Shown one piece after another: positions 1 through 53,600 of a stretch of 53,600 nucleotides of DNA. A model generated the notes under the pieces. It was not told where the DNA came from and did no database searches. It saw only the letters and a list, made by a program, of their open reading frames with translations. Within the stretch, counting starts at the first letter, position 1. Each line of letters opens with the position of its first letter. The DNA lies in the IMG/VR virus record IMGVR_UViG_3300047563_000009, positions 1-53,600 of that record. One strand, given 5' to 3'. The stretch comes from a virus. Lineage: Duplodnaviria; Caudoviricetes. Both the position numbers and the translations under genes were made by a program.

Positions 1-15
1 AGTGTGTCAAGAAAT

Positions 16-99
16 AGAATAATTTATTCTTTATTATTATTTATTGGAATAATTTATTCTGAATTATTTATTCCAGTCGTTTGGAATAATGGGAATAAT
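16..99. repeat. AT-rich cluster of GAATAAT/TTATTC direct and inverted repeats
   Basis: GAATAAT at 17, 47, 84, 93; TTATTC at 24, 54, 68; palindrome AGAATAA-T-TTATTCT at 16-30. Confidence 0.75.
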
Positions 100-104
100 T
101 CTGA

Positions 105-123
105 AACATTAGTTGGAATTGAA
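105..123 (+). promoter_or_regulatory. putative phage-RNAP promoter motif AACATTAGTTGGAATTGAA
   Basis: Identical 19-mer at 105, 236 and 43815, 18-mer at 2615; all + strand and intergenic. Confidence 0.6.
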
Positions 124-235
124 TAGTGTTAATCTGGCGGGTTATTTAACCATTAGCAATTGTCTTGGAGTCCACTGCATAAGCAGCCTCGACAACCAAG
201 TCTGGACAACTTGGGTTAAGTATGCCGCACAAATT

Positions 236-254
236 AACATTAGTTGGAATTGAA
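236..254 (+). promoter_or_regulatory. putative phage-RNAP promoter motif copy
   Basis: AACATTAGTTGGAATTGAA, exact copy. Confidence 0.6.
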
Positions 255-907
255 GAAACAACATCAGATAAGAACTTTGTATTGATTGTGGCCGTTCAAT
301 TCGGTCCCCGACACGGTGTCAATATTGTCGAGTTCTTTTCGATGGAGTGTTTCCATCAAACCCGCAAGAGTTACTATCCGTATGGACTCTTGTATAAACT
401 TAAACCTACGGGTGGCAGTTTATCTACTTACAATATCATATGTAGGCCGATTAATATTCGCTATATTAATCTAAAGTTTGGTACAAAATAGGCAAGCTGT
501 TAGGGCTGAAAAATTAGAGTTTAGGACTCATGTCTATGTTTGTCAGCTTATTTGTTTTAGAGTTTGTGCCTATATGTCGCTGGAGCCGGGAAAGCCGCGC
601 TTCACAGGGCATGGAATAGGCCATTCTCGCAAGCCAGCCAGCGCCAGCCAAGCGTTACGGCAATATTGAAGTGATTATATGGGTGATGATTTGCGTGTCT
701 CAGGCATACACTGGAGCACGCATAATGAGTGTGCACTGTGCTCACCGTATCGCATGAGTTGGGCGCAAGTCGTCACCCACATAATCACCTTACCTTATTG
801 AGCAAACGCCTGTGTGCTGCGGAGAATCCGCACATAGTGGGTTTCGGAGCGTGGTTTCTGGATGGGCCAGAGGCCACAACAGTCACAAACTTTAATTGGA
901 GTATAGA

Positions 908-1342
908 ATGAGCACTGAGAAAACTTGCAGTATTGTTGGCATCCACACTGTTGGCATCCTGACAAACAAACGTTATCACGCAAGATTTGAAGTTCCTGGA
1001 ATGCTGGATAGTAAGACAATTAGTGCTATCGAACTTGCTATGTCTCACATTGTTGCTGGTCGTCAGATTGTTTTGTCTGGTGAAAGTATTGAAATGCATG
1101 ATGGAATTAACAAGTATGTTGCCTCAAATAATGCTGCGTCAATTGCCGGGCTTTCTGCGAACATTAAACAACTGCAAAAAAGCTGTGACAAACGTGATGA
1201 GCAATATGCAGAGCTGAAAGCAGAGCGTGATGCGTTGCAGAAAATCCTAGACTCACTAGACGGTGTATTCCTAAGTGTGCACGTAAACTCAACTCGTGGT
1301 AAAGAGCGTCGTAAACCTATCGAAGAGAGATTCTTACGATGA
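908..1342 (+). CDS. hypothetical protein (coiled-coil C-terminus)
   Basis: ATG908 preceded by GGAG; ATGA overlap with next gene. Confidence 0.75.
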   Translation: MSTEKTCSIVGIHTVGILTNKRYHARFEVPGMLDSKTISAIELAMSHIVAGRQIVLSGESIEMHDGINKYVASNNAASIAGLSANIKQLQKSCDKRDEQYAELKAERDALQKILDSLDGVFLSVHVNSTRGKERRKPIEERFLR

Positions 1343-1617
1343 CTCGTAAACACTCAGCCAAGTGTGTTCGGATAAACTTCGACAATGACATTCATCACTA
1401 TGTTGAAGTTGGTGGTAAGTATTACTACAATGGACGTACAGGCCTCAATGTAGTTATCGCAGAGCCTGACGGCTTTTGGAAACAGTCCATTGCCACCATT
1501 GTTGACGCAAATGCAGACTGCGGTAACTTGAAAGAGCTTGCAAGATATGCCAGACACTTTGGTGGTAAACTTGCTGTCAGACACTATATCCGCCATTGGG
1601 AAACAAACAATGCGTAA
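1339..1617 (+). CDS. hypothetical protein
   Basis: 92 aa ORF translationally coupled to the previous gene. Confidence 0.7.
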   Translation: MTRKHSAKCVRINFDNDIHHYVEVGGKYYYNGRTGLNVVIAEPDGFWKQSIATIVDANADCGNLKELARYARHFGGKLAVRHYIRHWETNNA

Positions 1618-1915
1618 AACTTTAAAGCAAAAACTTCGTGCTCAGGTTCGCCAAACCAATGAGTTCCGTAAGCAAGAGCATGAACTTGCTGGCATTACGA
1701 TTAACTTCGAATTGCAAGCGATGCAATCTATCAGCATGGCACATGGTGTCATGGCTACAATGATTCATGCCAAGAATGTTCTTGGTGAATCTGATGAAAA
1801 CTATAAACTAATTGCGGCTACAGCGCAGGAGCGTATTGCTCAGTGTGTTGTGACATTAATTGGAATGGGTTTCACTGCTGAGGATGCAAATCAGCGTATT
1901 CTACAAGGTCACTAA
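1610..1915 (+). CDS. hypothetical protein
   Basis: Start moved to ATG1610 (MRKTLKQ...), which fits the gene packing. Confidence 0.7.
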   Translation: MRKTLKQKLRAQVRQTNEFRKQEHELAGITINFELQAMQSISMAHGVMATMIHAKNVLGESDENYKLIAATAQERIAQCVVTLIGMGFTAEDANQRILQGH

Positions 1916-1917
1916 CA

Positions 1918-2589
1918 ATGGCGTTCGAGCAAGATAAAGAAATCGCGCTCGAAACTTGTAAGCAGTGGCTTGAAGATTGTGATGCAGCTTATCTTGCCAA
2001 GGAAGATGTAATCATTTTCTGGACGCACTTTAATCCTGAATCTAAGCGTGGCGAATGGACACGTTATAAGATGAAGGAAGCTTGTCGAGTCATCAAAGCC
2101 ACTCGTGCAGGTTTTGCTGCAATGCGATTTATTAAGCCAGAGCTTGTAATGCTTGCCGCTCAGGAAACTGAGAGAGCATATAAGCAGGCTGTAAAATCCC
2201 GTTCAACTGTTCCTCCAGAATTCTTTAATTTGGAGCGCGCTGGTCACTTCAACAATTTTGAAATGTTGACTATGTGCATGTTGCAGGAATTAGTTGGAAG
2301 AGGATGGAACGTTGAGGCAGTTTGTCTTGGAAAGCTAATGAAAGAAGTATTCCAAACAAAAGGTTTCGCAGTTCCTAACCGTACTTTCCGCTGGAAGTTG
2401 CTTCGTGCAGTCGCAGAGGAGTCCGGTGTAATTATTCGTGACAGAACCAACCGAATGACCGTCACAGGTATTGGACGGTTTGTTGCGATTCAAGTTGATG
2501 GTATCGATGACTCCATCAAAGTTGAGTTCACCGTCGATGAGACGCAGGACTTGATAAATAAATCAATCGAACGATTTAAAAATATTTAG
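1918..2589 (+). CDS. hypothetical protein, 223 aa
   Basis: Long ORF in tight operon; no motif recognised. Confidence 0.8.
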   Translation: MAFEQDKEIALETCKQWLEDCDAAYLAKEDVIIFWTHFNPESKRGEWTRYKMKEACRVIKATRAGFAAMRFIKPELVMLAAQETERAYKQAVKSRSTVPPEFFNLERAGHFNNFEMLTMCMLQELVGRGWNVEAVCLGKLMKEVFQTKGFAVPNRTFRWKLLRAVAEESGVIIRDRTNRMTVTGIGRFVAIQVDGIDDSIKVEFTVDETQDLINKSIERFKNI

Positions 2590-2614
2590 TCGTTTGTAAT
2601 ATAGAGCAATATTC

Positions 2615-2632
2615 AACATTAGTTGGAATTGA
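2615..2632 (+). promoter_or_regulatory. putative phage-RNAP promoter motif copy
   Basis: AACATTAGTTGGAATTGA in the gap upstream of the 2704 gene and the ncRNA region. Confidence 0.6.
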
Positions 2633-2703
2633 TTCTTAGAGAAATACTTCTCAAAATTTTATTCCCGGCAAAATCGCCGCCAAACTTTAAGGTATTAAAT
2701 AAC

Positions 2704-3048
2704 ATGGCTATTGTACGTCAAATTACTCAGTATGAAGCAAAAGATGGTTCCGTATTCCTGACCGAAGCTGAGTGTGATGCTCATGAATTCATGCTGGATA
2801 ACAAAGCAGAAATCGACGCAGCTACCGAAGCATTCGTAAACACCATTGGTGCAGTTGGTCGTTCTCGTAACGGTAAAATCAACACCTCTTCCGAATTCCT
2901 GGCCTTCTACATTCCTTGGGTTGCTGCTGGCAAACCGGTTGTTGAACGTACTGTATTCGAGCCAGAAGTTGTTGAAGCTCCAGAAGCTGCCGCTGTTGCT
3001 GATGAAGCAGTTGCTGCTGCCGAAGGCGAAGAAGCTGCTGGCTTCTAA
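2704..3048 (+). CDS. hypothetical protein with acidic Ala/Glu-rich tail
   Basis: ATG2704 after AAGGT; codon usage like highly expressed genes. Confidence 0.8.
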   Translation: MAIVRQITQYEAKDGSVFLTEAECDAHEFMLDNKAEIDAATEAFVNTIGAVGRSRNGKINTSSEFLAFYIPWVAAGKPVVERTVFEPEVVEAPEAAAVADEAVAAAEGEEAAGF

Positions 3049-3093
3049 TATAAATTAATTCTGGTCTGCGGCGTAGGCAGTTGCCTAAGTCGA

Positions 3094-3125
3094 TTAAAGC
3101 CTGATACATTCGGGCTTTAAATTTT
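3094..3125 (+). terminator. hairpin / possible intrinsic terminator
   Basis: TTAAAGCCTGA-TACAT-TCGGGCTTTAA followed by ATTTT. Confidence 0.45.
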
Positions 3126-3128
3126 GAA

Positions 3129-3737
3129 CCCATTCCGACCCAGTTACGTTAAGAGCGTACCCAACTGGAGTGGGCTTCAATGAGTGTTCTTGTGATAAGC
3201 ATTTGGGAGACTGACCTATACCCAATCGTGCAAGGTCCAGACAAGAGCATTCATTGAAGTGTTAGATTGGTAGCGAGCGCTTCGCCCATTCCGTTGTTAA
3301 GTTGGAACCGAGATTAGCTCAACGCAACTTAGACGTGAGTGGGCTTCAATATGGATGTGCAATGGACGAACCCTTCTCCGATAAGAGAAGACAATTAGCT
3401 GGACGGACGTGCCCACTATTTCAGAACCAGGACCCATCACAGTAGTAGCGATTCACTACCGCGAAACAGTGTTGAATATTGGTAATGTTATTTGTGGAAG
3501 GGCACCAGTGAAAGTATATCCAGTAACAGTGGACGAAAAGTAGAGGTAGTGCTCGAAAAGTAGTTCCAGTCTGGTTTAAATACCAGAGTCCATATTGAAG
3601 TTGTGAGCACCTCAAAATGTGAAACCTCATTCTGCTGTAAAATACCTCAGCAGAGTGAGCTTCAATAAGCACGAGCTAGCGCGAAAGCCGAGGATACGAA
3701 CCTGTCAACGTTTGTTCTACAGGGTGCTTATTGAAGT
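3129..3737 (+). ncRNA. array of three structured RNA cassettes with shared frame C(C/T)CATTC..GAGTG(G/A)GCTTCAAT..cargo..ATTGAAGT
   Basis: Cargo-enclosing stems 3175-3193/3241-3259, 3344-3356/3588-3600, 3660-3672/3724-3736; each is preceded by a CATTC/GAGTG hairpin. Confidence 0.65.
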
Positions 3738-3783
3738 AGTTTTCTGAGTTTAGTAGTGATTATTTTTGCAAACTAAAATAAAT

Positions 3784-3816
3784 GCAAACGATTCTGAAAT
3801 ACGAGTTGCAGCTTAA
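3784..3816 (+). other. tmRNA-like proteolysis tag reading frame ANDSEIRVAA-stop
   Basis: AAAATAAAT-GCA AAC GAT TCT GAA ATA CGA GTT GCA GCT TAA; resembles E. coli tag ANDENYALAA; no tRNA-like domain found. Confidence 0.6.
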
Positions 3817-3921
3817 TTAAGTTTAAGTTCTCTCCGAGGTCTTTCGACTCCTTGTTACCAAATTCGACGCAGTGGCCCGCTGTGATTAATAATGGGCATC
3901 ACAATAACAACTGAGGTATTT

Positions 3922-4176
3922 ATGGTAATTAATCGCCCTAACCAAATCATGATGGATGTATTTGAAGTCCCTCAAGCAACAGTGTTCGAATTTCAAAACC
4001 GTCTGTTCCTTCGTGTACTTGAGATTGAACTGGCGAGTGTAGTTGGTAATGATTCCCTCCGCAATATCTTGGGTGTGGATGTGGAAAATGGTTGCTACTT
4101 TACGTCAAGTCGTGAAGCACCTATTGAAGCTCGTATGGTTGTAGTTCACCAACAAGCACACATCACGCTGGAGTAG
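3922..4176 (+). CDS. hypothetical protein
   Basis: ATG3922 after GAGGT. Confidence 0.7.
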   Translation: MVINRPNQIMMDVFEVPQATVFEFQNRLFLRVLEIELASVVGNDSLRNILGVDVENGCYFTSSREAPIEARMVVVHQQAHITLE

Positions 4177-4180
4177 TATA

Positions 4181-4429
4181 ATGGACATTTCATTGGAGTA
4201 TACGCGCCCAACATTGGGCAAAGAACGTATTATCTACATCCCTGAAATGAACGTTGTTGCGAAGGTTGGAAAGATTCAAGAAAATGGTAACTTCAAGTTC
4301 GACGCTTTAAATGGTGGTTGGAACGGGAGTTACGAAGCTGAAACGAATGCAGTTTATATTCGTGGCGAGCACAAGATTAAGCCAGTTACAATTCTGTATT
4401 TGGATTGGATAAGATGCCTCCAGACCTAA
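4181..4429 (+). CDS. hypothetical protein
   Basis: 82 aa ORF after GGAG. Confidence 0.7.
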   Translation: MDISLEYTRPTLGKERIIYIPEMNVVAKVGKIQENGNFKFDALNGGWNGSYEAETNAVYIRGEHKIKPVTILYLDWIRCLQT

Positions 4430-4613
4430 AGTCTGAATGGTACTTATAAACCAGTGGTATCTGCAACGGCAGATTAAACTAGGTTGCCTAAGAAGAAGTG
4501 AGTCGGGACTATCAATCCCGCGTCGAACCACGGCTGGAATATGGTGGCTCACTGATTCTACAAGCCTCGCAGTTTCTCGGACAACCTGCGTTATCAAAAC
4601 CGACCTAAATTAT

Positions 4614-4697
4614 GTCTGTGGAACTCCGAATTGTAGCGGAGGTATTGGGCAGCAATGCCGAATATGGCACTGGGTTCAAGTCCCGGCACAGACGCCA
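4614..4697 (+). ncRNA. tRNA-like RNA without a canonical anticodon loop
   Basis: Acceptor GTCTGTG/CACAGAC-G-CCA; T-arm CTGGG-TTCAAGT-CCCGG; D-like CTCCG/CGGAG; central arm GGCA-GCAA-TGCC. Confidence 0.65.
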
Positions 4698-4702
4698 AAC
4701 AA

Positions 4703-4776
4703 TGGACGAAAAGTATTGCTTAATAAATTGATGCCTCGATAACCTCCATTGAACAGCAAAGCTTAGTAGTCCGCCA
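4703..4776 (+). ncRNA. CCA-ended hairpin RNA with bulged-G/loop-E motif
   Basis: GGAC-GAA / AGTA-GTCC and TTGCT/AGCAA stems; 3' end GCCA. Confidence 0.45.
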
Positions 4777-4789
4777 ATTAAGGAACATC

Positions 4790-5050
4790 ATGCTCACCAA
4801 ACTACAAGCAATTCTTGTGGGATTCCTGACCCTCATTGGAATTGGTATTGCAGTATTCTTCAAAGGTCGTGCAAGCGGCAAGCAAGAAGTTCAGCAAGAA
4901 GTTGTGAAAGAGCAAACCAAAGCTGTTGAAGAGGTTGCACAGCAGCGTGTAGATAGTGTGAAGGTGGTGAAAGATGTACAACAAAAAGTTATTAACAGTT
5001 CTGATTCGGCAATCGATAAAGAACTATCAGATGACTGGACAAGGCCATGA
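4790..5050 (+). CDS. inner-membrane spanin (Rz-like)
   Basis: N-terminal TM helix then coiled coil; overlaps a downstream lipoprotein gene. Confidence 0.75.
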   Translation: MLTKLQAILVGFLTLIGIGIAVFFKGRASGKQEVQQEVVKEQTKAVEEVAQQRVDSVKVVKDVQQKVINSSDSAIDKELSDDWTRP

Positions 5051-5277
5051 ATCACATTTACCTACCCATAGTTGGTTTAGCCGCAACGCTGTTAATAGCT
5101 TGCCAAAGTCCGTCAGTTGCTCCAACAAAAATAGTTTATGATTTCTGTGATTTGTCGAGTCCCATTCTTATCTTAAAGAGTGAGATTCCTAACTTATCAT
5201 TGGGAACAAAGCAGCAAATCTTGGCCCACAATAAAGTGTGGAAAGAGAAGTGCAGCAAACCAAATTCCTACCTGTAG
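5047..5277 (+). CDS. outer-membrane spanin (Rz1-like lipoprotein)
   Basis: Signal peptide with lipobox LLIA-C; Pro-containing linker; extra Cys residues. Confidence 0.75.
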   Translation: MNHIYLPIVGLAATLLIACQSPSVAPTKIVYDFCDLSSPILILKSEIPNLSLGTKQQILAHNKVWKEKCSKPNSYL

Positions 5278-5569
5278 GTGGAATAGCCCGACAAGGCAGT
5301 GCTCTGGGTACAACACTTTAAAATGCTGCCTCCGAGAACGGAAGTTCACAGCGTCGAGCGAATGTGCGACCTTAAATAACGAGATTCAAGCAATGCATTG
5401 CAGGGTGAGTGGAAGTCTCACAACTGTCTGCCGCCGCAGTTAAGGCGCGTCCTGAATCAAGCAGCCTAGACTTGAGGTGGCCACTTCCTAAAACAGTGTC
5501 CGAGAACAAACTCGTAATCAGTCGTAGTTGAGACGATACCCACGCATAGCCCACGTTACGGGCCTCAGT

Positions 5570-5643
5570 GGACGCATGTCAGAAAGGCTATGTGGCAGAT
5601 TGCAAACCTGCTTATACTGGTTCGATTCCAGTTGTGTCCTCCA
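5570..5643 (+). tRNA. tRNA-Cys(GCA)
   Basis: Acceptor GGACGCA/TGTGTCC, U discriminator, CCA; anticodon loop TTGCAAA; T-arm ACTGG-TTCGATT-CCAGT. Confidence 0.9.
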
Positions 5644-5720
5644 AACGGTGGCGCAGTAGTTGTTGCGGAACGACTGCTGACCAAATAGTTTCCAGTCTAT
5701 TCAAAACTGGAACAAATTAT

Positions 5721-5800
5721 GCGCTCGTAAAGTTAATTGGAAACTACTTGCCGACACAGGTAGGTATTGCTGGGTATCTTTAAACCAGCCGAGTGCACCA
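5721..5800 (+). ncRNA. degenerate tRNA-like RNA
   Basis: Acceptor GCGCTCG/CGAGTGC-A-CCA; D-arm AGTT/AACT; 8-nt anticodon loop CGACACAG; T-stem GCTGG/CCAGC with 11-nt non-TTC loop. Confidence 0.6.
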
Positions 5801-5806
5801 AATTAT

Positions 5807-5991
5807 GGAACCAGCCGAAAGGCCACACTTGAGAGTAGATGGAGAATGATGCCCGCTGTCAGCGTAGGTAATCGACCAGTAGGGTAAAGTGGAGAGGTGT
5901 ATCAGTAAGGTGACATATTACGAATAAGGGCTTAAAACGTACCTAACTTAATAGAGACCGAGAAAATAAGTAATTCCTAAAGGTTCCACCA
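5807..5991 (+). ncRNA. 185-nt RNA closed by an acceptor-like stem ending ACCA
   Basis: GGAACC(5807)/GGTTCC(5982)-A-CCA; internal GCC-GAAA-GGC; same AAATTAT leader as the two tRNA-like RNAs. Confidence 0.5.
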
Positions 5992-6362
5992 AACCCCCCT
6001 AATAGTTATGTCTCTATTCAAAAGGCAATAAGAAGCGTCTGGCATACCGTAGCGATACGGCTGAATCTGCCTCTTGTAGTATCTACAGATTCAAAGTTGC
6101 GTTGACTGTGAAGTGACGAGATGGAACTCTGTTCCTATTTAGGTTTCTCCTCATCCTGAAATTAGCTCCTAATCACATGAAATATGCAAGGCAGGGTTCT
6201 TGATAAAGTTTCTATCATTCTTTATCAAGCGGGTTTAGCGATTTTCCCGTAGGGTTCTCCCATAACATGGAATTGTATATTAACCTAGCCGAGACAAATA
6301 TACTCAGTTGTTGGTCTGATTAAAACCAACACAATTTAATTCTCTTTGAACTGGAGTAAGTT

Positions 6363-6668
6363 ATGAATCTGGTATCACCCCAGCAGTTGGCAGCTATTTC
6401 AGAAAGTAATGGTGTAAACCTTACCAAGCTTCGTGATGAAGTTTCTGTTATCGCCTATACAGCAATGGTGCAAGAACTTGGAACTAATGTTGCCCATCTT
6501 ACAGATGACCAAATATTGGGCGCATCTAAAACTGTTGCAAAAGTATCTCATGAATTTGCAGATGCATTTATGCGGGAGCGTTATGAACGTACTTGTATAA
6601 AAGCAACTGGTATTAATCTTAAAGATTTGGAAAAATCATGTCAAAACAAATTTCAGTCGAACTCGTAG
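6363..6668 (+). CDS. hypothetical protein
   Basis: GGAG SD; 101 aa. Confidence 0.75.
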   Translation: MNLVSPQQLAAISESNGVNLTKLRDEVSVIAYTAMVQELGTNVAHLTDDQILGASKTVAKVSHEFADAFMRERYERTCIKATGINLKDLEKSCQNKFQSNS

Positions 6669-7291
6669 ACCATATGGGTTCGGACTTGTCAGCAGTTAAT
6701 GCTGCACGAGTCTCATATGGTGCGGAGTCTAAAACGCTAACAGAACGCGACTCCCACCTCCTAGGTTTTCTAGCGGAACATGAGCACGTAACACCGTTCC
6801 GTCATGCAGCAGTAACATTGCGTTGCCGTGGGCCAATCTTCTTGGCACGTCAGTTGGGCAAGCATCAAGTTGGCTTTAGTTGGAACGAGATTTCTCGTCG
6901 TTACAAAGATGGTGAGGCAATTGAAGTTGAGTGCTACATTCCTGATTTAGTGATGCATCGACCTGAAAAGTTGATGACTCAATCTGCTGAGCCAATGAAA
7001 GAGTACTACGCGAGTGAAATGCGCTTGTTCTTGGCTAATGCTGCGAAGTCAGCAGTGCGCGAATATCGGGCATTAATTGGATTTGGAGTTGCACCAGAGC
7101 AAGCTCGAATGGTGTTGCCACAATCGATGATGACTGAATGGATTTGGACTGGCTCGCTTTATGGCTGGGCATCCATGTACAATCAACGTTCAACTCCTCA
7201 CGCACAATATGAAGCTCGACTGTTCGCAGAAGAGGTCAACAAAGTCATGTCTGAGTTGTTCCCAGTTTGCTGGAAAGCTTTAACTAAATAA
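6638..7291 (+). CDS. thyX: flavin-dependent thymidylate synthase
   Basis: AARVSY, HxTPFRH, SWNEISRRY, PEQARMVLPQS, HAQYE motifs. Confidence 0.95.
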   Translation: MSKQISVELVDHMGSDLSAVNAARVSYGAESKTLTERDSHLLGFLAEHEHVTPFRHAAVTLRCRGPIFLARQLGKHQVGFSWNEISRRYKDGEAIEVECYIPDLVMHRPEKLMTQSAEPMKEYYASEMRLFLANAAKSAVREYRALIGFGVAPEQARMVLPQSMMTEWIWTGSLYGWASMYNQRSTPHAQYEARLFAEEVNKVMSELFPVCWKALTK

Positions 7292-7308
7292 TTCACTAAG
7301 GAATAGAA

Positions 7309-9069
7309 ATGCAGATTAAACAGTGCGTTCTTAAAACGAAGCACGACCATCCCGATTGCAAATCCACCAGCGGGAAGTCATTGCAGGTATGGATTAACGA
7401 GGCAGAAGATGGGAAGCGTTTCTATTCCGGCTTTTGTTTTGCGTGTGGCATCCCTGTTCCGAATCCCCTTGGCACGGATGAAACACAATTCCCAGAAATT
7501 AAAATCAAAACTCCAGAAGAAATTCAGGAAGAGTTGGATGAGATTACTTCTTGTCCGGTGTTTGATTTAGACCATCGAGGTATTGAGCCAGAGTTCTGGA
7601 GTCATGCTCGTGTTCGACTGTTGTACTCAGAGTTTGATGGTAAGACTCCATATGCTCTTGCACATGGATTTACCAAGAATGGGAAACTTGCTCGTTGGAA
7701 GATTAAACTTCTCAATAGGAAAGTAATCTGGTCTGTTGGGGACACTCAAGAGAACGACCCATACAACTGGGAAGCTGCTAAAGCTGTTGGTGGTAAGACA
7801 CTATTCATTACGGAAGGTGAAGAAGATTGTATTGCACTTCGGGCAATTCTTCGAATCATGAACCGTGGTGGTCAGTATGAAGAATTAGATTTCGCTGTTA
7901 TCTCATTGACAGATGGTAGTGATTCTGTTCACAAAACTTTGGCACATAAAGCCGAAGAGATTAAGCAACGTTGGGAAAATGTTGTTATTGTCTTTGATGA
8001 TGATGAGCCGGGACGTAAGGCATCCAAAGAAGCATGTCGTTTACTTCCGGGAGCAATGATTGCAACACTTCCTGCAAACGATGCAAATGATTGTTTGAAA
8101 CGTGGGTTGCTGAAAGCAACTCAAAGTGCAGTAGTATTCCGTGCAGCTCGTCCACTTCCCACAGCACTGGTTAACAAAGACCTGTTGATGGAAGAATTGG
8201 ATGATGAAGTTGAGGAAGGTGTGGATTATCCGTGGCCTAAATTAACTGAGCTAATGTTCGGTCAACGTCGTAGTGAAGTAATCACTCTTGGTGGTTCCGA
8301 GGGTGGTGGTAAAACCACAATGGCTCGTCAGAATGTTGAGCATAATATTGTTCAACATGATTGGGCAGCATTCACAGCATTTATGGAGGAAACTCCACAA
8401 GAGACTCTACGTCGAATGGCTGGACTGCGAGACAACCTCCCATATTGGGAACCAAACTTTAAATTTGACTCACGTTATGACGATGATAAGTTTAAACAAA
8501 CTTCACGTCGCATGTTGCAGAACATGGAAATTTGGGATAGAAAGCTTGCTGGTGAAGACCCGCATGAAACTTGGGAAGGTTTGAAAACGATTATTCGTCA
8601 AATCGGTCCAGATATTGATATGTTTGTTTTAGATAACTTGACATATTTGTCAGAAGGTATTTCGGCATCTGAGAAGAACGACTTCTTGGGTGGCTTGTAT
8701 GCAGATGTAACCAAACTTGCAGACCAATATCAATTCCACGTATTAATTCTATCTCACTTGAACCCTGTTGCAAAAGGGCAGCGACCTCATGAAGATGGTG
8801 GACGAATCAAGAAAGGTGACTTTACTGGTTCTCGTGCTGCCGCTAAATATTCTCATGGGATGTTTGGTTTTGAACGTAATAGTCAGGCAGTTGACCCAAA
8901 CTGTTCAATCATTCGTTCAATCAAAGCTCGTAAGAGTGGTAAGACAGAAGGTTTCAAAACGTATTACGATAATCAATCAGGTCGAATCATTCAGCGTAAT
9001 TGGGATGATAGCCTGTTTGAAACTAAAGAGATTGTTCAGCTAACCAAGAAGAACGGTCCACATCAGTAA
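7309..9069 (+). CDS. T7 gp4-like primase-helicase
   Basis: N-terminal Cys Zn motif; TOPRIM ITEGEED / FDDDEPG; Walker A GSEGGGKTT; SHL and GSRA SF4 motifs. Confidence 0.93.
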   Translation: MQIKQCVLKTKHDHPDCKSTSGKSLQVWINEAEDGKRFYSGFCFACGIPVPNPLGTDETQFPEIKIKTPEEIQEELDEITSCPVFDLDHRGIEPEFWSHARVRLLYSEFDGKTPYALAHGFTKNGKLARWKIKLLNRKVIWSVGDTQENDPYNWEAAKAVGGKTLFITEGEEDCIALRAILRIMNRGGQYEELDFAVISLTDGSDSVHKTLAHKAEEIKQRWENVVIVFDDDEPGRKASKEACRLLPGAMIATLPANDANDCLKRGLLKATQSAVVFRAARPLPTALVNKDLLMEELDDEVEEGVDYPWPKLTELMFGQRRSEVITLGGSEGGGKTTMARQNVEHNIVQHDWAAFTAFMEETPQETLRRMAGLRDNLPYWEPNFKFDSRYDDDKFKQTSRRMLQNMEIWDRKLAGEDPHETWEGLKTIIRQIGPDIDMFVLDNLTYLSEGISASEKNDFLGGLYADVTKLADQYQFHVLILSHLNPVAKGQRPHEDGGRIKKGDFTGSRAAAKYSHGMFGFERNSQAVDPNCSIIRSIKARKSGKTEGFKTYYDNQSGRIIQRNWDDSLFETKEIVQLTKKNGPHQ

Positions 9070-9130
9070 CTAAGCCCTGCCACGAAAAGCTCCACAGTAA
9101 AGTCTGTGAACGTGGCATCTTCAATAAAAC

Positions 9131-11077
9131 ATGGAGCCTAAATTGTTGTATCCTTGGAGCAATATGTATGGTAGTGACATTGAAACTACTGGACTACTAG
9201 ACCAAATGAAGTTGCAGGAAAATCCTCGACTTCATAACTTTGGTCATATCAACCTTGCAACGAAAGAAGCAACGGTTATGGAGTGGACTGAGCGAAAACG
9301 TATTCAAGATTTCCTTGATACTGGTCCAACTCTTGTGATGCACAATGGTGCAACGTTTGACTTTGAGGCTTTGAAGTTTCTTGGTTATGATGTATCGAAA
9401 TGTACACTAATTGATACTTTGTTTATCAGTTGGTATTTGCGTCCTCGCCAAATGATTCACGGCCTTGATGCATATGGTACGGAAGCTGGAGTACCTAAAC
9501 CAAAGATTGAGGATTGGGAGAACCAAACTCAAGAAGAATACAACCATCGTGTTCACGAGGACTGCCGTATTCAAACTTGGTTGTGGGAACATCAGTACTC
9601 CGAACTGCTCAAAATTTATAAAACTCCAGCCGAAGTGAAACGGTTTGTAGAATACTTAATGACGAAAGCTCGTCAACAAGTTATTCAGCAGCGTACACGC
9701 TGGAAGTTGAACAAAGAAAAGGCCTACGCATTTAAAGAAATGGTTGAGCCGATGATTGCGGAAAAAGTAAATGCTCTTGAAGCGTCTATGCCGCGAATCA
9801 CAGAATACAAATTGATGGAACGTCCAGCCAAAACTCACAAGAAAGACCGCACACTATCTGCCGCTGGCATTAAGTGGAAGGCAATTTGTGATGCAAATGA
9901 ATTAGACTGGCAGCAACCTGACCTTGTATTGAAAACAATCAAGGGATATAAACCGCCAAATGCTGGTTCACATCAGCAGATTAAAGATTGGCTGTTTAGT
10001 ATGGGTTGGGTTCCACAAACATTTAAACATGTTCGTGATAAGGAAACTGGTGAAACTCGTCAGATTCCACAAACAACAATTAAGGATGAAGATGGTAACC
10101 CAGAAATTTGCCAAAGTCTTCACGACCTTGCAGAAGCTAACCCAGGCTCAGGTATTGAACACCTTATTGGCCTTGGTGTTTATAAGCATCGTCTCAGTGT
10201 TGTCAATGGCTTCCTTCGTGATGTTGACAAAGATGGATTCCTTACTGCACGTTGTGGCGGCCTTACTAACACTCTTCGTCTCAAGCATCGTGAGCTTGTT
10301 AACCTTCCAAGTATTCGTGTGTTTGGCGGTGCTGAATTGCGCGGGATGCTCGAAGCAATCAACGAAGATTACGAACAATTAGGTTCGGATTTATGTTCTT
10401 TGGAAGACCGTTGTAAACACCACTTCCAATGGTTGTATGACCCAGAATATGTTAAGAAGCAGTTGGCAGAAGATTACGATGCACACTTGGCAATTGGTGT
10501 AATCGGTGGATTCATTACAGAAGCACAGTCTCAAGCACACAAAGATGGTATAGAGAAATGTAAGCTTCGTCCAATGTTTAAGACAACAAACTATGCGTGT
10601 CAGTATGGCGCAGGTGTTGCAACTGTAGTTCGTTCAGCCAAGTGTGACCAACAAACTGGTGCTCGACTGCACAAAGCATATTGGGACTTGAACTGGTCAA
10701 TCAAAGAGATTGCTGCAAACACAAAAGTTCAAACAGTTGATGGTCAGATGTGGCAGCAGAACCCTGTCAATGGTTTCTGGTATTCTCTGCGAACTGAGAA
10801 AGACCGTTTCTCAACTTTGTGTCAGGGTACTGGCGCATATGTATTTGATATTTGGTGCAACAACATCATTGCAATTTGTAATGAGCGTTGGGGCTGTGAC
10901 CCACTTCTTTCTGGTCAGTTCCATGATGAATTGATTCTGCAAGTTAAGAAGGGGTATCGGGAATTGTGGACGAATCTGTTGCATGAAGCAATGGAACGTA
11001 CCAACAAACAACTTAAACTTAATCGCGATTGTGCATGTGATGTACAGTTTGGCGATGATTACTCGCAGATTCACTAA
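9131..11077 (+). CDS. family A DNA polymerase with 3'-5' exonuclease
   Basis: ExoI DIETTGL, ExoII HNGATFD; motif A DLCSLEDR, B RPMFKTTNYACQYG (Tyr at the E. coli PolI 762-equivalent site), C FHDE. Confidence 0.95.
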   Translation: MEPKLLYPWSNMYGSDIETTGLLDQMKLQENPRLHNFGHINLATKEATVMEWTERKRIQDFLDTGPTLVMHNGATFDFEALKFLGYDVSKCTLIDTLFISWYLRPRQMIHGLDAYGTEAGVPKPKIEDWENQTQEEYNHRVHEDCRIQTWLWEHQYSELLKIYKTPAEVKRFVEYLMTKARQQVIQQRTRWKLNKEKAYAFKEMVEPMIAEKVNALEASMPRITEYKLMERPAKTHKKDRTLSAAGIKWKAICDANELDWQQPDLVLKTIKGYKPPNAGSHQQIKDWLFSMGWVPQTFKHVRDKETGETRQIPQTTIKDEDGNPEICQSLHDLAEANPGSGIEHLIGLGVYKHRLSVVNGFLRDVDKDGFLTARCGGLTNTLRLKHRELVNLPSIRVFGGAELRGMLEAINEDYEQLGSDLCSLEDRCKHHFQWLYDPEYVKKQLAEDYDAHLAIGVIGGFITEAQSQAHKDGIEKCKLRPMFKTTNYACQYGAGVATVVRSAKCDQQTGARLHKAYWDLNWSIKEIAANTKVQTVDGQMWQQNPVNGFWYSLRTEKDRFSTLCQGTGAYVFDIWCNNIIAICNERWGCDPLLSGQFHDELILQVKKGYRELWTNLLHEAMERTNKQLKLNRDCACDVQFGDDYSQIH

Positions 11078-11328
11078 TGCATAATGTATATGGGCTGTTT
11101 GATGTGCAAGAAGGTCGCCAACATGTGTTTGCGGCTCCGGGTGAACAGTCTGCAAAGGACGCCGTAGCGGCGTTCCTTGCAGCGAACTTCGATAAGTTCT
11201 TCACACCAACCCAAAAGGAACAGGCTGATAAACTACAGTCTGTAATTTCGGAAACAACCTCACTCGACGAGCTGAAATCGGCATTAGTTGGATGGGATTT
11301 CGTACTTGAAATGGTTCAAGTAGTTTAA
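11077..11328 (+). CDS. hypothetical protein
   Basis: TAATG coupling with the polymerase gene. Confidence 0.75.
   Translation: MHNVYGLFDVQEGRQHVFAAPGEQSAKDAVAAFLAANFDKFFTPTQKEQADKLQSVISETTSLDELKSALVGWDFVLEMVQVV
11282..11297 (+). promoter_or_regulatory. variant promoter motif CATTAGTTGGATGGGA
   Basis: Variant of the repeated motif, about 55 nt upstream of the 11353 gene. Confidence 0.35.
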
Positions 11329-11352
11329 TAATGTAACTCAAAGGTAACTAAA

Positions 11353-12213
11353 ATGGCATTTGCTGCTCCTACACTGGCTTCGAACAAGACTCCCTCCGCT
11401 GCACCACTTCTGGAAGCGGGTGGCTACCCTGCCCGTGTTACTCGTATTATTGACCTTGGCTTGCAGCCAGGCTCTGCAAAGTATCCTAACCCTCAACTCA
11501 AGCTGCTAGTAACTTTCGAACTCTTAGAAGAGTTTATGAAGGAAGTTGATGCAGACGGTAAGATGGTTATGGTGCAAGACCCAGATGAAGATGAAGGCGT
11601 ACTAATGGCGAAGAATCTTGAAGACAAGCCGCGTTGGTTTGACTTTGAGTTCTCTTACAACGCAGATGGTTACATGGGTGATAACTCACACATCTATAAG
11701 TTTGCAAAAGCTATTGACGCAATGGAAGTTCTTGCAAATCCAGAACAGAACATCCAAGGTCATCCAGCCAAAGACTTGAAAGATTGGTTGAACGAACCTC
11801 TCATCGTCGGTCTTACCCAGTACACCAAAATGTCTGGTAAGAATGCTGGTCAAGTTGCAAACAAAATTGCAACGTTTGCGCCAATGAAATCTAAAGAGAA
11901 GCGTGAGGCTAAACCTCTGGTCAATCCAACCGTATTCTTTGACATGAGCAACCCAGACTTGGAAGTATTTAACAAACTTCCGGGCGGTGACTCTGAGTGG
12001 GCTATCAAGAACCGTATCACCTCTGGTGTTAAGTTCAACGAAACCAAACTTCACGCACTGCTGGGCGGTAAACCTGCTGATAATTCAACTCCAAATCAGG
12101 CATCTGAGGAACAAGTTGATGAAGCAATGCAAGCAGAACTGGCTGCACAGAAAGCTGCTCGTGAAGCACAAGCACAAGAGAATGCATCTGGTCAATCTGG
12201 CCAACCATTCTAA
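11353..12213 (+). CDS. putative ssDNA-binding / replication protein
   Basis: GxYPARVxRIIDLG N-terminal motif; flexible tail ending QPF; lies in replication module. Confidence 0.6.
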   Translation: MAFAAPTLASNKTPSAAPLLEAGGYPARVTRIIDLGLQPGSAKYPNPQLKLLVTFELLEEFMKEVDADGKMVMVQDPDEDEGVLMAKNLEDKPRWFDFEFSYNADGYMGDNSHIYKFAKAIDAMEVLANPEQNIQGHPAKDLKDWLNEPLIVGLTQYTKMSGKNAGQVANKIATFAPMKSKEKREAKPLVNPTVFFDMSNPDLEVFNKLPGGDSEWAIKNRITSGVKFNETKLHALLGGKPADNSTPNQASEEQVDEAMQAELAAQKAAREAQAQENASGQSGQPF

Positions 12214-12222
12214 TTTAATTGA

Positions 12223-12245
12223 GAGCCTCTACGGAGGCTCCCTTT
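12223..12245 (+). terminator. hairpin, possible terminator
   Basis: GAGCCTC-TACG-GAGGCTC then CCTTT. Confidence 0.45.
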
Positions 12246-13293
12246 GGAGTTTACCAAAGTGGTTAAGAAAAGAAAGCTTCTCCTTATTGACGGTGACATG
12301 ATTGCATTCAGTCATTGTGCGGCAGAAGAGTATGGGAAGGAGCCGGAAGATATCTCCTTTGCTAAAATTCAAATGTCTATGGATTCCAAAATGGAATTCC
12401 TTACTAAACGTTTGGGTGCAACTGATGTAATTACCTTCATCTCAGGTGATACAAACATGCGCCACATCATCTTCCCAGAGTACAAGTCAAACCGTGATGG
12501 TGTTTGGCGTCCAGACAACTTGAAGAATGCGAAAGCTCACCTAATGGTTGCATGGAATGGTATGAAGGTTGAAGGTCTGGAAGCAGATGATTTGCTGGCT
12601 TGTTTCGCTCGTCACAAATACGATGTGGAAATGGGTAAGCGAAATGTTGTGCGAACTTTAACAGACATTGGTCCATGTGACTATGATGAAGTTATCATTG
12701 CATCACTTGACAAAGACTTGCGTCAACTGAGTCAGTTTGGTGATACAGGTCCAGTAATTAAGCATTACCAATGGGAACGTGAGTCTCAGGGTATCGGCGA
12801 GAAAGTTGTAATTCCAAAAGATTATGGCGAACTCCGCTGCATCATCAAAGATAATGGTAAAACGAAGAAGAAAGAGGTTAAGGGTGATGGCCCTAAATTC
12901 TTCCTGCATCAACTCCTAATCGGTGACTCCACTGACGGCGTACTTGGATGTGGTATCCGTGAACTCAAAATCTACAAGTCTGGCGCCAAGTGTGGTCAGG
13001 AATACTACAAACGTGATGGTGTTGGGGCTGTTGAATCTTTCGAACTGTTGGATAAAACTACCACATATCTTGAAGGTTTAAAGAAAGTTATCGGCGCATA
13101 CATTATGCGTTTTGGTGACGATTGGGAAGTGGAGCTTCTCAAGAATGGGCGTCTTGTGTACATGCATCATGTTATTGAGCAAGCACGATATGTCCGTTTA
13201 TGGCATTACAAAGGTGGAATCAGTGATGTATTCGACCTTAAAGAGAAACGTGTAATCCAACATGCAGAGTACCTCCAGATTAAATCGGAGTAA
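12244..13293 (+). CDS. 5'-3' exonuclease (T7 gp6/FEN-like)
   Basis: LLIDGD, YKSNR, LEADD, SLDKDL, GDSTD motifs; TTG start. Confidence 0.92.
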   Translation: MEFTKVVKKRKLLLIDGDMIAFSHCAAEEYGKEPEDISFAKIQMSMDSKMEFLTKRLGATDVITFISGDTNMRHIIFPEYKSNRDGVWRPDNLKNAKAHLMVAWNGMKVEGLEADDLLACFARHKYDVEMGKRNVVRTLTDIGPCDYDEVIIASLDKDLRQLSQFGDTGPVIKHYQWERESQGIGEKVVIPKDYGELRCIIKDNGKTKKKEVKGDGPKFFLHQLLIGDSTDGVLGCGIRELKIYKSGAKCGQEYYKRDGVGAVESFELLDKTTTYLEGLKKVIGAYIMRFGDDWEVELLKNGRLVYMHHVIEQARYVRLWHYKGGISDVFDLKEKRVIQHAEYLQIKSE

Positions 13294-13295
13294 CA

Positions 13296-13817
13296 ATGTA
13301 CGGATATTGCGGAACGGAAGCCAAGTTTGTTGGTTGGCTTCAATCAGCATTGAGGTCTGTTTGGACTAAACATCCAAGCAAACTCTCTCTCGTTAAGAGT
13401 AAGCAAATTGCACTGAAAGTTGGAACGTCAAAGAAGGCAATCTTCCACGTCCAATGCTACCACTGCAAGAAGCTTTTCAAGCTGAAAGATATTGAAGTAA
13501 ACCACAAGAAGCAAGTTGGTGGACTTCTTAAACTGGAGGAACGCTACAGATTCTTAGACAACCTGTTACTAGTTCAGCCAGAAGATTTAGAGTTGCTGTG
13601 TCATGACTGTCACGGCATAGTCACGTACATTGAGCGCTACGGTGTATCAAGACGTGATGCAATTATTGAGAAAAAGTGCATTGCTTTTTCCAAGTTATCA
13701 GACGCAGAGCAAATTAAGAAGTGTAAGGCTGCTAAATTTGACCCTGTACCCAAAACCAAAATCGGACGCAAGAACGCTGTTCGAGAATATTTGAGAAAGA
13801 ATCTTAATGTCGATTAA
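13296..13817 (+). CDS. HNH-like endonuclease
   Basis: CYHC...VNH...LELLCHDCH zinc/HNH pattern. Confidence 0.7.
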   Translation: MYGYCGTEAKFVGWLQSALRSVWTKHPSKLSLVKSKQIALKVGTSKKAIFHVQCYHCKKLFKLKDIEVNHKKQVGGLLKLEERYRFLDNLLLVQPEDLELLCHDCHGIVTYIERYGVSRRDAIIEKKCIAFSKLSDAEQIKKCKAAKFDPVPKTKIGRKNAVREYLRKNLNVD

Positions 13818-14559
13818 GCTCCTCGAAGATGGTACATCATATGTCAAAGCACACGCACACGACTGGGAAGACCCTGGCTGTCTTATCAAAGGTCGCGTCA
13901 CCGTCTATCGGAAAGTTGACGGTATTCGAGCTATTCGTAATAAAGATGGCTCTGTATGGAGTCGTAATTCTAAACCGCTCCCTCACTGTGACCATCTGCA
14001 ATTCAAAGATGCTGAAATCTTTCGCGGTTCCTGGAACGAGACTTCATCTATCTTGGGGCGCATCGACGCACCAGAAGTTCCGTTAACTCAAGAAAATGTG
14101 TACGAACTTTCCGACGGTTGCGTAGACCCACGCCTTTACATCTGCTGGGGCACAAACCCAAGCAACGAAACACTTCGCAAAATGATGGAGACAGAACTTG
14201 CGAATGGACATGAAGGCCTCATTGTTCGTGATGGTAAGGGTAAGTGGTGGAAGGTTGTTCCATATAAATATGCTGACGTTATTATAACTGGTTTCAAAGA
14301 AGGAACCAAGAAGAATAAGGGCATGTGCGGCTCTATTGCCTCCAATTGGGGCAGTGCTGGTTCGATGTGTTTCGACTCGTTGAAAGACCACGGTATCGAA
14401 GGTGATGCAAACATTCGTAAATGGTTGTGGGCACACCGTTCGGAATTAATTGGAAAGGTAATGCAGGTTCGCTATCGTGAGAAAACCGAAGCTGGTAAGT
14501 TGCGTTTCCCGTCACTTGTTCGTTTGAGAACCGATAAGAATGAAGAATCGTTCGATTAA
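13807..14559 (+). CDS. minimal ATP-dependent DNA ligase
   Basis: KVDGIR (motif I), EGLIVR, WWKV, LRFP. Confidence 0.9.
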   Translation: MSIKLLEDGTSYVKAHAHDWEDPGCLIKGRVTVYRKVDGIRAIRNKDGSVWSRNSKPLPHCDHLQFKDAEIFRGSWNETSSILGRIDAPEVPLTQENVYELSDGCVDPRLYICWGTNPSNETLRKMMETELANGHEGLIVRDGKGKWWKVVPYKYADVIITGFKEGTKKNKGMCGSIASNWGSAGSMCFDSLKDHGIEGDANIRKWLWAHRSELIGKVMQVRYREKTEAGKLRFPSLVRLRTDKNEESFD

Positions 14560-15184
14560 TATTGCGGTGGTCCTTAACGGGCCGCCTGGTTGTGGCAAAG
14601 ACACAATCGCAAACGCATTGGTTAACCCTGTTAATGGTCACTTATGGCCAATGGATTTAAACACTTTTGTAAAGCACCAGTTCAAGGATGCACTCTATGA
14701 GCACACTGCTAAACATTTTAAGGTTGATTTGGATAAGTTTATCCATTTCGCCTCTGACCGTGACCTTAAAGATTCAACCTCTTTGGCGGGTCTGGGTGGT
14801 CGAACTCCTCGACAAGCACTCATTCATGTCAGTGAAGAAATCTACAAACCTCGCGAAGGTTTTGATTACTTTGGCAAGGTGGAGGCTTCTCGTGTCAGCG
14901 AACATAAGGGGCGTCTGGGTGGCACTATTAATGTCATCTACCCCGATGGTGGTTTCGAATCTGAAATTCCTCCAATCGAATCCGAGTTTGATGCTGTGCT
15001 TATTATTCGTCTGCATCGTGACGGTTTTGATTTCTCAGGCGATTCTCGTAACTACCTCAACCTGCCCAACACTAAAACTCGCCAAACAGTTGACGAGTAC
15101 CTTGTAGATGGCAAAATTGAAGATGCTGTCTGGAAGGTCCGTAACTGGATTGAAAGATTCCTGTATAATTTAGAGAGTAAATAA
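14540..15184 (+). CDS. deoxynucleoside monophosphate kinase
   Basis: P-loop GPPGCGKDT, FKDAL, TPRQALI. Confidence 0.85.
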   Translation: MKNRSINIAVVLNGPPGCGKDTIANALVNPVNGHLWPMDLNTFVKHQFKDALYEHTAKHFKVDLDKFIHFASDRDLKDSTSLAGLGGRTPRQALIHVSEEIYKPREGFDYFGKVEASRVSEHKGRLGGTINVIYPDGGFESEIPPIESEFDAVLIIRLHRDGFDFSGDSRNYLNLPNTKTRQTVDEYLVDGKIEDAVWKVRNWIERFLYNLESK

Positions 15185-15747
15185 TGTCATTCGACCAACA
15201 TGCAGCACGTCTGTGCTGTTTCAAAAAGGTTCACCCAAATGCTAGTACACCTGTCTACGCCACTGCTGGCGCTGCTGCTGCTGACGTCACTTGTGTTCAG
15301 TGGAAAGATGTGGATGGGGATTGGAAGACTTCTTCTGTCGTGGTCAATCCCGGCAAGAGTGTTATCCTTGATACTGGCTTGCAGTTTAGTGTTCCCGCTG
15401 GATTTGAACTCAAGTGCTACTCTCGTTCAGGGCATGGTTTTAAATCCGGCATTCGTCTTGCCAACTGTACTGGTATTCTGGACTCTGACTATCGCGGCAA
15501 CCTTATGGTCAAGCTGCATAATGACTCTGATACTGCTTTCCTCATTACAATGGGTGAGCGTGTTCTGCAAGTTCAAGTCAAACCTGCCCCACAAGTTCCA
15601 TTTATGGAAGTAAGTGAACTCAGTGTGACTGAGCGCGGTGTTGCTGGATTTGGTTCAACTGGAACTAAGGCATTAACTGGACCTGCTTTTGATGGTTCTT
15701 ACAACCACACTTTAACCATTAGTGATGTGCCAAGCGTAGACCACTAA
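15184..15747 (+). CDS. dut: trimeric dUTPase
   Basis: SRSG, GILDSDYRG, RGVAGFGSTG motifs. Confidence 0.95.
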   Translation: MSFDQHAARLCCFKKVHPNASTPVYATAGAAAADVTCVQWKDVDGDWKTSSVVVNPGKSVILDTGLQFSVPAGFELKCYSRSGHGFKSGIRLANCTGILDSDYRGNLMVKLHNDSDTAFLITMGERVLQVQVKPAPQVPFMEVSELSVTERGVAGFGSTGTKALTGPAFDGSYNHTLTISDVPSVDH

Positions 15748-15755
15748 ATACATCA

Positions 15756-15965
15756 ATGGAGCATCCGATGTTGGATTTATTTGATAACCTGCTTTCGCAT
15801 TTGAATGCAGAAGAAAACGACATGGCCTTAGAATTTAGGGCTAAGTTGGAAGAGATGGAGGATAAAGCTGACTTCCTCGATTGTCTTAAAGCCTGTGGCG
15901 TAGATAATTGGGATAGCTACTCTGACGCTCAAGAGATGATGTGGCCGGAAGGTGAAGATGAATAA
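15756..15965 (+). CDS. small acidic hypothetical protein
   Basis: GVDNWDSY motif, common in small phage proteins. Confidence 0.75.
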   Translation: MEHPMLDLFDNLLSHLNAEENDMALEFRAKLEEMEDKADFLDCLKACGVDNWDSYSDAQEMMWPEGEDE

Positions 15966-16362
15966 GATTTCAAAATACGACAATGTCGTAAACCCTGTTC
16001 AGTTCGGTACCCTTATCCGCAGCATCTTCGAAGACCCTTTTGAAATCTCAGAAGACTTCATGAAGCATTCCGAATGTCGTTGCGAGCTTGGTCAAGAGAT
16101 TGATTTGGAATTAGCCAAAGAGATTCTAGACTGCTTCAAAGGAGTACACATTAAGCCGGAAGACTTAGTGGGCACGTGGATGATGGAATGTTCTCGTGAC
16201 TACAGTAATAGTATTTACTGGAGTGAAGTTTCTGAGATTATCAAAGTTGAAGAAGTAACTGAAACAATTGTTGTAACTAAATGGAAACCAATCTGCGATG
16301 AAACTGTCCCAATCTGTAGTAGTCAACAACCGCAAAGTAAAGTTTGCATACCTAAAAAGTGA
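15958..16362 (+). CDS. hypothetical protein
   Basis: ATG15958 overlaps the end of the previous gene. Confidence 0.7.
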   Translation: MNKISKYDNVVNPVQFGTLIRSIFEDPFEISEDFMKHSECRCELGQEIDLELAKEILDCFKGVHIKPEDLVGTWMMECSRDYSNSIYWSEVSEIIKVEEVTETIVVTKWKPICDETVPICSSQQPQSKVCIPKK

Positions 16363-16627
16363 TGTAACCTCAACTGGTGGTGGCACTTACCTCACTCGTG
16401 CACTTGCAACTCGCAACGTCACTGGTGCTGATGTTATTGTATTTATCCTCCCTCAATGTGAGAACACTGCAAAGAACATCGAACGAATCAAGCGTGGACG
16501 CGAAGATTTAATGTCGGCTGTAAGGCCGTTAATTCTACCATTCAAAATTGTGGTAGTGGTTGGCACTTGCCAAGCTTATCTGGAAGATTTCTACAAAGAT
16601 AAGACTTGGAGTGATATTAAGTATTAA
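16298..16627 (+). CDS. hypothetical protein
   Basis: 109 aa ORF ending before a terminator. Confidence 0.65.
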   Translation: MKLSQSVVVNNRKVKFAYLKSDVTSTGGGTYLTRALATRNVTGADVIVFILPQCENTAKNIERIKRGREDLMSAVRPLILPFKIVVVVGTCQAYLEDFYKDKTWSDIKY

Positions 16628-16642
16628 GCGACACGATTAATT

Positions 16643-16670
16643 GGGAGGCTTTCGGGCCTCTCTCTTTATT
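16643..16670 (+). terminator. intrinsic terminator ending the replication module
   Basis: GGGAGGCT-TTCG-GGCCTCTC then TCTTTATT. Confidence 0.65.
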
Positions 16671-16686
16671 TAATTGGAGTTCGCTT

Positions 16687-16866
16687 ATGCGTACTATCTG
16701 CTGTAATAATTGTGGGCACGAAATTGCCGAGGACGACTTCATTGTCCAGCAATGCCCTGTATGTGATTCCTATATGGAATTGAACCGTCTTAATCTAAAA
16801 GTTGACCCAGAGTTAGGCAGCATTGTTCGCATCAATCCTGTGCACACCTCGACATTAATAGAATAA
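16687..16866 (+). CDS. small zinc-ribbon protein (59 aa; not in ORF track)
   Basis: GGAG SD; MRTICCNNCGHE...QCPVCDS. Confidence 0.7.
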   Translation: MRTICCNNCGHEIAEDDFIVQQCPVCDSYMELNRLNLKVDPELGSIVRINPVHTSTLIE

Positions 16867-16891
16867 GATTAAAAACAAAGAGAACGAATCA

Positions 16892-18916
16892 ATGTCAAAG
16901 ACAGACGATTTAGGTCCAGAGTTTAACGAGGCAGTTGCCAGCTATCTCGTTAAGAACTATGGCGACGTATTGAAAGTCTCCAGAGAAAGATTCTGCATCA
17001 TTTCTTTGCCATTGCTCCGTGCTTACATTGCTAATAATCCCAGCATTGTAGACTCATACGAAGAACAAATCACGGCAGAGATTGAAGGTCAGGGTTTGGA
17101 GAAGGACGCAGTATTGCGTTCGGTATTTAAAGCTCAACTGGAACGTCTTCGTTCTGGTGACAAGAAAGATTCAACTGCATATGCCGATGAGTTGAAGAAA
17201 GGTATTCAAGCAGGTGTCACTGACCGTGTTGCTGGTTCAACAATGGAAGAGCCAACTTCCGAACATGACAACACTCAGGAACTTGTTGATAAGATTTTAT
17301 ACGACCCTCATAATGTAGACCCAACGGTTATTCCGAAGAAGGTTGCAGATGAGGTTCGTAAGATTCTCATGAAGAGTTTCAAAGCTTTTGGCAAGTGGTC
17401 ATTCCACGTTCAAATGGGATTCCCATTTCAATCTCAGGATTTCCACGATGTAATATCCGATGTTGGGCAGCAAGTTGTAGATGGTAAAATCGACCGATTA
17501 ATAATCACGATACCTCCACGACATTCAAAGACCCAATTGATGAGTATTGCATTGCCACTTTATTCATTCTGCCACAATGGATCTAGTCATAACATCATTA
17601 CTTCCTATGCGGAAGACGTTGTACTAGAATCTTCTGGGTACATTCGTACTGTAATGCTTGACCCACTATTCCAGCGAATCTTTCCAAAGGTTCGTATCGA
17701 CCCAAACAAACGTTCGCTTGAGCGTTGGGGTACGACTAAAGCTGGCGTAATGCATGCCGTACCAACTGGTGGTAAGCTAACTGGTAAAGGTGCTGGCTTA
17801 TTGGTTACTAACTATTCCGGCTGCTTTGTAGTCGATGACGTTATCAAACCAAAAGATGCATATTCAGATACAGTGCGAGCTGAAATTAACGACCGTTTCG
17901 ATAACACCTTCATGTCACGTTTGGCAAATGATGGGTGCATAACAGACGCTCGTGGTAACGAAGTTAAGTGTGCTCGAACTCCAATGGTTATTATCATGCA
18001 GCGAGTTCACGACCAAGATTTGGTTGGGTACATTCTACGTGGTGGTTCTTCTGATAAATATCATTATCTGAATATTCCAGCAATTGTGGAAAAGGAAACT
18101 GGTTCTGCTGCTTGGTATGATAAGCTTATTAAGAAGCAAGCATACACTCACGCAATCCCAATCCTGTATGATTTGAAGCGTGAAGCTGAGAAGTCTGCAC
18201 TTTGGCCAGCACGTAAAAGCCTTGAATCACTTGAGGCAATGAAGGCATCTAACCCGTATACTTACAACTCACAGTATGCTGGCGACCCATCTGCTCAAGG
18301 TCATGGCCTAATTAAAGAAGATTGGTGGCAGGAATATGAGCCACAATCATTTGACAGGAAGCGTGTCGTTCGTAGTTTTATTACTGCGGATACTGCATCA
18401 ACTGTTAAAGAATATTCGGATTACTCCGTGTTAAAACATTGGGGCGTCACTCGCGAAAAGGACGTCTACTGTTTAGACATCATGCTGGGTAAGTTCGAGA
18501 TTCCAGAATTGAAAGAAGCAATTATTAAGTTCTGGAAGAAGTGCAACATATTGGATATTCGTGCTCCGGCATGTATTCCACAGGCATTGTACATGGAAGA
18601 TAAATCCGCAGGACAATTCCTGAATCAGCAGTTCATCAAGGATGGTTCAGTTCGAGTCCTACCAATGGCACGTGATGGTATTAATGGTAACGATAAAGTA
18701 ACTCGATTCCTTAACGCCGTACCATACTTTGCACAAGGGAGATTCTTCTTCCCAGCAGGTCACGAACATATTGAGCATGTGAAACGAGAAATTCTTGGAT
18801 TCACCTCTCTTGGTTCTGGTACTGGTCACGATGACTGTGTGGATAACGTATCCGATTGTGCTGTTATCGTTTACTCAGGCGCAAGCGCCAACTACGAAGC
18901 ATGGGTTGATAATTAA
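16892..18916 (+). CDS. terL: terminase large subunit
   Basis: PPRHSKT Walker A, VVDD Walker B, MQRVH coupling motif, nuclease ADTA, MEDK, HDDCVD. Confidence 0.95.
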   Translation: MSKTDDLGPEFNEAVASYLVKNYGDVLKVSRERFCIISLPLLRAYIANNPSIVDSYEEQITAEIEGQGLEKDAVLRSVFKAQLERLRSGDKKDSTAYADELKKGIQAGVTDRVAGSTMEEPTSEHDNTQELVDKILYDPHNVDPTVIPKKVADEVRKILMKSFKAFGKWSFHVQMGFPFQSQDFHDVISDVGQQVVDGKIDRLIITIPPRHSKTQLMSIALPLYSFCHNGSSHNIITSYAEDVVLESSGYIRTVMLDPLFQRIFPKVRIDPNKRSLERWGTTKAGVMHAVPTGGKLTGKGAGLLVTNYSGCFVVDDVIKPKDAYSDTVRAEINDRFDNTFMSRLANDGCITDARGNEVKCARTPMVIIMQRVHDQDLVGYILRGGSSDKYHYLNIPAIVEKETGSAAWYDKLIKKQAYTHAIPILYDLKREAEKSALWPARKSLESLEAMKASNPYTYNSQYAGDPSAQGHGLIKEDWWQEYEPQSFDRKRVVRSFITADTASTVKEYSDYSVLKHWGVTREKDVYCLDIMLGKFEIPELKEAIIKFWKKCNILDIRAPACIPQALYMEDKSAGQFLNQQFIKDGSVRVLPMARDGINGNDKVTRFLNAVPYFAQGRFFFPAGHEHIEHVKREILGFTSLGSGTGHDDCVDNVSDCAVIVYSGASANYEAWVDN

Positions 18917-18917
18917 C

Positions 18918-19130
18918 ATGGCAGTTATTACTCGCATAGATGCCCGTTCTCGCCAAAATAACTCCATCCAGATTCAAGATTTGGATGGAAATATCTTGTG
19001 TACGATTGAGGCAGTTTCAAATCTGGAGTCTACTTCTGACAAAGCACGTCATGAAGCGAATCTCCGACTCCACGCCTCTAGCAATGTACAAATTGTTAAA
19101 GGTAATGGTGTTGTATTAAGGAAGAAATAA
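18918..19130 (+). CDS. hypothetical protein
   Basis: ATG18918 just after terL; TAATG coupling to portal. Confidence 0.7.
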   Translation: MAVITRIDARSRQNNSIQIQDLDGNILCTIEAVSNLESTSDKARHEANLRLHASSNVQIVKGNGVVLRKK

Positions 19131-20470
19131 TGGCTTCCCATGATGCACATGTAAATAAGCGAACTGGTTTTCAAAAAACCAAGTTAGCAGATGGTCTTGA
19201 GAACTTTGTATCTGGCCTTGGCGGTATGAGCGATAAGTCGTCTCACAATATTTGGACATTCGCAAATAAGAATGCCAACTACCGCGAGCTTATGAACCGA
19301 TTCCGTGAGGATTGGGTTTCACAAAAAGTTTGTCAGGTTGTTCCTCAAGATATGACGCGTAAATGGCGGCACATTGATACAGAAGAAGGACGGGTTGCAG
19401 ATAAGAAGCTGAGGCTTCGCAAACTGTTCCGGGAGGCTTATCAATGGGCAAGGTTGTATGGAACTTCATTTGTATTACTGGACATTAAAGGTTCAGGCAA
19501 ATTAAACACCCCACTCAATCTTGACAACTTGAAGACTGGATGTATTAGGTCCATGAGAGTTGTTGACCGTTCACGCATGTGGGCCGCTGGTTCAATAGTA
19601 TTGGATGCTCTGAGTCCTCACTATGGCTTGCCTGAGTATTACACTCTTTCAGGTTATTCTGGGATGATTCACCATTCCCGTTTTGTGCGTTTCGAAGGAA
19701 CCGAACTTCCATTGTTCGAATTCCAACGTAACATGTGGTATTCAGATTCAGTGCTCATACCGCTGATGAAAACCATAGACCAGTTCTACACGACTGCCGC
19801 CGCTGCCGCAAACTTGGCGCAGGAAGCAACCATTGATGTAGTTTCTGTTGCAGGCTTCCAATCCTTACTGACAAGTCCAGAAGGTGAAGCTGCTGTCCTC
19901 AGACGTTTCAAACTCATGAAACAAGCTAAGAGCATTTATAACGTTCTTATCCTTGATGACACTGAAAAATATGACACCAAGTCCATCGCCTTATCGGGCG
20001 TGAAAGATTTGATTTGGGAATATCTCAAAATTGTAGCTGCTGCTGTTGGTATTCCAGCAACACGTTTCCTTTCTGCATCACCTGACGGTATGAATGCTAC
20101 GGGCGAATCTGACCTAGTAAACTATATCGACTTGCTGACAGGCTTGCAAACCGCAATCTTTGAACCTCGTTTAGATGTGTTCGATAAAATTGCACAAGCG
20201 CACTTTGGTATTGCGGAGTACACCTATGAATGGTGTGACATATTCCCAGAATCAAATGTTGAGAAAGCAAAACGCGCTGTTGATATTGCCACTGCCCTTG
20301 ATTTATTAATTGCAAATGGCACCATCACAAAAGAAGCTGCAAATTGCATTGTTGCCCATTCCAAAATCTTCGGGGAGTGCGACATTGGCAAAGCTAATCC
20401 CAATCCACCAAACATGCAAAAGGCAAACACTAGTGATGCAAAAACATCCAGTGCCAGTAAACCTAAATGA
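19130..20470 (+). CDS. portal protein (DUF1073-type)
   Basis: ARLYG, GIPATRF...SPDGMNATGESD...NY; position after terL. Confidence 0.88.
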   Translation: MASHDAHVNKRTGFQKTKLADGLENFVSGLGGMSDKSSHNIWTFANKNANYRELMNRFREDWVSQKVCQVVPQDMTRKWRHIDTEEGRVADKKLRLRKLFREAYQWARLYGTSFVLLDIKGSGKLNTPLNLDNLKTGCIRSMRVVDRSRMWAAGSIVLDALSPHYGLPEYYTLSGYSGMIHHSRFVRFEGTELPLFEFQRNMWYSDSVLIPLMKTIDQFYTTAAAAANLAQEATIDVVSVAGFQSLLTSPEGEAAVLRRFKLMKQAKSIYNVLILDDTEKYDTKSIALSGVKDLIWEYLKIVAAAVGIPATRFLSASPDGMNATGESDLVNYIDLLTGLQTAIFEPRLDVFDKIAQAHFGIAEYTYEWCDIFPESNVEKAKRAVDIATALDLLIANGTITKEAANCIVAHSKIFGECDIGKANPNPPNMQKANTSDAKTSSASKPK

Positions 20471-21509
20471 TGAGGAAACTGTTGAATCTGTCGTGATGTT
20501 TGCTGACCGACAAACGATTCAATCAGCCCGCGTCTTACGTGATTCTGGCGAAATGATTGCACCTGTTACGATTGCTCGTGCAGGTGATATGCTTTATAAA
20601 GCAAAAGAACTTGGCAAAGATTTTGCAGACTTGCCACCAGACCAAGTTGTTCGTGTAACAACTCCGGCAGAAGTTCTGTTCGACGAGGCAACCATTGAGT
20701 TGTGCCGTTCTATGCCTGTAACTGTTGGTCATCCAAAAGACGATGTGTCTCTTGCCAACAACAAGTTGCTACAGAAAGGCTTCTTGGAAGGTCTTCCTTC
20801 TCCAGATGGCTCACACTTGAGCGGCTATGTCGTACTCAACGACGCAGACACTATTAAATTAGTTGATTCTGGTGTTGACCAGACTTCATGGGGCCATGAT
20901 GCAGTATTGGAACGTGTAGAAGAAAATGGTGTTGTGTCTGCTGTTAAGACCAAAATCACTTCTGTAAACCATCTGGCTATTGTTCGTCGTGGTCGTGCAC
21001 AGTCTACTCGTATCGGTGACTCCGGTGAAGAAATTGATATTGTGGATAAATCCGCATTTGATGTTGTGGAAGCAGAGCGTGATGACGCTATTGCTAAAGT
21101 TGCAACATTAACTCAGAAGCTGGCTGATGCAGAAACTGCTAAGCTGTCTGATGAAGCAATCCAAACTCTGGTCGAAGAACGTGTAGAAGCACGCACTGAA
21201 CTTCTGATTGAAGTTGCCAAGCTTGGTGATGAATTTGCATCAATGGATTTCAAAGGTAAATCCGAATCCGAAATCAAACGTGCAGTTGTTACTAAACTTC
21301 ATGACAAAGATTTCGCAGATAAGAGTGACGATTATATCTCTTCTCGTTTCGACTCTGCACTCGAAGATTGCGACTCAGTTTCTCTGAGTGACGCTCTCTC
21401 AGTCTCTGTACTGGATGCTGCCAATAAAGCTGCCAAAGGTCAAGAGAAAGAACCAAACGCGCGTGACGCAGCTTATGCCCGTCGCCAAGAACGTTTTAAT
21501 AAATCCTAA
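20436..21509 (+). CDS. head maturation protease / scaffold (DUF2213-type)
   Basis: PVTVGHP, NHLAIVRRGRA, acidic coiled-coil C-terminus; start placed at ATG20436. Confidence 0.82.
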   Translation: MQKHPVPVNLNDEETVESVVMFADRQTIQSARVLRDSGEMIAPVTIARAGDMLYKAKELGKDFADLPPDQVVRVTTPAEVLFDEATIELCRSMPVTVGHPKDDVSLANNKLLQKGFLEGLPSPDGSHLSGYVVLNDADTIKLVDSGVDQTSWGHDAVLERVEENGVVSAVKTKITSVNHLAIVRRGRAQSTRIGDSGEEIDIVDKSAFDVVEAERDDAIAKVATLTQKLADAETAKLSDEAIQTLVEERVEARTELLIEVAKLGDEFASMDFKGKSESEIKRAVVTKLHDKDFADKSDDYISSRFDSALEDCDSVSLSDALSVSVLDAANKAAKGQEKEPNARDAAYARRQERFNKS

Positions 21510-21521
21510 AGGTTTCGGATA

Positions 21522-21995
21522 ATGCCAAAACAAGATTTTACGATTAACACTGGCAATGCATATGCTGGTGAACAATATGGTTTAGCAACCACTAACTCCC
21601 AGCGCCTAACTTACAGCACTGACGCAGCAATGACTGAATATGGTTTAGCTGTTCAGCAGGGTGTTGCGTACAACACAATCAAAGTTGGTCATGACTCAGG
21701 TCAAGTACTTGGCGTTACTATGCGTCAGAACAACCTTGAAGCTGCAAACCGTCCGAGTGATGGTACTATTGGCATTCCTAAAGGTTGGCCTCTGGGTGTT
21801 ATGCTGGAAGGCCCAATCATGGTTAAGCTGGCAACTGCAATTACTGATGCAAACGTTGGTGTCTCTACCACTGGTCACTTTGGTGGCGTGGCTGCTGATT
21901 ATACCAAAGCAACTAACGTTGTTGCACTGAAATTCCCAGCTTCTGCTGGTGATGTTATTCCAGTAATGATTAACGTCGTATCCCCAAAGTCGTAA
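21522..21995 (+). CDS. capsid decoration / cement protein
   Basis: Position before MCP; beta-rich 157 aa; ends at slippery C CCA AAG. Confidence 0.7.
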   Translation: MPKQDFTINTGNAYAGEQYGLATTNSQRLTYSTDAAMTEYGLAVQQGVAYNTIKVGHDSGQVLGVTMRQNNLEAANRPSDGTIGIPKGWPLGVMLEGPIMVKLATAITDANVGVSTTGHFGGVAADYTKATNVVALKFPASAGDVIPVMINVVSPKS

Positions 21996-22285
21996 CCCCG
22001 CCTCCTGCACTAGTATTTACTACAGACTTGCCAACAACCAAGACTGTGGCAACTGGTGCATCACTTGATTTGGCAGTAGTTGCAACTGGTGGTGTGGGAA
22101 CTCTTTCATATGTTTGGAAGAAGAACGGCACTGTAATCTCCGGTAAAACTACTGCATCAATCAACGTGACAGCTACGGCTGCTGCGGGGGATGCTGCAAC
22201 ATACACTTGCGAAGTTTCTGACTCCGCCACTCCGACGCCTACCAAGATTACTTCTAAATCTTGCGTCGTGACCGTATCGCCTTAA
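21989..22285 (+). CDS. Ig-like domain, likely appended to the decoration protein by -1 frameshift
   Basis: LSYVWKKNG...GDAATYTCEVSD Ig motif; open in the -1 frame from heptamer 21983-21989; no ATG of its own. Confidence 0.75.
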   Translation, partial: VVTPPPALVFTTDLPTTKTVATGASLDLAVVATGGVGTLSYVWKKNGTVISGKTTASINVTATAAAGDAATYTCEVSDSATPTPTKITSKSCVVTVSP

Positions 22286-22297
22286 TGGAATAAATAA

Positions 22298-23311
22298 ATG
22301 TCAAAGATTATCAAATTGGCTGATGGAACTGACTTCGAACTTGACGTAGCTCTGGTTCGTATTCAGGATTCCGGTTCAGTAACACTGACCGACGACGATG
22401 CTGTATTCTTCCAGCGTCAACTTGAGTATATTGAAGCTCAAACGTATGACAATCTGTATCCAGAACTGGAAGCACGTGAAGCTTTCGGTGTAGATACAAG
22501 TGGTGGCCCAGGTGTTAACACTCTTACCTACCGTTCATATAACCATGTGGGCGCTGCACAGGTCATTAACGCACGTGCAACTGACCTGCCTAAATCCAAC
22601 ATTTCCGGTAAAGAATATTCTGTAACCGTTAAGTCTGTTGGTACTGCTTACGACTACGATGTAAGTGAAGTTGCTGCTGCTGCAATGGTTACTGGTATGT
22701 CGCTGGAAACTCGTAAAGCCAATGCTGCAATTCGTGGTTACGAACAGTATGTAAACTCTGCTGCATGGTATGGCGATGCTGCTAACGGCTTCGTGGGCTT
22801 CTTCGAAAACCCAGATATTACCAAAGCAGACGTTGCACCAACTCAAGGTGGCACCGATACCGAGTGGGTTAAGAAGAAACCTTCCGAAGTTATTGCAGAC
22901 TTGACCACTGCGGTTTCTGCAATGTATGCCACCACTCTGAAAATCATGCGCCCAGAGGAAATCTGGATGCCTGTTGAGCACGAGCAGTATATCTTTAACA
23001 CTCCACGTTCTGACCAGTCTGACATGTCAATCGGGAATTGGTTCCTGGCTAATAACCAGTTCATCAAATCTCGTGATAAGATTAAAGGTCTGAATGCTGT
23101 TAAAGGTCACGGTAAAGCTGGTGCTGATTGCTTCATCGTAATCTGCCGTACTGCACAGGGCAACAAGACTTTCCGTCTGCGTGAACCAATGGCTCTGACT
23201 TGGATGCCAGTTCAGTTACATGGTCTGATTTATGAAATCCCAGGCTATGGCCGTTTCGCTGGTTTCCAGACTATGTACCCAGCAGCAATTTCCATTAACT
23301 CCGGTATCTAA
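22298..23311 (+). CDS. major capsid protein (DUF2184-type)
   Basis: FFQRQLEYIE...YPEL, WYGD...GFFENP; 337 aa; strong codon bias; downstream terminator. Confidence 0.88.
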   Translation: MSKIIKLADGTDFELDVALVRIQDSGSVTLTDDDAVFFQRQLEYIEAQTYDNLYPELEAREAFGVDTSGGPGVNTLTYRSYNHVGAAQVINARATDLPKSNISGKEYSVTVKSVGTAYDYDVSEVAAAAMVTGMSLETRKANAAIRGYEQYVNSAAWYGDAANGFVGFFENPDITKADVAPTQGGTDTEWVKKKPSEVIADLTTAVSAMYATTLKIMRPEEIWMPVEHEQYIFNTPRSDQSDMSIGNWFLANNQFIKSRDKIKGLNAVKGHGKAGADCFIVICRTAQGNKTFRLREPMALTWMPVQLHGLIYEIPGYGRFAGFQTMYPAAISINSGI

Positions 23312-23319
23312 TGGAATTC

Positions 23320-23345
23320 GGGCTGGAGTAATCTGGCCCTACTTT
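23320..23345 (+). terminator. terminator after MCP
   Basis: GGGCTGGA-GTAA-TCTGGCCC then TACTTT. Confidence 0.6.
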
Positions 23346-23361
23346 AATTTAAGAGAAAACG

Positions 23362-23802
23362 ATGCAGCTCAAGAACAACCAAACACGTAATGCGCAGTTC
23401 TACTTTTGGAAAGAAGGTAAGAACAAGAAAGTAACTCTGGAATATGTTAACATTCCCGGTGGCGCTACTGTTGAAATTGATGACCAAGTGTTTAAAGCAC
23501 TGACCGCATCACGTACAGAAGTTCGTGTAATGAAAGAGGTGGAAACCAAACTTGATGAAGCGTCTATTGGTGCTGATGTTAAGACTGGTAAAGATACCTT
23601 AATCGTGAAGGACTACTACGAAACTGGTGAAACTCGCTCAATCAACCTGCTCCAAGAAGCCATTCGTTTGGGTGAATTCACTGTTGTTGAACGCGCCAAA
23701 GTTGGTATGGATGTAATTGATGAGGCTCTCACTGCTCGCGGTGTTCCTATCAAAGACATGACCGAAGACGCGAAACTCGCACTTTACGACCAGTTGGCAT
23801 AA
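23362..23802 (+). CDS. virion-associated hypothetical protein
   Basis: 146 aa ORF between MCP and adaptor. Confidence 0.75.
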   Translation: MQLKNNQTRNAQFYFWKEGKNKKVTLEYVNIPGGATVEIDDQVFKALTASRTEVRVMKEVETKLDEASIGADVKTGKDTLIVKDYYETGETRSINLLQEAIRLGEFTVVERAKVGMDVIDEALTARGVPIKDMTEDAKLALYDQLA

Positions 23803-24176
23803 TGATTACACTAACCGATTTGGTGAAGCGTTATCCAGCAATGGCAACAATGACTCAAGACAGTTTTGATATCCACTTGAGTGATGCCACGTTAATGATG
23901 GGTTCTGATGAATCACGTTGGTTAGGTTGGTATAATCCAGCTCAAGCGGCATTGATTGCACACTTTTCGGTATTAACAGACGACCTGTTACCGGGTGATG
24001 CACCAATGCCAGCTTTACCTGTATCCCGTACAGATGTTGACGACGTGCAGGTAGAGTTTAGCGACCGAATGATTTCTGAAATTCCCTACATTGAAGCCTC
24101 TTGGTATTCTTCTGTCTACGGGCAGCAATATGTCTTGTGGCGTCGAATGGCCTTTGCTGGTCCGAGGGTTGCATAA
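23802..24176 (+). CDS. head-tail adaptor (DUF4054-type)
   Basis: RYP...LIAH...SSVYGQQY pattern; synteny. Confidence 0.72.
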   Translation: MITLTDLVKRYPAMATMTQDSFDIHLSDATLMMGSDESRWLGWYNPAQAALIAHFSVLTDDLLPGDAPMPALPVSRTDVDDVQVEFSDRMISEIPYIEASWYSSVYGQQYVLWRRMAFAGPRVA

Positions 24177-24538
24177 TGATAAATCAGCGTCGTGCTTTTA
24201 ATCGTTATACAACTGCAAGTCATACTATTCAAGTTTACATTCCTGGATACTTTGACAATAAAAATAATTGGGTTGGGGAAACTTATTCCCCTCCAAAACG
24301 TTTTCGTTGTACTCCAATAGCGTATGGCGACCGTGACTCTGGTGTTGCAGGTCAAACACTTAAAGCCACAGAAATTGGTGAACGTCAACCTGCATTTATG
24401 CAGATTCATTCAACCACTGAAATGCCGATGAAATCTCTACTCAATATATACGGATTGCGATATAAAGTCGTATCTGTTTCCGATTACACGGATGCTGGAT
24501 TCTACAAGGTTGTGGCGGCAAAAGAGTTGGAGAAATAA
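24176..24538 (+). CDS. head closure protein
   Basis: TAATG coupling; G.RYKVV motif; synteny. Confidence 0.62.
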   Translation: MINQRRAFNRYTTASHTIQVYIPGYFDNKNNWVGETYSPPKRFRCTPIAYGDRDSGVAGQTLKATEIGERQPAFMQIHSTTEMPMKSLLNIYGLRYKVVSVSDYTDAGFYKVVAAKELEK

Positions 24539-25053
24539 TGGATATTAGGCAAGAAGAAATTCAAGCAATGAAGGAAATTGTTGACGTATGCGTCGGCATT
24601 CCTTTGTTCACATATGAAATGCAGATTAACGCACCTCGTCCAACTGGAGAGTATGCTGCAATCAAATGTATTTCATCTTTGAATCCAGGATATGATGAAT
24701 CAAAAGTTATCGAAGTTGGTGGTGTTGAAAAATTTCGCACCCGTGGCATTCGTGTTTTAACTTTCATGATTCTGTTTTCGCGAGAAGGTGATGAGTTTAT
24801 TAGATTTGATAACTCATTCTACCGTCCTGATGTACACACCATAATGCGGTCTAAAGGTTTTGCTGCATTGGGTAAAACGACTTTGGATTTATCCTCAATA
24901 ACTTTAGAAACGAATTGGGAATTCCGTCAGGGAATAAAAATGCAATTCAATATTATTCGTGAGTCAGTATCAGATATTGGTATCATGGATAATGCAAGTG
25001 TTGGTGGTAAGTTTATCGATGGCGACCAAGTCATCACTATTAAGGGAATCTAA
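24538..25053 (+). CDS. tail completion / neck protein
   Basis: APRP..EY pattern; directly upstream of sheath. Confidence 0.62.
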   Translation: MDIRQEEIQAMKEIVDVCVGIPLFTYEMQINAPRPTGEYAAIKCISSLNPGYDESKVIEVGGVEKFRTRGIRVLTFMILFSREGDEFIRFDNSFYRPDVHTIMRSKGFAALGKTTLDLSSITLETNWEFRQGIKMQFNIIRESVSDIGIMDNASVGGKFIDGDQVITIKGI

Positions 25054-26502
25054 ATGTCAATTTCCATTTCCGATATCATTAAGGTTAGCATTGCCGTTGC
25101 TCCTAACGCTGTTGCTACCGATGGATTCGGTCCTCTGCTCTTTATGAGCAAAGAGTTTGTTCCAACTGTTGATGTATATCCAGTTCGTTCGTACTCAAGT
25201 CTGAAAGAAGTTTTGGCAGATTTCCCTACTGGTGAAATTGCTGCTGCTGCAACCGCTTGGTACAGCCAGAAGCCAACTCCTAAGACTTTCCTCATTGGTG
25301 CAATCACTCATGAGACTGCTACTCCAGCAACCTCCGGCACTCTGACAGCAACTGCCAACGCAGTCCTTGCTGATGTTAAAGCCAAAGTTGATGCAGTACT
25401 CACTGTTGATGTTAATGGCGTGTCCAAATCTACTGCTGCAATGGACTTCTCAGGTGCTATTGACCTTGATGCTGTTGTAACTATTATTGCATCTGCGCTA
25501 TCTGCTGAAAACATTGCCCTGACTGTAACTCAGACTTCTGGCAAGTTTAAGCTGGCAACTGTTTCCACTGGTGCAAATGCAACTGTGAACAATGCAACTG
25601 GCGATGCTGCAACTGTTCTGAAACTGGACGCTGCAAGCAACCCTGATGCATTTGCTGGTGCTCCTGAGCTATCTATTGCTGGCGACCTTGCTGCAATTGC
25701 AAACACTCCATTCAACTTCTTCTATGTTGGCCTCGACCGTAAGTATCGTGCCGACTCTGCCACAGCAGATAACCAAATGTCTGTTGCTAAGTGGTGTGAA
25801 GGTATGGGCAAAGTGTTTGGCTGGGGTGACTCAGACGCTAACATTCTGATTAGCGGCAAGACTACAAGTTTCTCTCGCGCTAAAGCTCAGAACTTGCGTA
25901 ACACTATCTGCGTATTTGATGCATCTGAAAATGGCAACGAGTATCCAGAAGTTTCTATTCTTGGTCGTGCTGCAACTGTCAACTTCAACGTTGCCAACTC
26001 TGCACTAATTCTGGCATACAAACAAGGCCCAGGCGTTTCTGTTGCTGACCTGTCCTCTGGTCAAGTTACTGCACTGACTGCCGTGAATGGTAACGCATTC
26101 ATTTCCGTTGATGGGAACGTCATGTTCTGGAACGGTAAAATGGCTGATGGTACTTGGTTCGATACTGTACAAGGTGTTGAATGGCTGTCGCAGAAGATTC
26201 GTAACAACGTCTTCAACCTGTTCTACCAGTCTACTACCAAGATTCCTTGGACTGAAACTGGTGTTGCTCTGGTTAACCAGCAGGTGACTCTGGCTCTGGA
26301 ATTGGCTCGTACTAACGGATTAATTGCACCGGGCTATGATAACGAAGGCACTTTCTATCCTGACGGATATAAAGTAATTTCAACGGACTTGTCTCTGTTG
26401 CAGTCTCAGAAAGGTGAGCGTATTTGGGAAGGTACTTCCTTTATCGCAATCGGCTCTGGTGCTCTGCAAGGTGCTGAGATTTCCGGCAACTTCGTTCAGT
26501 AA
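25054..26502 (+). CDS. contractile tail sheath (DUF3383-type)
   Basis: ISDIIKVSI...GFG, FDTVQGVEWL, KIPWTETG motifs. Confidence 0.88.
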   Translation: MSISISDIIKVSIAVAPNAVATDGFGPLLFMSKEFVPTVDVYPVRSYSSLKEVLADFPTGEIAAAATAWYSQKPTPKTFLIGAITHETATPATSGTLTATANAVLADVKAKVDAVLTVDVNGVSKSTAAMDFSGAIDLDAVVTIIASALSAENIALTVTQTSGKFKLATVSTGANATVNNATGDAATVLKLDAASNPDAFAGAPELSIAGDLAAIANTPFNFFYVGLDRKYRADSATADNQMSVAKWCEGMGKVFGWGDSDANILISGKTTSFSRAKAQNLRNTICVFDASENGNEYPEVSILGRAATVNFNVANSALILAYKQGPGVSVADLSSGQVTALTAVNGNAFISVDGNVMFWNGKMADGTWFDTVQGVEWLSQKIRNNVFNLFYQSTTKIPWTETGVALVNQQVTLALELARTNGLIAPGYDNEGTFYPDGYKVISTDLSLLQSQKGERIWEGTSFIAIGSGALQGAEISGNFVQ

Positions 26503-26513
26503 GGGTGAGCTAA

Positions 26514-26969
26514 GTGAAGCAATATTCGTTTTATAATACCGACCTCATTATTGATGGTGCACGTGTAGAAGGGTTTACGGCTGGTAACGCTATCATTACT
26601 GCAAACCGTAATGTCCCACAGCACCTGCCTGTCATGGATGCATACGGTAAGTTGGCAGTGGCTACCACTGCTGACCAATCTGGTTCAGTTACGTTCCCAC
26701 TGCTGCAAACGGCAGACTGGAACGATATCCTATATTCCAAAGCGCAACTCACTCAAGCAACTGGTCTGTCTGGTAATAAGTCCTTGTGGCAACCAATTCA
26801 GCTACAGATTGTGGACAAGATGGGTGACGTTCTGGTAACAGGTGTCAACGGCTGTATCCTGAAACAGCCTGCAATTCAGCGTGGAGTTTCCTTCACGTCT
26901 AACCTGTGGGCAATTTATGTAGAACGCTTAATTATCCAGACGGGTTCTTACCCGGATATCGGCGTTTAA
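26514..26969 (+). CDS. tail tube protein
   Basis: YSF...IDG..VEGF; follows sheath; GTG start. Confidence 0.8.
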   Translation: MKQYSFYNTDLIIDGARVEGFTAGNAIITANRNVPQHLPVMDAYGKLAVATTADQSGSVTFPLLQTADWNDILYSKAQLTQATGLSGNKSLWQPIQLQIVDKMGDVLVTGVNGCILKQPAIQRGVSFTSNLWAIYVERLIIQTGSYPDIGV

Positions 26970-26981
26970 TTGGAGTAGCAA

Positions 26982-27440
26982 ATGGCTTGTGAACTGATTC
27001 AACGTGAGTTCACAAACTCCAAAGGTGAGCCAGTGTTAGTAGGTGTTAGACAATTGTCTGCATCGAAAGCACTGGACTTACATGTGGAGTTGGTCGGAAA
27101 GCTTGGCACGAGGATTTTCCCTTTCATTGAGAATACGTATTCGTTCGGTGATATTATTTTCCTCATGCAGCAACAAGAGCATCCGGTATTCACGAAATTA
27201 TTTAAAGATGTTTTAAGTTGTAATGTCACCAAAGATGGTCAGGAAGTTAAACCAACTTTATTTGACATGCAATTCAATGGCGAGCTAATGCTGGCATGCC
27301 ATATCTTTGCGTTTGTTCTCGAAGCAAACTTCTTGGCTTTTTTCAAGCAAGGGCTCGAAATCAACGAACAGAGACGGTTGGAGGCGGAGGAAGCATCCAA
27401 GCTGGAACAGCAGAAGAATTCGAGTCCGGAGAAGACCTAA
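26982..27440 (+). CDS. tail assembly chaperone (G-like)
   Basis: Between tube and tape measure; EANF..FF motif with slippery T TTT TTC at 27338-27344. Confidence 0.75.
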   Translation: MACELIQREFTNSKGEPVLVGVRQLSASKALDLHVELVGKLGTRIFPFIENTYSFGDIIFLMQQQEHPVFTKLFKDVLSCNVTKDGQEVKPTLFDMQFNGELMLACHIFAFVLEANFLAFFKQGLEINEQRRLEAEEASKLEQQKNSSPEKT

Positions 27441-27616
27441 GTTCTTTATTCCCGGAAATAAAATACTTCCTGCATCGTCCCGTAATCGAAGACAGTTCCT
27501 TATGTCGTTTATGCGAACTTCAAGATGGAACCTATTCGGTTATGGACTTGTTGACATTCCATGATATCCTCGACCTTCGTAAGAAGCTTGAACCAGTAGA
27601 AGAAACTAATGGCTAA
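27344..27616 (+). CDS. tail assembly chaperone extension (T-like, -1 frameshift)
   Basis: -1 frame open from the slippery site; RPV...LCELQDGTYSVMDL..FHDILD. Confidence 0.7.
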   Translation, partial: QARARNQRTETVGGGGSIQAGTAEEFESGEDLSSLFPEIKYFLHRPVIEDSSLCRLCELQDGTYSVMDLLTFHDILDLRKKLEPVEETNG

Positions 27617-30600
27617 TTTAAAAGAATTAATGCGCATGTCTGCCGACGATTTAATTGTCATGGGTGCGCAAGTAGGGCTTACGTTCCATACTGGTATGAA
27701 GAAGTCTCATATGGCAAGTCAACTTGCTCAGAGTGCTGCTTCTGGATGGATGGATGTTAATGCAGGTTTGATGGGCGGTGTTGCAGAAGATGAATCCTTT
27801 GGTGGTTCGTTTGGTGACGCCTCCATGATTTCAGATGCTGCTCATGTAGCTCAGATGATTTCTGGTGCTGGATATACAGAAGCTTTTCATCACGCAATGG
27901 GTGGTGGACAATCCCACCATGTAGAAGCAGTTCATTCATATATGAACTCGCTTGGCGTAAGTGCTGACGATGTTTGGATGCACATGCCAAAACCAAATCC
28001 GAATATGCCAACTGGTCATTTCGGTATGTTGAACGCATATCTGCGAGATACATTATCCGGTCATCAAGATATTATGCCGGAAATCGCTGGTCACTATACT
28101 GGTGACATCATGGGCGAGTATGCAACAAACAAAGGTGGAATTCAGGCGTCGTATGAGCATTTGGCTCATATGTATGTTGACAAGTCCCAGTATCGTATGG
28201 AGCATGTATACAACGATGATGTTGTACGTGTTGCAACGAGACTCGCAAATAGCATGGGGCATTCGTTTTCAGAGGTGGCATTCTCTGCTGCCAATGGTGC
28301 TCGCACTTCTTACATGTCTACGTTGCCTCATTTGGGTGACCCTTCTATAGTTGGTGACGTAGCTCACCCTCGTGCTGCACTTAATGCCTCTGGTCTTCCA
28401 ATGGGTGCAATTGGTTCTGGTGTTAATCCAGAGTACTCCTTAACTGCATCATTGACTGGTACTCCGGGATGGAGTCCTGCAAGTAAAGAATTGCATTCAA
28501 GTATCTCAGAATCTGTTAAGTCGTTAGCTGGTGTATACCGCGGCGACACAGGGATGAGTTTGGACAAGCATGTCTACAGTGACCGAGAAGCTGTAATGGA
28601 TTCTGCCTCCCGTTATGCAGACATTATGGATGTTCGTGAACGATACAATGCTCAGGATAACCCTTCATATTCCGCATCAACCATTCGTAACTTAATTAAT
28701 GGCACAAATGATTTTGATGATGAAGAAAACTATCCGGCAGGTTACGCACAAGGTCGTGCAATAGACCCAAGATTTAGAACTTTTGCAATGCAGAAAGAAG
28801 ATGTTGCAGAGCCGGGAAGTACTGCATTCTCCGCAGACTTCAACGAACCAACAAGTTGGAACTCAGCTCGCGCACGTCGTGAAAGTATTGCAATTTCAAA
28901 CTTCGATTCAATCCCTTGGCGTGATATTGAGAACGAAGGTACTGGTGTAAGATACCATAATAGTCTTGAACAGGGTACCAAAGAATGGCACGACATGAGG
29001 AACAAGTATGACATTACTGGTTCTACAGTGGGTGTGTACTTAGGTAATAGCAGCATATCAAGACCGTGGGAAGGGTTGATTGATAAACTTGGTATGCAGC
29101 GTGGCCCAGGAAGTAAGAATGCATGGACGGAAGAAACATTTGCAAAGGGACATGAATCAGAAGCTGCTGCTCGTCCAAGAGTAAGTTCGCAATTCGGTTT
29201 CGATATTAAAGAGGTTGGTGCGATAACCAACTCACAATATCCTAATATGATGTATTCTCCAGATGGGTTAATAGGTGATGACGCTCTTTGGGAACACAAG
29301 AATCCTTGGCGTGCTAACAAGTTTTCTGACCTTAATGCTGGCGAGCATCCAGACTACATGGACCAAGTTCAATTGGGCATGCTTATTTCTGGCCGTTCGC
29401 GTACTCTGTTCTCTCAATCTTTGGGAGAAGAAACAAGAAGTCAATGGATTGAAAGGGATGAAGGCTGGTACGACCGCAATAAAAGTCGCCTTGATTCTAT
29501 TGCTGGCCGCTTGGCTGCTGGCAGACAGTACCTTGAAGACAATCCCGGCGAAGTAAACGATAAAGAGCGCATTAATGGTGCTCGTGCTGCGATGATGGGG
29601 GAGGGTATCTGGAAGGATGTTAGACAACGTTCTGACAGAGGATTCTCTGCAAGTGCTGGCACTGCGAGCGACCCTTTTGCCCGCACAGGTTCTTCGTTTA
29701 ATGAAAGTGCTGGCAACGGATATGTTCCAAACTTCACAATGCCTGAACAAAACTTTCCTGCTGTAGTTGGAAGTGGTAACTCTGGAACCGAGTTAATGGC
29801 GCAAGCTGTTAAAGAAGGTATCTTAGGTGCTCAGGAAGAAAACAGACAGAAGCGTACTGGTGGTGGAACCTCTTCAACCGGGCCAGAAGAAGACGCAGAC
29901 TTTGACGGCTTAGGTAATCCTCGTGGTTGGTCACGTCGCAGATTCGATGAAGCAACCAGTGACGGCGGTTCTGGTGGCGGTCGTCGTCCTCCTAACAAGG
30001 GAGGCAGTTTCTATGATGATTTTGGAAGGGCTGGTGGTGCTTTGGCTGCTGGCGTTGCTGGTGGCAGTCTTTCGTCTTTAAGTGGTGGAGCAATGCAAGC
30101 TCTCATGGCTACGCCGTGGGGACGTATTGCTGGTATGGGTATTGGTGCTGTATCAATTGGTGCAGAGGCAATTGAAGGAATGAATGACTTTGTTGGTTCG
30201 GCATTGGATGCTGGCTTAACAAATGCAAATGAATATTCCTCAATTAGTCAGGGCATGGAAATGCTTGGTGCTAACCAACAACAAGCTGCCCGATTAAATC
30301 AAACCACACATAGTGCCTACAACACAATGTTGAATGGCGACCCCAGCGGCGCTATACGCATCGTGCAGGGAACCCGTGGCCTAGTAACCATTGGCGACAT
30401 TCGTTCGGCAGAGGGCGACCCAGTTGCCCTAGCGCGAGTTATTCAGGAAAGGGGACGTGAGCGCGGTTGGTCTATGGCAAGGATTGCCGGGGCAATGGAA
30501 ATGGCTGGCCTCAATGGTATGGCTCGCTCATATGTCCGACCAGAGCGCCAGAGCGGGGCAGAGGAAGTGGTTCAGAGTGGCAGGGATGCAGATGTGGGGG

Positions 30601-31310
30601 AAAGTGAAGCGGCCTTCCTTGACGCGAATGCGGAACGCTCACGCCTATCTCCTACCTACCTTGTGCCACAAAGTGCGCTTCAATATGGTGGTGGCATTGC
30701 AAGAGGTGTTGCAAATGGAGTCCGTGAAGGTCGTGAAAACGTAAGTGAAGTTGCTGGAAACATTCATGACTTTATTGCTGGTGCTGAGTCTGGAAATAAT
30801 CCTCTGGCTCGTAGTACAACTTCTTCTGCATTTGGTTCTATGCAAACGTTAGAGGGAACTAGACGTGACCCAGGATTTGGTGTCCGTCCTGCTAAGAACA
30901 ATTCGCCAGAAGAGGCTGCTCGTGTTGGTCGTGATTATTATGACGCGATGTATAATCGTTATAAAGACCACGACAAGGCAATGGCTGCTTACACAGATGG
31001 GCCAGGAACTGTTGATGCTGCTATTAAGAATCATGGTTCGGATTGGTTAACCTATATGCCAGCACAAGCGAAAGCTCGTGTGGATAAATTCCATAAGTGG
31101 CAAGAACAAGGTAACACAATCAATGAAGGTGCAACTGGCTTTACTCGCAATGGCATGTCCTATGGACAGACGTCGGCACCAACTGTGGTGAACGTTAATA
31201 TTAATGCGAAAGTAAATAACCAGAACGCAACTGCAACTGTATCAACTCCTAATGGTCAGTCTGTAACTCAGACTATGAACATGGGCAATGGTGCAATGCA
31301 ACGTCGTTAA
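27609..31310 (+). CDS. tape-measure-position protein with internal YqaJ/lambda-exonuclease-like domain and C-terminal lytic transglycosylase
   Basis: Follows chaperones; QGTKEWHDMR..ITGS, GHESE, SPDG, EHK, YxxQVQ; AESG..AFGSMQ..AAYTDGPG. Confidence 0.8.
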   Translation: MANLKELMRMSADDLIVMGAQVGLTFHTGMKKSHMASQLAQSAASGWMDVNAGLMGGVAEDESFGGSFGDASMISDAAHVAQMISGAGYTEAFHHAMGGGQSHHVEAVHSYMNSLGVSADDVWMHMPKPNPNMPTGHFGMLNAYLRDTLSGHQDIMPEIAGHYTGDIMGEYATNKGGIQASYEHLAHMYVDKSQYRMEHVYNDDVVRVATRLANSMGHSFSEVAFSAANGARTSYMSTLPHLGDPSIVGDVAHPRAALNASGLPMGAIGSGVNPEYSLTASLTGTPGWSPASKELHSSISESVKSLAGVYRGDTGMSLDKHVYSDREAVMDSASRYADIMDVRERYNAQDNPSYSASTIRNLINGTNDFDDEENYPAGYAQGRAIDPRFRTFAMQKEDVAEPGSTAFSADFNEPTSWNSARARRESIAISNFDSIPWRDIENEGTGVRYHNSLEQGTKEWHDMRNKYDITGSTVGVYLGNSSISRPWEGLIDKLGMQRGPGSKNAWTEETFAKGHESEAAARPRVSSQFGFDIKEVGAITNSQYPNMMYSPDGLIGDDALWEHKNPWRANKFSDLNAGEHPDYMDQVQLGMLISGRSRTLFSQSLGEETRSQWIERDEGWYDRNKSRLDSIAGRLAAGRQYLEDNPGEVNDKERINGARAAMMGEGIWKDVRQRSDRGFSASAGTASDPFARTGSSFNESAGNGYVPNFTMPEQNFPAVVGSGNSGTELMAQAVKEGILGAQEENRQKRTGGGTSSTGPEEDADFDGLGNPRGWSRRRFDEATSDGGSGGGRRPPNKGGSFYDDFGRAGGALAAGVAGGSLSSLSGGAMQALMATPWGRIAGMGIGAVSIGAEAIEGMNDFVGSALDAGLTNANEYSSISQGMEMLGANQQQAARLNQTTHSAYNTMLNGDPSGAIRIVQGTRGLVTIGDIRSAEGDPVALARVIQERGRERGWSMARIAGAMEMAGLNGMARSYVRPERQSGAEEVVQSGRDADVGESEAAFLDANAERSRLSPTYLVPQSALQYGGGIARGVANGVREGRENVSEVAGNIHDFIAGAESGNNPLARSTTSSAFGSMQTLEGTRRDPGFGVRPAKNNSPEEAARVGRDYYDAMYNRYKDHDKAMAAYTDGPGTVDAAIKNHGSDWLTYMPAQAKARVDKFHKWQEQGNTINEGATGFTRNGMSYGQTSAPTVVNVNINAKVNNQNATATVSTPNGQSVTQTMNMGNGAMQRR

Positions 31311-31314
31311 GAAT

Positions 31315-31343
31315 GGTGTCGGGATTCGTCCCGGCATCTACTT
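31315..31343 (+). terminator. hairpin / terminator after tape measure gene
   Basis: GGTGTCGGGA-TTCG-TCCCGGCATC then TACTT. Confidence 0.55.
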
Positions 31344-31385
31344 AAACTTTAGTTGAGTATGTATTAATTTCAATAGGTATATGCA

Positions 31386-32483
31386 ATGCCGTGGATGCGC
31401 AGAGTTGAAGTAATAGTTACACGAAAGGATGACCCAGATGAGAAAACCATTTTCAATGCACATCGTATTGATTTTGAGGTTCGCTCAACTGTAGGTTGGC
31501 CAGCTGATACAGCAAACATAACTCTGTTTAACCTTGCTCTTGAAGAAGTTAAATTCCTACAGAACAAGAACTTCGGAGATATGTATATTGAAATTCGTGC
31601 TGGATATACAGAAGATGAACGTGGCGTTTCAGGTGGTGGTGTCAATAATTATGTTGATACCAAAAGCAAATCCGAAACAAGGATTGCAATTACAAACACA
31701 CTTCCAACAATCTTCTCTGGAATAATTACAAATGCTGTAGGTTATCGAAGACCTCCAGAACATGTCACACAATTGTTTTGTATTTCGAAGGCGTATGGTG
31801 CATCAACTGATTTTATTCAGATGAAAAAGATTCCACCAAACACCAAACTCATTGATGCAATTAGGTCAATGTGCACTGACTATGGGTTCGGCACTATCTC
31901 AACATTCGGTGTTGAAGATTCCGTACTTCAAACTAATATGCCTCGTGGGCGCGTCTTCCATGACACATTCTTGGAAGAGTTTAAGAAAATGCTGGGAGAG
32001 TATAATTTACTATTCTCAGTAACAACTGGTGAAATACAAATCTTCCCTGATACGTTTGGGGATAAAGATGCTGTAGACCGAATGTCCAAAGACAGGGAGC
32101 CAATCAAGCTTGATGCTAACCAAGTTATTGGGAATCCAGTTGCAGGAATTTGCACATACACCCTAAACACTTTCCTCAACCCATCTTTCCAACCGGGGAT
32201 GATTCTGGATGTGTCACCACTTCTTGGCAAAGAGTTGTTGGTAAATGGCGTGACCTCAATAACTGGTCAGGGCATTCTTTTAAATACAGACCAATCTGTA
32301 TTCCGTTGGGCGATGGAAGATAAGTATTTTATAACAGAAGTTGTCCATCATGGCTCTACTCACTCAATCGACTATCAAACTTCTGTAACTGCGTTGCTTG
32401 GTGGTAATACAGCAATGGGTGGTAAGGAAGCAAGTTGGCAACAAATGTATGCCAATAGTGGAATGGCAATGGAGTCATTTTAA
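31386..32483 (+). CDS. baseplate hub protein
   Basis: A.ITLFNL...IRAGY...IFSG pattern; synteny. Confidence 0.72.
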   Translation: MPWMRRVEVIVTRKDDPDEKTIFNAHRIDFEVRSTVGWPADTANITLFNLALEEVKFLQNKNFGDMYIEIRAGYTEDERGVSGGGVNNYVDTKSKSETRIAITNTLPTIFSGIITNAVGYRRPPEHVTQLFCISKAYGASTDFIQMKKIPPNTKLIDAIRSMCTDYGFGTISTFGVEDSVLQTNMPRGRVFHDTFLEEFKKMLGEYNLLFSVTTGEIQIFPDTFGDKDAVDRMSKDREPIKLDANQVIGNPVAGICTYTLNTFLNPSFQPGMILDVSPLLGKELLVNGVTSITGQGILLNTDQSVFRWAMEDKYFITEVVHHGSTHSIDYQTSVTALLGGNTAMGGKEASWQQMYANSGMAMESF

Positions 32484-33364
32484 TGTCAATATTTGATACA
32501 GACTTGCTTGGTGAAGGGATTAGCAATCTCACAAGTAAGTTTCATTATGGGCCACACCCTTCCGTTATCATGTGGTCGAATGGTCCTGCACCACAGAAGA
32601 AAGAAGAAGGATTCTTTGGAGGCACTGCTTCTGCATTGGAGAGCCTTGTATCTTCTAATACTCCGGAGAGTTTCAACTCCTTTAAGTTTGATGCAATGGT
32701 CAGTGAAGAACATGAATCACAATCCATTGTTACAAAGTTTCCTGTCAGTTCTGGTTTCTTAGTCAGTGACCATGTTATCAACCAAAACCGTGTATTGAAA
32801 CTTACAGCGGTTGCTGTGAATATGCAGAACTCCTCAATGTGGTCTGCATCTGTCCAAGGTCTGTCAGTGGCAACTGGTGCGATATTCAATAACCCAATCA
32901 TACCATTAATTGGTGGTGTGGCTGGTGGCGTTGCCTCTGCGTTTGAGACAAGTGACCGAATCCAATCTACCTATAAGTTGTTCAATGATTTCAGAACAAC
33001 AGGGCAGAAACTTTATATCTCCACAATTCTTGGACCTTATTTGAATTGTGTTGTTGTTTCTGTTAAAGCAAAGACTGACAAGATGACAAGCGCAATGCTG
33101 TCAGTTGAAATCTTATTGGAAGAGTTGCAGGTGATTGGTGATGACGTACTTGCAAATGAAGCCCGTAAAGCAATGCAGTCAATGTCGGACTATTCAGAGT
33201 TCGCAAAGATTGCCCAAAGTTTGGGTATGGGTGTTCTTGGTGGTGTTGCTTTACCTGGCCTTGGTGCCATTGGTGACAGCCCTACTAAGCAACTTGCTAC
33301 ACTGAAAGATAAGTTGGCTAAACTTTCTTCTCCTCTATCTTCTGTTAAAGGTCGTCTGATATGA
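32483..33364 (+). CDS. Dit-like / tail tube initiator baseplate protein
   Basis: FDAMVSEEH....VTKFPV.SG..VSDH motif. Confidence 0.7.
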   Translation: MSIFDTDLLGEGISNLTSKFHYGPHPSVIMWSNGPAPQKKEEGFFGGTASALESLVSSNTPESFNSFKFDAMVSEEHESQSIVTKFPVSSGFLVSDHVINQNRVLKLTAVAVNMQNSSMWSASVQGLSVATGAIFNNPIIPLIGGVAGGVASAFETSDRIQSTYKLFNDFRTTGQKLYISTILGPYLNCVVVSVKAKTDKMTSAMLSVEILLEELQVIGDDVLANEARKAMQSMSDYSEFAKIAQSLGMGVLGGVALPGLGAIGDSPTKQLATLKDKLAKLSSPLSSVKGRLI

Positions 33365-33723
33365 TTCGTGATGAACAACAAGCATTAAAAGATATTGCCA
33401 AGTTGCTCCCAAACGGTTATGTGAAGACTATTCCTTTTGATACTTCGAAAGATGTCTCATTTGAGTTTGCTGGCGTTACAGTTAAAATGTCAGCTCTTTA
33501 TTTGAATGAGTATCTTAACTGCTACATGTTTGATTTGGCTTGGGGTTCCACAGATAAAATCTATGGTATCCCTGTCAGGTGTGGTTTGGATATTCTCCAA
33601 CAATATAAAACACCTCTTCCAAACATGTATGCGTCGAATACAATATTTCCGGGACAGGAAGTAACAAGCTGGCGTCAACTATTTCTTTTCATAATTGATG
33701 AGAGTGTGCTCGAACGTGGCTAG
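33361..33723 (+). CDS. small baseplate protein
   Basis: Synteny; GIPVRCGLDILQQY. Confidence 0.6.
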   Translation: MIRDEQQALKDIAKLLPNGYVKTIPFDTSKDVSFEFAGVTVKMSALYLNEYLNCYMFDLAWGSTDKIYGIPVRCGLDILQQYKTPLPNMYASNTIFPGQEVTSWRQLFLFIIDESVLERG

Positions 33724-34510
33724 TCATAACAACAACCAAAATGCCCCAGATATTAACACAAGCTATCCGGGGTTTATTTATAACTTCGACCCCGATTCTC
33801 AAACTTGTGAAGTTCAACTTGCAATCGAAAACCTGTTTATCGGTTATGTAGATGCATATAAGGTTGAGCCAAAACAAAGATTGCAGAAGGTCCCTGTTAA
33901 GTTTACTCAGGGCGGTGGTTGGTACTTTACTCACCCTGTTCCAGATGGAACTCCTTGCATGGTTGATTTCGCACAACGTGGGATTGACCACTGGCTGTTC
34001 GAGGCTAAAGATTCTGCGGGTATGGTTGGAAACAAACCTGCTCCAGCATTCAGTCAATTGTTTTCACATGAGAGTGCAACATGCACAGTCGGGACGCAGC
34101 CAATCCCAAAAGCTATTCCAGGATTCGTTAATGACGTAATGGAACTCCGCAACGCCGACAGAAGTCAAAGACTGACGCTACATAAAAATGGGCAGGTCGA
34201 GATTATTACAGGTGCTGCAAAGATAACTATCACGAAAGATTCGGAGATAACCATTGAGGCTACGTCGAAAGCAACTGTTAAAGCGCCGACGATTACTTTG
34301 GATGGCGACACGACTGTTACCAAATCCTTAACGGTGCAAGGTGGCATGGCTGTATCAGGTGGTACTGGTGCTTCAATGTCTGTAACTGGTAACATCACCT
34401 ATACAGGCAATATGACGCAGAATGGTACGTTCACGTTAAATGGTATTGTTGTTAACACTCATAAACACACTAACCCAGAAGGCGGCGATGTTGGGCCGAT
34501 GAAATCATAA
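33716..34510 (+). CDS. baseplate central spike
   Basis: OB-fold-like N-terminus, beta-helix repeats, C-terminal HKH metal motif; GTG start. Confidence 0.85.
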   Translation: MASHNNNQNAPDINTSYPGFIYNFDPDSQTCEVQLAIENLFIGYVDAYKVEPKQRLQKVPVKFTQGGGWYFTHPVPDGTPCMVDFAQRGIDHWLFEAKDSAGMVGNKPAPAFSQLFSHESATCTVGTQPIPKAIPGFVNDVMELRNADRSQRLTLHKNGQVEIITGAAKITITKDSEITIEATSKATVKAPTITLDGDTTVTKSLTVQGGMAVSGGTGASMSVTGNITYTGNMTQNGTFTLNGIVVNTHKHTNPEGGDVGPMKS

Positions 34511-34881
34511 TGGCTGGAAACTTAGCTCTTGATTCCAACCACGACATTATTATCGGGCGTGGAGCAACTCGTATTGAGGGTGCTCCACAAGTTGCGCAGT
34601 TGGTTAAATGCCGACTGCTAACTCTGCTTGGTGAATGGAAGCAGGATACAAGTCTTGGCTTGCCGTGGTTTACTGGAATCTTTACCAAAAACGTAAGACC
34701 TTCCGACATACAGGCAGCTCTTGCAAACATCATACGTTCTACTAACGGTGTTCAACAGTTAATTGATATACAAATTACTCCCGATTTTAGAGCACGTATG
34801 CTAACCATTTCATTCGTAGCCATTTCTGACTATGGTGATATTTCGGAATTCGTTGAATGGCAACCATCCAATATGGTGTAA
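34510..34881 (+). CDS. baseplate wedge / sheath initiator (gp25-like)
   Basis: RLLTLLGEW..DTSLGLPW motif. Confidence 0.75.
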   Translation: MAGNLALDSNHDIIIGRGATRIEGAPQVAQLVKCRLLTLLGEWKQDTSLGLPWFTGIFTKNVRPSDIQAALANIIRSTNGVQQLIDIQITPDFRARMLTISFVAISDYGDISEFVEWQPSNMV

Positions 34882-36023
34882 CCGATTTAGGATTTGTGCG
34901 TAAACCACTTACCGCAATCCTTGATAGTTTGAATAATAAATTCACTGCTGAATTTGGTTCAAACTTCGATGTAAGTCCTGAGTCGCCAGACGGCCAAGTT
35001 ATCGGTGTAGTAGCTGATGAGATTGACCAATGCTGGAATCAGGCACAACAAGTATTTAACTCGTACCGTCCCGGTGCAGTTAGTGGAGTTGGTTTGGATA
35101 ACGTTTGTGAACTAACTGGCGCAGTTCGTTATGTTAACGAGCACTCAAGAGTGACAGTGGTCTGTGCTGGCACAGCCGGAGCAAGTGTTCCCGCAGGTTC
35201 ACAAGTTGGCGATGGAACTATGACGTTCACGCTTGACACGGATGTTATTCTTCCGGGGGATGTAACTGCTGTTGCGGATTCTGCCGGGGAATATTACATT
35301 GCACCAAACACAGTAACCAGAATAATCACAACTGGCATCCCTGACTGGACTGGTGTCAATAACCCAGATATTGGTACAACTGGTATTAACTATGAACCAG
35401 ACCCATCACTCCGAGCACGTCGTGACAAGACCACATCAATTTCAGGTTCAGCCACAGTCGAAGCAATCTATGCAGCACTCTCTGACCTTAATCTTGATTA
35501 CATTCGTATTCGTGATAATGATACCGGGGCTGCTATTGGCGCTCAGCCAGCGGGCACTGTCTTTGTTGTAGTTGACGGTGGTACCAAGAATGATATTGCT
35601 CGTCGCATTTATAATGCTAAGACTGGTGGTGTTCCAACATTTGGTACTGAGTCAATTGATATTGCAGATAGTAAAGGCTACCCGCACACTATTAAATTCA
35701 GTCGTTCAAGCAACACTGAAATATTTGTCAAGGGTACTTTCAAACGACGAACTGGTTCTAATGTAAGTTCCAATGATGCTGCCGAGTCTTTGCAGGAAGC
35801 AATGATTTCCTACCTGAATTCCCTGCAACCGGGTCAATCTGTTATTTGGTCTGAGCTATTCAAACCACTGATGGATGCAACAATGTATTTGGAAGTGGAT
35901 TCTTTATTCATTGGTCTTGCTGCAAATCCTACCGGGACTGCAACAATTGAACTGGACATTGACAAACGTGCTCATGGCACTGCTGCAAACATTGTCTTTA
36001 CAGATGTAACCGTAGGCCCATAA
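34857..36023 (+). CDS. baseplate J-like wedge protein
   Basis: GxGLD, VPAGS, EPD.SLRAR, VVVDGG motifs. Confidence 0.85.
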   Translation: MATIQYGVTDLGFVRKPLTAILDSLNNKFTAEFGSNFDVSPESPDGQVIGVVADEIDQCWNQAQQVFNSYRPGAVSGVGLDNVCELTGAVRYVNEHSRVTVVCAGTAGASVPAGSQVGDGTMTFTLDTDVILPGDVTAVADSAGEYYIAPNTVTRIITTGIPDWTGVNNPDIGTTGINYEPDPSLRARRDKTTSISGSATVEAIYAALSDLNLDYIRIRDNDTGAAIGAQPAGTVFVVVDGGTKNDIARRIYNAKTGGVPTFGTESIDIADSKGYPHTIKFSRSSNTEIFVKGTFKRRTGSNVSSNDAAESLQEAMISYLNSLQPGQSVIWSELFKPLMDATMYLEVDSLFIGLAANPTGTATIELDIDKRAHGTAANIVFTDVTVGP

Positions 36024-36031
36024 GGAATCAT

Positions 36032-36673
36032 ATGGCTGGAAAACACGGAACTGATATGCTTCTTTCACAGTATCAACACTCTGTGAACTTGAAGAAGTAT
36101 GTCAACATTTTTGTTTCAGAGTTTGAAGAAATACGTCAAGCTCAAGCTGACTCAATTAAATATCGTTATCTGGCTGATTCCTTCGGCATAATGGTTGATG
36201 ACGTTGCATACCTTGTTGGTGCAAGTCGAATCATTTATGGTGCTGCTGCACTTGGGTATTTTGGTTTCTACGATAACCCAGGTGCTTATCCTGCTGGTGA
36301 CGATAACGACCCAACAAAAGGTGGTGTTCTTCGCTCTGACTCTGATAAAGAGTCTGGAGACTTTGTTCGTACTGACGTCCAGTTGAAGAATGCTATTCGT
36401 GCCCGTATTGTTAAAATTATGGGCAACTGCAATATCGAACAGCTGATTAACTATGTTGAATTAGTGTTGGGACGAACGATTGACCTTGAGATTAAAGAAG
36501 GCAATCAAAAGATAGATTACATTGTGCATGGAACTTTGTCGATTGCTGAGAGAGTTCTTATGGCATACATGCTACCAGACTTTAAACCAGTTGGGATTTC
36601 AATATCTCTTGCAGATAACTCTGGCAACATTGCACTAGTGTATATCGCAAACGTATATCCGCCGGAGGAATAA
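36032..36673 (+). CDS. baseplate wedge protein (DUF2612-type)
   Basis: LLSQY, VG.SR, YFGF, C-terminal PVG; follows J. Confidence 0.72.
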   Translation: MAGKHGTDMLLSQYQHSVNLKKYVNIFVSEFEEIRQAQADSIKYRYLADSFGIMVDDVAYLVGASRIIYGAAALGYFGFYDNPGAYPAGDDNDPTKGGVLRSDSDKESGDFVRTDVQLKNAIRARIVKIMGNCNIEQLINYVELVLGRTIDLEIKEGNQKIDYIVHGTLSIAERVLMAYMLPDFKPVGISISLADNSGNIALVYIANVYPPEE

Positions 36674-37836
36674 TGACTCGTCGTTTACTTTACCCAACGT
36701 ATTGGGCATCTGGCGGTACTGCAACTGACCCAGATTTAGATACAACTGCACCAAGTTTTATTGCTGATAGATATGCCAAAATTGGTTGGGAATCTGAAAA
36801 GCCTCCAGAAGCTTGGCAAAACTTTCTAACTCAGATTTCTGACGAGAAAGTTATTAGCATGATGATTGATGGGTTATTGCAAAAGGATGCAAGCGTAACC
36901 TATCAGGAAGGTGCTTTATACAGAAGTGCAGATAAGTTCTACAGAATTGAAGGTGGTGTTGAGAAGGAAGTGCTTGACCCCAAGCGAGAAGTTTACGAGG
37001 GTTTAGTCGCTTCAATGAAGAAGCTCTATGACGACCACTTAGCTGCCGATAACCCACACCAAGATACAGTGGACACACTGGTCGATAAAAGTTACATCAA
37101 AACAGATGTTGATACAATGTTTGGAAGTCCTACCGACCCCAAAACAATTGTATATCACAAAGCACAAATGGGTGCTGGCGTTCATGGTGAAACTGCAACA
37201 TCAATTGGCTCACTTCCTGCTGCCACTGGTGGTACGTTCACTGGCGATGTAACCTTCTTAAATGAGGCAATCATTCAAGTAACGCCGTCTAAGTACATTC
37301 ACTACAACAAGGCCACAGCACTGTTTGAACTTGTGAATGGAACTATGGCGACGGGTGTGGATGCAAACGGAAATGGTTATATAGTTGGAACTGGTGGTGC
37401 TTCGCTAATGTTATCAGAGGCGAACATTGACCAACTTACAATCGAGTATAACCCATCTTTTGCACTTCCTGTTCCACTATTGAAGGCCAGTTGGAGGTCT
37501 GATTTAAGTGATGCCAATAGTGTTGGCATGTGGACTGTAGATACTCCAAATGCACCTGTGTTTAATGGTGGACTTCAAGTTGATAACAACGCAGCAATAC
37601 TCACATTTGATTCGTTCAATATTCCTGTAACTGTGCAAGTGCTTGTAAAGGAAGCAGACGGAACAAACAAATCCTACGTTGCAGATTTTACAACTTGGAC
37701 AAATGTGTCTAACACAAACAATCTTCAAACTATGGTTGCTGTTGCAATGAAGGGAACTAATCCAAAATACTTCCGTGAATATATTGTCTATCCACAATTG
37801 ACCGCACGTCAGAAAACAATGTTGGTAACTTCATAA
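36673..37836 (+). CDS. tail fiber protein 1
   Basis: WASGG...GW..EKPP N-terminal anchor; NPH and GGTFTG motifs. Confidence 0.75.
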   Translation: MTRRLLYPTYWASGGTATDPDLDTTAPSFIADRYAKIGWESEKPPEAWQNFLTQISDEKVISMMIDGLLQKDASVTYQEGALYRSADKFYRIEGGVEKEVLDPKREVYEGLVASMKKLYDDHLAADNPHQDTVDTLVDKSYIKTDVDTMFGSPTDPKTIVYHKAQMGAGVHGETATSIGSLPAATGGTFTGDVTFLNEAIIQVTPSKYIHYNKATALFELVNGTMATGVDANGNGYIVGTGGASLMLSEANIDQLTIEYNPSFALPVPLLKASWRSDLSDANSVGMWTVDTPNAPVFNGGLQVDNNAAILTFDSFNIPVTVQVLVKEADGTNKSYVADFTTWTNVSNTNNLQTMVAVAMKGTNPKYFREYIVYPQLTARQKTMLVTS

Positions 37837-39236
37837 TGTTAAGACCAAAGCTCAATCGTATTTGGGCATCTACAAGTGCGGTTACTAGACGTGACCCCGG
37901 TGATGCCAAGTACATCCAAGGTTGGATTTCTGAGATTCCAACCTATCAGGTTTTAAACTACCTGCAATATAAAATTGATACTACGCTTCTGGCACTGGCC
38001 GAACGTGGTGTCTTTGAGTGGGGCAATGATGTTCAATACGGACTCAACTCACTAGTTTGGGACGAAACTAACAAGACGATTTATATCTCAACCGTTGGTT
38101 CTCCAGATAAAACTAAAGCTCCGTCAGCAAACCCAACTCAGTGGGTTGCAAGTTCGATTCAGGTTTCTCGTGCAAGTTATGATTCTGTCGTGGCAAACAT
38201 CAATGCACACATTGCAGATATCACTGGCAACCCGCACAAGCTAACTGCTGGCAGATTGAATGCCTACAACAAAGCTGAGATTGACAACATTGTTGCTCAG
38301 TATCGCGCACTTGTTAAAACTCACGTTGATGACAAGGATAACCCACATGATGTCACTGCCCTTAGTGCTGGTGCTGTCCCTGCAACCGGAGGAACTTACT
38401 CTGGTGATGTAATCTTTAATGCTGGTGTGTGGTTTGATTCTGGTAAAGTGAATGGTCTAGTAAAGACTGGTGGTATTTATCTAAAGAATGGCAATGGTCA
38501 GATTGGTATTTCTGATGCTGGTGTTGCACAAGTTGGTAAAACTGGTGCGCTATCTCCAATTGTTTCGGAAGCCTCTTTCCCAAATCTTAAAGCTGCACAA
38601 GAGCCAGACTATACTGTACCACTCCCAATCCATGCACAAACTTTGGTTGGCGACATAAACACCTACACAGGCATGTCTTGTGCAGTGTCCAATATTGACC
38701 CAGATTTTATTGCGTCTCTTGGGTATGTATTGGGTGCAGCAAACTTGACGAACAATTCTTTCAGTATGCGTGGTGATGTTGAGTTTACAAATGCTTCTGG
38801 AACCACTATTGCTATTGACTTCTATGAAGGCTCTGGTCGAAATACTGACACTAAAGATTCTTTAATTGTTGGAATAAACACTCCAACGAATAACGTAACG
38901 GTGTTGGCTACGGCAGACGGAAAAGTTCGTGCTCAACGAATGTTGAATGTTTCTGGAAGTGCTGTATATGAAGGAACATCTAACTTTGCCCTGCCTTCAC
39001 AAATTGGTGTGTGGAGAAGATTGGTTGGTGTGTTCAATGGCAACACTGTGAAACTGTTTGTTGATGGTGTGTTGGTTGGTTCTAACACTACTGCAACTGC
39101 CACAAGTACCTCAAACAATGGTGCCCCATATGTAACTGCACTGAACCGGGCAGCAAATGAGGCAAGAACTTGGCGAGTTAGGAATTTCCGTATTTGGAAC
39201 TTGGAACTCACTGACAAACAAGTCTCAACTTTATAA
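37836..39236 (+). CDS. tail fiber protein 2 with C-terminal LamG/ConA-like domain
   Basis: Anchor paralogous to fiber 1; WRRLVGVFNG..KLFVDG...FRIWN.ELT. Confidence 0.78.
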   Translation: MLRPKLNRIWASTSAVTRRDPGDAKYIQGWISEIPTYQVLNYLQYKIDTTLLALAERGVFEWGNDVQYGLNSLVWDETNKTIYISTVGSPDKTKAPSANPTQWVASSIQVSRASYDSVVANINAHIADITGNPHKLTAGRLNAYNKAEIDNIVAQYRALVKTHVDDKDNPHDVTALSAGAVPATGGTYSGDVIFNAGVWFDSGKVNGLVKTGGIYLKNGNGQIGISDAGVAQVGKTGALSPIVSEASFPNLKAAQEPDYTVPLPIHAQTLVGDINTYTGMSCAVSNIDPDFIASLGYVLGAANLTNNSFSMRGDVEFTNASGTTIAIDFYEGSGRNTDTKDSLIVGINTPTNNVTVLATADGKVRAQRMLNVSGSAVYEGTSNFALPSQIGVWRRLVGVFNGNTVKLFVDGVLVGSNTTATATSTSNNGAPYVTALNRAANEARTWRVRNFRIWNLELTDKQVSTL

Positions 39237-39245
39237 GGAATTATA

Positions 39246-39983
39246 ATGGCAAGAGGGTATTCTCTTGGTGCACTCACTCGGGATTTGTATAACTTAATTT
39301 ATCCAGTCGGTATTTGTATCGACTTTGATAATAATACAAACCCTAACAACACGTTTGCTGGAACTACGTGGGTGCAGATTACCGACGGATGCAACGTTCG
39401 TACTGCAACATCTTCAACTGTGGGTACTGCTCCTGGCAATATTAGTGCAACTGGTGGTTCAGATACTGTAACCATTGGTGCTGCAAACATGCCGGTGCAC
39501 AACCATACATTTGGTGCGACAAGTTCGAGTGTTGACCTTGGAACTAAAACTGTTTCAACATTTGACCATGGTACTAAAACTACCTCTCAATTTGATTATG
39601 GAACTAAGGGAACCACTGGCACAGATTTGGGGACGAAGACCACATCAGGTAGTGGCAGTCACAGACACCAAACTGGTGTTGAAGGTTCACTAAATGGTGG
39701 TGGTGGTCATACAACAGTTCCAGAAGTTCCGGGTGCTGGTACGAAAACTTACACAGATACTGTTGGTAACCATACTCACACAGTTGTAATGGGTTCGCAC
39801 TCACACAACGTTGCAATTGGTGCACACACTCATACAGTTGGTATTGGAACTCACAACCACACTGTTGTAATGGGTGCACACACTCACACAGTCAATGGAA
39901 CAACTGGCAATGCTGGTGGTACTACTGCACTTAACGTAACTAACAAAGTTCACTACTATGCTCGCTGGAAACGCACTGCATAA
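39246..39983 (+). CDS. needle-type tail fiber tip / receptor-binding protein
   Basis: IYPVG...NP...GTTW collar; four DxGTK repeats; multiple HxH motifs; WKRTA end. Confidence 0.75.
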   Translation: MARGYSLGALTRDLYNLIYPVGICIDFDNNTNPNNTFAGTTWVQITDGCNVRTATSSTVGTAPGNISATGGSDTVTIGAANMPVHNHTFGATSSSVDLGTKTVSTFDHGTKTTSQFDYGTKGTTGTDLGTKTTSGSGSHRHQTGVEGSLNGGGGHTTVPEVPGAGTKTYTDTVGNHTHTVVMGSHSHNVAIGAHTHTVGIGTHNHTVVMGAHTHTVNGTTGNAGGTTALNVTNKVHYYARWKRTA

Positions 39984-40336
39984 TGGATAAACAAATGGAC
40001 CGACAAACACTTCAAATGGTTTGGGAGTACATGCATCAATATGGAGTTCTTCATGGACTCCTTGCAGGATTAACAGCCTTAATCCGTGGTGCATATGAAA
40101 GTGAAGGACTTTGGAAAGCCATTCTTGATGCACTGTTGTGTAGCTTGATTGGAGTGTTTGCTTTTCAGATTGCTGGAACTTACGATGCGTTCACAACGAA
40201 CGTAACTATGCAGCTAGTTCTTGCTATGGCTATTGGTGTTGTTGGTGCAAACCTAATCATCACCACTGTACGCGATAGTTTCTCTGCTGCTATTAAACAA
40301 CTTAATCCGCTAAATTGGTTTAAGAAGGCCAAATGA
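39983..40336 (+). CDS. holin (lambda-like, about 3 TM)
   Basis: Hydrophobic helices, IGVVGA, basic C-terminus KKAK. Confidence 0.75.
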   Translation: MDKQMDRQTLQMVWEYMHQYGVLHGLLAGLTALIRGAYESEGLWKAILDALLCSLIGVFAFQIAGTYDAFTTNVTMQLVLAMAIGVVGANLIITTVRDSFSAAIKQLNPLNWFKKAK

Positions 40337-40348
40337 TAAGGATGCCCA

Positions 40349-40909
40349 ATGGTAACATTGAAGGCACTTGCATTAGGTTTAGCACTATTTTCGAACAATG
40401 CTCTGGCTTCGGCTGGAGCTTTCGAAACCCCGTTAATCCAATATGCAAGTCAAGCTTACTTAGATGGAAGTCTCAAACTTACTTCTTCACAACGGAAAGA
40501 GCTAGACTGTTTATCTAAAGTAATATGGTATGAATCTCGTGGAGAGAGCAAACGTGGAAAGATTCTTGTAGCTAATGTCGTTCAAAATCGAACAACATAT
40601 GGAAAGCCATTCGCTACAACCGTTTGTGATGTTGTCTATCAACGCAATCAGTTTGCATGGACACGAGATGCGAAGAAGAAGAATGCAAAGTTTAAGAGTG
40701 TTGCAAAGAAGCACCTCGAAACTGAGAACAAGCAGGTGATGGATACTATTTCTATTGCTATGAAGATTGTTTTATTTAACCCAACTCCAATCACCAAGGC
40801 AACTCACTTCTGTTCTAAAGGTGAGAGGTGTGCATTTGGTAATGTGAAACGGTTGGGCAAGGTTGGCAATCACACTTTCTTTGAATATTTGGGAAACAAA
40901 TCATCATGA
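40349..40909 (+). CDS. SleB/Hydrolase_2-like cell wall hydrolase with N-terminal export signal
   Basis: CL...IWYESRGE..G...VA.VV.NR...VCDVVYQ.NQF.W, GNHTF. Confidence 0.85.
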   Translation: MVTLKALALGLALFSNNALASAGAFETPLIQYASQAYLDGSLKLTSSQRKELDCLSKVIWYESRGESKRGKILVANVVQNRTTYGKPFATTVCDVVYQRNQFAWTRDAKKKNAKFKSVAKKHLETENKQVMDTISIAMKIVLFNPTPITKATHFCSKGERCAFGNVKRLGKVGNHTFFEYLGNKSS

Positions 40910-41040
40910 CCACATCAAGATTTACATACTGGTTTCGGGTTGGTGGCAAATGGAAAATGACTCATAGTCTCGAGAAAGCTAAAATGCTGGAGAGACAAGG
41001 GTTCACCATTGTTGCTGGAAATAAGCCGGGTAAGTTGTAG
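40906..41040 (+). CDS. small hypothetical protein (44 aa)
   Basis: ATGA overlap; MTTSRFTYWFRVGG... Confidence 0.5.
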   Translation: MTTSRFTYWFRVGGKWKMTHSLEKAKMLERQGFTIVAGNKPGKL

Positions 41041-41057
41041 ATATAAGGAAATGTTTA

Positions 41058-41237
41058 ATGAGCGGCAAACCTCCTATTAAAGTTGTCAGGGATGATGCAT
41101 TGGCAAGGTTCAGATTAGACACAACATGGAAAGATGTAGATGTTGGTAACTCTATAAAGTGGTACCATGTTGCTTCTATAATCTTAATCACACTGGCACT
41201 ACCACTGATGCCAATATTATTTAAATATTTTTGTTAG
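41058..41237 (+). CDS. small membrane protein (59 aa)
   Basis: AAGGA SD; C-terminal TM segment. Confidence 0.5.
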   Translation: MSGKPPIKVVRDDALARFRLDTTWKDVDVGNSIKWYHVASIILITLALPLMPILFKYFC

Positions 41238-41390
41238 TAAGTTGCGAGAAATGGGTGTATTCCGTTAGGAATGCAGTCATTTTAAGCATGAAAATAACAA
41301 TAATTCCCTATAAAATAAGTCAAAAATTAGCTAAATATTGCTACAATATTGGCTTATTCTAAAGGGAAATTAACAGGATTTATGCTGAAA

Positions 41391-41440
41391 TGGTCGGTCA
41401 ATTGTGGTTATAGAGTGGAACTGCTTGGTCGGTCAATTGT
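41391..41440 (+). repeat. 15-bp direct repeat TGGTCGGTCAATTGT x2
   Basis: Exact copies at 41391-41405 and 41426-41440. Confidence 0.7.
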
Positions 41441-41686
41441 TCGAAATTACGGTGGGTTCGAGTTAAACTATGCTACGAAATTAGGTGTCGTATAACAATT
41501 CAATTTTTATAATTTTTTTTATTTCAGGCAAGCGAGGAGGGAGTGTCCAACGTCCTATCGGACTTAAATACGGTCCCTACTCCAACTTTTTCTACGCCTA
41601 TCGGCTTAATACCAAACCAAGTTAGGCGCTACGCTAATGAGTCAAGGTCAAGGGAATGACGTGTGATAGGTAGTATACAGTCTGAG

Positions 41687-41703
41687 ACATTAGTTGGATG
41701 TGA
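41687..41703 (+). promoter_or_regulatory. variant promoter motif ACATTAGTTGGATGTGA upstream of RNAP
   Basis: Shares ACATTAGTTGGA with the repeated motif. Confidence 0.4.
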
Positions 41704-41768
41704 TTGTGAGAAGGCTACGCCAACTTAATCCGTTTCATAAACTATCTCACAACTAATTGGAGCTTATC

Positions 41769-43733
41769 ATGACTATCACTACTCAGACTATGAAATCCGT
41801 TGTTCCTTCAATCGCTGCGTTAGTATTCCGTGCCAAAGAGAAACAGTCTTATCTTGAGCCACAGACTTGTGCACTGGCTGCGTTAGCCATGTTCCACATG
41901 ATGACGTCTTTCGTTCGTGATGACGTTGTACCAGCCATGTCGATGGTTGCACTTGCTGACTCTTCTATCCATCGTGCTAACTCTAGCAACAACGATATGA
42001 AGCAATATCACTACATCGATGGTGGCGTTAAGCTGATTGGTTTGGCTAAGCACTTTGGTTTCATCACCATGAACGAAGACAAGTCATTCCAGATGACAGA
42101 TGCATGGGTTGAACTTGTTACTACCAAAGACACTAGCATTCCATTCACTGTTCGTGTCACTGATGAGAATCGTCGTAAGCCATTTGTTAAAGGTGGCAAG
42201 GTTAAGCCTTCCAAGTTGCTCAAGTCTACAATTGAGTTCTTGCAGGACACTGAGTATCACGTTGACGCTTCAATGGTTGCAGTCATCAAGAAGGTGCTTG
42301 AACTCAAGCGTTTCAATGGTGAGCAGATGCCACTGGCAATTAAGCAAGAGGAACATGTTTGGAACAATGCTGTAGCAATGGCACTTCAAGATGTCCTGTT
42401 CTCTGATTACTTTGCTGACAATCGTGGTCGTTTGTATCACGTTGCTTGTGCTGGTCCAAATCCACAATCGAGTGACTTTGCTCGTTGCTTGTATTCTCAC
42501 AATGTTGAGAACTTTGTCAACAAGCTGAACGAAGATGGTTCAACTACCGAAGCATACAACATGTTCATTGCTGAACTTGATGATATCGCTGGTGGATATT
42601 GGAACAAGGCTTCCACTCTTACACGAGTAGCTCAAAACCCAGCAGGCTGGCTTTCTCGCATTCTTTCAATGAGCAAAGATGGTGTTGAGATTGAGGGTGA
42701 AATTGTCAAAGCTCCTAAGAAGCCATTCACCTATGTACGTCTGGCTCTGGATTGGTTCCAGTTTGAAACAACTGGTGCATGTGATTCTCGTGTAGGATTT
42801 GGCTTAGATGCTAAATGTTCTGGTACTCAGTATTTAGCATTCATTGCTGGCAATATGGAAATGGCTCGTGCAACTGGTCTGGTTGACAGTGAAACTAAAG
42901 CATCTGACCCATATCAGTTATCTCTGGTAGAGTTGATGAAACTGTTATCTAAATCATCAATGAATCCATCTAATGAGATTAAGGATGCATACCTCAACCC
43001 TAAAGCAGGTCGTAACTTTATCAAGACTCCATACATGGCAGTACAGTATGGTGGTGGTGTTGGTGCTTTAACTGGTAACAAAGACTTCTGTGATTATGTT
43101 GTCAACAATCTGGAAGTTGATATTGCCAAGCTGGCAGACTTTGCTGAACTTTGTGTTGATGCTGTACATGCTGCACTTGGTGAAAAGATTAACCTATTCA
43201 TCAACCAAACTATGGCTGCTGTGAAAGCTAAGTGTGATGCTCTTGCTAAACCTTACTTCACATACAAGCACACTGATGGTCTTACTGTTCTTAAACCTTG
43301 CTTCCCATCACGTGACATTTGTGAAGCATTCAGCATTCGTGTTGATTCACAAACTCGTGTTATCTTTGGTCAGCAAGTTGACAACAAACCTTGGACTATT
43401 CGTGAGAGCAATCCAACTCCTGAGGAATTCGTTCGCACCTTCGTTGTTAACTACATTCAGGGTATTGATGCATTGGTAGCACGTACTGTTGCCAAATATG
43501 CTAAAGCTGCTGGATTACGTGGATTCACTTCTATTCATGACTGTTTCCGTTGCTGCTTGGCAGATGCTCCTAAGATGATGGAAGTTATTCGTTTAGCTTA
43601 CATCGAAGTATTTGTTACCAACAATCAGTTCGAATCACTTAGCAAACAACTTGGTGGCATTAACATGTTCCACGAGAATATCGTAACAGAAGAATTGCTC
43701 AACTCTGAGCATGCATATTACTTCTGCCAGTGA
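41769..43733 (+). CDS. single-subunit T7-like DNA-directed RNA polymerase (short, 654 aa)
   Basis: DNRGRLY; motif A LDAKCSGTQ; motif B RNFIKTPYMAVQYG; motif C IHDCF; ATG41769 after GGAG. Confidence 0.95.
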   Translation: MTITTQTMKSVVPSIAALVFRAKEKQSYLEPQTCALAALAMFHMMTSFVRDDVVPAMSMVALADSSIHRANSSNNDMKQYHYIDGGVKLIGLAKHFGFITMNEDKSFQMTDAWVELVTTKDTSIPFTVRVTDENRRKPFVKGGKVKPSKLLKSTIEFLQDTEYHVDASMVAVIKKVLELKRFNGEQMPLAIKQEEHVWNNAVAMALQDVLFSDYFADNRGRLYHVACAGPNPQSSDFARCLYSHNVENFVNKLNEDGSTTEAYNMFIAELDDIAGGYWNKASTLTRVAQNPAGWLSRILSMSKDGVEIEGEIVKAPKKPFTYVRLALDWFQFETTGACDSRVGFGLDAKCSGTQYLAFIAGNMEMARATGLVDSETKASDPYQLSLVELMKLLSKSSMNPSNEIKDAYLNPKAGRNFIKTPYMAVQYGGGVGALTGNKDFCDYVVNNLEVDIAKLADFAELCVDAVHAALGEKINLFINQTMAAVKAKCDALAKPYFTYKHTDGLTVLKPCFPSRDICEAFSIRVDSQTRVIFGQQVDNKPWTIRESNPTPEEFVRTFVVNYIQGIDALVARTVAKYAKAAGLRGFTSIHDCFRCCLADAPKMMEVIRLAYIEVFVTNNQFESLSKQLGGINMFHENIVTEELLNSEHAYYFCQ

Positions 43734-43746
43734 GTTATAAGAATAT

Positions 43747-43769
43747 GGGAGCTTCGGCTCCCTTTTCTT
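43747..43769 (+). terminator. intrinsic terminator after RNAP
   Basis: GGGAGC-TTCG-GCTCCC-TTTTCTT. Confidence 0.88.
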
Positions 43770-43814
43770 GTTCTAATTAATCTTAGAGCTGGATTCAATA
43801 TTGGATTCATCTGT

Positions 43815-43833
43815 AACATTAGTTGGAATTGAA
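43815..43833 (+). promoter_or_regulatory. putative phage-RNAP promoter motif copy
   Basis: Exact 19-mer right after the RNAP terminator. Confidence 0.6.
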
Positions 43834-44115
43834 GTAACAGAATACGGAGACATTTCCGCATGACATATTGGAACTGGTTGCAAACAGATTCAGCATGTCA
43901 ACTTGAGTCAAAGTGTGATTACGTTTGGCAACGTAGAACTCCCTGAGTTTGGCCGCTCAGAGTTCCAGTCACCATGATGAGAGTAGGAACCTATTCGAAA
44001 CTGTTACTTCAAGTGTAGTAACTTGGCATTACCGAGGTTTGAGTGTGGTTGGTATCCTTCTGGCGTAGCGGATGTTCGCGGACTACGGAAAACACTCAGC
44101 ATGTCCAATTGTTCC

Positions 44116-44727
44116 AATATTGTCACAGTCCTATTATCAAGGCCCACCCACAAGCCGGGACTATTTAGACATGATTGGAACTTTTGGTACATGCGAACGT
44201 TTAGAGAATGAATTCGGTATCGGAGGAAAGTCCGAACAAAGCAGCAGGATTATTACGCCAGCAGCCACCGAAATTGAGCAACAAATATTGTGACAATATT
44301 GCCGCATTTGTGGCATGTAAATATCGTACAATATCCGCATGTTAGAATGTGGCAGATTCGTTAGAGGACTAATCACCTCGAAGATACGAGAGTTCACCAA
44401 TCTGGCATGTGGATTCGTTACGACAATTGTGACAATTTAAATCATGTAATATTGTAACAGTATTGTGCAAACCCGCATGAATACTGGGCTACAGCCAAGC
44501 GAAGGCTTTTCATCGCATGTAATATTTGTGACAATATTGGGATTTTTAAAAGATTAATTCTTTTTATTTATCTCTTGATGGTCGGTTTTTCTCACTTGTT
44601 TCTACTGGATTGAATGTGCCAAATACGTTCAAGATACTGAAATGAGTGGGAGGGATTAAACGTAATTAATGTGCATGTCATATTGTGACAATATTCTCCA
44701 TTTGGCGGAGTTTAACGTTACAATATT
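44116..44727. repeat. iteron-like TGTGACAATATT array with interspersed GCATG
   Basis: Exact copies at 44289, 44527, 44684 and inverted at 44116; variants at 44428, 44453, 44716. Confidence 0.75.
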
Positions 44728-44938
44728 GGCATGTCATTTACGTCTAATTGCATGAAAGATAGGGCTAATTCTAAATGTTTATTGGTGACAGTAAGTATCT
44801 AGAATAAGCTCCAATTTATTCAACTTGATAGTTTGGCACGTATTGTGTCACATACTCCCTGATGCTTTAAGGTGGATTAAGGAACGAGAAAGCCTCCACA
44901 ACCGTCTGATGGGAGTTTAATTTAAATTAGGAGTTTAA

Positions 44939-45121
44939 ATGAACATTGAAGAGCAATTTGAGCAACTCATTGCATGTGCAGTTTGGGACGTCAATGAGAG
45001 TAAAGATTTAATCGAAGCTTTCCGTAAAAAGTTAGCAACTGCTGTTCGTATCATCGATGAAGAGTTTGGTAACTCTGATGTTGAGATTGAACGTCGCCAT
45101 AAATATTGGGAAAGTGAATAA
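44939..45121 (+). CDS. early hypothetical protein
   Basis: AGGAG SD; first ORF after the non-coding block. Confidence 0.75.
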   Translation: MNIEEQFEQLIACAVWDVNESKDLIEAFRKKLATAVRIIDEEFGNSDVEIERRHKYWESE

Positions 45122-45375
45122 TGGCTATTGTAAAACAATGCATGTTCCAAGACCTTCTCGATGGTCAAGTATTTAAGCACAAAGGTAAACGCTGGATTAA
45201 AGTTGCAGAATCCGGCGATTACAATGCTGTAAGCTTCCACAATTCAAATCTGTCTTGTGATTTTGGATTATCCTGTATTGTTGAACTTGAAGTTTCACTT
45301 GAGCCAACTGAATGGGATTTAGTTGACGATGAAGAAGTGCAACGTTCAATCGAAGGTTACAAGGAGAATTTCTGA
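45121..45375 (+). CDS. early hypothetical protein
   Basis: TAATG coupling. Confidence 0.75.
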   Translation: MAIVKQCMFQDLLDGQVFKHKGKRWIKVAESGDYNAVSFHNSNLSCDFGLSCIVELEVSLEPTEWDLVDDEEVQRSIEGYKENF

Positions 45376-45614
45376 TGCGCTATCAACTTGTTCAACTGCC
45401 TGTAAATGAAACCTTATCATCATTTGTTCTTCTGGACATTGTAACAAAGGTTTGCAAACTGCGTGACCAATCAATTTACCCAGAAGATGGTGGCAAATTG
45501 GTGTGGAAGAATGCTGCTCATAACGATGCAGTATTAAACCGTGTTATGACCTGCGGTGTTGTAGTTGCAGAAGCACATGACCCGAAATTCCTTGCTGCTC
45601 ATGGATTTGCATAA
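45375..45614 (+). CDS. early hypothetical protein
   Basis: AAGGAG SD; TGATG coupling. Confidence 0.75.
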   Translation: MRYQLVQLPVNETLSSFVLLDIVTKVCKLRDQSIYPEDGGKLVWKNAAHNDAVLNRVMTCGVVVAEAHDPKFLAAHGFA

Positions 45615-45811
45615 TGAAGTGGGTTGTGTATTACCGAATCATTGGCGGTATTGATGCAGTTATTCGATACCGTAATCTTGCCATTATGCAACATGACATT
45701 GAAATGGAGAAGGATAAACAATTCGACTACATTAATGCATGTACAGTCTGTGATGATGGTAGTGAAGAAATTGTGTATTCCAATGTTGAGGAGATATTAA
45801 ATGCGCATTAA
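45614..45811 (+). CDS. early hypothetical protein
   Basis: TAATG coupling. Confidence 0.7.
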   Translation: MKWVVYYRIIGGIDAVIRYRNLAIMQHDIEMEKDKQFDYINACTVCDDGSEEIVYSNVEEILNAH

Positions 45812-45977
45812 GTATAAATCTGCATTATATGCAGCATGTTATGGTGGAAGCTATAAGCATGTGAAGAAATTGTTGAAGCGTGATAACAAACATGTTCCAG
45901 CAAGACAAAGGGCTAAAGCATTTAAGCTAATTAAAACCGACTTTAACGCATTCTTAGGTGTACTAAATGCAAGATAA
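45801..45977 (+). CDS. small basic protein (58 aa) with ankyrin-repeat-like N-terminus
   Basis: GAGGAG SD; SALYAACYGGSYKHVKKLLKR. Confidence 0.65.
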   Translation: MRIKYKSALYAACYGGSYKHVKKLLKRDNKHVPARQRAKAFKLIKTDFNAFLGVLNAR

Positions 45978-46113
45978 TCGCTTAATCGAAATACTACTTG
46001 GCACAATTGCTGGGCGTGGTGTTCGTAAACATTGGTTCGATGGTGTGGTCAACTTTGTTGGCCTACTTATTGTGTTGGCATTTTGCCTATTCATTGTTAT
46101 TGGGATGATTTGA
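45967..46113 (+). CDS. small membrane protein (48 aa)
   Basis: AGGTG SD; C-terminal hydrophobic helix. Confidence 0.6.
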   Translation: MQDNRLIEILLGTIAGRGVRKHWFDGVVNFVGLLIVLAFCLFIVIGMI

Positions 46114-46114
46114 A

Positions 46115-46336
46115 ATGAGCAACAAAACTGCTTTTAATTTGTGTGTAGCTCGTGCAAATGATATTCAATATCGTGCAATCTCACTGATTACACCACCAAC
46201 AATGGTTGTTGCTGCAACTGTAATTCAATATGCTGACCGTCGTATTAAAGAACTTGAAGCACAAATCGAAGCAATGTTGGAAACAGCAGAAGGTGCTGGC
46301 ATTCCACGTTGTCAGTTTGATGACGATTTAAAATAA
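46115..46336 (+). CDS. hypothetical protein
   Basis: 73 aa ORF in operon. Confidence 0.7.
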   Translation: MSNKTAFNLCVARANDIQYRAISLITPPTMVVAATVIQYADRRIKELEAQIEAMLETAEGAGIPRCQFDDDLK

Positions 46337-46354
46337 ATCTATTGGAGAATTATC

Positions 46355-46606
46355 ATGACTAAAACAGGCATGAGGCTTGTTCCAATGCGTGGTAATTCTC
46401 TTGGGGATTTCACGCCATATAAAATCTATACAGTTATTTCTGGCACTGGTGAAGCAAATTTGTCAGAAATTGCTTTAAGATTGGGTCATTGTGTACACAC
46501 TGAACGTTCTTGTAATGTAGTTGATGACAAGGGTATGATTCGTTTTGTAACTTTAGATTTCTTTCGTGAATTCAGATTGGAATCAGGAGTTTTGTACCAT
46601 GATTAA
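46355..46606 (+). CDS. hypothetical protein, FTxxKxYxV...DDxG family
   Basis: GGAG SD; motif shared with the 47223 and 47978 genes. Confidence 0.75.
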   Translation: MTKTGMRLVPMRGNSLGDFTPYKIYTVISGTGEANLSEIALRLGHCVHTERSCNVVDDKGMIRFVTLDFFREFRLESGVLYHD

Positions 46607-46796
46607 GAAGCTTGTTTGGTATGATTGCCCAATTTGCATCCACAGATACGGAGAGCACGAAGTATTTGCTGAATGTCGTTCTGCTGTTGGGCAATATGGT
46701 GCAATTGTATTGGCAACCATTTATTGTAAATGTGGCTTCAAACTTGCTGAGGAAATTGTAGACAACTCTGGAAACATTACTCCAAGTAAGCATTAG
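46599..46796 (+). CDS. small Cys-rich protein
   Basis: AGGAG SD; CPIC...CKCG. Confidence 0.65.
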   Translation: MIKKLVWYDCPICIHRYGEHEVFAECRSAVGQYGAIVLATIYCKCGFKLAEEIVDNSGNITPSKH

Positions 46797-46806
46797 TTGG
46801 AATTGA
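46791..46806 (+). promoter_or_regulatory. promoter motif copy CATTAGTTGGAATTGA
   Basis: Exact 16-mer at a gene junction. Confidence 0.5.
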
Positions 46807-47045
46807 TGAAGGTTGCAATCTTTGGGCGTGGTATTTCAATAGCTATTCTGGATGAGTTGATAAATGTTGCCAACATCATTCAAGAATCTTATATTTACAT
46901 ACCCACCCCACAAGAAGTATTCATCTTAGATAATTTTGTTGAGTCAACACCGTTTGTTGACAGTTATCAATCACGCAATGAGCGTCCGATAATTTGGGAA
47001 GCGTCCCTGAAACAGTTTTATCGAATGTGTACATATCATGCTTGA
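46806..47045 (+). CDS. hypothetical protein
   Basis: ORF following the motif. Confidence 0.55.
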   Translation: MKVAIFGRGISIAILDELINVANIIQESYIYIPTPQEVFILDNFVESTPFVDSYQSRNERPIIWEASLKQFYRMCTYHA

Positions 47046-47222
47046 TTCGGCCAATTTGAGAATCCTGTGATACTATTCCAGCAAGACTGGTAATTAAATT
47101 TAGATTTAAGTTATTGAAAGTAGCTTTTGTATTTGTTCTTAGTCCAGTCAACCTAGCGCTGCTAGAGGTAACTGAGTCTTTGAGCAAATACCAAATGTTA
47201 TTTAAACAACTGAGGAAGTATT

Positions 47223-47543
47223 ATGCTGTTACGTGACGAGAAAACTGGTCGTTTAAAGAAACAGCCAGCTAAAATTGGTGACAAAGTTATCATGTTCATC
47301 AATAACAGAAATGCAATTCAGACGGAAATTGGTTTAGGCTTCACGCCAATGAAGCCATACAAAGTTATTGCAACTCAAATGTCTAAAGAAGGGAACCGTA
47401 AGTGTTGGAATACCACATATCCACTTTGTCCACGTCCAGACCGATTTGGTGTATTCGTCATTGATGATTTGGGTGACAAACGTTATGTAAATTTGGGCAC
47501 TGATGTATTCGGAATCACTGTGGAGGTTCTGCCAAATGAATAG
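47223..47543 (+). CDS. hypothetical protein, FTxxKxYxV...DDxG family
   Basis: GAGG SD; FTPMKPYKV...VIDDLGDKRYV. Confidence 0.75.
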   Translation: MLLRDEKTGRLKKQPAKIGDKVIMFINNRNAIQTEIGLGFTPMKPYKVIATQMSKEGNRKCWNTTYPLCPRPDRFGVFVIDDLGDKRYVNLGTDVFGITVEVLPNE

Positions 47544-47781
47544 TATTAAAGAGTCTCCATTTCAGATGGAGTATCACAACGGTGGAAACAGGCTGTTCCT
47601 AGTTCGTGCACCAAAAATCTCCATTGAAAGGAGTGACCGGTATATGGTTGGCGACCTTGGGTGTGTATTCCCAGCAATAAAAGAGACAATTGCTGTTGAA
47701 ATGATTGACCAATATGGTGAATCTCTGTCAATAGTTGGTAATACTAGTACAGTAATGAATATTTTGGAGAAGTTAAAATGA
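47536..47781 (+). CDS. hypothetical protein
   Basis: GGAGGT SD before ATG47536. Confidence 0.7.
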   Translation: MNSIKESPFQMEYHNGGNRLFLVRAPKISIERSDRYMVGDLGCVFPAIKETIAVEMIDQYGESLSIVGNTSTVMNILEKLK

Positions 47782-47981
47782 TTGATTTATGTCTAACAAT
47801 TTATCTGTATGGGATTATCCCATCATTCTTTGTGTTTACGGTTATCGCATTCATTTGGTATGAAGTAAGTGAAGTATCCTTCTGCAAGTTGATTTGTGCG
47901 CCATTCATTTGGCCAATTGTTGTAAGCGTGTTCGTTTGTATTTGTATTGCAGACGCATTGAAGGGACGGAGACAGAAATGA
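47778..47981 (+). CDS. small membrane protein
   Basis: Two hydrophobic segments, FIWPIVV. Confidence 0.7.
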   Translation: MIDLCLTIYLYGIIPSFFVFTVIAFIWYEVSEVSFCKLICAPFIWPIVVSVFVCICIADALKGRRQK

Positions 47982-48355
47982 ACAAAGGTTCACTAGTTTC
48001 GTGGCATGGTCACGACTATATCGGCGGTAAATGTTCTAACTTTACTCGCAAAAAGATTTACAAGGTCGTAGCTGGCCTTGGTGATGGTGTTCCTCGTAAT
48101 GATGGAACTTTGGGTGCATTCATTACAAGCGAGACTCAGTTTGTAGTTGAAGATGATTGCGGTAACTTGCGTGTTCAGTCAATTGGCTCCAGTAATTGGA
48201 AGTTGATTCGTGCAGCAAGCTCTAATTACAAACCAAAGCCAGAAGCAGCATCGCCAATTGTTCATGGCCACCATGTGTCAATGAATGTTCTGGTGCAGAA
48301 TGCTGTAGTTTCACAAGGTGAACTTAGTGAAGGCGACAAGTTCGGTCACGGTTAA
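47978..48355 (+). CDS. hypothetical protein, FTxxKxYxV...DDxG family
   Basis: ATGA coupling; FTRKKIYKV...VEDDCGNLRV. Confidence 0.75.
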   Translation: MNKGSLVSWHGHDYIGGKCSNFTRKKIYKVVAGLGDGVPRNDGTLGAFITSETQFVVEDDCGNLRVQSIGSSNWKLIRAASSNYKPKPEAASPIVHGHHVSMNVLVQNAVVSQGELSEGDKFGHG

Positions 48356-48421
48356 AATCAAGCGGCGTTTCCACAAAGGTGCGCCGTATCGAATCAATCA
48401 AAGATAAGCTAAGGAGACTGA

Positions 48422-48637
48422 ATGCGTGAATTTTTAACTGCTGTTGGAGCGATGATTGCATTTACAGCCGTCGTCGCTGGAGCAGTGACATTCCTTTCCT
48501 ACACTGATTGTGAAAATAAAGCAGAAATGTTTGGAACTCAGTACAAAGTGATTTCAGGTGGTGAATGCTACCTCAAACTTGATGGCAATTGGGTTCCAGA
48601 GAAGTTTTATAGTCTAGCTAAATCCTTTAAAGATTAG
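48422..48637 (+). CDS. membrane-anchored small protein
   Basis: AAGGAG SD; N-terminal TM; Cys pair. Confidence 0.75.
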   Translation: MREFLTAVGAMIAFTAVVAGAVTFLSYTDCENKAEMFGTQYKVISGGECYLKLDGNWVPEKFYSLAKSFKD

Positions 48638-48647
48638 TTGGAAGTGA
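48633..48647 (+). promoter_or_regulatory. variant promoter motif ATTAGTTGGAAGTGA
   Basis: Variant upstream of the SSB-like gene. Confidence 0.4.
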
Positions 48648-48715
48648 TAGGAACGAATAGTTTAGCAATGACGCTGAAACTTAAACTGTAAATTACTTAA
48701 ATAAGAGAGCAAACT

Positions 48716-49087
48716 ATGTCCACAACCAAAGTGTACGACGATACAAACACCGGCATCATTGGGGCCAATGATTACAAACAGAAAGACACACATCCAGACG
48801 TAAAAGGTCGCGTAAACGTTGACGGCCTTTGGTATTGGGTATCAGGCTGGAACAAGGAGGGTTCAAATGGTCGTGAATTTACTTCACTGGCATTAACCAT
48901 TATGACTCAGGACGATGTTGACAAAATGATGGCTAAACGTGCAGAAAAGAATGCACCACAGCAGCGGAATCAGCAACGTACTCAACCACCAGCAGCGGCA
49001 AACAACCCAGCACCACAGCAGTCAATTCCAGAAGGGCATCCTGCACAGGAACCGCCAGCGGGTTTTGACGAAGATATCCCATTCTGA
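48716..49087 (+). CDS. ssDNA-binding protein (SSB-like, acidic DIPF tail)
   Basis: HPDxKG..VDG..YWVSGW core; Q/P linker; C-terminus FDEDIPF. Confidence 0.75.
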   Translation: MSTTKVYDDTNTGIIGANDYKQKDTHPDVKGRVNVDGLWYWVSGWNKEGSNGREFTSLALTIMTQDDVDKMMAKRAEKNAPQQRNQQRTQPPAAANNPAPQQSIPEGHPAQEPPAGFDEDIPF

Positions 49088-49509
49088 TGAAACGTTGCTC
49101 TTGCTGTGGAATAACCAAAACCACAGCAGAGTATCAAAAGCGTGCTGCGTCTAAAGACGGGCTTACATCATCTTGTAAGTCTTGTCTTTCTTTGCGCGAC
49201 AAAGCCAGAGATACTCCAGAACGCGCAGCGCAGCGAAAGGCGTATCAACATGGTGTTGGCAAAGAGGTTGCAAACGCTGCAAAGAAAAGGTACGACAAAG
49301 CGAATCCAAAGAAACGCAATGCTCGTGTCGCAGTGGGTAACGCAGTCAGAGACGGCAAGCTGATTAAGAAATGTTGTGAAGTTTGTGGAGGTGTAGAATC
49401 ATTTGCTCATCACGACGACTACAATAAACCTTTATTAGTGCGTTGGTTATGCGACCTACACCACAAAGAATGGCACGACAAACACGGTGAAGCAGTAAAC
49501 CGAATCTGA
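49087..49509 (+). CDS. zinc-binding HNH-like endonuclease
   Basis: CxxC x3; HHDDYNKPL.VRWLC..HH..WH. Confidence 0.75.
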   Translation: MKRCSCCGITKTTAEYQKRAASKDGLTSSCKSCLSLRDKARDTPERAAQRKAYQHGVGKEVANAAKKRYDKANPKKRNARVAVGNAVRDGKLIKKCCEVCGGVESFAHHDDYNKPLLVRWLCDLHHKEWHDKHGEAVNRI

Positions 49510-49566
49510 TAATTCTGAGGGGTCATTGGAAACAGTGGCCTCAATTGAATTGTTACAGGAGGCATT

Positions 49567-50163
49567 ATGAAGATAGCAATAGCGGAACCAATTCACACAA
49601 GGCATAATTCCTGTGTTAAGGTGTGTGTAGAGGATAACACAAAATTGGGAGAGCTTATAGTCTCCGCACGATTTGGTGACTGTTTGGTTGTAGGTTTTGA
49701 AGAAGAGCCAGCTAGCCGCCACCCAGTAAAAGTTAAAATTGACGACTATGAAATTCCAGCAATGGAACTTGAAGTTGATGATGAAATATGGTACAACCTG
49801 GCATATGTCAGAATTACTAAGCTGAACAAAACTCAGGGAACTTATCATATTTATGCAGACGCAGTGAGTCTGGATACTGGCGCTAAAATGCCAAGCATAA
49901 AGATTCCAAAGAAATCTATAGTTAAAATCAAATCACGAGAGGTAATTGCAATGCTGCACGTACAAAACACTCACGAACAGTCTGCCAAAGTTACGGCAAA
50001 ATTGGAACAGCTATTAAACATTCTGAGCACTGAACCAAAGTCAGACGGTAAGATTGGTTTAGGTACGAGCATTTCCATTGACAAAGAAACTCTCGTCAAT
50101 GTGGCTCGTTCAGAGTTGAAGGCAGAAGGTAGCAAACTTGCCGAAATGATGAAGAAGATTTAA
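49567..50163 (+). CDS. hypothetical protein (possible internal start at 49951)
   Basis: GGAGG SD; second GAGG+ATG in frame. Confidence 0.7.
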   Translation: MKIAIAEPIHTRHNSCVKVCVEDNTKLGELIVSARFGDCLVVGFEEEPASRHPVKVKIDDYEIPAMELEVDDEIWYNLAYVRITKLNKTQGTYHIYADAVSLDTGAKMPSIKIPKKSIVKIKSREVIAMLHVQNTHEQSAKVTAKLEQLLNILSTEPKSDGKIGLGTSISIDKETLVNVARSELKAEGSKLAEMMKKI

Positions 50164-50331
50164 ATGACTAAATATTATGGAGCATTTGCAGCCATAACCT
50201 GGATAATTGCCGTTACAGTATTCGGATATCATATGGAGCCTATCAGATTGTTGGCTTTAAGTATTGGTGGCGGTGGAGTAATTATAATGATTTTTGGAAT
50301 CATTGATTTAATCATGCGACCATATCCGTAA
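50164..50331 (+). CDS. small two-TM membrane protein (55 aa)
   Basis: MTKYYGAFAAITWIIAVTVFG...; follows previous stop directly. Confidence 0.6.
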   Translation: MTKYYGAFAAITWIIAVTVFGYHMEPIRLLALSIGGGGVIIMIFGIIDLIMRPYP

Positions 50332-50337
50332 TTAACA

Positions 50338-50359
50338 GAGCATTCTTACGAGAGTGCTC
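50338..50359 (+). other. intergenic hairpin, possible RNase III site
   Basis: GAGCATTCT-TACG-AGAGTGCTC; same CATTC/GAGTG core as the 3129-3737 cassettes. Confidence 0.45.
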
Positions 50360-50381
50360 GATTAATTGAACTGGAGGAGTT

Positions 50382-50546
50382 ATGGAAATAAACGAAAAGA
50401 TTAGCTTCAATAGTTACGCAGATTTGATAGAGATTTGCGCATACAACGAAGATGAAGGGATTATTGCCAGCATGAGTCCTCAAGAGGCTTTGGTGTTGGC
50501 AGCAGTGCTCACCAAATCTGCCACAAGAATTTTGACGGAGAAGTAA
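50382..50546 (+). CDS. hypothetical protein (54 aa)
   Basis: GGAGGAG SD; MEINEKISF... Confidence 0.65.
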   Translation: MEINEKISFNSYADLIEICAYNEDEGIIASMSPQEALVLAAVLTKSATRILTEK

Positions 50547-50547
50547 C

Positions 50548-50883
50548 TTGTATGTTTACTACCAAAGTTATAGATTTCCAGGTGCAATATACACGCACAG
50601 GATTACCGTTCATGAAAACCCTAATGGACGTTTACGTGAAGTACTCGAAGCTAAGTATGGAAGTAAAGCGGTCACTTGGAACAAAAGAACCAAACGACTC
50701 TATGTTCGTGAAACTCTGCGAATTGCCAGAGTACATAAAAATAAGCCAAGAACTTCACAAACCCGTAAATATGGTGAGTGGAATTTCGCCACAGTCAGGA
50801 ACTATGCGCTCAACATCAGGGCCAGAATTGACGTGGAATGCGTCGATAGAATCGTTGCAAGAATGGCAGAATTCCCTGATTAA
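50548..50883 (+). CDS. basic hypothetical protein (TTG start), overlapped by a second ORF
   Basis: GGAG SD at good spacing; 111 aa. Confidence 0.5.
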   Translation: MYVYYQSYRFPGAIYTHRITVHENPNGRLREVLEAKYGSKAVTWNKRTKRLYVRETLRIARVHKNKPRTSQTRKYGEWNFATVRNYALNIRARIDVECVDRIVARMAEFPD

Positions 50884-51115
50884 ACGGGAGTCAGACCACC
50901 AGCGCCTCATTGAACATTACATGAGTAAATATAATTGCTCTCGCCAAGAGGCGAAAATAGCAACATTTGGAGAAAGATATGGCCTACAAAAAGCGTTACA
51001 CGAATTCGGCAATCGCGGCATTGTGGCTAGCATTTGCGGCGTTCATCCTATTGATTTCAGTAACTTGGAACGTAGTATTAGCCCCTGGCACGCATACGAG
51101 AACGGCAAAGTTTAG
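50552..51115 (+). CDS. hypothetical protein; C-terminal part has PolA-motif-like words (true start uncertain)
   Basis: 187 aa open frame; RQEAKIATFGERYG and IDFSNLER. Confidence 0.45.
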   Translation: MFTTKVIDFQVQYTRTGLPFMKTLMDVYVKYSKLSMEVKRSLGTKEPNDSMFVKLCELPEYIKISQELHKPVNMVSGISPQSGTMRSTSGPELTWNASIESLQEWQNSLIKRESDHQRLIEHYMSKYNCSRQEAKIATFGERYGLQKALHEFGNRGIVASICGVHPIDFSNLERSISPWHAYENGKV

Positions 51116-51150
51116 TTGTGATGGAATTGAAGTGATGTTGTTTGCGTCAA

Positions 51151-51372
51151 ATGTGGGCAACATTACTGGAAGTATTTCCAACCTATCCCGGAACTTGGAC
51201 AGAAGTACCCGGAACTGAGGATTATAAGTTGAAGTTATTCAACATTGATACTGGCCAATTGGCAATCATGGGTGATAGTCTGGATGGAATTCCATTCCTG
51301 CAAATCTATCGCGATGTACCAACATACGGCATGCATCAACCTCTCCACTCCCTACGTTGTCGAGTAAAATAA
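51151..51372 (+). CDS. hypothetical protein
   Basis: ORF coupled to next gene by TAATG. Confidence 0.6.
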   Translation: MWATLLEVFPTYPGTWTEVPGTEDYKLKLFNIDTGQLAIMGDSLDGIPFLQIYRDVPTYGMHQPLHSLRCRVK

Positions 51373-51614
51373 TGGCCAAATTATTCTCAAAGGAGTTCAC
51401 AATTGATGGAATTCCCTATTTATTAGAGTCAGGATGTCCCAACGACATCTGGCCAAATCTTTGCGACCGAGTCCAGAAGGACTTGATTCGCATTGGTAAA
51501 GAGGCAGCCAAATCCATGTATTCCGAAGCCACAGCAGTTGGCATGACGAAATTTGGTTCTGGCCTTGTCTCTTTTAAACTCACTATTAACCCACAAGGGA
51601 ACAATTTCCGATGA
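51372..51614 (+). CDS. hypothetical protein
   Basis: TAATG and ATGA coupling. Confidence 0.65.
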   Translation: MAKLFSKEFTIDGIPYLLESGCPNDIWPNLCDRVQKDLIRIGKEAAKSMYSEATAVGMTKFGSGLVSFKLTINPQGNNFR

Positions 51615-51910
51615 AATTAAGTGAACTGGAGGGTGCAGTAACTAAAGCTCAGGCTGATGAAGCTGCACAGAATTCCTACGTACAGTCTTTAGGCCAAAAG
51701 GTCCAAGAGGGTGAAACATCCATCGAAGTGTTTGCAGATAACATCTGGACTACTGTTGATTTGAAAGCCTTCTGGCAAGTTCAATACGATAAGTATCTGA
51801 CAATGGCTGCATATGCTGGTAAGCTGGTCGACCTTAACCAAACTTTGCAAGCTGCATTAAATGACGGCCTGAAAGATGTTGTAGTTCCTGTGGCAGCACC
51901 AAATGTCTAA
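51611..51910 (+). CDS. hypothetical protein
   Basis: 99 aa; coupled on both sides. Confidence 0.7.
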   Translation: MKLSELEGAVTKAQADEAAQNSYVQSLGQKVQEGETSIEVFADNIWTTVDLKAFWQVQYDKYLTMAAYAGKLVDLNQTLQAALNDGLKDVVVPVAAPNV

Positions 51911-52319
51911 CGTCAAACTTGGACAACGTTCCCTCGACCGTTTGAGAGGCGTTAATCCAACTTTGGTGGCAGTATTGAAGAAGGCGTGTGAAAGCATGCC
52001 TTTTGATATCACTGTGCTGGAAGGATTACGAACTCCAGAACGTCAGCAGGAACTGCTAAAACAGGGTGCAACAAAAGTTAGTGTAAGCCGACACATGTCT
52101 GGTAACGCTATTGACATTGCACCATATCCAATCGACTGGGAAGATACCAAGCGGTTCAAGCAAATGGCACACGAAATGTTTGCTGCTGCTAAAGAACTTG
52201 GCATCATCATTCGTTGGGGCGGTAATTGGAGTCGGATTGATGAAAATCAACCATATCCACCAATCGCACCGGGCAAGAAGAAACTAATCGACATGCCGCA
52301 TTTCGAATTACCAGAATAA
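51903..52319 (+). CDS. endolysin, M15-family L-Ala-D-Glu peptidase
   Basis: EGLRT.ERQ, SRH..GNAID, RWGGNW, DMPHFEL. Confidence 0.92.
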   Translation: MSNVKLGQRSLDRLRGVNPTLVAVLKKACESMPFDITVLEGLRTPERQQELLKQGATKVSVSRHMSGNAIDIAPYPIDWEDTKRFKQMAHEMFAAAKELGIIIRWGGNWSRIDENQPYPPIAPGKKKLIDMPHFELPE

Positions 52320-52341
52320 ATTATTCCAATAGGAGCAACCA

Positions 52342-52608
52342 ATGGAATACAACGAAATCCCTACAGCAATCAAAGTATTAAAAGATGAGTCACAACGGTG
52401 CAGTTATGCGCTGGAATACGACATTCCACGTTGCCGAAACGAGGAAACTGGAAAGGTTAAAGTGAGTATCGGCGACCGCACAATTCACCTCAATACTGAA
52501 GCGTTGAAAACTTTCATCAACAATCAAATGTTGGATAATGACAACGGGGTTAAACGCCTCGAAGACATCCACGATACTTTGAAAAAGGTTGCTGTCGGGC
52601 TTATTTAA
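52342..52608 (+). CDS. hypothetical protein
   Basis: AGGAG SD; 88 aa. Confidence 0.72.
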   Translation: MEYNEIPTAIKVLKDESQRCSYALEYDIPRCRNEETGKVKVSIGDRTIHLNTEALKTFINNQMLDNDNGVKRLEDIHDTLKKVAVGLI

Positions 52609-52620
52609 TAAGTTTAGCCC

Positions 52621-53244
52621 ATGACAAAACATCTGCAACCAACTCCATTCATGAATATCCTTAATACGGAGCAAATTATGGGTGCACAATCAATAATTGA
52701 CCAGCTAAAACGTGACGTCAAAGATAAAACGTTGCTCGTTCGCTTCTATAATTTGAAGAACGGTACTGATATCTGGATTGACGGACTTTGTTGGCGTCTT
52801 TATGACTTCGATATGAAAATGTATCTCTCAGAAGAGTTTGGAATTAACATTGATGAAATGTTGAACCAGTTCCGAGAAGAACCTTTCACATTTGACGTCA
52901 TGGATGCTGACGATGACTTCATCAAACGCCACTGTTTCAACAAGAATGGTGTGTTTAGTCGAACAACCTACGACCATTTGAATGACGCATTGGTTGATAT
53001 GTCTGACGAAGCCATTGACGCTGGTGTGGCATCTGGAATTTCGATTGATAACCTTAATTCAGACGTTTATCGTGGCAAATGGCCTACTTTTGCAGCATTT
53101 GCAGAAGACCGTTTCAATGAATTAAGTCTGCATGAGGTTCCAGAGGCATATCGGAAGTTCATTGACTACGAGAAAGTTGCAGAGAGTTATGAGCAGGACT
53201 TTTACTACAATGAAGGTCATGTTTTTGATGCAACGTATCGTTAG
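52621..53244 (+). CDS. ardA: ArdA-like antirestriction (DNA-mimic) protein
   Basis: Very acidic; YRGKW...FAE...VPE.YRKFIDYEKVA..Y..DF....GHVF C-terminal domain. Confidence 0.72.
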   Translation: MTKHLQPTPFMNILNTEQIMGAQSIIDQLKRDVKDKTLLVRFYNLKNGTDIWIDGLCWRLYDFDMKMYLSEEFGINIDEMLNQFREEPFTFDVMDADDDFIKRHCFNKNGVFSRTTYDHLNDALVDMSDEAIDAGVASGISIDNLNSDVYRGKWPTFAAFAEDRFNELSLHEVPEAYRKFIDYEKVAESYEQDFYYNEGHVFDATYR

Positions 53245-53497
53245 TGCAGACTGGTTACAACCCGGTGAAGTAGTTTACCACGAACCTCGTGGACATTATT
53301 ATGAATTACTTCACCGGACTCTAATTAAGTCTGATAAGAAGGATGGTTCAAGTTGGTTAAGTGGTTGGTGTTACCAAGAAGTAAAATCTGTTGAAGTGCT
53401 GAAAGGAAAGATTCGGCATGAGCCACCAGCGGGAGAGGTTTATTCTCGACCTATGGAATTATTCGACGAAGATTGGCGACTGGTGTTACCGCTGTAG
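53228..53497 (+). CDS. DUF1653-like hypothetical protein
   Basis: PG.VYH..RG.YYE...Y....YSRPMELF pattern. Confidence 0.55.
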   Translation: MQRIVSADWLQPGEVVYHEPRGHYYELLHRTLIKSDKKDGSSWLSGWCYQEVKSVEVLKGKIRHEPPAGEVYSRPMELFDEDWRLVLPL

Positions 53498-53600
53498 TTC
53501 CAATTGTTACCTTATCGTTCCAAGCGGGTTTGTAACTCGTTTGGGACTTCTTCTTCACTTTCGGCATTAGTAGGAAGTGCTTCTGTTGAAGGTCTGTAAA

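What the first reader, a model, noticed from the sequence alone, without database searches (positions are those of the whole stretch)
3129..3737. Tandem array of three RNA cassettes: conserved covarying double-stem frame carrying unrelated cargoes
Seen: each unit has hairpin A, C(C/T)CATTC...GAGTG(G/A)G (3129/3174, 3285/3343, 3626/3659). It abuts with no spacer on stem B, CTTCAAT.../...ATTGAAG (19, 13 and 13 bp). Stem B encloses a different cargo each time: 47 nt (3194-3240), 231 nt (3357-3587) and 51 nt (3673-3723). Unit 3 shows a compensatory C-G to U-A change in hairpin A, and the distal half of stem B differs completely between units yet always pairs. Each 3' arm ATTGAAGT could also pair with the next unit's GCTTCAAT, so the units are switchable or interlocked. 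Established: CAUUC/GAGUG is the upper-stem sequence of the T7 RNase III site R1.1. Inference: a modular small-RNA expression array cut by RNase III or recognised by a phage protein. It could release decoy RNAs (antitoxin mimics, RNA anti-CRISPRs, protein sponges), organised like repeat/spacer but with structured cargo. I do not recognise it as a named family.
Basis: partly seen in the sequence, partly recalled or inferred. Interest (0 to 1): 0.88.

Follow-up and report, generated by a model that had tools for sequence, protein, structure and literature searches.

The report
Phage tmRNA-like RNA with modular cassettes
The three stem-closed RNA modules are real, swappable structural cassettes sitting directly in front of a conserved phage RNA that looks like the tag-encoding body of bacterial tmRNA without its tRNA-like part, a widespread family I could not find described.

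Summary
Three units, each a hairpin A abutting a closing stem B, lie at 3129-3259, 3285-3600 and 3626-3736. They enclose 47, 231 and 51 nt. They fold far better than shuffles, and better on the + strand than on the - strand for the two units tested. All stem mismatches are G:U on the + strand.

Twelve phages (11 Chaseviridae-type, one Ackermannviridae) gave 14 such units with 8 cargo classes. A metagenome contig joins unit 1's frame directly to unit 3's.

Positions 3738-3897 hold a conserved core found by blastn in 235 phage records and in 137 of 5426 E. coli genomes. It carries a 10-codon frame starting at GCA (ANDSEIRVAA*) that resembles the E. coli tmRNA tag. Substitutions in it are biased towards synonymous changes. 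Its stop codon lies in a hairpin loop, and two covarying pseudoknots follow. No tRNA-like domain is attached, and it stays below every Rfam threshold.

Best reading: the cassettes are exchangeable accessory domains of a multi-domain stable-RNA locus whose constant part is a tmRNA-like body lacking the tRNA-like domain. How the RNA is processed and what the cargoes do remain inferred. RNase III involvement is untested.

The parts
3094..3120 (+). Hairpin after the upstream gene (2704-3048), followed by AAATTTT. It may be a weak terminator or the 5' boundary of the locus.
   Evidence: Inverted repeat I11. It was not called by the terminator scan. Relatives have a hairpin and then the conserved sequence TTGAAYCC in front of hairpin A.
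3129..3174 (+). Hairpin A of unit 1 (CCCATTCC / GGAGTGGG, about 30-nt loop)
3175..3259 (+). Unit 1: stem B of 19 bp (2 G:U) enclosing cargo 1, a 47-nt pseudoknot domain (3194-3240)
   Evidence: Cargo 1 was found in 6 of the 11 Chaseviridae-type loci scanned, with the loop/downstream pairing GACC:GGTC here and GGCC:GGCC in the other five.
3260..3284 (+). Linker 1, mostly single-stranded
3285..3343 (+). Hairpin A of unit 2, with a long extended loop
3344..3600 (+). Unit 2: stem B of 13 bp enclosing cargo 2, a conserved 231-nt structured RNA of unknown class
   Evidence: Homologues in phiA050, Mangalitsa/TH53 and IMG/VR locus L132. RNAalifold on 4 sequences gives 58 pairs, 11 of them with compensatory changes.
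3601..3625 (+). Linker 2
3626..3659 (+). Hairpin A of unit 3 (12 bp). Its loop, AAATACCTCAG, is 11/11 complementary to 3911-3921.
   Evidence: (I10)
3660..3736 (+). Unit 3: stem B of 13 bp enclosing cargo 3 (51 nt). No homologue was found.
3738..3783 (+). 5' part of the core. It holds the motif AGTTTTC (GTTTTC invariant in 30 of 30 aligned cores), a predicted helix or pseudoknot, and ATAAAT before the resume codon.
   Evidence: In Bas78, SUSP2 and MK54 a sigma-70-type promoter ends about 6-11 nt before this motif.
3784..3816 (+). tmRNA-like tag frame: GCA AAC GAT TCT GAA ATA CGA GTT GCA GCT TAA = ANDSEIRVAA*
3812..3827 (+). Hairpin like tmRNA helix 5 (CTTAA / TTAAG); the stop codon forms part of its 5' arm
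   Evidence: Read. In other lineages the stop codon lies in the hairpin loop, and the E. coli arrangement is shown.
3835..3867 (+). Pseudoknot: S1 3835-3839 / 3850-3854; loop bases 3844-3847 pair with 3864-3867
3868..3897 (+). Pseudoknot: S1 3868-3873 / 3879-3884; S2 3875-3878 / 3894-3897; conserved loop ATTAATAAT
4614..4700 (+). Unannotated tRNA-like element, possibly associated with the locus. It has a 7-bp acceptor stem, T arm and G-CCA, with a GCAA tetraloop hairpin where the anticodon arm should be.
   Evidence: It was not called by ARAGORN.

Best explanation
The three cassettes are independently folding RNA domains. Each consists of a cargo closed by a long helix (stem B) and preceded by a hairpin. 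Together they form the variable 5' part of one non-coding stable-RNA locus of about 770 nt (3129-3897) on the + strand.

The constant part of this locus is a tmRNA-like body at 3738-3897. It has a conserved 5' motif, a 10-codon tag frame that begins at a GCA resume codon, a stop codon in a helix-5-like hairpin, and two H-type pseudoknots. It has no tRNA-like domain.

Shown:
- the structure, its strand and its covariation;
- the tag frame and its bias towards synonymous change;
- the linkage of the modules to the core in 12 phages;
- gain, loss and exchange of modules at the conserved frame (outer CTTC/GAAG).

Inferred:
- The locus is transcribed as one precursor, in the way phage tRNA clusters are.
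- It is cut in the single-stranded linkers and at the AG|UUUUC junction, which fits the RNase E motif as I recall it.
- In other phages it is also cut at adjacent tRNAs or tRNA-like elements by RNase P.
- These cuts release the tmRNA-like core and stable module RNAs.
- The conserved frame serves as the folding, processing and recombination boundary.
- The core supplies or mimics a trans-translation tag template. The cargoes are accessory domains whose own activities are unknown.
For: Structure and strand.

Modularity. Stem B closes in 14 of 14 units from 12 phages. The outer CTTC/GAAG is invariant, and AAT/ATT becomes TGG/CCA in Navette and SSEM1. There are 8 cargo classes. Architectures differ between phages. 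Cargo 4 occurs with different closing stems in Faunus versus Mangalitsa and PYps4T. One 16-kb contig joins 3173 directly to 3659, skipping 485 nt.

Core distribution. blastn finds it in 235 phage records and in 137 of 5426 E. coli genomes. The one E. coli hit inspected lies between the prophage Q gene and the lysis genes.

Core content. There are 35 distinct cores, and all have 10 codons plus a stop.

Tag frame. Synonymous/non-synonymous counts are 68/90 in the tag frame against 15/153 and 23/139 in the other two frames. Those frames have internal stops in 20 of 24 and 18 of 24 unique tags.

Pseudoknots. 97.2% of cells are paired against 87.0% in shuffles (0 of 500 reach it). 12 of 19 pairs have compensatory changes. 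Controls with the partner slid by 1-3 columns pair in 48% of cells or fewer.

Rfam. tmRNA models hit the tag region repeatedly below threshold: 22.7 bits in the window and 26-31 bits in relatives, against a gathering score of 47.

Tag and upstream bases. The E. coli tag region reads GCA AAC GAC GAA AAC UAC GCU UUA GCA GCU UAA. Both E. coli and the phage have U at -5 and A at -4.

Genomic setting. The core lies in tRNA clusters or next to tRNA-like elements. Promoters abut AGTTTTC in Bas78, SUSP2 and MK54.

RNA libraries. Contigs from RNA-library runs of 3 studies hold a relative's unit 1 plus core. This is not proof of transcription.
Against: - No RNA ends or cleavage sites were seen. All runs laid were contigs.
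- No promoter or terminator stands out in the window.
- The core lacks a tRNA-like domain, G3:U70 and CCA. ARAGORN calls no tmRNA in the window or in 16 relatives' loci. No partner for the 5' motif was found. How a ribosome could use the tag frame is therefore unexplained.
- The phage has no SmpB.
- All Rfam tmRNA hits are below threshold.
- Cargo functions are unknown. Cargo 3 has no homologue, so selection on it is unshown.
- One of 35 cores (L024) has a broken pair in the first pseudoknot stem.
Confidence: 0.6

Rival explanations
1. The array is a small-RNA expression array cut by RNase III at the junction of hairpin A and stem B, a T7 R1.1-like signal. The released cargoes act as decoys (anti-defence RNAs, antitoxin mimics, protein sponges).
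For: Hairpin A shares CAUUC/GAGUG, including the U:G pair, with the T7 hairpin GGUCAUUC-GCAA-GAGUGGCC. Hairpin A stacked on stem B would give 20-27 bp of helix. The cargoes are diverse and exchangeable.
Against: Identity with T7 is 5 bp only. In Mangalitsa and PYps4T the later modules have no hairpin A. In L132 it is reduced to about 4-5 bp, and in Ag3 it is a different 5-bp hairpin. It is therefore not needed for every cargo. The flanks of hairpin A do not form the lower stem that R1.1 has. No cleavage data exist. No cargo matches a known decoy or any Rfam family.
Confidence: 0.2
2. The cassettes are not released. They stay attached as structural domains of one large RNA, as pseudoknots PK2-PK4 do in tmRNA. 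They would stabilise it against nucleases or help it fold or dock on the ribosome.
For: The modules always adjoin the core, either 5' or 3' of it. In Faunus and L132 the 3' arm of stem B overlaps the core's AGTTTTC motif. Cargo 1 is itself a pseudoknot on a long helix. BSBP01 carries only a plain hairpin there.
Against: SUSP2, Bas78 and MK54 start the RNA at the core with no 5' module, so 5' modules are dispensable for the core. Module number ranges from 0 to 3.
Confidence: 0.25
3. The cassettes are selfish or neutral insertions that spread by recombination at the conserved closing helix of an RNA gene. They have no function of their own.
For: Modules are gained, lost and exchanged at the frame. 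In Pel53 an HNH endonuclease ORF sits exactly at the junction between stem B and the core. Cargo 3 is unique to this phage lineage.
Against: Cargoes 1 and 2 are conserved with compensatory changes across genera. The stems keep G:U-tolerant, RNA-level pairing on one strand only. No target-site duplication and no transposase is present.
Confidence: 0.1
4. The array is a cis-regulator of the downstream gene at 3922. The loop of unit 3's hairpin A pairs with that gene's ribosome-binding site.
For: There is 11/11 complementarity between 3640-3650 and 3911-3921 (I10). The best duplex is -24.0 kcal/mol against a shuffle mean of -19.0.
Against: 3% of shuffles do as well, and the number of complementary sites is not enriched. 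The pairing is not seen in phiA050. It does not explain the conserved core.
Confidence: 0.05

Closest known systems
tmRNA (SsrA), one-piece form, Rfam RF00023
   Same: It has a tag frame beginning at a GCA resume codon with no start codon. The frame has 10 codons with an AND/ANE start and an A-rich end. U and A lie at -5 and -4. The stop codon lies in a hairpin, and pseudoknots follow. The E. coli comparison comes.
   Different: There is no acceptor stem, T arm, CCA or G3:U70 joined to the body. The element is about 160 nt rather than 363. It scores 7.3 bits against a gathering score of 47. ARAGORN does not call it. It is phage-encoded and flanked by exchangeable stem-closed modules.
Two-piece (circularly permuted) tmRNA, RF04321 / RF01849-51
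   Same: These are the best Rfam matches (22.7-31 bits). The coding part is a separate stretch from the tRNA-like part. In Navette and in the lambdoid, Bas78 and MK54 loci a tRNA-like minihelix lies on the same strand nearby.
   Different: In permuted genes the tRNA-like part comes first, and the coding piece carries the 5' acceptor strand. Here any tRNA-like element lies 3' of the body, is self-contained and lacks G3:U70. In this window it lies about 700 nt away, beyond two ORFs. All scores are below threshold.
Mycobacteriophage DS6A tmRNA (tRNA-like domain only)
   Same: It is a phage-encoded partial tmRNA. It is reported to inhibit host tmRNA when a similar molecule is expressed (passages of PMC4131195 and PMC11915505).
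   Different: It is the opposite half. DS6A keeps the tRNA-like domain and lacks the tag frame. This family keeps the tag frame and pseudoknots and lacks the tRNA-like domain.
T7 RNase III processing signal R1.1
   Same: It has the upper-stem sequence CAUUC/GAGUG with the same U:G pair. That this T7 hairpin is R1.1 is recalled; the record does not annotate it.
   Different: R1.1 has its own lower stem and internal loop. Hairpin A instead abuts a long-range helix that encloses a cargo. No cleavage has been shown.
Phage tRNA-cluster stable RNAs (for example the T4 tRNA-region small RNAs; recalled, not checked here)
   Same: These are structured non-tRNA RNAs co-located with tRNA genes and presumably matured by host tRNA-processing nucleases.
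   Different: Here there is a defined modular frame and a tmRNA-like tag template.

Membership tests
tmRNA (RF00023 / RF04321) | Reaches the curated Rfam score | tested here: not met
   Window: RF04321 22.7 bits and RF01849 17 bits; RF00023 7.3 bits. Gathering scores are 47-50. Relatives reach at most 31 bits.
tmRNA (RF00023 / RF04321) | tRNA-like domain (acceptor stem, T arm, 3' CCA) joined to the body | tested here: not met
   ARAGORN finds no tmRNA in the window or in 16 loci. A T-arm/acceptor scan of the whole window finds only tRNA-Cys and a tRNA-like element at 4614-4700.
tmRNA (RF00023 / RF04321) | G3:U70 alanine identity pair | tested here: not met
   No candidate with a T arm, a 7-bp acceptor stem, CCA and G3:U70, apart from spurious long-range matches. 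The nearby tRNA-like elements have C3:G70 or U3:A70.
tmRNA (RF00023 / RF04321) | Tag reading frame resumed at an alanine codon, under peptide-level selection, ending in a stop codon at a hairpin | tested here: met
   35 of 35 cores have 10 codons plus a stop. Synonymous share is 68/158 against 15/168 and 23/162 in the other frames.
tmRNA (RF00023 / RF04321) | Pseudoknots around the tag | tested here: met
   Two 3' pseudoknots are supported by covariation. The 5' pseudoknot is only predicted by eye and was left inconclusive.
tmRNA (RF00023 / RF04321) | Works with SmpB and is alanylated | not testable with these tools
   The phage has no SmpB gene. Use of the host's SmpB is unknown.
RNase III site of the T7 R1.1 type | Upper-stem sequence and U:G pair | tested here: met
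   CAUUC/GAGUG occurs in units 1-3 and in the T7 record.
RNase III site of the T7 R1.1 type | Hairpin with its own lower stem and internal loop giving about two helical turns | tested here: inconclusive
   The flanks of hairpin A do not pair with each other. A stacked hairpin A plus stem B would give 20-27 bp with a strand break.
RNase III site of the T7 R1.1 type | Cleavage by RNase III | not testable with these tools
   Only contigs were available, so no ends could be seen.
CRISPR array | Identical direct repeats with unstructured spacers, and a matching repeat family | tested here: not met
   The repeats are two halves of a helix around structured cargo. The CRISPR-DR16 hit is 16.2 bits, E 1.9.
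DNA transposon / MITE | Terminal inverted repeats at DNA level | tested here: not met
   The arm mismatches are G:U on the + strand only, and the - strand folds worse.

The most novel reading that the evidence does not exclude
Enterobacterial phages of at least six lineages carry a new kind of tmRNA: a split gene with the message first. The tag-template body is made as its own RNA (3738-3897 here). It acts either with a separately encoded mini tRNA-like RNA or with the host tmRNA/SmpB machinery. Rescued ribosomes would then add a phage-chosen degron (ANDSEIRVAA, ANDDVVLMAA, ANEEMYLAVA and others). The stem-closed cassettes would be exchangeable accessory RNAs with activities of their own, such as protein-binding or anti-defence domains, shuffled between phages at a conserved helix.
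Probability: 0.25. Interest if true: 0.92.

Novelty: new variant of a known kind. Interest (0 to 1): 0.8.

Why it matters
If the core really serves as a tag template, it would be the first tmRNA-type RNA that lacks the tRNA-like domain. It would show that phages interfere with, or borrow, bacterial ribosome rescue and degron tagging.

The idea is directly testable in K-12-infecting relatives: look for phage-tag peptides by mass spectrometry, and test dependence on ssrA, smpB and clpX.

The family also fills stretches left without annotation, or called 'hypothetical protein', in the phage and prophage loci inspected here. One example is the leader of lambdoid late operons just upstream of the lysis genes.

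The cassettes show an unusual, Lego-like way of building non-coding RNA: a conserved closing helix around interchangeable structured cargo. Cargo 2 (231 nt) and cargo 1 (a pseudoknot) are new structured RNA classes with covariation support.

Tried and rejected
1. A tRNA-like domain for the core. ARAGORN, Rfam, my own T-arm/acceptor scans and a search for a partner of the invariant 5' GUUUUC gave no consistent partner. tRNA-like minihelices lie near the core in Navette, the E. coli 55989 prophage (RF00023 20.2 bits, below threshold), HK620, Bas78, MK54, St11Ph5 and Ag3, and at window 4614-4700. They are not homologous to one another throughout, and none has G3:U70. I could not show that they pair with the core.

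2. Identity of the cargoes. Rfam with E up to 10 gave nothing credible. Cargo 2 occurs only in 4 phage records, 2 IMG/VR loci and 0 genome contigs. Unit 3 with its flanks (3600-3745) gave no blastn hit.

3. Unit 3 loop versus the ribosome-binding site of ORF 3922. The result is marginal: 3% of shuffles do as well.

4. Promoter and terminator scan of 2500-4300: not above chance.

5. Protein-coding reading. The ORFs across the units are short, and the annotated 'hypothetical proteins' there in relatives differ between records (for example Mangalitsa_033). The frame that starts at the ATG overlapping the tag is not conserved in length. I rejected this reading.

L154, for example, lies in a coding region. 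I filtered them by script.

7. RNA ends. Only Logan contigs were available, so no starts, ends or strand could be read. Parts of the stretch without cover in those runs are no evidence.

8. Literature. Searches found no description of a tmRNA-like RNA in enterobacterial phages. PMC4131195 (passages) lists only Bacillus phage G and mycobacteriophages as phages with ssrA. PMC11915505 (passages) counts 79 phage tmRNA sequences. Its supplementary tables, which I could not see, may bear on whether any member of this family is already listed. PMC9119081, PMC10612097 and PMC12210895 mention tmRNA only in a reference to ARAGORN. PMC11090510 and PMC6207430 (passages) are not relevant.

10. The script had a faulty pattern and was rerun.
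Full report
**1. Checking the observation**

The sequence at 3129-3737 is as described. Each unit has a hairpin A that runs without a spacer into the 5' arm of a long-range helix, stem B.

- Hairpin A reads CCCATTCC.../...GGAGTGGG in unit 1, CCCATTC/GAGTGGG in unit 2 and CTCATTCTGCTG/CAGCAGAGTGAG in unit 3.
- Stem B has 19, 13 and 13 bp. It encloses 47, 231 and 51 nt.

The frame 14-mer is confined to this locus: 3 of its 4 matches at up to 2 mismatches are the units. The expectation is 0.43, and 0 of 100 shuffles reach 4.

The units fold much better than dinucleotide shuffles. The z-scores are -6.4, -4.3 and -6.2. The - strand gives only -2.4 for unit 1 and -3.8 for unit 3; unit 2 was not folded on the - strand. 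The non-Watson-Crick positions of the stems are G:U on the + strand.

In a fold of the whole locus (3120-3915; -251.7 kcal/mol, z -6.4) every unit keeps its own stem B. The alternative pairing of a 3' arm with the next 5' arm exists (I9) but is not favoured.

**2. What lies next to the array**

Immediately 3' of unit 3 the sequence continues AGTTTTC...ATAAAT GCA AAC GAT TCT GAA ATA CGA GTT GCA GCT TAA. A permissive Rfam scan gave sub-threshold matches of two tmRNA models to exactly this stretch: tmRNA_permuted at 22.7 bits (E 0.024) and alpha_tmRNA at 17 bits. The gathering-threshold scan found only the tRNA-Cys at 5570.

blastn with 3727-3925 found 235 phage records. They include:

- Chaseviridae;
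- Ounavirinae (SUSP2, Michonne);
- Gamaleyavirus (St11Ph5, PGN829.1);
- Skatevirus and Bas78;
- the Ackermannviridae phage Ag3;
- lambdoid and P22-like phages (HK620);
- Klebsiella and Cronobacter siphoviruses.

It also hit 137 of 5426 complete E. coli genomes. The one hit I inspected, in strain 55989, lies between the prophage Q gene and the lysis genes.

In SUSP2 and Michonne the element sits between tRNA-Ile and tRNA-Arg. In HK620 it lies between pR'/qut and S. In MK54 it is followed by two stretches that I read by eye as tRNA genes.

**3. The core is a tmRNA-like body**

From the loci fetched I extracted 35 distinct cores. All 35 have a frame of exactly 10 codons that starts at GCA and ends in TAA, TGA or TAG. 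The tags are ANDSEIRVAA, ANDSEMRVAA, ANDSEMRMVA, ANDNVFLAVA, ANEEMYLAVA, ANEEVYLAVA, ANEEMYLAAA, ANDEQFLAVA, ANDDQFLAVA, ANDDVVLMAA, ANDDVILMAA, ANDDLMLMAA and ANDDLMLAAA. Navette, seen later, has ANDNEMRAAA.

The E. coli tmRNA, fetched and aligned, reads GCA AAC GAC GAA AAC UAC GCU UUA GCA GCU UAA UAA, that is ANDENYALAA. Both have U at -5 and A at -4 before the resume codon.

Among closely related pairs of the 24 unique tag regions:

- Differences are synonymous in 68 of 158 cases in this frame. The other frames give 15 of 168 and 23 of 162.
- Third codon positions vary most: 2.8 distinct bases, against 1.9 and 1.6.
- The other two frames contain internal stops in 20 of 24 and 18 of 24.

The frame from the overlapping ATG has no conserved length. 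The stop codon lies in or beside a small hairpin, as it does in E. coli helix 5.

Two H-type pseudoknots lie downstream. In the first, a 5-bp hairpin's loop pairs with the conserved ...UUCGGCG. The pairs seen are CCGA/UCGG, UCGA/UCGA here, CCAA/UUGG and CCAG/CUGG. In the second, helix CGCAnU/GnUGUG interlocks with a variable helix (GCCC/GGGC here; 8 different complementary stems overall), and the loop AUUAAUAA is conserved.

On alignment A1 (30 of the 35 cores), 97.2% of cells pair, against 87.0% in shuffles (0 of 500 reach it). 12 of 19 pairs show changes on both sides. Sliding the partner by 1-3 columns drops pairing to 27-48%. One core, L024, has a broken pair in the first stem.

**4. What the core lacks**

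- ARAGORN finds no tmRNA in the window or in 16 relatives' loci.
- RF00023 scores 7.3 bits in this genome.
- A scan of the whole window for a T arm plus a 7-bp acceptor stem finds only the tRNA-Cys and a tRNA-like element at 4614-4700. That element has C3:G70 and a GCAA tetraloop hairpin in place of the anticodon arm.
- No partner for the invariant 5' GUUUUC was found.
- The phage has no SmpB gene.

In other lineages a tRNA-like minihelix lies 3' of the core.

- In Navette it follows directly.
- In the 55989 prophage it comes after one module. It hits RF00023 at 20.2 bits (E 3e-6 in that small search), below threshold.
- HK620, Bas78 and MK54 have a conserved acceptor-like pairing UGUGGUG/CACCACA.
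- None has G3:U70, and I could not show pairing with the core.

The element is therefore not a tmRNA by the family's defining features. It does carry the message part and pseudoknots of one.

**5. The cassettes in relatives**

The core is the constant part, and the modules vary.

| Phage | Architecture |
|---|---|
| ST32 | hairpin A + stem B[cargo 1] + core |
| phiA050, L132 | hairpin A (weak in L132) + stem B[cargo 2] + core |
| Mangalitsa | A-B[cargo 1], B[cargo 2] without hairpin A, a cargo-4 module with another closing stem, core |
| PYps4T | A-B[cargo 5], cargo-4 module, core |
| Faunus | A-B[cargo 4], core, then a cargo-1 module 3' of the core |
| BSBP01 | A-B closing only a plain hairpin, core |
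| Pel53 | as BSBP01, but with an HNH endonuclease ORF between the 3' arm of stem B and AGTTTTC |
| Navette, SSEM1 | A-B[155-nt cargo] with stem B changed from CTTCAAT/ATTGAAG to CTTCTGG/CCAGAAG, a second module, core, tRNA-like element, and a cargo-1 module further on |
| Ag3 (another family) | a different 5-bp hairpin abutting GCTTCAAT...ATTGAAGT around a 200-nt cargo, 3' of its core |

Stem B forms in 14 of 14 units in the minimum-energy fold. In Pel53 only 4 bp form before a mismatch.

Lambdoid, Gamaleyavirus and siphovirus members use another closing helix, AGGTAAGAGCAT.../...GTGCTCTTTCC, around further cargoes on either side of the core. One of those cargoes recurs in SUSP2 with yet another stem.

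A 16,055-nt contig of run X8 matches 3050-3173 with no differences. It continues directly at 3659, skipping 485 nt, and 8 letters at the joint are shared by both sides. This is a natural one-unit variant made by recombination between the repeated frames.

Contigs of three RNA-library runs (X16, X18, X20; three studies) hold a relative in which an identical unit 1 (3169-3260, no differences) is followed by AGTTTTC and the core. The tool warns that this does not prove transcription.

**6. The cargoes**

- Cargo 1 is conserved in 6 of the 11 Chaseviridae-type loci scanned, with motifs GATTAG...GGGAGG..GGCCGATGCCC...GGCCCAG. The loop/downstream pairing is GACC:GGTC here and GGCC:GGCC elsewhere, so it is a pseudoknot on a long stem.
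- Cargo 2 (231-238 nt) aligns in 4 phages at 84% column identity. It gives 58 predicted pairs, 11 with compensatory changes. It matches no Rfam family and nothing in the genome collection.
- Cargo 3 has no homologue in the phage collection.

**7. How it most likely works**

Shown: this is a + strand, multi-domain structured RNA locus. It consists of exchangeable stem-closed modules plus a constant tmRNA-like body whose tag frame evolves as translated sequence does.

Inferred:

- The locus is one stable-RNA precursor.
- In Bas78, SUSP2 and MK54 a TTGACA-17-TAGATT or TATAGT promoter ends about 6-11 nt before AGTTTTC. That motif therefore marks the 5' end of the core.
- Where modules precede the core, a cut at AG|UUUU would free it. 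This fits the RNase E preference as I recall it.
- Adjacent tRNAs or tRNA-like elements would give RNase P-made 3' ends.
- Hairpin A resembles the upper stem of the T7 hairpin that I recall as RNase III site R1.1. The match is 5 bp, and hairpin A is missing from later modules in Mangalitsa and PYps4T. I rate RNase III as possible, not likely.

What the core does without a tRNA-like domain is open. It could be a template used together with a separate tRNA-like RNA or with host tmRNA/SmpB. It could also be a mimic that titrates trans-translation factors.

Context: genes of unknown function lie upstream (phrog_13087, phrog_17419), and an Rz-like spanin lies at 4790. In lambdoid phages too, the element lies just upstream of the lysis genes.

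**8. Novelty**

- No Rfam family reaches threshold.
- Eight literature searches found no description.
- The 2014 tmRNA census lists only Bacillus phage G and mycobacteriophages among phages (PMC4131195, passages).
- The 2025 database counts 79 phage sequences (PMC11915505, passages). I could not see its supplement.

I file the locus as a new variant of a known kind (tmRNA-related), with a modular cassette organisation that has no named counterpart.

Noticed in passing
window 4614-4700 (+): Unannotated tRNA-like RNA. It has a 7-bp acceptor stem GTCTGTG/CACAGAC, T arm CTGGG-TTCAAGT-CCCGG and G-CCA, but a GCAA tetraloop hairpin where the anticodon arm should be. The only weak Rfam hit is mascRNA at 21.5 bits. 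Faunus has a similar element.
   Followed up: partly
window 3640-3650 and 3911-3921: The loop of unit 3's hairpin A is 11/11 complementary to the Shine-Dalgarno region of the ORF starting at 3922. The duplex is -24 kcal/mol, and 3% of shuffled targets do as well.
   Followed up: yes
L256 (phage Pel53) 575-1060: An HNH endonuclease ORF is inserted exactly between the 3' arm of stem B and the AGTTTTC start of the core. GAAGT occurs on both sides of it. Stem B has a mismatch there.
   Followed up: no
L007 (E. coli 55989 prophage) 2690-2830; L005 (HK620); L127 (Bas78); L260 (MK54): A conserved tRNA-like minihelix lies 3' of the core and modules. The acceptor-like pairing is UGUGGUG/C(A/G)CCACA. 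The T arm has either a canonical T loop (55989) or a 9-nt loop ..GAUCAG.. with covarying stems. The tails are ACCC, GCCA or ACAC.
   Followed up: partly
L254 (Navette) about 1243-1305: A 62-nt mini tRNA-like element (GGTTGGT ... CTCGG-TTCGATT-CCGAG ACCGACC A) starts about 8 nt after the last pseudoknot of the core. It has no anticodon arm and no encoded CCA.
   Followed up: no
L007 2375-2440; L260 518-580; L004 1660-1700: The same small cargo (..CCCTTATGGGGCTTGGCTTAAATGCA..) is enclosed by different closing stems in lambdoid/siphovirus phages and in SUSP2. The hairpin motif GGYTTAAATRCC also ends cargo 2.
   Followed up: no
L129 (Ag3) 1577-1686: Sub-threshold match to the Salmonella sRNA family STnc100 (33.7 bits against a gathering score of 47), in the non-coding stretch downstream of the Ag3 core and modules.
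   Followed up: no
L127 (Bas78) 811-1337; L126 (ZBSTP8) 749-1042; L002 (Mangalitsa) 1550-1759: Annotated 'hypothetical protein' CDSs overlap the RNA locus, some on the opposite strand. They are probably mis-annotations.
   Followed up: no
window 2704-3048: The 114-aa protein (phrog_17419, unknown function) lies directly upstream of the RNA locus in the Chaseviridae loci where the upstream region was read (window, phiA050, ST32, PYps4T, Faunus).
   Followed up: partly

What the first reader, a model, noticed from the sequence alone, without database searches (positions are those of the whole stretch)
3757..3868. Orphan tmRNA-like tag (ANDSEIRVAA-stop) with resume context and downstream pseudoknot but no tRNA-like domain
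Seen: AAAATAAAT|GCA AAC GAT TCT GAA ATA CGA GTT GCA GCT TAA at 3784-3816, followed by an H-type pseudoknot at 3835-3867. Established: the E. coli tmRNA tag is ANDENYALAA, with a GCA resume codon after an A-rich stretch; AND contributes to SspB binding and the terminal AA is read by ClpX. Length, both ends and upstream context all match. I find no Ala acceptor stem (GGGG...CCACCA with G3-U70) nearby, in normal or permuted order. An in-frame TTG at 3766 would give a 16-aa peptide MQTKINANDSEIRVAA. Inference: either a stand-alone mRNA-like tmRNA module acting in trans (perhaps with one of the anticodon-less tRNA-like RNAs), an SspB/ClpXP decoy peptide, or a tmRNA relic.
Basis: partly seen in the sequence, partly recalled or inferred. 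Interest (0 to 1): 0.8.

Follow-up and report, generated by a model that had tools for sequence, protein, structure and literature searches.

The report
Orphan tmRNA tag module in phage
This phage carries only the message half of the bacterial ribosome-rescue RNA (tmRNA), and its front end is complementary to the host's own tmRNA, which suggests that the phage may replace the degradation tag the host adds to unfinished proteins.

Summary
At 3784-3816 lies GCA AAC GAT TCT GAA ATA CGA GTT GCA GCT TAA behind AUAAAU. An H-type pseudoknot follows at 3835-3867, and the 53.6-kb genome holds no tRNA-like domain.

It is not chance and probably not a relic. The ~170-nt module (3736-3905) recurs in 231 of 50,697 phage records and 137 of 5,426 E. 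coli genomes. In 31 distinct copies:
- the frame is always 10 codons plus a stop;
- changes follow codon periodicity (21/9/39);
- two pseudoknots covary (13 of 20 pairs compensatory, 0 of 500 shuffles);
- only 5 have an in-frame start codon.

The tag and first pseudoknot align with the coding piece of betaproteobacterial two-piece tmRNA. The module begins just 3' of where the tRNA-like domain would end.

New here: the module's 5' arm is antisense to E. coli tmRNA nt ~57-107, covering the resume codon in 31 of 31 copies. The predicted pairing is strong in coliphage copies (dG -40 to -49 kcal/mol) but weaker in the window (27 bp, about -26).

Best reading (inferred, untested): a trans-acting coding piece docks on host tmRNA, masks its tag template and presents its own. 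I found no description in print.

The parts
3736..3769 (+). 5' arm, antisense to host-type tmRNA (E. coli ssrA nt 77-107: the linker after pseudoknot 1, the resume codon and codons 1-6)
   Evidence: The predicted duplex has 27 bp in four colinear helices: arm 1-9 with ssrA 99-107, 13-16 with 92-95, 21-27 with 85-91, and 28-34 with 77-83. dG is -25.7 to -26.9 kcal/mol and z is -3.1 to -3.4 against shuffles. It is only suggestive for the window alone, because better-scoring unrelated sites exist in the background.
3770..3783 (+). 14-nt single-stranded linker ending in the resume context AUAAAU
   Evidence: AUAAAU|GCAAACGAU is identical in all 31 aligned modules, but they were collected with that 15-mer, so this is partly by construction. 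The Klebsiella phage ZX4 copy, found by similarity instead, keeps AUAAAU|GCAAACGA. The same context occurs in ARAGORN-called permuted tmRNAs on viral contigs.
3784..3816 (+). Tag reading frame ANDSEIRVAA plus TAA, with no conserved start codon
   Evidence: The frame is 10 codons plus a stop in 31 of 31 copies. Parsimony changes by codon position are 21/9/39. In-frame start codons are present in only 5 of 31.
3810..3829 (+). Hairpin that holds the stop codon (analogue of tmRNA helix 5)
   Evidence: It appears in the minimum-energy fold. An equivalent hairpin over the stop codon is predicted in most of the 31 copies, with different stem sequences; this was judged by eye and not counted by column.
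3835..3867 (+). H-type pseudoknot (PK2 analogue): stem 1 is 3835-3839/3850-3854 and stem 2 is 3844-3847/3864-3867
   Evidence: Stem 1 is 97.8% paired, with 3 of 6 pairs showing compensatory change. Stem 2 is 95.2% paired, with 4 of 4. It aligns to positions 270-304 of the beta_tmRNA model in a relative.
3868..3897 (+). Second H-type pseudoknot: stem 1 is 3868-3873/3879-3884 and stem 2 is 3875-3878/3894-3897. The conserved loop is AUUAAUAAU.
   Evidence: Stem 1 is 96.8% paired, with 2 of 6 pairs compensatory and one G-U pair kept in 31 of 31. Stem 2 is 95.2% paired, with 4 of 4 compensatory. The G-U pairs indicate that the + strand is the RNA strand.
3623..3736 (+). Flanking hairpin unit just upstream: a 12-bp hairpin at 3626-3659, then the stem CTTCAATAAGCAC/GTGCTTATTGAAG at 3660-3672/3724-3736. 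It is context and possibly a processing signal, not part of the conserved module.
   Evidence: Inverted repeats I4 and I5. This is the third of three similar units (D1, I1, I7, I4). Function was not tested.

Best explanation
The locus encodes a ~170-nt RNA (3736-3905, + strand). It is the mRNA-like half of a two-piece tmRNA with the tRNA-like half removed. It has a 5' arm, a short linker ending in AUAAAU, a start-less 10-codon degron-like tag (ANDSEIRVAA) whose stop codon sits in a hairpin, and two H-type pseudoknots.

Shown:
- It belongs to a large, conserved family in phages of enterobacteria and Aeromonas.
- The tag evolves like translated sequence.
- The pseudoknots covary.
- No tRNA-like domain accompanies it.
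- The arm is antisense to host-type tmRNA across its resume codon.

Inferred:
- The arm base-pairs with the host's alanyl-tmRNA. This plays the role of the helix that ties the coding piece to the acceptor piece in natural two-piece tmRNAs.
- The pairing masks the host's own resume codon and first codons.
- It places the phage's linker and resume codon beside that helix.
- Ribosomes rescued by host tmRNA-SmpB would therefore add the phage-encoded tag instead of ANDENYALAA.
For: Family and conservation:
- 231 of 50,697 phage records match 3750-3900, and 76 of them cover at least 80% of it. They span Chaseviridae, Ounavirinae, Schitoviridae, Ackermannviridae and several siphoviruses.
- 137 of 5,426 E. 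coli genomes carry it. In one prophage it lies between Q and the holin gene, downstream of tR'.

Translation-like selection:
- The frame is 10 codons plus a stop in 31 of 31 distinct copies. Changes by codon position are 21/9/39.
- Only 5 of 31 have an in-frame ATG/GTG/TTG.

Structure:
- 96.4% of cells pair, 13 of 20 pairs show compensatory change, and 0 of 500 shuffles reach this. Slid controls pair at 35-49%.

Homology:
- The beta_tmRNA model aligns the tag and first pseudoknot of a relative to model positions 206-304.
- The module's 5' end matches the sequence directly after the 5' tRNA-like domain of a bacterial beta-type tmRNA. In the Rfam model that stretch pairs with the acceptor piece.
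- Sigma-70-like promoters end 5-9 nt before the module in phages C1 and EcSzw_1.

No tRNA-like domain:
-.
- Phage C1's whole genome gives 0 tRNA-model matches at E<=1.

Antisense arm:
- An exact 8-11-nt complement to ssrA 96-107 is present in 31 of 31 copies.
- The best duplex of 20 of 20 distinct 32-nt arms falls in ssrA 53-108. For 13 of the 20, at most 1 of 100 shuffles does as well.
- Full arms give dG -23.6 to -49.1 (median -43.8). They cover the resume codon in 31 of 31 and leave 12 nt to the phage resume codon in 25 of 31. z is -4.5 to -6.6 for the long arms.
- The equivalent stretches of four canonical permuted tmRNAs give z -0.8 to +0.8. Arms against the rest of their own RNA give z -1.4 to +1.9.
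- For the two long arms tested (C1 and L064), 18 non-ssrA contexts sharing the same 15-nt seed score much more weakly than about 27 ssrA variants: for C1, -12.6 to -25.5 against -25.9 to -34.2.
Against: - No experiment shows the RNA, the pairing or the tag.
- In the window the arm is short (27 bp, about -26 kcal/mol). Unrelated sites score as well or better: two in about 30 kb of E. coli background, and two distinct sites (four overlapping scan windows) in the phage's own 107 kb of both strands.
- 7 of 20 arms are matched by 6-13 of 100 shuffles. The Felix-like, Erwinia-phage and L028 arms have z of only -1.2 to -1.9.
- The true host's tmRNA could not be fetched.
- The arms could be residue of an ancestral inverted copy rather than a selected feature.
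- Long-arm pairing would have to open host pseudoknot 1, and tmRNA is protein-bound in cells.
- Known trans-translation loads the message in cis. Loading of a base-paired foreign message on a one-piece tmRNA has no precedent.
- The single-sequence fold is no more stable than shuffles.
- RNA-library contigs that bridge a prophage copy show only presence, not a discrete RNA.
Confidence: 0.5

Rival explanations
1. Antisense inhibitor or sponge of host tmRNA. The arm pairs with the host resume region and blocks tagging or rescue. The module's own tag and pseudoknots are inherited baggage, or serve only to mimic tmRNA for binding proteins such as SmpB, S1 or RNase R.
For: It rests on the same arm complementarity. 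A tRNA-like-only tmRNA of mycobacteriophage DS6A is reported to inhibit E. coli tmRNA, so phage interference with tmRNA has a precedent (passage seen in PMC11915505).
Against: Codon periodicity of 21/9/39, an invariant 10-codon length, a kept stop codon (TAA 30, TAG 1) and a constant 12-nt spacing in 25 of 31 copies are not needed for a mere blocker.
Confidence: 0.2
2. A coding piece that works with a different, unrecognised tRNA-like partner. Candidates are the anticodon-less tRNA-like RNA at 4615-4697, or a divergent acceptor piece elsewhere.
For: The window holds a tRNA-like element with a T-arm and an encoded CCA (sub-threshold mascRNA-like match of 21.5 bits). T-arm-bearing modules sit beside some copies (L059, L024, L028).
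Against: The element at 4615-4697 reads C3-G70, not the G3-U70 that alanine charging needs (the identity rule is recalled). No strong complement to the arm lies near it. Phage C1 has the module but 0 tRNA-model matches in its whole genome, and lambdoid prophage copies have none nearby.
Confidence: 0.08
3. An ordinary tiny gene. In the window this would be TTG at 3766 giving MQTKINANDSEIRVAA, a free peptide that competes with ssrA-tagged proteins for SspB or ClpXP.
For: The window and 4 other copies have an in-frame TTG or GTG. The peptide keeps AND at the front and AA or VA at the end.
Against: 26 of 31 copies lack any in-frame ATG/GTG/TTG, and 22 of 31 have TAG seven codons upstream. By eye I saw no Shine-Dalgarno-like sequence before the frame. 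In the alternative ATG frame, read by eye in four copies, peptide length and sequence vary.
Confidence: 0.07
4. A relic of a phage tmRNA, or a DNA-level element such as a promoter formed by TCGACG-18-AATAAT at 3864-3893, with no RNA function.
For: A promoter-like match (9 of 12) overlaps the pseudoknots. The tRNA-like half is clearly lost.
Against: Compensatory changes occur in four helices, and the strand-specific G-U pairs are kept. Codon periodicity is present. The arm changes as slowly as the tag: 2.3 changes per column in each, against 3.1 downstream. The promoter-like count in the region is no higher than in shuffles (3 against 2.8).
Confidence: 0.05

Closest known systems
Coding piece of two-piece (circularly permuted) tmRNA, betaproteobacterial type (Rfam RF01850) and the phage-borne permuted tmRNAs (e.g. 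phage Melnitz, PMC9004378)
   Same: It has the same resume context (AUAAAU|GCAAACGAU) and a 10-codon AND...AA tag with the stop codon in a hairpin. The first pseudoknot aligns to the model (CCUUGUUACCAAA). The 5' strand matches the stretch that pairs with the acceptor piece. Viral contigs with the same context and 10-codon tags are called as permuted tmRNAs by ARAGORN (L013, L029, L102).
   Different: It has no acceptor piece, no 5' acceptor strand or D-loop analogue, and no CCA. All Rfam scores are below the cut-offs. The 5' strand is complementary to the host's one-piece tmRNA message region rather than to an acceptor piece of its own.
One-piece tmRNA (SsrA, RF00023) of the enterobacterial hosts
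   Same: It shares the first eight bases of the tag (GCAAACGA), A-U-A at positions -6 to -4, a 10-codon tag ending in Ala-Ala, and pseudoknots after the tag.
   Different: It has no tRNA-like domain or helix 2. Tag codons 3-8 and bases -3 to -1 differ. These are among the positions the arm pairs with in the host, so the arm fits the host but not its own RNA.
tmRNAs without a tag frame (tRNA-like domain only): mycobacteriophage DS6A, some mitochondria and plastids (passages seen in PMC11915505)
   Same: These are half-tmRNAs. The DS6A form is phage-borne and is reported to interfere with host tmRNA.
   Different: They are the mirror image. They keep the tRNA-like half and lose the message, whereas this module keeps the message and loses the tRNA-like half.
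Phage and prophage base-pairing small RNAs (e.g. anti-sRNAs of EHEC prophages, PMC4104026, search listing only)
   Same: They are short phage RNAs with a 5' region complementary to a host RNA. Some sit in the late-operon leader region of lambdoid prophages.
   Different: The proposed target here is tmRNA, the paired region is long (27-41 bp), and the RNA carries its own tag template and pseudoknots. No Rho-independent terminator was found in the window.

Membership tests
tmRNA, one-piece (RF00023) | tRNA-like domain: acceptor stem with G3-U70, T-arm, 3' CCA | tested here: not met
   ARAGORN finds no tmRNA. RF00023 matches only 3775-3828, at 7.3 bits against a cut-off of 47. Whole-window Rfam at E<=5 finds only tRNA-Cys.
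tmRNA, one-piece (RF00023) | Start-less tag frame behind a resume context, ending in hydrophobic-Ala-Ala and a stop held in a hairpin | tested here: met
tmRNA, one-piece (RF00023) | Pseudoknots after the tag | tested here: met
   Two H-type pseudoknots are supported by covariation.
tmRNA, one-piece (RF00023) | Alanylation, SmpB binding and tagging activity | not testable with these tools
   This needs biochemistry.
Two-piece (permuted) tmRNA (RF04321, RF01850) | Acceptor piece (T-arm, 3' acceptor strand, CCA) upstream, and a 5' acceptor strand with D-loop analogue at the start of the coding piece | tested here: not met
   RF04321 scores 22.7 bits against 47, and only the tag part aligns well. 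The module starts directly after the point where the 5' tRNA-like domain ends in a bacterial example. Promoter-like sites end 5-9 nt before the module in two relatives.
Two-piece (permuted) tmRNA (RF04321, RF01850) | Tag and first pseudoknot homologous to the family's coding piece | tested here: met
   The beta_tmRNA alignment of relative L004 covers model positions 206-304, at 19.2 bits. That is below the family cut-off of 84 because the rest of the model is absent.
Trans-acting base-pairing RNA (antisense to tmRNA) | Complementarity to a defined target beyond chance | tested here: met
   For the family. Long arms give z -4.5 to -6.6, and the ssrA site is the best non-self site in about 30 kb for 4 of 8 arms tested.
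Trans-acting base-pairing RNA (antisense to tmRNA) | The same, for the window's own arm | tested here: inconclusive
   27 bp, dG about -26, z about -3. Equal or better unrelated sites exist, and the host tmRNA is not available.
Trans-acting base-pairing RNA (antisense to tmRNA) | Pairing in vivo, and a chaperone-binding module or terminator | not testable with these tools
   No terminator-like site was found in window 2560-4000. In vivo pairing needs experiments.

The most novel reading that the evidence does not exclude
Phages of enterobacteria and Aeromonas carry a portable 'tag-swap' RNA. It is a tmRNA message half that base-pairs onto the host's one-piece tmRNA and turns it into a hybrid two-piece tmRNA. 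Stalled ribosomes rescued during infection would then add a phage-chosen peptide tag instead of the host's ANDENYALAA.
Probability: 0.4. Interest if true: 0.95.

Novelty: new variant of a known kind. Interest (0 to 1): 0.85.

Why it matters
tmRNA is thought to need its tRNA-like and message halves joined, either covalently or as two pieces made from one gene. A message half that is conserved and evolving like translated sequence, yet has no tRNA-like half and lies in hundreds of virulent and temperate phage genomes, does not fit that picture.

If it docks on host tmRNA, it would be the first case of a virus reprogramming trans-translation. It would also be a natural demonstration that the tmRNA message can be supplied in trans. 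Phages would then have a handle on which truncated proteins are destroyed during infection.

The module is currently unannotated or mis-annotated as small hypothetical proteins, for example in Faunus and nithesis.

Even if the docking model is wrong, the family is a well-supported new structured phage RNA with a specific, testable target.

Tried and rejected
- **ARAGORN for one-piece and permuted tmRNA.** I ran it on the window, on 121 fetched loci and on L123. It calls permuted tmRNAs on many viral contigs but in none of the loci that hold this module.
- **Rfam.** I searched at gathering and at permissive thresholds. Only sub-threshold tag matches appeared. In one search, RF04321 hit 4 of 6 relatives' loci. 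L001 had only an alpha_tmRNA hit and L002 had none. In one search, Faunus scored 20.5 bits and phiA050 gave nothing.
- **A partner for the arm inside the phage genome.** Apart from the arm's own antisense strand, the best sites are -29.3 and -26.6 kcal/mol, and neither is next to a tRNA-like element.
- **A pseudoknotted acceptor with a CCA-like 3' tail after the second pseudoknot.** The tails vary (ACCCA, GCACA, AUCACA and others) and there is no G3-U70 equivalent, so I dropped the idea (by eye).
- **Closing helices around the module.** I considered CUUCAAU/AUUGAAG in the window and AGUGCUCUUUCC/GGUAAGAGCAUU in siphoviruses and lambda as an acceptor stem. Promoter-like sites in C1 and EcSzw_1 would start the RNA inside them, so they are not part of the module.
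- **Whole-length duplex folding of the module against ssrA.** It gave meaningless long duplexes, so I replaced it with arm-only tests.
- **RNA evidence.** Four RNA-seq runs from one study hold a prophage copy. Contigs of 780-1188 nt bridge it at a depth similar to its neighbours. This shows presence in an RNA library, not a discrete transcript.
- **Host tmRNA of the window's own host.** I could not fetch it. As a stand-in I used about 27 ssrA variants found on viral contigs. None fits the window's arm better than E. coli's does.
- **Literature.** Searches found no description of a tRNA-less tag module or of a phage RNA pairing with tmRNA. The six tag peptides searched as words gave 0 papers. 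What I saw of each paper:
  - PMC11915505, PMC9004378 and PMC12803456: passages.
  - PMC11722516: one passage.
  - All others: search listings only.
  - Supplementary tables, such as the tmRNA database's phage entries, were closed and could bear on novelty.
- **svsR.** This sRNA of a lambdoid prophage lies at the 3' end of cI and is unrelated.
Full report
**What is there.**
The window is a complete 53.6-kb virus record. In this region its nearest named relative is Aeromonas phage phiA050. It also resembles Chaseviridae such as Erwinia phage Faunus.

The finding lies in an 840-nt gene-free stretch (3050-3890). That stretch folds far better than shuffles (-283.5 kcal/mol, z -8.1, 0 of 20 shuffles). 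A degenerate version of this tag pattern occurs once in the window and in 0 of 100 shuffles.

**No tRNA-like half.**
- ARAGORN finds one tRNA (Cys, 5570-5643) and no tmRNA.
- Rfam at curated thresholds finds only that tRNA.
- At E<=5 over the whole genome, the only additions are weak matches on the tag itself: tmRNA_permuted at 22.7 bits (cut-off 47) and alpha_tmRNA at 17 (cut-off 50).
- The one-piece tmRNA model matches only 3775-3828, at 7.3 bits.

**It is a family, not an accident.**
- The 151 bases 3750-3900 match 231 of 50,697 phage records, and 76 of them cover at least 80% of the query. The records belong to Chaseviridae, Ounavirinae, Schitoviridae, Ackermannviridae, Deseoctovirus and other siphoviruses.
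- They also match 137 of 5,426 complete E. coli genomes. In one prophage the module sits in the Q-to-holin leader, just past the point where the sequence stops matching phage lambda downstream of tR'.
- A scan of viral contigs for the 15-mer around the resume codon brought in more copies.
- From all sources I aligned 31 distinct modules.
- The tags differ: ANDSEIRVAA, ANDSEMRVAA, ANDSEMRMVA, ANDNVFLAVA, ANDDVILMAA, ANDDVVLMAA, ANDDLMLMAA, ANDEQFLAVA and others. A Klebsiella phage has ANEEMYLAVA.
- Every copy has 10 codons followed by a stop (TAA in 30, TAG in 1).

**The tag evolves like translated sequence, but has no start codon.**
On a tree built from the flanks, parsimony changes in the 30 tag columns fall 21, 9 and 39 at codon positions 1, 2 and 3. 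Residue 6 is always F, M, V or I. Residue 10 is always Ala despite 8 third-position changes.

Only 5 of 31 copies, the window among them, have an in-frame ATG, GTG or TTG between the tag and the nearest upstream stop. In 22 of 31, TAG lies seven codons upstream with no canonical start codon in between. The overlapping ATG frame, read by eye in four copies, gives peptides of varying length.

**RNA structure.**
Two H-type pseudoknots follow the tag. In the window:
- The first has stems at 3835-3839/3850-3854 and 3844-3847/3864-3867.
- The second has stems at 3868-3873/3879-3884 and 3875-3878/3894-3897.

Over 31 sequences, 96.4% of cells pair and 13 of 20 pairs show compensatory change. None of 500 shuffles reaches the observed values, and sliding the partners drops pairing to 35-49%. 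Conserved G-U pairs indicate that the + strand is the RNA.

A hairpin holds the stop codon (3810-3829 in the window). Equivalent hairpins with different stems are predicted in most relatives, judged by eye. On the other side, the window's module folded alone is no more stable than shuffles (z -0.13). That model cannot form pseudoknots.

**What it is related to.**
The same resume context and 10-codon tags occur in viral contigs that ARAGORN calls as permuted (two-piece) tmRNAs with normal tRNA-like parts (L013, L029, L102). Phage-borne two-piece tmRNAs are in print (passages in PMC9004378 and PMC11915505).

The betaproteobacterial tmRNA model aligns the tag and first pseudoknot of a relative to model positions 206-304. 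The alignment includes the motif CCUUGuuACcaAA, which the window has as CCUUGUUACCAAA.

In a bacterial beta-type tmRNA, the 5' tRNA-like domain is followed directly by AGAUAGGUUUUGGGGCGAC. The phage modules begin AGAUAGUUUUCGUGAGCGAC, and GUAGUUUUC in the window. In the Rfam structure this stretch is the strand that pairs with the acceptor piece.

Sigma-70-like promoters end 5-9 nt before the module:
- TTGACA-17-TAGATT in C1.
- TTGACA-17-TATAGT in EcSzw_1.
- By eye, TTGACA-17-TAGATT in Klebsiella phage ZX4.

So the module is the coding piece minus everything tRNA-like. Phage C1's whole genome has no tRNA-model match at E<=1, and its only tmRNA-model match is the tag.

**The new observation: the 5' arm is antisense to host tmRNA.**
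I took E. coli ssrA from a genome search (295.8 bits).

- All 31 modules carry an exact 8-11-nt complement to ssrA 96-107, the codons for D-E-N-Y. Matches of 10 nt or more arise in 45 of 930 shuffles.
- Complementarity continues colinearly. The best duplex of 20 of 20 distinct 32-nt arms lies in ssrA 53-108. For 13 of the 20, at most 1 of 100 shuffles does as well. For the other 7, 6-13 of 100 do.
- With the whole 5' region, dG runs from -23.6 to -49.1 kcal/mol (median -43.8). The duplex spans the host resume codon in 31 of 31. In 25 of 31, exactly 12 nt separate the last paired base from the phage's own resume codon (14 nt in the window). In E. coli, 11 nt separate GCCGC from the resume codon (sequence). 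That GCCGC closes pseudoknot 1 is recalled, not tested.
- Long arms have z of -4.5 to -6.6. The window has z -3.1. The Felix-like, Erwinia-phage and L028 arms have z of -1.2 to -1.9.

Controls:
- The equivalent 32 nt of four canonical permuted tmRNAs give z -0.8 to +0.8 against ssrA. The arms against the rest of their own RNA give z -1.4 to +1.9.
- In about 30 kb of E. coli background, the ssrA site is the best non-self site for 4 of 8 arms tested and second for one. It is outside the top five for the window and Faunus arms. Its rank was not seen for one arm, whose top-five list was filled by its own antisense strand.
- Among 45 contexts sharing the same 15-nt seed, about 27 ssrA variants score -25.9 to -34.2 for the C1 arm, and 18 non-ssrA contexts score -12.6 to -25.5. 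For the window's arm the ranges are -21.2 to -25.7 and -15.1 to -25.6.

The window's duplex has 27 bp in four helices:
- arm 1-9 with ssrA 99-107;
- arm 13-16 with ssrA 92-95;
- arm 21-27 with ssrA 85-91, including two G-U pairs;
- arm 28-34 with ssrA 77-83.

Different lineages reach the same target with different arm sequences and gaps. This is what selection for the target would give, but descent from one inverted copy could also give it.

**Mechanism proposed.**
Shown:
- A conserved, structured RNA without a tRNA-like domain.
- Codon-level selection on a frame without a start codon.
- An arm complementary to the host tmRNA's resume region.

Inferred:
- The arm docks on host alanyl-tmRNA, as a coding piece docks on an acceptor piece.
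- It covers the host's resume codon and first six codons. In long-arm copies it also covers the 3' half of pseudoknot 1.
- It presents its own linker (with A-U-A at positions -6 to -4, as in E. coli) and its own resume codon beside the new helix.
- Rescued ribosomes would then read the phage tag.

That a helix can stand in for pseudoknot 1, and that U-5 and A-4 set the frame, are recalled from the tmRNA literature and were not checked here.

The main rival is a pure antisense blocker of tmRNA. A different tRNA-like partner, a free decoy peptide and a relic are less likely, for the reasons given under the rivals.

**Limits.**
- There is no experimental evidence.
- The window's arm is the weak form.
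- Its host's tmRNA was not available.
- The RNA-seq contigs show only presence.
- Supplementary files that might list such sequences could not be read.
- My searches found no prior description.

Noticed in passing
window 3129-3736: There are three similar hairpin units. Each has a hairpin, then GAGTG(G/A)GCTTCAAT opening a long stem closed by ATTGAAG (stems 3175-3193/3241-3259, 3344-3355/3589-3600 and 3660-3672/3724-3736). The whole 876-nt gene-free stretch folds with z -8.1. No Rfam match. They may be processing signals or further RNAs.
   Followed up: partly
window 4615-4697: A tRNA-like element without an anticodon loop. It has acceptor strands GUCUGUG/CACAGAC, a T-arm CUGGG-UUCAAGU-CCCGG and an encoded G-CCA, with a GCAA tetraloop hairpin where the anticodon arm would be. 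Rfam gives only a sub-threshold mascRNA-like match (21.5 bits). ARAGORN does not call it.
   Followed up: partly
window 5280-6360: Another long stretch without ORFs of note surrounds the only called tRNA (Cys, 5570-5643). It was read but not analysed.
   Followed up: no
L223 (phage lambda 44400-45300), L005, L059, L024, L123: The stem CACAACAGGTAAGAGCATT ... AGTGCTCTTTCCGTTGTG lies just downstream of tR' in the phage lambda late leader. It is repeated around varied inserts in siphoviruses and lambdoid prophages, and the tag module sits between two such stem-loops.
   Followed up: partly
L059, L024, L028 (viral contigs), beside the module: Inserts enclosed by those stems contain a hairpin plus a T-arm (GGGTTCGAATCCC) but are not called as tRNAs by ARAGORN. 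As read by eye, their acceptor-like stems show U3-G70, not G3-U70.
   Followed up: partly
L006 (Shigella phage MK-13) about 1606-1700: The loop-bearing hairpin of the second pseudoknot and its trailer are duplicated in tandem, as a repeat of about 48 nt.
   Followed up: no
phage records PP952070.1 and OR544125.1: Records labelled Staphylococcus phage Pel53 (53.7 kb) and Acinetobacter phage vB_AbaM_AB4P2 (45.7 kb) carry the module at 70-81% identity, like the coliphages. The host labels look out of place.
   Followed up: no
L002 (Faunus) 1409-1543; L004 (nithesis) 1442-1640: In these deposited records, small 'hypothetical protein' genes are annotated over the module, some on the opposite strand. 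They are probably mis-calls over an RNA gene.
   Followed up: no

Follow-up and report, generated by a model that had tools for sequence, protein, structure and literature searches.

The ORF at 27609–31310 of the window (the whole stretch of DNA analysed, 53,600 nucleotides) encodes a 1233-aa protein that very probably serves as the tail tape measure in a myophage of the Chaseviridae type. The protein is modular: a nuclease domain and a transglycosylase domain are fused in one polypeptide, which is very probably a component of the virion. The nuclease may be delivered with the genome and act on the phage's own DNA ends; we put the probability of this role at 0.4–0.45.

Gene neighbourhood and assignment of the tape measure

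The window is the complete 53.6-kb genome of a Chaseviridae-like myophage. The tail genes relevant here are:

25054–26502, plus strand, tail sheath gene (phrog_205 tail sheath, E 3.4e-95)
26514–26969, plus strand, tail tube gene (phrog_280, E 2.9e-31; the syntenic gene of phage 4HA13 is annotated as tail tube protein)
26982–27440, plus strand, tail assembly chaperone (phrog_11820 tail assembly chaperone, E 2.4e-65)
27338–27344, plus strand, candidate slippery heptamer T_TTT_TTC, read off the sequence
open to 27616, plus strand, −1-frame extension of the chaperone (phrog_4364 is matched in the −1 frame further downstream, E 1.4e-16)
27609–31310, plus strand, ORF of the tape-measure-position virion protein (1233 aa; matched over its full length by phrog_19855 "virion structural protein", 1605.8 bits)
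31386–32483, plus strand, gp27-like baseplate hub gene (phrog_196 baseplate hub, E 2.2e-51; in 4HA13 the corresponding gene carries the annotation T4 gp27 homologue)

To judge from the sequence, the chaperone is likely extended by a shift to the −1 frame, and the ORF, starting with ATG, is flanked by this frameshifted chaperone and the baseplate hub. The order sheath, tube, chaperone, 1233-aa ORF, hub is identical in phage 4HA13. The genome has no second ORF of a length sufficient for a ruler, and the length of the family members varies narrowly (1198–1284 aa in 53 members). No Pfam tape-measure family is hit by any of 38 family members, and AlphaFold predicts mainly globular domains as against the long coiled coil expected for a ruler. 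Hence the assignment as a tape measure is based on gene position, size and presence in the virion. The latter is indicated by phage 4HA13: when its purified virions were analysed by LC-MS/MS, the homologue, 62% identical to the 1233-aa protein, was among the top twelve proteins (PMC9699118, Fig. 7 legend, section 3.3). A sequence-only reading of this DNA had proposed a virion protein with a nuclease and a transglycosylase in a single ORF at the tape-measure position, and the ORF, the motifs, the fold and the gene order all bear this out.

Nuclease domain

The central enzymatic module is:

28941–29603 (aa 445–665), plus strand, PD-(D/E)xK nuclease domain of the lambda-exonuclease/YqaJ family (profiles, AF2, Foldseek and VIA; R464, E518, D552, E562, K564, Q586)

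All motifs of the sequence-only reading lie exactly where expected: QGTKEWHDMR (455–464), ITGS (469–472), GHESE (514–518), SPDG (550–553, with D552), WEHK (561–564, with E562 and K564) and YMDQVQLGM (583–591). In a phmmer search of the PDB, LHK-Exo (3syy) matches aa 453–642 with E 2.5e-7, and the family profile recovers 3syy (E 8.7e-17) and lambda Exo (E 4.7e-7). The PHROG matches are "exonuclease" (5.4e-16) and "RecE-like" (8.4e-15). The domain sequence scores below the curated cut-offs of both PF09588 and TIGR03033 (for the latter, 9.4e-10 and 38.8 bits at a cut-off of 68.05 bits). Structure prediction, which the earlier reading had suggested as a check, places the domain in the PD-(D/E)xK lambda-exonuclease fold. 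The AF2 model of aa 430–684 has pLDDT 89.7 and pTM 0.87, Foldseek finds lambda Exo 3slp_A at E 2.3e-11 and a second match at E 2.9e-10, and the VIA Z-scores are 16.9 to LHK-Exo and 16.4 to lambda Exo.

The active-site residues of lambda Exo, which we take to be R28 (the 5'-phosphate pocket), E85, D119, E129, K131 and Q157, align with R464, E518, D552, E562, K564 and Q586, respectively. The latter are invariant in 62/62 aligned relatives, nine of which are only 21–29% identical overall. Thus the catalytic residues, earlier described as apparently intact, form the full set known from lambda Exo. Moreover, the nuclease is the best-conserved domain, with a mean pairwise identity of 59.5% and 19% invariant columns, compared to 7–10% in other domains; 11 of the 17 columns that are invariant over the whole-protein alignment fall within it. 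This conservation points to a complete active site and an apparently working enzyme. The LHK-Exo oligomer is a trimer, and by analogy with its relatives the domain is probably trimeric as well.

Lambda Exo (Red-alpha), LHK-Exo of Laribacter hongkongensis and the YqaJ family (PF09588, TIGR03033) share with this domain the fold, the motif order, the active site and the 5'-phosphate-binding arginine. However, they are cytoplasmic enzymes of 200–300 aa, whereas here the domain is embedded at aa 445–665 of a 1233-aa virion protein. TIGR03033 applied to the whole 53.6-kb record yields one locus only (28965–29411), situated within the ORF, so that, as had been noted, there is no separate YqaJ gene.

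Other modules

The remaining parts of the protein are:

27612–27755 (aa 2–49), plus strand, helix-hairpin resembling the Rho N-terminal subdomain (HeH-like; AF2 helices 4–9, 12–21 and 32–55, pLDDT 73–86)
27831–28706, plus strand, two Met/His-rich helical domains, aa 75–150 and 165–366 (AF2 pLDDT 83–94)
29856–30170 (aa 750–854), plus strand, Gly-rich low-confidence segment, candidate membrane-inserting part (pLDDT <50)
30171–30644 (aa 855–1012), plus strand, conserved all-helical domain (pLDDT 86–95; invariant G869, G887, G924, G967)
30750–31112 (aa 1048–1168), plus strand, SLT family lytic transglycosylase (Pfam PF01464; E1060-S1061, GSMQ, AYTDG)
31113–31310 (aa 1169–1233), plus strand, C-terminal tail, disordered, rich in Asn, Thr and Gln and conserved at its very end, candidate anchor (pLDDT <50)

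The likeness of the N-terminus to a Rho-N/HeH helix pair, proposed earlier, is seen at the level of the fold (VIA against 1a62_A: Z 6.1, 47 aa aligned, rmsd 2.3, 28% identity), but it is weak, as the profile match of aa 2–49 has E 2.2–2.6 and Pfam gives none. The next 400 residues (aa 40–440) had been characterised as Met/His-rich and unlike the usual tape-measure repeats. The composition was described correctly, since aa 61–440 contain 5.0% Met and 4.7% His, compared to 2.6% and 2.0% in 32 other proteins of this phage, and no internal repeats were found in aa 75–366. However, AlphaFold yields folded domains rather than low-complexity sequence, and aa 170–365 are confidently globular and helical (pLDDT 85–94). 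H94, M97, H125, M156 and H162, in or near these domains, are conserved.

The Gly-rich segment ends in two weakly hydrophobic Gly/Ala stretches, at about 809–832 and 839–858. Hydropathy peaks at aa 811–840, the G/A pattern is conserved, and a membrane role of the segment seems plausible. For the helical domain at aa 855–1012, the language-model features are suggestive of PhageMin_Tail tape-measure clusters (0.87), which we regard as a lead only.

The C-terminal lysozyme-like transglycosylase was identified correctly: ESGNN starts at E1060 and is followed by FGSMQ (1075–1079) and AAYTDGPG (1126–1133), and the PF01464 match (E 2.4e-9) has 37.2 bits at a cut-off of 21.3. The VIA Z-scores are 12.7 to MltF and 10.6 to Slt70, and both E1060 and S1061 are invariant in 53/53 sequences. 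By analogy with gp41 of Pseudomonas phage Pa193 (PMC11456595), the C-terminal tail may anchor the protein to the tail tip or hub.

Possible role at genome entry

The tape measure of myophage Pa193 is a trimer that has a transglycosylase domain and is fixed to the tail tip by its C-terminus; for this protein an unfolded state in the lumen, with refolding once it has been ejected, was proposed (PMC11456595). The tail lumen is given as 4 nm in PMC9022992. Since three copies of a folded domain of about 25 kDa exceed this width, delivery of the nuclease would require unfolding and refolding. In the virion, the protein would be mostly unfolded in the 4-nm tube lumen, with the C-terminus at the tail tip and the N-terminus adjoining the leading DNA end. 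Upon sheath contraction it would exit C-terminus first; the SLT domain would cleave peptidoglycan, the hydrophobic segment may aid an inner-membrane conduit, and the N-terminal half, including the nuclease, would refold at the cytoplasmic side immediately before the DNA. There the nuclease, probably a trimer, would resect the 5' strand at the terminally redundant end of the phage genome itself, ahead of phage gene expression. The resulting 3' tail would be a poor entry site for RecBCD and may anneal with the repeat at the opposite terminus, so that the genome would be circularised or concatenated. A single trimer per virion could handle one end only.

IMG/VR classifies the record as linear without end repeats. 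For the 4HA13 genome, a direct terminal repeat of 3120 bp was predicted (PMC9699118, section 3.2.1), but its description is ambiguous, as it is called both "circularly permutated" and terminally repeated (PMC9699118).

The Chaseviridae have a T7-like RNA polymerase and replication genes. A separate gene at 12244–13293 encodes a T7-gp6-like 5'-3' exonuclease (phrog_107, E 2.9e-55). As it already serves the replication phase, we infer that a second, virion-borne exonuclease fits the moment of entry best. The record yielded no lambda Gam. The genome also has two endonuclease genes, HNH (13296–13817) and endonuclease VII-like (49087–49509).

End resection, end protection and attack on host DNA, the three roles suggested by the sequence-only reading, are all hypothetical. 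The delivered nuclease could instead be directed at foreign DNA, with a head start before phage gene expression: the broken host chromosome, replication intermediates of linear plasmids or prophages, DNA of co-infecting phages, or DNA that forms part of a defence system. This is unlikely. The intact, conserved and virion-borne nuclease agrees with it as well as with action on the phage's own ends, and the HNH and endonuclease VII-like products could make ends later. However, enzymes of the lambda Exo/RecE family require a free dsDNA end, the conserved R464 pocket indicates an end with a 5'-phosphate, and an intact circular chromosome has no end at entry. Further, 3–6 molecules per virion would be scant enzyme for degrading DNA in bulk, and with T7-like replication modules host DNA is usually broken down by the gp6-like exonuclease, which is expressed later.

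It is rather improbable that the domain is chiefly a structural module for oligomerisation or for holding the DNA end, catalysis being secondary or tightly restrained. A trimeric ring of the lambda Exo type, together with the HeH-like domain, would then grip or cap the leading DNA end at the neck or channel mouth. Tape measures are trimeric, judging by Pa193 (PMC11456595), lambda Exo and LHK-Exo (PDB entries 1avq, 3slp and 3syy) are DNA-encircling toroidal trimers, and the N-terminus, expected beside the DNA end, weakly resembles a nucleic-acid-binding helix pair. On the other hand, a clamp would tolerate changes in D552, E562 and K564, the metal-binding and general-base residues, whereas their invariance is what selection for catalysis yields. 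Moreover, the lambda Exo toroid is about 8 nm, too big for the 4-nm lumen.

Conservation and origin of the fusion

Of 106 matching phage records, 80 carry the protein nearly at full length. The nuclease part used as a query retrieves 93 long proteins, whereas the non-nuclease query aa 801–1040 retrieves 71, and in all 71 the nuclease is present. Hence the survey of relatives proposed earlier shows that the fusion is fixed. The module order is unchanged in ten more distant long relatives, one of them inside a syntenic structural module. Stand-alone relatives account for 80 domain-only loci in bacterial genomes and for 83 short and 44 mid-length representatives in the set used for the nuclease tree. 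In this tree, the embedded domains fall into a single clade with good support (21 embedded and one stand-alone, SH-aLRT 97) and thus, by this sequence tree, share a single origin.

These data bear on action of the nuclease in the producing cell, where a late unassembled pool could serve as an exonuclease for recombination or concatemer processing, the fusion being gene economy. The sole lambda-exo-family gene of the genome would suit such a role, and its stand-alone relatives belong to the usual recombination genes of phages. It is nevertheless a doubtful explanation, as the fusion is kept across very divergent relatives, the sole possible reversion being the stand-alone protein nested in the clade. 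The gp6-like enzyme is already a dedicated exonuclease, and, according to PMC9022992, the unassembled tape measure is normally coated with chaperone. Further, no single-strand annealing partner, RecT or ERF, was found, including among 30 ORFs scanned with PHROGs. The lack of an annealing partner, in which the genome differs from lambda Exo/YqaJ systems, means that canonical exonuclease–annealase recombination is not supported.

Contigs from an independent study tile the ORF without any mismatch; one of them, 1578 nt long, covers the entire nuclease domain and both flanks, and a 24.4-kb contig of a variant covers the entire ORF. In Proteus phage Myduc, both BLAST pieces lie within one 3870-nt CDS. 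The merging of two genes by an assembly error, a concern of the sequence-only reading, is thus ruled out by the 80 records, the Myduc CDS and the identical contigs, and these together with the fold and profile statistics leave practically no room for an assembly or frameshift artefact or a chance motif match.

Comparison with known systems

Mycobacteriophage TM4 Tmp and T5 Pb2 are tape measure proteins with a peptidoglycan hydrolase. Pa193 gp41 likewise is a long protein of the tail lumen whose gene follows the chaperones; it has a cell-wall-cutting domain and is a proposed ejection protein (PMC11456595). In contrast to these three, the protein considered here has two enzyme domains, and the remainder is predicted to be globular and helical, not coiled coil. 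We know of no report of a nuclease in Pa193 gp41, TM4 Tmp or T5 Pb2.

T7 gp16 is similarly an ejected virion protein of about 1300 aa with an SLT domain, and the SLT region gives a VIA Z-score of 7.3 to the gp15–gp16 complex (6yt5_G). However, T7 is a podovirus, gp16 resides in the capsid core, its SLT domain is N-terminal, and a nuclease domain is lacking. Two other virion proteins, T4 gp2 and Mu N, protect the ends of incoming DNA by binding and capping them. Their purpose would be alike if the nuclease acts on the phage's own ends, but the 1233-aa protein would remodel the end enzymatically; they are not known to be related to it in sequence.

While databases already tag the nuclease domain, we found no paper discussing this domain in tape measures of the Chaseviridae type. 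The nuclease tape measure is a real, unstudied variant among enzyme-carrying tape measure proteins. The nuclease-bearing design seems to be common to the whole family of Chaseviridae-type phages, and its role at genome entry seems to be unstudied. If the nuclease indeed acts on the phage's own ends at entry, RecBCD at the exposed end would be dealt with before the phage genes are expressed.

The phage and the tape-measure locus

The 53.6-kb window is a complete virus record. Among GenBank phages megablast yielded partial matches only, the best being Escherichia phage vB_EcoM_4HA13 (below, 4HA13), which is 77% identical across 26% of the ORF under study. At the protein level, this ORF has matches in 106 phage records, at least 80% of its length being covered in 80 of them, and the best identity is 61.8%. 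The taxonomy lines of the matching records place them in the Chaseviridae (phiEcoM-GJ1, ST32, 4HA13, Erwinia phage Y2, Pectobacterium phage PM1, Proteus phage Myduc and others). Hence the window phage adds a member to a known family of myophages whose replication and transcription genes are T7-like. The tape-measure locus has the following organization.

Genes and signals around the tape-measure position
25054-26502, upstream of the tape-measure-position ORF: tail sheath gene
26514-26969, upstream of the tape-measure-position ORF: tail tube gene
26982-27440: tail assembly chaperone gene; the -1 frame is open to 27616 and forms a conserved extension that matches phrog_4364
27338-27344: slippery heptamer T_TTT_TTC in the overlap of the chaperone and the extension
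27609-31310, + strand: tape-measure-position ORF, 1233 aa
31386-32483, downstream of the tape-measure-position ORF: gp27-like baseplate hub gene

The gene order around the tape measure is identical in 4HA13, Myduc and L084, a 51.8-kb viral contig holding a distant relative, and no second ORF long enough for a tail ruler was found elsewhere in the genome. The counterparts of the -1-frame extension of the chaperone (27296-27616) are annotated as a separate small ORF, e.g. ORF65 of ST32 and gp065 of Myduc.

Two other regions deserve mention. An HNH endonuclease gene (13296-13817) is situated between the genes for a gp6-like exonuclease and DNA ligase; such HNH genes are described as varying among close relatives (PMC6266442). 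The region 40909-43733, following the lysis genes, contains a stretch of about 850 bp without a long ORF and an RNA polymerase ORF (41757-43733, TTG start, 658 aa) that matches only positions 373-816 of the RNA polymerase PHROG, so this gene may be split or mis-started. The alignment with the 4HA13 record suggests that the terminal repeat, together with the physical start of the genome, may be located close to this region.

Integrity of the gene and presence of a homologue in the virion

The contigs of an independent study tile the ORF and are letter-identical to the window; a single 1578-nt contig covers 28292-29869, that is, the entire nuclease domain and both its neighbours. This excludes two genes joined by an assembly or frameshift error. 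An apparent split of the gene in Proteus phages was rejected as well, as the two BLAST pieces sit within one CDS.

A 24.4-kb contig represents a close variant of the phage and covers the entire ORF, being about 98% alike over most of it. The differences are one in-frame 3-nt insertion and three replaced segments (28795-28826, 30151-30279 and 30427-31123) with diverged or different-length sequence, the largest of which takes in the end of a helical domain and most of the transglycosylase (SLT) domain. These replacements suggest mosaic exchange of the wall-cutting end.

In the published LC-MS/MS data (PMC9699118), the 4HA13 homologue, 62% identical, comes second in the list of the twelve virion proteins with the highest abundance, the same source reporting 15 virion proteins at 50% coverage or more.

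The nuclease domain

The sequence-only reading had listed the ordered motifs of a nuclease of the lambda exonuclease/YqaJ family, as well as those of a transglycosylase, in the 1233-aa protein; the motif check placed every one of them at the residues it had named. In the PDB, phmmer retrieves the exonuclease of Laribacter hongkongensis, LHK-Exo (3syy, E 2.5e-7, aa 453-642). With a profile of 53 family members the E-value for 3syy falls to 8.7e-17, lambda exonuclease (lambda Exo) also being retrieved at 4.7e-7, and the PHROG families "exonuclease" and "RecE-like" are matched at E about 1e-15. Curated models score low for this particular protein: PF09588, the Pfam YqaJ family, gives no match at E ≤ 1, and TIGR03033 scores 38.8 bits, under its cut-off of 68.05. 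In the family as a whole, PF09588 is matched at E ≤ 0.1 by 36 of 38 members (best 6.2e-21), and a precomputed match exists for 88 of 93 relatives. The sub-cut-off scores thus mark a divergent member with the same fold.

The AlphaFold (AF2) model of aa 430-684 has pLDDT 89.7 and pTM 0.87. The top Foldseek structures for it are lambda Exo (3slp_A, E 2.3e-11) and LHK-Exo (E 2.9e-10); VIA, an independent all-against-representatives structure search, yields Z of 16.4 and 16.9 to lambda Exo and LHK-Exo, with 179-188 residues aligned at rmsd 3.2. By its predicted fold, motifs and profile similarity, the domain is a member of the lambda Exo/YqaJ family.

In the alignment with the PDB matches, R464, E518, D552, E562, K564 and Q586 correspond to the key residues R28, E85, D119, E129, K131 and Q157 of lambda Exo, respectively. 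They comprise the catalytic Asp-Glu-Lys set (D552, E562, K564), a further Glu (E518), the Gln (Q586), and R464, the arginine for the 5'-phosphate. All six are invariant in 62 of 62 aligned sequences, nine of which are just 21-29% identical overall, and also in 38 of 38 family members. The 62-sequence alignment has 17 invariant columns in total, and 11 of these, including all six key residues, fall inside the nuclease domain. No other part of the protein is as conserved: the mean pairwise identity in the domain reaches 59.5%, and 19% of its columns are invariant, versus 7-10% elsewhere. Taken together, the invariant key residues and the highest conservation form, at the level of the alignments, the signature of selection for catalysis.

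Unlike typical members of the lambda Exo/YqaJ family, the protein scores under the thresholds of the curated models and appears to have no annealase as its partner: no RecT or ERF was found in the 53.6-kb record and no annealase among the 30 ORFs scanned against PHROG.

Other domains and the probable tape-measure identity

The AlphaFold model of aa 1-1200 (mean pLDDT 72, pTM 0.34) strings together confidently predicted domains through linkers of low confidence and has no long coiled coil.

Domain composition of the 1233-aa protein
aa 1-50: helix pair (AlphaFold)
aa 75-150 and aa 170-365: helical domains (AlphaFold, pLDDT up to 94)
aa 445-665: nuclease (AlphaFold)
aa 750-854: Gly-rich low-confidence stretch, weak hydrophobic peaks at 811-858
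aa 855-1012: all-helical domain (AlphaFold, pLDDT 86-95)
aa 1048-1168: SLT domain (AlphaFold)
aa 1169-1233: disordered tail, conserved at its end

With the 1200-residue model, the VIA matches fall mainly on the nuclease and the SLT domain. The latter has a lysozyme-like fold (MltF, Z 12.7, 125 aa aligned, rmsd 2.8) and scores 37.2 bits with PF01464 versus the cut-off of 21.3; 33 of 38 family members match this Pfam family, and the catalytic Glu-Ser pair (E1060, S1061) shows no variation in 53 of 53 sequences. The assignment of this predicted domain to the lytic transglycosylases is solid.

The N-terminal helix pair resembles residues 1-48 of Rho (1a62_A; VIA Z 6.1, 47 aa, rmsd 2.3, 28% identity), and the family profile retrieves chains of the Rho RNA-binding domain over the same residues with non-significant E-values of 2.2-2.6; Pfam has no match to the helix pair at E ≤ 1. 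The two signals for a Rho-N/HeH likeness are both weak, and they agree. The enrichment in Met and His that had been noticed in the N-terminal region is borne out by composition, and self-BLAST detects no internal repeats. In aa 75-366 (27831-28706), H94, M97, H125, M156 and H162 are strictly conserved and there is no Cys. Judging by these residues, it is conceivable that the Met/His-rich N-terminal domains bind metal.

None of 38 family members matches PhageMin_Tail, TMP_2 or other tape-measure Pfam families at E ≤ 0.1, and the ESM Atlas searches by language-model features with aa 160-370 and 800-1015 give only sub-0.9 leads (0.77-0.87) to tape-measure clusters. By the rule of 0.15 nm of tail per tape-measure residue, 1233 aa would correspond to 185 nm, and the 891 aa outside the nuclease and SLT domains to 134 nm. 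The tail of ST32, whose homologue has 1241 aa, is reported to be 132 ± 9 nm long (PMC6266442). The fit of 134 nm to this tail is only suggestive, because the remaining parts are predicted by AlphaFold to be globular, with no coiled coil.

Distribution and history of the fusion

The survey of relatives proposed in the sequence-only reading shows the fusion to be a constant feature of the family. Within the size range of 678-2158 aa, the nuclease part retrieved 93 proteins, all of 800-1284 aa and with the same architecture. Conversely, the search with a non-nuclease part (aa 801-1040) produced 71 long relatives, and the nuclease is kept in 71 of 71; no nuclease-less version was found among them. 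The exhaustive domain-only search of 1.84 billion representatives gave 775 matches at E ≤ 0.001. Ten additional long, distant relatives (962-1446 aa) carry the domain at a corresponding relative position; segment HMMs recognise the 801-1040 domain in all ten, the N-terminal region in seven and SLT in six.

One distant relative is annotated as "YqaJ viral recombinase family protein" of Hafnia alvei and is encoded in the contig L084 within a syntenic structural module. There, the stretch from the tape measure with the nuclease to the baseplate hub includes two additional ORFs (391 aa and 152 aa; 13570-15355 of L084), which the window lacks. The match of the L084 portal gene (283-2435) is split into two parts, 325-1197 and 2016-2408, with a 189-aa ORF (1424-1993) in between; this interruption could be a homing-type or intein-like element. 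One full-length member bears the UniRef name "Tail fiber protein, Staphylococcus phage Pel53", the family otherwise occurring in enterobacterial phages, and this may be a labelling issue.

In the tree of 148 domains, 21 embedded domains and a single stand-alone protein form one clade (SH-aLRT 97). Since the embedded domains share this clade, the phylogeny fits one ancient fusion. The search of bacterial genome contigs with the family alignment gave at least 80 loci, all domain-only (query residues within 414-709); among the matches listed there is no full-length relative, and the nearest stand-alone ones are ordinary prophage-type YqaJ genes with 25-39% identity.

Possible action at genome entry

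By combining the anatomy of the protein with published knowledge of tape measures, we infer a course of events at entry. The tape measure of myophage Pa193 is described as a trimer that includes a transglycosylase domain and has its C-terminus held at the tail tip; the proposal made in that study is that the protein lies unfolded in the lumen and regains its fold once ejected (PMC11456595). The lumen of the tube is given as about 4 nm wide, and tape measures are thought to help build a conduit in the inner membrane (PMC9022992). In the present protein, the C-terminal tail would be anchored at the hub, so that the SLT domain would exit first and meet peptidoglycan. The Gly/Ala hydrophobic segment would be next, meeting the inner membrane, and the last part to exit, directly ahead of the DNA, would be the N-terminal half, which bears the nuclease and the HeH-like tip. 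With this exit order, the order of the modules (wall enzyme, membrane segment, DNA enzyme, DNA-binding tip) matches that of the compartments crossed.

Enzymes of the lambda Exo type are toroidal homotrimers that digest double-stranded DNA processively in the 5'-3' direction. They require an end of double-stranded DNA, and the conserved arginine pocket seen in the alignment suggests that this end carries a 5'-phosphate. At entry, the phage's own end would be the only one of this kind that is reliably available. In 4HA13 a direct terminal repeat of 3120 bp has been predicted (PMC9699118). Resection of the 5' strand in such a repeat would leave a 3' tail able to anneal with the other repeat copy. 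A 3' tail is also a poor loading site for RecBCD.

The genome encodes a separate gp6-like exonuclease, available for later use, and neither a RecT/ERF partner nor a member of the lambda Gam family was found in the record; the missing Gam counts for little, since RecBCD inhibitors of other kinds are small proteins for which models are poor. These observations argue for a role at the time of entry and against a classical one in recombination. It is possible that the nuclease acts in the producing cell before assembly, which leaves unexplained why the fusion is never undone. Against an attack of the delivered nuclease on foreign DNA speak its requirement for ends and the low number of copies in a virion. 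A structural DNA-end clamp as the main function is hard to reconcile with the invariant catalytic residues and the size of the lumen.

In a more elaborate form of the entry-time role, each tape-measure trimer would deliver exactly one ring of the lambda Exo type, tethered by a DNA-binding N-terminal helix pair to the first-entering DNA end and serving as an end-processing device brought in by the virion. It would resect the terminal repeat of about 3 kb within seconds, hiding the end from RecBCD and priming circularisation by single-strand annealing. We assign to this reading a probability of roughly one in four.

Comparison with known systems and implications

As a whole, the protein would work like enzyme-carrying tape measures, namely gp41 of Pa193 and, reportedly, Tmp of TM4 and Pb2 of T5, and like gp16 of T7. 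The nuclease as tape-measure cargo is undescribed in the literature found: none of the papers retrieved deals with a nuclease as part of a tape measure or of the Chaseviridae protein, the original papers on phiEcoM-GJ1 and Erwinia phage Y2 being outside the search results. Existing pointers to the domain are the precomputed Pfam tags, the NCBI name of the Hafnia protein, and the annotation "putative endonuclease" in SKA49. To our knowledge, the cargo of tape measures known so far consists of cell-wall hydrolases only. Likewise, we know of only a few model phages for which the fate of a linear genome in the first seconds after entry has been described, the means being end-capping proteins and RecBCD inhibitors.

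A whole family of coliphages that are easy to grow, including flopper, whose record gives E. coli MG1655 as the isolation host, has a strictly conserved predicted DNA-end exonuclease within the protein that would exit the tail just ahead of the DNA. This raises a structural question, namely, how two enzymes of 15-25 kDa pass through a 4-nm tube and then refold. If the enzyme acts at entry, it would represent a new way to handle genome ends and would also add a new type to the cargo that tape measure proteins carry. If, further, the ring is indeed tethered to the entering end, it would define a new class of strategies for countering RecBCD and establishing the genome, and would be the first nuclease known on a tape measure protein.
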